Source of the DNA: Promethearchaeota archaeon
GTDB taxonomy: Archaea > Asgardarchaeota > Lokiarchaeia > Sigyniarchaeales > SOKP01
Reading direction: 5' to 3'
DNA: 16,866 nucleotides
Assembly (NCBI GenBank): GCA_016839585.1
Contig: JAEOTZ010000020.1
Location: 1 to 16,866 of the forward strand
A program made the translations under genes and the position numbers. Below the pieces are notes generated by a model, which saw only the letters and a list, made by a program, of their open reading frames with translations, did no database searches and had not been told where the DNA came from. Each line of letters begins with the position of its first letter. Positions within the stretch are counted from its first letter, which is position 1. Shown in pieces: positions 1-16,866 of this stretch.

Positions 1-3000
1 CTTGGATTCTTTATTATTTATAGACAAGTAGCACTAGTTAAAAAAGGAGAATTTAGAAATAAAGACCGAATCCAATGTATTATTTATGGAATTATTTTTG
101 GTTTATCAATCATGGTAGTTTTTACAGTCGCTGTTATTTTTACTGTAAGAACGCCGGAATTTTGGGACCCAGAAACTACTCCCCCTGATGTACATCCTTT
201 AGTATTATTAGTCCCTTTTATGTTCTGTTTAGGTTATATTTCATTTTATCCATTAATAGACTTTCTATTTATTGCTTTAAGTAAAGAATCAGATGAAGGA
301 TTGACTCCTTTTCATAAATTTTTAAGTACTAAGATTATAAATCTGTCAGGAAATCGACTTGTAAATGTATTAATTGCTTTAGTTTTTTATCTAATTGTAT
401 TCATTATCCCTCCCATTTTACTATCGATAACGGGATTGCCTTTTATCATGATATGGATAACTTGGATGCTTGTTTATCCTCTTATGATATTAACTTTTTA
501 TGGATCCAAGGGTTATATAGCAGGTATTTCAAATGTTTATTATCATATACCAGATCTAAGGAGATCTATTTTTCTTAATTTTGAAGATAGTAAAAGAGGA
601 ATGAAACAATTCATATCGGATCCAGGGTCTTACATAATACTAGGTTTGATGTTGTTTGTTTTTGTCTGGGCTTGGATTTCGTTAGTCCAAACGATCATGT
701 TCTTTTTTACTCGAACAATAGCAATTTCAACTATGACATCAGTCTTCGTTTTTGTAACCCTTCTATTTGGAATATTAGGATATTTTACACGTTTTTGGGG
801 AAGAAAAATAAAATACAGAGGAATTGATATTTATTTTGCAGCTTATCTAATGGCATCGATAGGAATTAATGTAATAGTTAATTTCTTAATCGTTAATCCT
901 GATAAATTACAATATACTTTTAATCTATGGGCTATTACAAACCAAATTTACTCTAATTTCTATATGTTTGCTTGGGCAGCCGTTATTGAAGAAATTGTTT
1001 TAGTTATTTTTACTTCTTATTTTATTATATCAAAAAATAATGAATTTGGTTTAAATATTAGGTACTCAAAAATTACTGAATGTGGCCAAACATTTGATCC
1101 AATTCCTTTATTTAATTTTATTAAACACCGTAATCCTAAAATAAGAAAACACGCGGAAGAAACTTTAATTTTAATGTTTGAAAGAATTCCTCTAAAGAAT
1201 GAAATAAATCTTAATGAATGGAAATTTAAAAACCCAATAATAGACGGTATTTGTGATTATGATCCAAATGTGAGAAAAATAAGCAATAAAATTTTGATTC
1301 AATTAGAAAACGAGGTTCCAGAATTATTATTACCCTGGATAATAGAAGCATTAGAGTCCCCAAATTATGATAAAAGTATCCCTATTACAAAAATTTTATT
1401 AAGAGCAAACATAGATTCTGTAGAAAAGATCCCTAAAAATATAATTTTTAATATTATTGAAGATTCAGAATGGAGAATGAAGATATTGGGACTTAAAATA
1501 TTAAGCAGATTGATAAAGAATAACCGTGACTTAATATTAAATGTAAATGTTAAAAAATTAATTAATAACCCCAACAGTCTTATTCAGGTTGAAATTCTTA
1601 ATCTTTTAGCAGCTTCATCTTATACTCTTCCTATTGATATCATTATTGATAAAATTTTTCATATTAATAATGAAATCAGCTCAGCAGCGGTTAAAAACCT
1701 AAAAAATCTTAATACAAAACAAATAAATAAAAAATTGATTTCTAAAATATTACCTCTTATGAAAGATCCTTCTAGTTCAGTTAGAACATCTATTTATGAG
1801 GTTCTAGCACAAATCGGCAACTTCAAAAAAAATAATATTCCGATTTTTCCCGTCCTTGACAGTTTAACAGATTCAAGTAAAGGAACAAGGCAAGCTGCGA
1901 TAAAAGTCCTCCTAATATATTTCGAAGAAGAACCAGATTTGTTAGATATTGACAATATAATTAATAAAATAGATTCAAATAATTTTGAGATATTACTGAG
2001 TATCACTTCTTTACTAGGAAAACTATGGAAACATAATCCTCAAAAGATATTGGAGACTTTTTTAATATTTATAAAATTTGAAAATAATCCATTAAAGGAA
2101 AATGTTTCGGAGATTTTAATAGAAAATTATAAAAGCACACCAGATTTAATAGTTCAAAATTTAATAAAAATACCAGATGATTCGAAATATATTACAAAGG
2201 GAATTATATCACAAACATTAATAGAGATAGGTAAAAGAGATCCAAAATATATAATTCCATTTTTATTAAATTATTTAACCAATGAAAATGATGATATAAG
2301 ATTAAATGCTCTTAATTCAATAGATGGTTTAATAGAAGAATTCATTGAATACGTTGATTTAAAACCTATCCTAATATTATTACAAAGGGATAAAAACAAA
2401 CAAGCAAAGAAAACAGCATCAAATATCCTTTCAAAAATAGCACAAAAAGATGCCTCTTTAATGAAACCTTTTATGTCCGAATTTTTACAAATAATAATTA
2501 AACAAGAATTATCTACGAAGATTGTTTTTTCTAAATCTTTATTAGAAATTGCAAAAGAATCACCTGATATTATCCCAGTTCAAGAAATTCTAAATTTTCT
2601 AAATGATCAAGATTCATTTATTCGTGAAACAAGTGTAAAAATTCTAGGTTTTATTGGATATAATCTTCCATTATCAACCGTTGATATTTTGATAAATAGA
2701 GCATTAACCGATGATGAATGGATAGTTAGAGAAGCAGCAGTTTCAAGTTTGGGTAAAATTATAAATCATGTCGAAGATAAGGAAAAAATTATTGAAAAAC
2801 TTATTTCTTTATTAAATGACGAGCAAAATTGGGTTCGTAGGTCTGTTTTGAATATGCTCTCTAATATTAGAGAGGTGAACGATTCTCATATTCCATTTGA
2901 TAATCTTATAAATAACTTAAAAAGTACTGATTCTAAAGTTAGAGAAGCGTCAGCGGGATTAATCCATATTTATAGCAATCAAATCGAACAGATTTTTGAT

Positions 3001-3297
3001 GATATTGCAATTCTCTTGGAAGATGAAACAAAAGAAGTAAGAGCAAGATGTATCAACAGTTTTGTAGCGATAATACAAAAAATAGGATTTGAAAAGATAT
3101 TAAATAAATTATTACAAAATCTAAGTGGTGAAGGTTCTTTAGAAATTCAACGTTCAATAGCATTAATTTTGGGTCGAACAGTGAAGTATGAAGATGAAAA
3201 AATAAAGAAAAGAGTAATATCCCTACTGAAAATAAGATGTGAAATGAGTCAAGATCCTATTATTTGTGCAACTCTACAACAACTTAAAGAAAGTTAA
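1..3297 (+). CDS. Polytopic membrane protein with long C-terminal HEAT-repeat alpha-solenoid (5'-truncated by window edge)
   Basis: The frame is open from base 1 (LGFFIIYRQVALVKKGEFRNKDRIQCIIYGIIFGLSI-MVVF...), so ATG 112 is probably internal. At least 8 hydrophobic helices lie before ~nt 1030. They are followed by recurrent HEAT signatures at ~35-40 aa spacing: DYDPNVRKIS, DPSSSVRTSI, DSSKGTRQAA, NENDDIRLNA, DQDSFIRETS, DDEWIVREAA, DEQNWVRRSV, STDSKVREAS, DETKEVRARC. Confidence 0.85.
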   Translation, partial: LGFFIIYRQVALVKKGEFRNKDRIQCIIYGIIFGLSIMVVFTVAVIFTVRTPEFWDPETTPPDVHPLVLLVPFMFCLGYISFYPLIDFLFIALSKESDEGLTPFHKFLSTKIINLSGNRLVNVLIALVFYLIVFIIPPILLSITGLPFIMIWITWMLVYPLMILTFYGSKGYIAGISNVYYHIPDLRRSIFLNFEDSKRGMKQFISDPGSYIILGLMLFVFVWAWISLVQTIMFFFTRTIAISTMTSVFVFVTLLFGILGYFTRFWGRKIKYRGIDIYFAAYLMASIGINVIVNFLIVNPDKLQYTFNLWAITNQIYSNFYMFAWAAVIEEIVLVIFTSYFIISKNNEFGLNIRYSKITECGQTFDPIPLFNFIKHRNPKIRKHAEETLILMFERIPLKNEINLNEWKFKNPIIDGICDYDPNVRKISNKILIQLENEVPELLLPWIIEALESPNYDKSIPITKILLRANIDSVEKIPKNIIFNIIEDSEWRMKILGLKILSRLIKNNRDLILNVNVKKLINNPNSLIQVEILNLLAASSYTLPIDIIIDKIFHINNEISSAAVKNLKNLNTKQINKKLISKILPLMKDPSSSVRTSIYEVLAQIGNFKKNNIPIFPVLDSLTDSSKGTRQAAIKVLLIYFEEEPDLLDIDNIINKIDSNNFEILLSITSLLGKLWKHNPQKILETFLIFIKFENNPLKENVSEILIENYKSTPDLIVQNLIKIPDDSKYITKGIISQTLIEIGKRDPKYIIPFLLNYLTNENDDIRLNALNSIDGLIEEFIEYVDLKPILILLQRDKNKQAKKTASNILSKIAQKDASLMKPFMSEFLQIIIKQELSTKIVFSKSLLEIAKESPDIIPVQEILNFLNDQDSFIRETSVKILGFIGYNLPLSTVDILINRALTDDEWIVREAAVSSLGKIINHVEDKEKIIEKLISLLNDEQNWVRRSVLNMLSNIREVNDSHIPFDNLINNLKSTDSKVREASAGLIHIYSNQIEQIFDDIAILLEDETKEVRARCINSFVAIIQKIGFEKILNKLLQNLSGEGSLEIQRSIALILGRTVKYEDEKIKKRVISLLKIRCEMSQDPIICATLQQLKES

Positions 3298-3456
3298 GCT
3301 ATTAATTAGATCAACGACAATTCAGTAAATCCCGCGTCATATTGTTCTTTTAATAAATATTTATTTACCTAATAATAAAAGTCAAATCGTTAATAGGATA
3401 GATTAAAAATCTATAATTATAATTAGGTATATTGAAAAAATTTGATATGATTTCCT

Positions 3457-5583
3457 ATGACAATACCTTTATCAAACCCTAGCCAACCGATTAATAAAGT
3501 TCAGCGTTTTGAGGATTTTTATCGATCATTTCAAGAAACACCTGGGGTGTATAAGTATAAAGATCAAATTAATGAAATTTACGCTAAAGGTGAGAATACT
3601 TTAGTTGTTTTATTTGAAGATTTATTAGCGAGTGATCCTGATATTGCAGAAATGCTAAAAAAAGATCCTGAAGATTTACTAGAAGACGCTGTGGAGGCAT
3701 TTAAGAATTTATTAAAATTTCAGGGAACACAATTGAATCACCCAGATTATTTTGTGAGAATAACTACAAAGGATAAAATGAGTCCATTACTAATCCCTTT
3801 AAGAGGTTTAAGAGCAAAGCATATTAGTTCACTAGTTTGGTCGAAAGGTATTTTAGTCAGATGTTCTACTATTAGACCAAAATTGGAAAAAGCAACTTTC
3901 ATATGTCATTTATGTGGAGCTCAGATTGATATACCTCAATTAACTTCAAGCATAAGATGGCCTAAATTCTGTACAAATAAACGCTGTAAAGCGAAAGCTC
4001 AAACTGATTTTATACTTATATCAAAACATTCAGAATTTATTGATTGGCAGAATATTATGATTCAGGAAATTCCGGAAGATTTACCTCCTGGAAGAATTCC
4101 TAGATCCGTCCAAGGAATTTTGACATATAATCTAGTTGATACTGTAAAACCAGGAGATAGAGTAAAGTTTACAGGAATTTTTAAATCTGTATTAGCACAA
4201 TCAATTAAAAGTAATAATTCTACGTTGTTCAAGACTTATTTTGACACCAATTTTATAGATCCTGAAGATAAGACAGAAGATGCAATTGATTTAACTAAAG
4301 AAGATAAGAAAAAAATTGAAGATCTATCAAAAGAACCATTTATTCAAAAAAAAATCGCACGATCAATCGCTCCAGATATATACGGGAGAGAAGATCTAAA
4401 ACTGGCATCAGCTTTAAGCTTATTCGCAGGAACAAGGAAGAAAAAACCCGGGGGAGGCTATAAAAGGGGTGATATCCATGTCCTTTTTGTAGGAGATCCT
4501 GGAACTGGGAAATCAGAAATCTTGAAAAGTGCTATAGAAGTATCACCACGAGGATTATACACTTCTGGAAAAGGTTCAACAGCGGTAGGTTTAACCGCTG
4601 CAGTAATTAAAGATACTGATACAGGTCAAATGAACCTTGAAGCAGGAGTTGTTGTTTTAGCAAATGGAGGAGTTGCAGCAATTGATGAATTTGATAAAAT
4701 GGATACTGCTGATAGATCTGCACTTCATGAAGCTATGGAACAACAAACTGTAAGTATAGCTAAAGCGGGAATTGTTGCTACATTGAAAGCACAAACTGCG
4801 ATCATTGCAGCAGCCAATCCTTATTCTGGAAGATATGATAGGTATAAAACACCAACTCAAAATATTCGACTACCACCTTCTCTGTTATCTCGTTTTGACT
4901 TAATTTTTATAGTCGTTGATAAACCTAATCCCGCAGATGATGCTCAAATGGCCGAATTTATTTTAAAAAATTCTATGATAACATCAGAAGCATCACTTGA
5001 AGAAAGTAATAGTTCAGTGGCACCAATCTCAAGAGATCTTTTAAAAAAATATATTAAGCACGCTAGAAGAACATGTAATCCTGTATTATCTGATGAAGCT
5101 AAAGAAAGAATAAAAGAATTCTACCTTGAATTAAGAGGTCAATATGATAGTGAAGACGCCATTATATCAATTTTAGCTAGAAATTTAGATGCTTTAGTCA
5201 GACTTAGTGAAGCTTATGCTAAAATGGCGTTAAGAAATAAAGTTCTTATGGAAGACGTAGAAGATATTATTAAAATATTCAAGAGATATCTTAAAGATAC
5301 AGGCTATGATGAAACAACTGGTAAAATTGATATGGATAGAATTTTTGTTGGACAATCTAGAACTAATCTGAATAAATTAGAAACTATTCTGGACAAATTA
5401 AAAGAAATCTTTGAAGAAAATAGTTGGAGAGCGCTTGAAAAATCCAACATAATCCAGATTTTAGAGTTAGAAGAAAACTTAGATAAAAAATTCATAGAGA
5501 ACGCGTTAGATGAGTTGATTAAAGAAGGAACCCTCTACGAACCAAAAAGTAACCAAATTAAGTTTACAAATAAAATAGATTAA
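3457..5583 (+). CDS. mcm: Minichromosome maintenance replicative DNA helicase MCM
   Basis: C4 zinc finger (CHLC...CTNKRC), QEIPEDLPPGRIPRS, KPGDRV, Walker A GDPGTGKS (nt 4492-4515), GKGSTAVGLTAAV, Walker B IDEFDKM, HEAMEQQTVSIAKAG, arginine finger SRFD and a C-terminal winged-helix-like segment. 708 aa, no intein. Confidence 0.98.
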   Translation: MTIPLSNPSQPINKVQRFEDFYRSFQETPGVYKYKDQINEIYAKGENTLVVLFEDLLASDPDIAEMLKKDPEDLLEDAVEAFKNLLKFQGTQLNHPDYFVRITTKDKMSPLLIPLRGLRAKHISSLVWSKGILVRCSTIRPKLEKATFICHLCGAQIDIPQLTSSIRWPKFCTNKRCKAKAQTDFILISKHSEFIDWQNIMIQEIPEDLPPGRIPRSVQGILTYNLVDTVKPGDRVKFTGIFKSVLAQSIKSNNSTLFKTYFDTNFIDPEDKTEDAIDLTKEDKKKIEDLSKEPFIQKKIARSIAPDIYGREDLKLASALSLFAGTRKKKPGGGYKRGDIHVLFVGDPGTGKSEILKSAIEVSPRGLYTSGKGSTAVGLTAAVIKDTDTGQMNLEAGVVVLANGGVAAIDEFDKMDTADRSALHEAMEQQTVSIAKAGIVATLKAQTAIIAAANPYSGRYDRYKTPTQNIRLPPSLLSRFDLIFIVVDKPNPADDAQMAEFILKNSMITSEASLEESNSSVAPISRDLLKKYIKHARRTCNPVLSDEAKERIKEFYLELRGQYDSEDAIISILARNLDALVRLSEAYAKMALRNKVLMEDVEDIIKIFKRYLKDTGYDETTGKIDMDRIFVGQSRTNLNKLETILDKLKEIFEENSWRALEKSNIIQILELEENLDKKFIENALDELIKEGTLYEPKSNQIKFTNKID

Positions 5584-5613
5584 TAAATTCCTATAAATTT
5601 AGTTTGAAATAAA

Positions 5614-5622
5614 TTTTTTTTT
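5614..5622 (+). terminator. Putative oligo-T terminator for mcm
   Basis: T9 tract ~30 nt after the mcm stop, at the end of the short convergent gap with the GTPase gene. Oligo-T tracts are known archaeal terminators, but the background is AT-rich. Confidence 0.35.
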
Positions 5623-6145
5623 AATAGAACACTTTTAATGCTTCTTTCGAAATATTCTTAAATGCTATTTCAACATTTTCTCCTGTTTTTGCAGATGTAT
5701 GAATAATAGAAATAGCATTTGTTCTCTTTTCTAAAGAGTTAATCTCTGTTTCACTCAATTCAAATCCTAAATCATTCTTATTTGCGAACAAAATAATTGG
5801 AGCATATGTACAGTATTGTTTTACATCAGGGATCCAGAATTTTTCAATTTGATCAAATGTATTCCTGCGTGTTAAATCCCCTACAATAATAATCCCCTTA
5901 GCCCCTGCATAATAAGATGGTCTCATACTTATCCAACGTTCTTGCCCAGCGATATCCCAAAGCTGTATCTTTATATCGATATCATTTTCTAATTTTATAT
6001 ATTTAGTAAAAATATTTGTTCCTATACTTGAACGATAGTCTTTAGAAAATTGCCCTGTAATAAATTTTTTAACTAAACTGGTTTTACCGACAGCAGGTTC
6101 TCCAATTACAATGATTTTAAGCGTGTATTTAATGGTCTTGTTCAT
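5621..6145 (-). CDS. Rab-like small GTPase (Ras superfamily), no C-terminal prenylation motif
   Basis: G1 GEPAVGKTS, G2 region YRSSIG, G3 IQLWDIAGQER, Rab-like YYAGAKG, G4 NKND, G5 SAKTGENV. Ends at EALKVFY with no Cys tail. Confidence 0.95.
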   Translation of the reverse strand: MNKTIKYTLKIIVIGEPAVGKTSLVKKFITGQFSKDYRSSIGTNIFTKYIKLENDIDIKIQLWDIAGQERWISMRPSYYAGAKGIIIVGDLTRRNTFDQIEKFWIPDVKQYCTYAPIILFANKNDLGFELSETEINSLEKRTNAISIIHTSAKTGENVEIAFKNISKEALKVFY

Positions 6146-6245
6146 ATATAATTAATTCTATGAAGTAACTTTTTTAAGTTTATATGTAAATAATAAACTA
6201 ATTAAGTTCAAAATATTAAAAAAAGAAAGATAGAGAGAAATTGTC
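6146..6245. promoter_or_regulatory. Divergent promoter region between GTPase and deacetylase genes
   Basis: 100-bp AT-rich gap between head-to-head start codons, with TATA-like TTTATATG at ~6179-6186. Individual elements cannot be assigned confidently. Confidence 0.4.
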
Positions 6246-7346
6246 ATGACTACAGGCATAGTATACGACGATATTTACTTAGAACATGATATTGGAACTC
6301 AACTACAGCATCAAGAGAGCCATGAACGATTGATAGCGATAATGGATTTTTTAAAACAACAACATTTACTTGAAGATCCAAACTTTAAAATCATTAAACC
6401 AAGAAAAGCAACATTAGACCAAATCAAATATGTCCACCAAGAAAGATTAATCAAAGAGATTCAAGAAATATGTGACTTAAGCGCTAAAACGCGCCGTCTT
6501 CAGGCAATTGATATGGATACAGTAGCTTCCCCTAAAACCTATGAAGCATCATTATTCTCAACTGGTGGAAATTTGCAGGCTATAGATGAGATATTAAATA
6601 ATAACATAAAAAATGCTTTCGCATTGGTAAGACCTCCTGGACACCATTCTAATTCACATCGATTTGCTGGATTTTGCATCTTCAATAATATTGCTGTCGC
6701 TGCAGAATATCTTTTTAGAGAAAAAGGAATAAAAAAAATAGTTATTGTTGATTGGGATTGCCATCATGGTAATGGCACTCAAGATATATTTTATCAGGGT
6801 CCTAAATCAGATTCAGGCGAATTAGTAATATTTAATTCCCACCAAGATGGTAGAACACTCTACCCTGGAAGTGGGTTTATAGACGAAGTAGGTTCAGGGA
6901 AGGGTGAAGGTAGAATCATTAATTATCCAATGCCACCAGGCTCTGCTGATGATGTTATTCCTATCTATTTTAATGAAATAATAGCTCCTATTTGTGATGA
7001 ATTTAAACCAGAATTTATTTTAATTTCTGCAGGTTTTGATACTCATTGGACTGATTACACAAATATGAATTGGACATACCAAGCACCTGCAAACTATCTA
7101 AAAAAAATAAAATCAATGGCACAAAAATATGCTAATGAAAGAATTCTTATAACTTTAGAGGGAGGTTACGAACTAGATAAACAAGCTCGGGGTGTTTATA
7201 ATTGTCTAAAAGTACTTAATAATGAGGATGATAATCTAATACTTGAAGAATCAAGATCTTCTAGAACAGAGTTGCTAGAATATTTCAATTATAAATTAAT
7301 TCCCGCACTGAAAGAAAAACTAAAACCATATTGGGAATGCTTTTAA
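6246..7346 (+). CDS. Zn-dependent histone deacetylase family protein (class II-like / AcuC-AphA superfamily)
   Basis: RPPGHH catalytic His pair, GFCIFNN, Zn ligands in DWDCHHGNGTQ and SAGFDTH, YPGSG, and LEGGY with the catalytic Tyr. Confidence 0.96.
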   Translation: MTTGIVYDDIYLEHDIGTQLQHQESHERLIAIMDFLKQQHLLEDPNFKIIKPRKATLDQIKYVHQERLIKEIQEICDLSAKTRRLQAIDMDTVASPKTYEASLFSTGGNLQAIDEILNNNIKNAFALVRPPGHHSNSHRFAGFCIFNNIAVAAEYLFREKGIKKIVIVDWDCHHGNGTQDIFYQGPKSDSGELVIFNSHQDGRTLYPGSGFIDEVGSGKGEGRIINYPMPPGSADDVIPIYFNEIIAPICDEFKPEFILISAGFDTHWTDYTNMNWTYQAPANYLKKIKSMAQKYANERILITLEGGYELDKQARGVYNCLKVLNNEDDNLILEESRSSRTELLEYFNYKLIPALKEKLKPYWECF

Positions 7347-7452
7347 GAAGTTACTTACAAAACACTTTTATATTTACATTTATGCTATTATTATAATTGC
7401 ACTAATTATTGTATAATTAAATTAAAGATAAAAAAATCATAGAGAGATTATT

Positions 7453-8397
7453 ATGTCAGACGAATATGAGAGAAATGATAAGGATAAGGATAATGAAAAA
7501 AAACCATTTTCAACACCTTCAATGCCACCACCATCAGTAACCCCTTTAACACCTCCTCCTTCAATGCCACCGCCCACGGCTACACCACCTACTACTCCAC
7601 CACCTCTTACAACACCTCCTGCCCCTCCTACCCAACAAATACCTTCTCCACCCACACTTGAATCAACTCCACCACCTATTATGGATAATATACCACCTCC
7701 AATTTTAGATTCCACTCCTTCAATTTCAATAGGTCCTTCACAAGATGAATACGAATCAGTTAGAATACAACTCCAAGAAAAAGATTCTACTATAAATCAA
7801 TTACAAACCCAAATAAATGAATTAAATACCCAAAACTCGCAATTCAATGCTATAGTTCGGGAAAAAGAGAGTCAAGTGAATCGGATAACAAACCAACTAC
7901 AATCTCTTCAGAGTTCAACTGAAGCTTATCAACAACAAGTAAAACAATTGACTGATCAAAATGCTCAACTACAAGCTCATATTCCTGGATTACAACAGCA
8001 AGTTCAAGAGCTTCAACAACATAATTCAATGCTACAACAGCAAATTGGGCCATTACAGGCGCAAATTACTAAATTACAAGAAGAAGTTGCATATAAAGAA
8101 AAACGTATTGAAGAATTAAAAGAACCTAAAGCAGTTATGCCATCTAGTTTAGCTCAAGGAATAACCTCTCAAACCCTGACTCCCAGTTATGGAACAACAC
8201 CTTCTATTTCTCCCTCTACAACACCAACTCCTAGTCCATCTATGCCAGTGGGAACAGGAAGAAGAGTATGTCCTAGCTGTGGTGCTTCAGGTTTTGCTGT
8301 GAAGGAGGTGGAAGATAAAACAAGAATCATAAGTTACATTCCTAAACCAACTTACGCAAAGAAGTATGTCTGTACTAAGTGTGGTTTTGAATTCTAG
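7453..8397 (+). CDS. Hypothetical Pro-rich / Gln-rich coiled-coil / C-terminal C4 zinc-ribbon protein
   Basis: Pro/Thr/Ser-rich aa ~18-95, heptad-patterned Gln-rich helix aa ~98-224, second P/S/T linker, then CPSCG (C273) and CTKCG (C307) at the C-terminus. No TM segment or signal peptide. Confidence 0.85.
   Translation: MSDEYERNDKDKDNEKKPFSTPSMPPPSVTPLTPPPSMPPPTATPPTTPPPLTTPPAPPTQQIPSPPTLESTPPPIMDNIPPPILDSTPSISIGPSQDEYESVRIQLQEKDSTINQLQTQINELNTQNSQFNAIVREKESQVNRITNQLQSLQSSTEAYQQQVKQLTDQNAQLQAHIPGLQQQVQELQQHNSMLQQQIGPLQAQITKLQEEVAYKEKRIEELKEPKAVMPSSLAQGITSQTLTPSYGTTPSISPSTTPTPSPSMPVGTGRRVCPSCGASGFAVKEVEDKTRIISYIPKPTYAKKYVCTKCGFEF
7516..7571 (+). repeat. 14-bp direct repeat CCTTCAATGCCACC (PSMPP) inside the Pro-rich coding region
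   Basis: Exact copies at 7516-7529 and 7558-7571, a 42-nt in-frame period. Confidence 0.7.
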
Positions 8398-8706
8398 GAA
8401 AGAGATTAGACTAATATTTAATGTTTAATCATCTGAATTAGTATATTATTTTACATTTTTTAGGATATTTTTTACAAGGATATTTTTATCAAATCTTTTT
8501 AACAAAGAGAAAAATATCTTAATATAATTTGTTAAAGAGCCAAGTTTAATTTTCTAAATACTATTGTTTAATAAATTCAGCACACTAAATTCAATAAGAT
8601 TATTATAGTTTACAATCTAATTTTAAAAGCTTAGCTCTCATTCATTTATTATAAAAAAGTTCTAGAATTTTTCTACTTTGATTCAAATACAATTTTGTGT
8701 TTTATC

Positions 8707-8746
8707 TAATAATTTAAATTATTATGTGAAAAATTATATATATAAT
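8707..8746 (+). promoter_or_regulatory. Putative BRE/TATA promoter with upstream 18-bp perfect palindrome
   Basis: TAATAATTTAAATTATTA (8707-8724) is its own reverse complement. It is followed by GAAAAA-TTATATAT (BRE/TATA-like, ~8728-8741), about 65 nt before ATG 8805. Confidence 0.45.
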
Positions 8747-8804
8747 AATTTTGATTAATATTTTAACTCTGTTTAGTTAATGATAAGACTTATTTTGATT
8801 TAAT

Positions 8805-11800
8805 ATGTCAATAATAGGAGAGGATATCTTAGGCAAGAAGATCAACAAGAAAAGAGCATTGGGTATTGTTATAATTGCCATTTTGTTGATCTCCATGTTT
8901 GCCTTCTCGACAGTTTTATTAAATTTACTATTTGGTACTCAACGACACGATTTTAACGATTCAATAGAAGATAAAGAAGATGAAGTTGCTCCACCATTAA
9001 CACCTTACTTTCCTTGGGAAGATTTTAATGTTTCAGATATACCCCCAGTAGATTTGGAAGATTTACTTGATATGATATCTGATCTTTTAGATGGTGATTC
9101 AGATGATCTAGATTTAAGTCAATTTTCAGAGGGACTTATGGCGCTTTTAGCCTCTGCTGCTGCTGAATTGGAAGTATTTAGAGTATTTGGTTATTCTGAT
9201 TTTAATGAAATGGATGAAAAATTATGGAAATATGAATGTTATGATCAATATACTGGAACTGATTGGTCAACTTCAGTTCCTATGCAAATTGATGATTTTT
9301 ATACTTATAATAATTATTCTTCACAATATTGGTATTTAGACCTATTAAAAATAAAAATGGCATTATCTCCTAATGCTAGCGAGAGAAATTCGCTTGCTGT
9401 TCCTTCCCTGTTTCCTATTCCGTTTATAATAAAAGAAAGTTTTGACGCTTTAAATAATTTAAGCGTTTCAACGTTAATGTCTACAGAATTATACAAAAAT
9501 TTGTTTAATTCTACAAAAGCAGATCTCTTCTTTTCATCTAACGATGATGTAAATATGACATATAACTTATTTGGTTTAGATTTACGTTCAAATGATGAGA
9601 TTAATAGTCGCGCAGATACAGTTACAAACCCCACTCAAGAATATTTAGATTTGTTGACAATGTTTACACAAATTCCACCAAATTTACAGACATATCTAGC
9701 AAACAATCTTTTTTTTGAATATCATTACAATATTTTAAATAATACTATAATAAACGAAAATGATAATGCATTTGTAATTGCTAACAAAATTAGGAATTAT
9801 CTTCAAACTAATTTTTATTTGTACTATACTCCTTCACCAGATCCAGGTCGAGATGCAGTAGATTGGTTCTGTGAACAACAACAAGGTTTATGGCCAGATT
9901 TTGCTTCAGCGTTTAGCATATTTTCTCGCGCTTTTGGTGTAGCAAGTCGATTTGTAACTGGCTTTAACAGCAGATGGATTGAACCTTTTACTGATTATGG
10001 CGAAGAAACTTTTGCTATTAAATATAAAAATTTATACAATTGGGCTGAAATCTTTGTGCCATTTGATATATTTGGAAATGGTGAATGGGTTCAGATGGAT
10101 ATCCTCTTTGATAGTTATGGACCTGGTGGAAATCCAATGACTGGAGATCGATTTAATATCACTGTTACTTCTGATAAATTACTCTATAATAGAACCACTG
10201 ATGAAATGAAACTAACTGCTACCTTAATACCCCTTGGGCCATATTCAGTGGCCAACAGAACAATTATTTTTACTGATAGAACATCTGACGAAATCCTAGG
10301 TGTAAATGACACAGATGATTTTGGTATAACAAAAATATCAGTACAATTAAATGATTCTTATGTGGTAGGTCCCCACATTATAGAAGCTAGATATGACGCC
10401 TTCAGCTATAATTATACCATCCCTGCAATAAATGGTACAATAGGAATTAATCTACAAAGTGTATATCCCGCTGAAATTAATCGAACTGATCTTATTCCTG
10501 ATGAAACTAACGTCGGGGGTTATGTATTTGATCCAGTAAATAGAAAACGAGTGAAGAATGCAAGGGTTAATTTCATATTATTGCATAAAGGCCCTTCAAT
10601 TGAAGAACCGTCTGCATTTACGCCTTCATCACAAATTACTGGGAATAATGGTGAATTTAATACAACTTTAACTATTAATTCCCCTGTTCCATCAGGTCAA
10701 TATGAAATACGAGTTGATTTTAATGGAACTTGGATTTTATATGGAATACCATATCCAAAATTGGATATAACTAATTCAAGTAATAAAATGGATCTTAACA
10801 TTACTAAAGCTTTGTCTGTGTGGTTTTATATCAATAATACATCAGCAGATAATCCAAATATCCCTGTAGTTTCAAGAAATTCAACTCTTAATCTCACTGC
10901 TAAAGTTATGCTCGGGTTTAGTCCAAAACCAGGTAAAGAAGTGTTCTTTTATGATTATTCTCGAGGTGGTATTGAAATCGGTAGCGTAAATTCTGATCCA
11001 AATGGTATTGCTTCTATAACTTACGATGTACTTGATTATTGTATATCAGGTCCTAATTTAGTATTTGTAAGAGTTGGAATTCAAGAAAATTATTCTTACT
11101 TTATTGTGGATGAATCTCCTACAATTCACATTTCTTCTGGTCCAACGCCTCGAGTGATCAATCGTACTGGAGGTGGTAGTAATACCACATTTAATATCAT
11201 AGGAAATATTACTGATGCTATTGATAGTTCTAGACCATTAGGCTACTCAGAAGTTTCTCTGAGACTAATAAGTAATGGCTTTGATGACTCTTCATATTTA
11301 CTTCCATTTGAAAGTTATCCTTATCAAACTGGTCCAACTGGTACTTTTGATTTAACATTTGCAGTGAATAGTTCTACACCAACTGGTAACTACACATTAA
11401 GAATGGATTTCTATGGAACAATTGATCTAACAATTGCTCCGAGTCATCCATATCCATATACATTTAATTTAGTTTCCTTAAGTTCTTCCACAGTTTTGGA
11501 TGATCAATTGAAAGTAGAAGCGCCAGCTATCTTATATTTTGATTTTTGGATAAATGGGTATCCTTCTTATGACATTAATAATCCAATAATAAATCGTGGT
11601 GTGGCTCTTAATCTTTCTGTACTTATTCAGTATGATAGTACACCGATACCTAATGGGGAATGGGTAGATTTCTATGATGTTACTCAAGAAAAACCAATTG
11701 ATTCTGTACAGACAATATCAGGCTATGCTAATGCTTCATACCCAATAGGCGATTCTTTAGCAGGACCTCATTTGATTTATGCTAAATGGAGAAATAATTA

Positions 11801-13214
11801 TCATTATTCGTACTTCATATTAGATGCACCAATCAATATATTCCTAGATCCGTGTCCTCAACCTCCTGCAATTTATAGGAGTGGACTAACTAATAGAAAT
11901 TTTACAATCCATGGATTTTTAAATGATTCCAAGGGAAATCCAATTAAATATGGTGAAATAACAGTTCACTTATTTGACGGAACAACTGATGTCTCATACT
12001 TACTTAATTTAACGTCTGGATCTTTAGTGCTCGATGAATCAGGAGAAATCGATCTTACTTATCAGGTTTTAGAATCTACTCCTGCGAAGAATTACACATT
12101 AGAAGTATGGTTTGATGGATGGTTTGATTATTCAAGCAGTAATTATCCAAATTATTTTAATCTGGATTTCATTACTAATTTTACCAGTACTGCTGCTTGC
12201 ATTAATAATTTAACAGTTATTGATCCAGATGCTTTAAGTATATTGTTCTTTATAGATGGAAACCCAACACGATCCTTTTATGATGATTTTAACCTTCCTG
12301 AACGTTACAGCCGTCCAGATTCGATTAATTTTTCAGTTTATATTACAATAGATGGTAATCCCGTTAGTACAGGTAATGTATCATTTACTGATTATTATAC
12401 AGGGGACCCATTAGGGACACAATCTGTGAGTAATGGATATGCTTCTATAATAGCAAATATTTTCAGTTGGCATGCTGGACTACATCAGGTAAGGGCACAA
12501 TGGTCAGGATCGAGTACATTTAATTCAACTTACGTAATTATAAATGGAACGGTCAATATTTTAACCTCCTTAGATAAGAATTCTGTTATAAGAAATCTTG
12601 ACAGCTTCAGTGTTAATGGTACAGTGCAAGAAAGTGGAGAAGATCTAAGAGGTTTAGTTCTTGAAATTACATTATTTAATAGTACTGATAGTGATGTTAC
12701 TTCAGATTATCTAATTGGATCTCAAATACAAATAACTGATGACCTTGGTTATTATCAATTCTTCAACTTTATTGATATTTCGTGTCCTCGGGGAGATTAT
12801 TATGTAAGAATTGAATTTAATGGAGGCATACAAGAAGCAGGAATTTCTCTGTCAGATTATATGGTTCATACTACTAGCTTAAATATATCATTAGAAGTTA
12901 TAGCAGGCACTTATATTATTGGGTTTTATGACACACAATTAGAGGGCTGGTATTATAATGATGAATTATGGGTATATGGCAATTTATATTGGGATAATGG
13001 GACTCCTATAAGTGGAATGGAGATAAATGCAACTGTTAGAGATGGTAATGGGGATATTATAGATTCTAAACTAGGGCTAACAGAGGGATTTGGGTTCTTC
13101 AATATTACATTTACAGTTGGTGATTGGGAGGATGATACTGAAATTTGGGTTTATTTTGGATCTGCAGGTGTTTATGTACAAATGATTGAACAACGAGTTT
13201 TTAGACCACCTTAA
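8805..13214 (+). CDS. Membrane-anchored transglutaminase-like (TgpA-type) protein with ~9 tandem Ig-like beta-sandwich domains; probably catalytically inactive
   Basis: Basic N-terminus plus TM helix (aa ~17-43); WKYECYDQYTGTDW motif typical upstream of TgpA-type cores; core DAVDWFCEQQQGLWPDFASAFSIFSRAFGVASRFVTGF ... LYNWAEIFV ... GEWVQMD; then beta-rich repeats with many N-x-S/T sequons. Confidence 0.85.
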   Translation: MSIIGEDILGKKINKKRALGIVIIAILLISMFAFSTVLLNLLFGTQRHDFNDSIEDKEDEVAPPLTPYFPWEDFNVSDIPPVDLEDLLDMISDLLDGDSDDLDLSQFSEGLMALLASAAAELEVFRVFGYSDFNEMDEKLWKYECYDQYTGTDWSTSVPMQIDDFYTYNNYSSQYWYLDLLKIKMALSPNASERNSLAVPSLFPIPFIIKESFDALNNLSVSTLMSTELYKNLFNSTKADLFFSSNDDVNMTYNLFGLDLRSNDEINSRADTVTNPTQEYLDLLTMFTQIPPNLQTYLANNLFFEYHYNILNNTIINENDNAFVIANKIRNYLQTNFYLYYTPSPDPGRDAVDWFCEQQQGLWPDFASAFSIFSRAFGVASRFVTGFNSRWIEPFTDYGEETFAIKYKNLYNWAEIFVPFDIFGNGEWVQMDILFDSYGPGGNPMTGDRFNITVTSDKLLYNRTTDEMKLTATLIPLGPYSVANRTIIFTDRTSDEILGVNDTDDFGITKISVQLNDSYVVGPHIIEARYDAFSYNYTIPAINGTIGINLQSVYPAEINRTDLIPDETNVGGYVFDPVNRKRVKNARVNFILLHKGPSIEEPSAFTPSSQITGNNGEFNTTLTINSPVPSGQYEIRVDFNGTWILYGIPYPKLDITNSSNKMDLNITKALSVWFYINNTSADNPNIPVVSRNSTLNLTAKVMLGFSPKPGKEVFFYDYSRGGIEIGSVNSDPNGIASITYDVLDYCISGPNLVFVRVGIQENYSYFIVDESPTIHISSGPTPRVINRTGGGSNTTFNIIGNITDAIDSSRPLGYSEVSLRLISNGFDDSSYLLPFESYPYQTGPTGTFDLTFAVNSSTPTGNYTLRMDFYGTIDLTIAPSHPYPYTFNLVSLSSSTVLDDQLKVEAPAILYFDFWINGYPSYDINNPIINRGVALNLSVLIQYDSTPIPNGEWVDFYDVTQEKPIDSVQTISGYANASYPIGDSLAGPHLIYAKWRNNYHYSYFILDAPINIFLDPCPQPPAIYRSGLTNRNFTIHGFLNDSKGNPIKYGEITVHLFDGTTDVSYLLNLTSGSLVLDESGEIDLTYQVLESTPAKNYTLEVWFDGWFDYSSSNYPNYFNLDFITNFTSTAACINNLTVIDPDALSILFFIDGNPTRSFYDDFNLPERYSRPDSINFSVYITIDGNPVSTGNVSFTDYYTGDPLGTQSVSNGYASIIANIFSWHAGLHQVRAQWSGSSTFNSTYVIINGTVNILTSLDKNSVIRNLDSFSVNGTVQESGEDLRGLVLEITLFNSTDSDVTSDYLIGSQIQITDDLGYYQFFNFIDISCPRGDYYVRIEFNGGIQEAGISLSDYMVHTTSLNISLEVIAGTYIIGFYDTQLEGWYYNDELWVYGNLYWDNGTPISGMEINATVRDGNGDIIDSKLGLTEGFGFFNITFTVGDWEDDTEIWVYFGSAGVYVQMIEQRVFRPP

Positions 13215-13245
13215 TATCAATAAACAATTGGTGAATCTTAAAAAT

Positions 13246-14850
13246 ATGAATAAATTAAATTCAAGAATAAAAAAGAAATACAGAATTTCTTACACAAGAA
13301 AAATTTTATTTCTAATATTATTTTTGATTAACATTACTTTTATTACTGTCTTTATTTATAATGATGATAAAAGTTTTCAATTAAATGATAACAACCTAAA
13401 ACTATCTTGGACATGGGCTTCACTAGATTTAACAAACCCATTGGAAGTCAATAACTCACGATTTACACATAATACTGATATTTCTATTGAAGGTAGAATT
13501 TATAGTAAATCTGATGGCACTAATAAATCAGATATAGAAGTGATAATACAAGTAGATGGTATTAATTATCCAAGTTATAATTATTTTACCGATTCTAATG
13601 GAAGATTTTTTATTGTTTATACAATTGATCCATCTCTGGATATATATAGTTCTCATGAACTTAAAGCTATTCCAATAAATTATGTGACAGATCCTCCTGG
13701 CGGCATTATTGAAAACCCTGAGTATTATACTATATATGTAAATACCAGTTCATATTTTGATATTATATCATATGATGATCCGACTATCCCAAAACTCACT
13801 GAAGAATATTTTGCTGTAAATGGATTTTTAAGAGATGGTGGTGATTCAGGATTATCATTTGAGGAAGTTTATTATTTCTGGCTTGATGGTTTTAATATAA
13901 TTGATCAAGGTTCATTTTGGACTGGTTCTTCTGGAGATCTTTCAGATATTCAAGTACCTAATACTTTACAAAGTCAACTCACTTTAAAGTTGAATTTTTC
14001 AAATTTTCCTTTTATAGGTTACTCCGAAATTTCAAGTCCTCCAATTAAAATATTTTCAGATGTTTATTGGGATTTAAATATCGATCTTAGTACCTATGTA
14101 GGAGCAAGATATACAATTACAGGGCAATTATCCTCATTAACTAACAGTTCACTTAAAATAAATGATAGAGATATCATTATTATTTATGATGGTATTCCAA
14201 TTCCTGAAAGTAGAGATACAACTGATAATAATGGGGGATTTAGCTCTAGTTTTACAATACCAGGCAGTAATGGGACATTTTCTATACAAGTTCAATTAAT
14301 TAATGATGCGGGAAAAGATATTAGCTCTACCCCAACATATATATTTGTAGATGTTGCTTTACCTTCAAATGGAGGTGCACCTGAACTACCCCCCTTTTTA
14401 ATTTTTTCAGTAATATTTTTTCCGATTTTAGGTATTATTATAGCAGGTCTTATTGTCTATGCATTACGCTATTATAGAAAACAAGAAGAAGAATCCCGGG
14501 TGGTAAATGTTCCTCTAATCTCAAGAATTAAAAACCTTAAAATTCTTAAAGATACAGGAAGATTGGAAGAATCATTATCTTACTTGTTTAATGCAATTTA
14601 TATGGATTTAGTGAATGCGAAATATGGAAGAACAAGAATGGATAATGAAACAATTAGAGATTTTGCTATTGTGTCTGTTAAAGAATTAAAATTAACTCCT
14701 GCTACTGTATATCCATTTATCCAGAAAATTGAAGAAGTAATCTATGCAAAACCTTTTAAAATAACAGAAAAAGATTTTTATAAAACGTGTGAATTATTTT
14801 CTCCGATTTATTTCCAACTAACTGGTTATAATTTTGTATTAAATTTTTAA
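13246..14850 (+). CDS. Membrane protein: N-terminal anchor, ~3 Ig-like domains, TM helix, cytoplasmic DUF4129-like domain
   Basis: The track start at 13186 is a TTG overlapping the upstream gene. In-frame ATG 13246 is preceded by SD-like GGTGA (13230-13234) and is more plausible. TM1 ILFLILFLINITFITVFIY; TDSNGRF and TDNNGGF Ig-like motifs; TM2 FLIFSVIFFPILGIIIAGLIVYAL; C-terminal ETIRDF...IEEVIYA pattern like DUF4129. Confidence 0.8.
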   Translation: MNKLNSRIKKKYRISYTRKILFLILFLINITFITVFIYNDDKSFQLNDNNLKLSWTWASLDLTNPLEVNNSRFTHNTDISIEGRIYSKSDGTNKSDIEVIIQVDGINYPSYNYFTDSNGRFFIVYTIDPSLDIYSSHELKAIPINYVTDPPGGIIENPEYYTIYVNTSSYFDIISYDDPTIPKLTEEYFAVNGFLRDGGDSGLSFEEVYYFWLDGFNIIDQGSFWTGSSGDLSDIQVPNTLQSQLTLKLNFSNFPFIGYSEISSPPIKIFSDVYWDLNIDLSTYVGARYTITGQLSSLTNSSLKINDRDIIIIYDGIPIPESRDTTDNNGGFSSSFTIPGSNGTFSIQVQLINDAGKDISSTPTYIFVDVALPSNGGAPELPPFLIFSVIFFPILGIIIAGLIVYALRYYRKQEEESRVVNVPLISRIKNLKILKDTGRLEESLSYLFNAIYMDLVNAKYGRTRMDNETIRDFAIVSVKELKLTPATVYPFIQKIEEVIYAKPFKITEKDFYKTCELFSPIYFQLTGYNFVLNF

Positions 14851-14978
14851 ATAAAATCTACAAATTCAAATCTACAATAAAAATATTAAAAAAAAAAATT
14901 AAAATGAACTACAAAAAATTATAAACTCAAAATAAATTATTAAATAAATTATTTAAAAAAAGACAATGGTAAGAAAAA

Positions 14979-15356
14979 ATGGCAAAGAAGAAAAAGAAGC
15001 AACCAGAACCAGAAATAAATGTAAAACAAAGATTCGATAACGTGAAGGTCTTGGTTGAAACTAATAGGCCTAAAGAAGCAATTGCTTATATTTATCTTGT
15101 CTACGATGATATTATCAATATCAAATTTAAAAAGCCTAGATTAGCCCATCAAACTATCCGTGAATTCGCAATTGCGTGTGTAAATGAATTAGAAAAGAAA
15201 TTGAAACCAGAATCCGTTTACCCCTTTATTAAGAAGATTGAAGATATTATCTATGGAGGCATTGAACCAACTAATAAAGAATTAAATTATGCAATCGAAT
15301 TATTCTCGAATTTATACAATGAAATTACTGGAAAATCATTCTCTTATAAGTTGTAA
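14979..15356 (+). CDS. Stand-alone soluble DUF4129-like protein, paralogous to the C-terminus of the upstream gene
   Basis: EAIAYIYLVY...QTIREFA...YPFIKKIEDIIYG aligns nearly full-length with the upstream cytoplasmic domain. Confidence 0.82.
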   Translation: MAKKKKKQPEPEINVKQRFDNVKVLVETNRPKEAIAYIYLVYDDIINIKFKKPRLAHQTIREFAIACVNELEKKLKPESVYPFIKKIEDIIYGGIEPTNKELNYAIELFSNLYNEITGKSFSYKL

Positions 15357-15411
15357 TTATGTAAACTATCGTTTTTATTGACATTAATAATAAATAATAA
15401 ACAAAATCAAA

Positions 15412-16866
15412 ATGGTTAAAGCAGGTAAAGCTTCTGAGAAAAGCATTAATATATCAAAAGCAATAATTTTTGGGTTTTTCACTATATATTTAATTGTATT
15501 TGGAGTTATAATTAGTGAATTTATTGTCTCTTTTCAGAAGCATAATCCCGGAGATCTACCTGTTTTGTTTAGTTATATCCCTTTGTTATGTTATATTGGG
15601 GCAGTTTTTTTAGGTATTGCCTTTATTATATTCATTAGAAATGTTTCTGTGTATAAAACTCGCCAAAGCCAATCCCGGAAACAAGTTAAAACAGGATCAA
15701 TGTACAAACAAGCCCTCTTTTTAATAATATTTATTTTTGCATTTGTTCCATTGCTTGCTCCAATAATTGATCAAGGCAAAAATAACCAACATTTCTCGAT
15801 ATATAACACAGATTGGAATGGTTGTTCAGATTTTAGAGACACTGTAGAAGGTCAAGGTTATGAAATAATGGCGGTACAATCAAGCCTTAGTGCTACTGAA
15901 CGGTTAGATAAAAGAATTTTATTAATTTTAATGGGACCTAATCAATATTATGATCCTATATTTGAAATCCCTTATTTCATAGATTTTTTCAAAAGCGGCA
16001 ATTCATTACTTATATGCCATGATCATGGTTCTACAAGCACTTTATTGTGGGAAATACTTATAGCAAGTTTATTAACTCAAGAGATAGATATTCCTCTTAC
16101 TATATTTCCCAATGGAGTATTACGTGATCATCTATACTATGAGCCAACTGCAACTGCAGAATATCCTATAATACAAACTTTCAATCCTCATCCAACGGTT
16201 TTTCCCGGTATGCAAGTTATTTTGGGGCAAGCAACTTCTGCAGCTGGTGGGCCTTTTATAAGTTTTTTTGGGTGGGATGATATAGGATATTCAAGTGAAC
16301 AAAGTTTTATCGATAAGAATGATAATGATCAATTTGATAATGAAACTGATGTTCTTACTTTAGGTTTTATGAGTGGTATGATCCCTGGTTTTCCTCTTGA
16401 TGATTTACCTCTAGGAATTTATCCTCAACCAGTATTCATGGCAAAAGAAACTTTAAATGGAACACGAGTTTTTGTTACAGCAGATGCTAGCTTATTTAAT
16501 AATGAATTAATTGAATTATATGATAATCGTCAATTCGGCATTAATGTTGTTGAGTGGTTAACGTATATAGATTTAGGAGGAAATAAAGACGATTGGATTA
16601 TTGTATTTGATGAGGCTCATATCCGTCCAGAATATTCAAGAGATCTAACCTCTGCGGGGATTTTTGGGTATATAATGCAATATATAGTACATCTATCGAC
16701 TAACCCTATTACAGCATGGATTTACCCAATCTTAGCATATTATACCTTAAGAAGATATCTACCAAAAAAAGATGAGAAAGAACAGAAAAAGAAAGCAGAA
16801 GAAGCAGAAAAGGAAGAAGATATAGCGAAATTTAGAACCTCTTCTTTCTTTGCCCAAAAAATTGAA
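15412..16866 (+). CDS. DUF4350-like membrane protein (3'-truncated; not in the supplied ORF track)
   Basis: Hand translation from ATG 15412 is open to the window end (485 codons). It gives MVKAGKASEK..., three N-terminal TM helices, FSIYNTDWNGCSDF, LLILMGP, VFVTADASLFNNELI, DNRQF, IVFDEAH, then a hydrophobic segment and a charged tail. These motifs match my recollection of archaeal DUF4350 proteins. Confidence 0.8.
   Translation, partial: MVKAGKASEKSINISKAIIFGFFTIYLIVFGVIISEFIVSFQKHNPGDLPVLFSYIPLLCYIGAVFLGIAFIIFIRNVSVYKTRQSQSRKQVKTGSMYKQALFLIIFIFAFVPLLAPIIDQGKNNQHFSIYNTDWNGCSDFRDTVEGQGYEIMAVQSSLSATERLDKRILLILMGPNQYYDPIFEIPYFIDFFKSGNSLLICHDHGSTSTLLWEILIASLLTQEIDIPLTIFPNGVLRDHLYYEPTATAEYPIIQTFNPHPTVFPGMQVILGQATSAAGGPFISFFGWDDIGYSSEQSFIDKNDNDQFDNETDVLTLGFMSGMIPGFPLDDLPLGIYPQPVFMAKETLNGTRVFVTADASLFNNELIELYDNRQFGINVVEWLTYIDLGGNKDDWIIVFDEAHIRPEYSRDLTSAGIFGYIMQYIVHLSTNPITAWIYPILAYYTLRRYLPKKDEKEQKKKAEEAEKEEDIAKFRTSSFFAQKIE

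Follow-up and report, generated by a model that had tools for sequence, protein, structure and literature searches.

The TM-HEAT Gene and Its Truncated 5′ End

The window analyzed here is the whole stretch of 16,866 nucleotides, and it opens with a gene, hereafter TM-HEAT, in which a polytopic membrane domain is fused to a long HEAT solenoid (table 1). Frame 1 of positions 1–3297 (plus strand) is open from the first base and yields 1098 aa, and since the start of the window is also the start of the contig, the gene is cut by the contig edge. A second, full-length copy in the same assembly (L004:5936–9241, minus strand, 1101 aa, 62% identical to the window protein) and the orthologs of the same genus, with open frames of 1117–1125 aa, run further upstream, from which we infer that ~16–20 N-terminal residues, comprising most of TM1, are absent from the window protein. 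The sequence-only reading had proposed recovering the full N-terminus from the contig; this is precluded by a contig that begins inside the gene, although the extent of the missing part could be deduced from the full-length copy and the orthologs. The ATG at nt 112 was rejected as a start codon, as it encodes an internal Met within TM2 and the orthologs reach further upstream. Among the neighboring genes, Pfam models identified MCM, a Ras-like GTPase, and an HDAC, all typical of Asgard genomes. Together with the source names of the homologs, these neighbors support an Asgard origin of the window, in agreement with the Asgard-like host that had been presumed from the letters.

Table 1. Features of the TM-HEAT locus. 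Coordinates of the TM helices were transferred from the full-length copy by alignment.
Feature	Position (nt)	Strand	Remark
TM-HEAT gene	1..3297	+	1098 codons + stop; cut at 5′ end by contig edge
Polytopic membrane domain	1..1029	+	odd loops predicted cytoplasmic, K/R-rich; outer loops variable
Tail of TM1	1–~42	+	
TM2	58–147	+	
TM3	199–279	+	
TM3 motif Y-P-L-I-D (window residues 83–87)	247..261	+	alignment of 38 members
TM4	355–429	+	
TM5	442–546	+	
TM6	625–711	+	
TM7	739–807	+	
Most conserved block: TM7 end, GYFxRFWxRKxK, TM8	778..885	+	family alignment
TM8	820–921	+	
TM9	958–1029	+	
HEAT solenoid, ~740 aa, predicted cytoplasmic	1075..3294	+	Pfam, NCBIfam, AlphaFold model
AT-rich spacer, TM-HEAT stop to mcm start	3298..3456	.	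159 bp
mcm (MCM_N, OB, P-loop, lid)	3457..5583	+	directly downstream of TM-HEAT, same orientation

A Nine-Helix Membrane Domain with Conserved Intramembrane Residues

According to a hydropathy scan and the AlphaFold model of the membrane domain (pLDDT 86, pTM 0.84), the full-length form carries nine TM helices, of which the window protein retains eight plus the tail of TM1, consistent with the at least eight initially recognized. Lys and Arg residues counted by hand in the loops amount to ~27 on the odd loops plus the C-side versus ~4 on the even loops, and from this excess the HEAT domain is assigned to the cytoplasm, with a predicted N-out, C-in topology, which answers the earlier question of whether the solenoid lies inside. 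The family alignment further exposed several conserved positions within this module. In the TM3 motif, Pro never varies, and all 38 aligned members carry an acidic residue where the window protein has D87; the basic juxtamembrane motif following TM7 holds an invariant Trp and Lys (W266 and K271, window numbering); TM8 exhibits a near-invariant Asn pair (N290 and N294) spaced by one helical turn; and invariant Pro and Gly residues are found inside the helices. Conservation is highest in the membrane (0.47), followed by the inner (0.44) and the outer side (0.33), the outer loops being the lowest, and sequence identity of the membrane domain exceeds that of the HEAT domain in every tier of relatedness (68–70/30–43/19–27% vs. 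50–60/28–31/12–21%). Since the membrane module is better conserved than the solenoid and holds invariant polar residues within the membrane, it is probably more than a mere anchor. On these grounds we define the Asgard 9TM-HEAT family by YPxx[DE] in TM3, GYFxRFWxRKxK after TM7, NxxxN in TM8, and ~20 HEAT repeats, and the window protein presents both the motifs of the nine-helix module and the fusion to a solenoid of this length.

The membrane domain had been left unassigned in the sequence-only reading, and it likewise matched nothing in Pfam, NCBIfam, PDB sequences, or solved folds. Residues 1–370 retrieved no Pfam model at E ≤ 10 and no NCBIfam model at E ≤ 1, and a profile search of PDB sequences with the TM alignment produced composition-level matches only, such as the V-ATPase c subunit (E 0.008, 79 residues). 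Foldseek found nothing for the TM model in the PDB at E ≤ 0.001, with all TM-scores ≤0.25. In a comparison with 48,161 chains by VIA-align, most alignments covered the first helical hairpin. The sole global alignment was to SERINC3, the only solved chain to align across most of the model (Z 9.3, rmsd 6.3 Å, 220 residues, identity 6%), but the SERINCs, which are lipid-handling proteins, have ten TM helices instead of nine, and this Z-score lies under the level that chance gives for helical bundles, which makes it a lead only. Internal repeats were not detected when halves and quarters of the domain were compared by hhalign (probabilities ≤1.3%). Both the architecture (nine helices and no internal repeat, vs. 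12 helices in two six-helix halves) and the lack of a matching sequence model speak against membership in the MFS; LacY, VMAT, Spns2, and MFSD2A aligned to the TM model with Foldseek TM-scores of 0.12–0.23 and E about 1, and the 50 entries that VIA-align listed include no MFS chain. An N-terminal ATP/ADP-transporter domain of the NTT/TLC type is ruled out by the same absence of Pfam matches. The match to an MFS, NTT, or glycosyltransferase domain that could have explained the protein as a common bacterial fusion was accordingly absent from these searches.

Ion or substrate sites typically show patterns like that formed by the acidic position in TM3, the paired Asn of TM8, and the invariant Pro and Gly within helices. 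Such a pattern would suit a channel, a transporter, or a sensor in the membrane, with the HEAT part as its regulatory or adaptor appendage in the cytoplasm, and so would the higher conservation of the membrane module relative to the solenoid, the constitutive character of the fusion, and the name "MFS transporter" chosen by some database annotators. The analogy is with bacterial NTT(TLC)-HEAT and MFS-HEAT fusions, in which a single polypeptide likewise starts with a polytopic membrane domain and continues into HEAT repeats on the cytoplasmic side, and C-terminal HEAT repeats as in the NTT/TLC fusions are present in the TM-HEAT protein. In contrast to these fusions, the Asgard protein has no detectable TLC or MFS domain, no cNMP-binding domain, nine TM helices rather than 12, and a much longer solenoid (~20 repeats), and it belongs to a family occurring only in Asgard archaea, with genes linked to gins23 and mcm. 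The lack of any transporter family match by sequence or fold, the missing inverted-repeat signal, and the outer loops being the least conserved part also argue against transport, channel, or sensor activity, which we regard as somewhat unlikely.

The strongly conserved membrane core, with its invariant acidic, Asn, Trp, and Lys residues and a fold that neither Foldseek nor VIA-align could match to a solved one, might alternatively belong to an integral-membrane enzyme modifying lipids, glycans, or proteins, with the solenoid recruiting substrates. Such an enzyme would resemble the glycosyltransferases that combine TM and solenoid parts, except that here the solenoid is predicted to be cytoplasmic. 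The searches revealed no resemblance to GT-C or any other family of membrane enzymes, biosynthetic genes are not consistently adjacent, and an enzymatic role appears very improbable.

The HEAT Solenoid Belongs to a Generic Fold Class

The solenoid is matched by the Pfam models HEAT, HEAT_2, and HEAT_EZ down to E 1e-29. For residues 362–1101 of the full-length copy, AlphaFold predicts an entirely helical structure (pLDDT 89.8) of 43 helices, equivalent to ~20–21 two-helix repeats, which slightly extends the ~15 recognizable and probably ~19–20 repeats of the first count. The Pfam search of the window protein revealed no catalytic or cNMP-binding domain, as had been noted, and the presence of the TM and HEAT parts in one chain upholds the earlier description of a permanently membrane-embedded α-solenoid.

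In Foldseek, the solenoid model matched long eukaryotic HEAT solenoids (E 1e-12 to 1e-10, probability 1.0), with TM-scores of just 0.27–0.38. These proteins, namely karyopherin-β2, SF3B1, CAND1, PP2A-A, and the adaptin/HAWK trunks, share its fold class and size, and the modeled structure thus corresponds to a generic long HEAT solenoid of the karyopherin, SF3B1, CAND1, and PP2A-A class. No single eukaryotic HEAT family was favored among the matches, leaving a specific ancestry without support, and the fold search gave no specific similarity to any HEAT or ARM protein of the replisome. The likeness to adaptin, karyopherin, PP2A-A, and HAWK folds pointed out from the sequence thus holds at the level of the fold class, without pointing to adaptins, HAWKs, or karyopherins in particular, and the eukaryotic proteins are soluble, whereas the Asgard protein resides permanently in the membrane. 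The Pfam models Cnd1, GCN1, and SCD also match parts of the solenoid; the Cnd1 match (45.7 bits vs. a cut-off of 26.4) covers 109 residues also matched by HEAT, HEAT_2, and HEAT_EZ, and SCD reaches 29.8 bits overall (cut-off 27.5) with no individual stretch above it, both reflecting a generic HEAT signal.

The last 6–7 repeats are of the canonical prokaryotic HEAT_2/EZ type (HEAT_2, E 2e-29), which is shared with the PBS-lyase-like proteins NblB and CpcE. The matches to these proteins are weak, membership in the NblB and CpcE/F equivalogs is ruled out (NCBIfam, 40 bits vs. a cut-off of 300 and 21 vs. 330), and unlike the TM-HEAT protein both NblB and CpcE are short and soluble. The possibility that the repeats would group with generic PBS-lyase HEATs and have no Asgard-specific conservation was therefore realized in part, as the C-terminal repeats are ordinary HEAT_2/EZ repeats while the family itself is Asgard-specific. 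The charge analysis showed the HEAT domain to be near-neutral or acidic and not basic, which makes direct nonspecific binding to DNA unlikely.

A long HEAT solenoid located at a membrane is also reminiscent of coats and adaptors, and the protein could by analogy be a membrane-shaping or trafficking scaffold comparable to adaptin or coatomer, possibly recruited by the neighboring Ras/Arf-like GTPase. Paralogs of the sister family, among them one of 2037 aa, reach the Pfam gathering score of Adaptin_N (55.9 vs. 37 bits), and the second gene downstream in the window's family encodes a small GTPase. However, the window protein itself has no Adaptin_N match at E ≤ 0.01 and no hinge or appendage (ear) domain, its chain beginning with nine TM helices and ending in HEAT helices; the fold matches of the solenoid are generic; the GTPase neighbor is not kept in the second family (f2) and none occurs within 10 kb at L007; and adaptins are soluble heterotetramers rather than polytopic proteins. 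The coat-like platform, one of two options raised from the sequence, gained no support, and we consider a coat or adaptor function highly unlikely.

A Constitutive Fusion Restricted to Asgard Archaea

A sequence search of 1.84 billion representatives recovered only 61 clusters of the family. All matches longer than ~940 aa span 983–1289 aa, and shorter ones look like fragments. No stand-alone TM form was found, as the profile-search matches of 196–748 aa with a source name are all labeled partial and the unnamed ones are fragment-like, and a longer profile search returned Asgard HEAT fusions only, with no differently fused TM domain among them. As judged from these sequences, the fusion is constitutive, and the family is confined to a part of the Asgard phylum, comprising the window's order and distant forms in a few other families. 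The taxonomic profile proposed in the sequence-only reading thus reveals an Asgard-specific fusion, which is single-copy in most genomes. In a second subfamily, a gene encoding a DUF4332/helix-hairpin-helix protein precedes TM-HEAT in the same orientation at a distance of 0–12 bp (three of three loci). SMC genes were observed less than 6 kb away at two related loci only. Some family members carry the database name "MFS transporter" in the NCBI annotation.

In full-text searches of the literature, we found no description of the TM-HEAT family and only general remarks, i.e., the clustering of lokiarchaeal HEAT proteins with adaptors (PMC5228436), mentions of proteins with an "adaptin N HEAT" signature (PMC9834061), and mentions of α-solenoid clusters (10.64898/2026.10.28.762692).

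Colocalization with gins23 and mcm

The gene context of TM-HEAT, comprising gins23 and mcm, is what is new here, and the linkage to gins23 could not be seen in the first reading, as the gene runs off the contig. The window's own upstream neighbor lies beyond the contig end, and the pairing described below comes from 56 related genomes. In all 56, spread through 13 genera and two families, gins23 is adjacent and divergent to the top TM-HEAT copy, separated by a spacer of ~90–250 bp, and it is the sole such gene of each genome. Its product is a GINS protein of the Psf2/Gins23 type (Pfam Sld5, E 1.9e-7; PSF2 chains and 3anw_B in the PDB profile search). Directly downstream of TM-HEAT, mcm was found in 47 of the 50 genomes of the window's family (f1) and in none of seven from f2, where TM-HEAT remains with gins23 although mcm has moved away.

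In a distant subfamily (TM identity ~23–27%), the gene order is mcm, a gins23-like gene (hhalign, 94.5%), and TM-HEAT, with a partial second case of the same order. Of five Asgard genomes lacking TM-HEAT, three carry gins23 and mcm side by side in the same orientation, and the other two have them at most 4 kb apart. These arrangements suggest that TM-HEAT was inserted into an ancestral gins23–mcm unit. In very distant homologs from the families f16, f27, and f4, gins23 is not adjacent. For a transporter, channel, or sensor, the linkage would be incidental, reflecting past insertion and a shared promoter, against which stands its survival through rearrangement in f2 and in the distant subfamily.

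A Possible Docking Platform at the Membrane

The insertion of TM-HEAT between gins23 and mcm, the shared spacer, the retention of gins23, and the linkage of both genes in the distant subfamily lead us to propose, tentatively, that the protein may sit in the membrane as a docking platform associated with the CMG helicase/replisome or with chromosome organization. This proposal is drawn entirely from gene context, and the related genomes that supply it are nonindependent samples. With the ~20-repeat solenoid held at the inner membrane face by the nine-helix module, partner proteins would bind to the solenoid, probably the CMG helicase/replisome (GINS, MCM) or factors of chromosome organization, which would attach replication to the membrane or regulate it there. 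The narrower version, in which the protein anchors the archaeal CMG/replisome or the replicating chromosome of Lokiarchaeia-type Asgard archaea, its HEAT platform docking GINS and/or MCM, appears unlikely to us. Complex prediction for the HEAT domain and its cognate Gins23, in runs without controls, gave a score of 0.00, which speaks neither for nor against binding. A conserved membrane module with intramembrane polar residues fits a transporter or an enzyme as well as a scaffold, which counts against the docking reading, as do the very distant homologs without an adjacent gins23, the near-neutral or acidic HEAT domain, and the lack of specific similarity to HEAT or ARM proteins of the replisome. 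The chromosome-tethering idea raised from the sequence consequently gains circumstantial support from the tight linkage to gins23 and mcm, with binding and function staying at the level of a proposal.

Among Asgard genes annotated as "adaptin-like" or "MFS transporter", some belong to this previously unrecognized membrane family. As a large and strongly conserved protein encoded within a gins23–mcm unit that other Asgard lineages keep, TM-HEAT offers a concrete candidate for the membrane attachment of the replisome. If such an anchor exists, attachment of replication and chromatin to an envelope would have a prokaryotic precedent, one built on a eukaryote-style α-solenoid, and the way in which the Asgard chromosome and its replication are arranged relative to membranes matters for hypotheses on how the nuclear envelope arose.

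Genomic Context of TM-HEAT

The main new result concerns the gene context of TM-HEAT, the membrane protein with a HEAT solenoid encoded at the start of the window, which is persistently linked to gins23 and mcm. In related loci, the immediate upstream neighbor is a divergent gene (spacer of ~90–250 bp) for a 177–189-aa protein that profile comparisons identify as a Psf2/Gins23-type GINS subunit: it matched Pfam Sld5 above the cut-off (E = 1.9e-7), and a profile of seven such proteins retrieved from the PDB the PSF2 chains 8ouw_B (2.4e-5), 2q9q_A, and 2e9x_B along with the archaeal GINS entry 3anw. Comparing the coordinates of two genome-wide searches, for TM-HEAT and for gins23, we observed that gins23 adjoins and diverges from the best TM-HEAT copy in 56/56 genomes where it was found, spanning 13 genera of the window's family (f1) and its sister family (f2). 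There is one gins23 copy per genome, apart from one genome with two, which likewise has two TM-HEAT copies. The mcm gene directly follows TM-HEAT on the same contig in 47 of 50 f1 genomes (the remaining three have it on another contig) and is located elsewhere in all seven f2 genomes; where mcm has moved off, TM-HEAT remains with gins23. A contig of a distant subfamily (TM identity ~23–27%) carries mcm, a gins23-like gene on the minus strand (hhalign probability 94.5%, 176 columns), and TM-HEAT, in this order, and on a second contig a partial gins23-like gene is likewise divergently placed. The link to gins23/mcm survives rearrangement; near the very distant homologs of families f16, f27, and f4, gins23 was not found. 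The window itself shows no gins23 neighbor because its contig, C1, ends inside TM-HEAT, and the sole gins23 of the assembly lies beside a second TM-HEAT copy on contig C63.

In five Asgard genomes from families without TM-HEAT, gins23 and mcm were immediate, co-oriented neighbors in three and no more than 4 kb apart in the other two, and an ancestral state with gins23 beside mcm is implied. TM-HEAT of the window's lineage therefore lies inside a unit that elsewhere is gins23–mcm, and the co-oriented arrangement, which is also that of Sulfolobus, points to an inversion of gins23 and an insertion of TM-HEAT in this lineage. Farther upstream by a few genes, f1 genomes carry TopoVI B and A. In a second TM-HEAT subfamily, a DUF4332/helix-hairpin-helix protein is encoded immediately upstream in 3/3 loci, on three unrelated contigs, and is a likely partner of TM-HEAT because the genes are co-oriented and overlap by one base or lie at most 12 bp apart. 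SMC_N-domain genes occur less than 6 kb from TM-HEAT on two related contigs of different subfamilies, possibly by chance.

Downstream of TM-HEAT, the window (G+C ~26–35%) continues with mcm and a minus-strand gene for a Ras-family GTPase, followed by genes for an HDAC-type deacetylase (class I/II), a coiled-coil protein, and a large protein resembling transglutaminases. The GTPase–HDAC–coiled-coil block is conserved within f1, since its order is common to the window and locus L006, whereas no such block lies close to the f2 copy of TM-HEAT. In many relatives, the mcm frame downstream of TM-HEAT reaches ~1234–1260 aa with the match split at residue ~432 or ~353; because an Intein_splicing domain lies at the split point in locus L020, these insertions are probably inteins. 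Only an MCM_N remnant follows TM-HEAT in the closed genome of locus L005.

The window copy is 5'-truncated, since the window, the first 16.9 kb of C1 in a 3.45-Mb assembly of 91 contigs, begins at the contig edge. The C63 copy, 62% identical when compared over the whole length, and the same-genus orthologs (open frames of 1117–1125 aa) are longer, so that ~16–20 N-terminal residues, most of TM1, are absent. The ATG at nt 112 lies inside TM2 and encodes an internal Met, so it was rejected as start codon. The window copy is the genus-type ortholog (64–84% to same-genus genomes); the C63 copy shows only 60–66% to all of these, so C63 may represent either an old duplication or a contig that belongs to another genus and was wrongly binned. 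Genome G180 also has two blocks, with a separate gins23 in each.

Coordinates of TM-HEAT genes and associated features (L, loci; G, genomes; C, contigs)
Feature	Location	Strand	Description
TM-HEAT, window copy	window 1–3297	plus	frame 1 open from base 1, stop 3295–3297; 1098 aa
mcm	window 3457–5583	plus	708 aa, uninterrupted
GTPase, HDAC, coiled-coil	window 5621–8397		after mcm; GTPase on minus strand
GTPase, HDAC, coiled-coil, another f1 genome	L006:13671–16391		order kept, 72–76% identity to window
TM-HEAT, second copy (G000:C63, same assembly)	L004:5936–9241	minus	full-length, 1101 aa
Second block (G000:C63)	L004:1–14000		fully syntenic with window 1–8400; TopoVI-B/A, two small genes, gins23, TM-HEAT, mcm, Ras-like GTPase, HDAC, coiled-coil
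MCM_N remnant	L005:11528–11896		123 aa
DUF4332/helix-hairpin-helix	L008:9065–9850		260 aa
DUF4332/helix-hairpin-helix	L017:3509–4291		260 aa
DUF4332/helix-hairpin-helix	L018:5211–5999		260 aa
SMC_N-domain gene	L016:1–3244		
SMC_N-domain gene	L017:13514–13935		
Longer paralogs with TM module (G210, sister family)	L011:5400–9833; L012:2966–9079; L013:5068–9750		1477–2037 aa
gins23 directly upstream of co-oriented mcm, families without TM-HEAT	G005:C28; G011:C23; G012:C1		

Architecture and Sequence Relationships

An AlphaFold2 model of the TM domain (pLDDT 86.3, pTM 0.84), derived from 38 diverse members of the family, and a hydropathy scan gave nine TM helices in the full-length protein; loops 3 and 5 also contain short amphipathic helices. 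By hand count on the C63 sequence, the odd-numbered loops and the post-TM9 segment together have ~27 Lys and Arg residues, versus ~4 for the N-terminus plus the even-numbered loops, a distribution that puts the N-terminus outside and makes the C-terminal domain cytoplasmic. Residues 362–1101 are predicted to form 43 helices, or ~20–21 two-helix repeats (pLDDT 89.8). In Pfam the protein matched HEAT, HEAT_2, and HEAT_EZ at E = 1e-29 to 1e-12, and generic matches to Cnd1, GCN1_C, SCD, and others overlap these. The protein lacks any enzymatic or cNMP-binding domain, and little specific evidence favors an enzymatic role. The sequence-only reading of TM helices followed by a long contiguous HEAT array, without a catalytic or cNMP domain, therefore proved correct in all particulars, and the HEAT repeats lie inside.

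The TM domain, whose family that reading had not recognized, is without detectable relatives among Pfam, NCBIfam, PDB sequences, and solved folds. It gave zero matches in Pfam at E ≤ 10, and hence none to a known MFS/NTT transporter or glycosyltransferase, and zero in NCBIfam at E ≤ 1; the family profile retrieved nothing meaningful from PDB sequences, and a Foldseek comparison of the model with 350,542 solved chains yielded no match (TM-scores ≤0.25, best E 0.5). In an exhaustive VIA-align comparison, only SERINC3 aligned along the greater part of the domain (Z 9.3, rmsd 6.3 Å, 6% identity), scoring below the level reached by unrelated helical bundles. An internal repeat was not detectable in the domain. 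Homologs carry the database names "HEAT repeat domain-containing protein", "MFS transporter" (several members, NCBI), and "sister chromatid cohesion protein PDS5"; none of the tests made supports the last two.

The solenoid belongs to the generic long-HEAT class, as karyopherin-beta2, SF3B1, CAND1, importins, and PP2A-A were retrieved about equally (E = 1e-12 to 1e-10, TM 0.27–0.38) and none is preferred; little speaks specifically for the coat-like platform suggested earlier or for an adaptor-like role. The C-terminal repeats of the solenoid belong to the HEAT_2/EZ (PBS-lyase-like) type common in prokaryotes, with weak matches to NblB and CpcE, and the family is Asgard-specific. The solenoid is near-neutral to acidic, which argues for protein partners over direct DNA binding.

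Distribution of the Family

A word-indexed search retrieved 256 relatives, the best 120 of which were almost all 1100–1125 aa (the few shorter ones mostly labelled partial) and had the source names Promethearchaeota, Loki-, Thor-, Hermod-, Hod-, and Odinarchaeota. With the TM domain alone, exhaustive phmmer against 1.84 billion cluster representatives yielded just 61 clusters; matches above ~940 aa were all 983–1289 aa, and the shorter ones look like fragments. In a profile search, the matches of 196–748 aa are labelled partial wherever a source name is given. The fusion of TM module and solenoid is constitutive. Ten divergent representatives were looked up, and the eight with a source name were Asgard (Prometh-/Lokiarchaeota), "archaeon", and one "Bathyarchaeota".

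In a GTDB-based sample of the Asgard phylum (301 genomes), TM-HEAT was present in 65/68 f1 and 7/7 f2 genomes, the latter with 2–6 paralogs each; weak, distant versions occurred in f4 (1/1), f16 (10/11), f27 (3/3), and f7 (1/28), and none was found in f9 (0/76), f14 (0/19), f24 (0/21), f29 (0/11), or others. The family is Asgard-specific and confined to part of the phylum. A closed 4.36-Mb f2 genome holds five paralogs (1145–2037 aa), four combining the TM module with HEAT/Adaptin_N-type repeats, the fifth (1560 aa) having no Pfam match at E ≤ 0.001. One long paralog of genome G210 attains the Pfam Adaptin_N gathering score, and for this reason some of the Lokiarchaeia "adaptin-like" signature proteins may be membrane-embedded members of this family.

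Conservation of the TM Module and Possible Role

In each of three divergence tiers, the TM domain exceeds the solenoid in identity to the reference (68–70/30–43/19–27% versus 50–60/28–31/12–21%). In full-length numbering (C63 copy), G18, P88, P163, W269, and K274 are invariant, 38/38 sequences have an acidic residue at position 91 of TM3, and TM8 carries N293 (97%) and N297 (92%), four residues apart; the motif GYFx[RK][FY]Wx[RK]xxK follows TM7. Conservation averaged over regions scored 0.47 for the membrane part, 0.44 for the loops on the cytoplasmic side, and 0.33 for the outer loops, where nearly all indels fall; it peaked in the block of TM7, loop 7, and TM8 (0.51–0.61). This pattern points to an intramembrane and cytoplasmic functional surface, and the TM module is probably not merely a passive anchor. 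The polar intramembrane residues speak for the main rival to a docking role, in which the HEAT part is an appendage to a transporter, channel, or sensor. We judge this rival rather unlikely, though only somewhat less likely than docking, and the two readings are mutually compatible.

TM-HEAT is a real and conserved membrane protein in which a TM module with a constrained core is constitutively fused to a cytoplasmic solenoid, and its gene is persistently linked to two genes of the CMG helicase. A full-text literature search found no description of the family; published work covers lokiarchaeal HEAT proteins in general terms (PMC5228436), "adaptin N HEAT" signature proteins (PMC9834061), and alpha-solenoid clusters (10.64898/2026.10.28.762692). 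Its novelty lies in uniting a HEAT scaffold, a nine-TM module without detectable relatives, and replication-gene linkage, found together in no described system. We tentatively propose that the solenoid may be a docking platform, which would hold GINS/MCM, or other replication or chromosome proteins, at the membrane or regulate them there.
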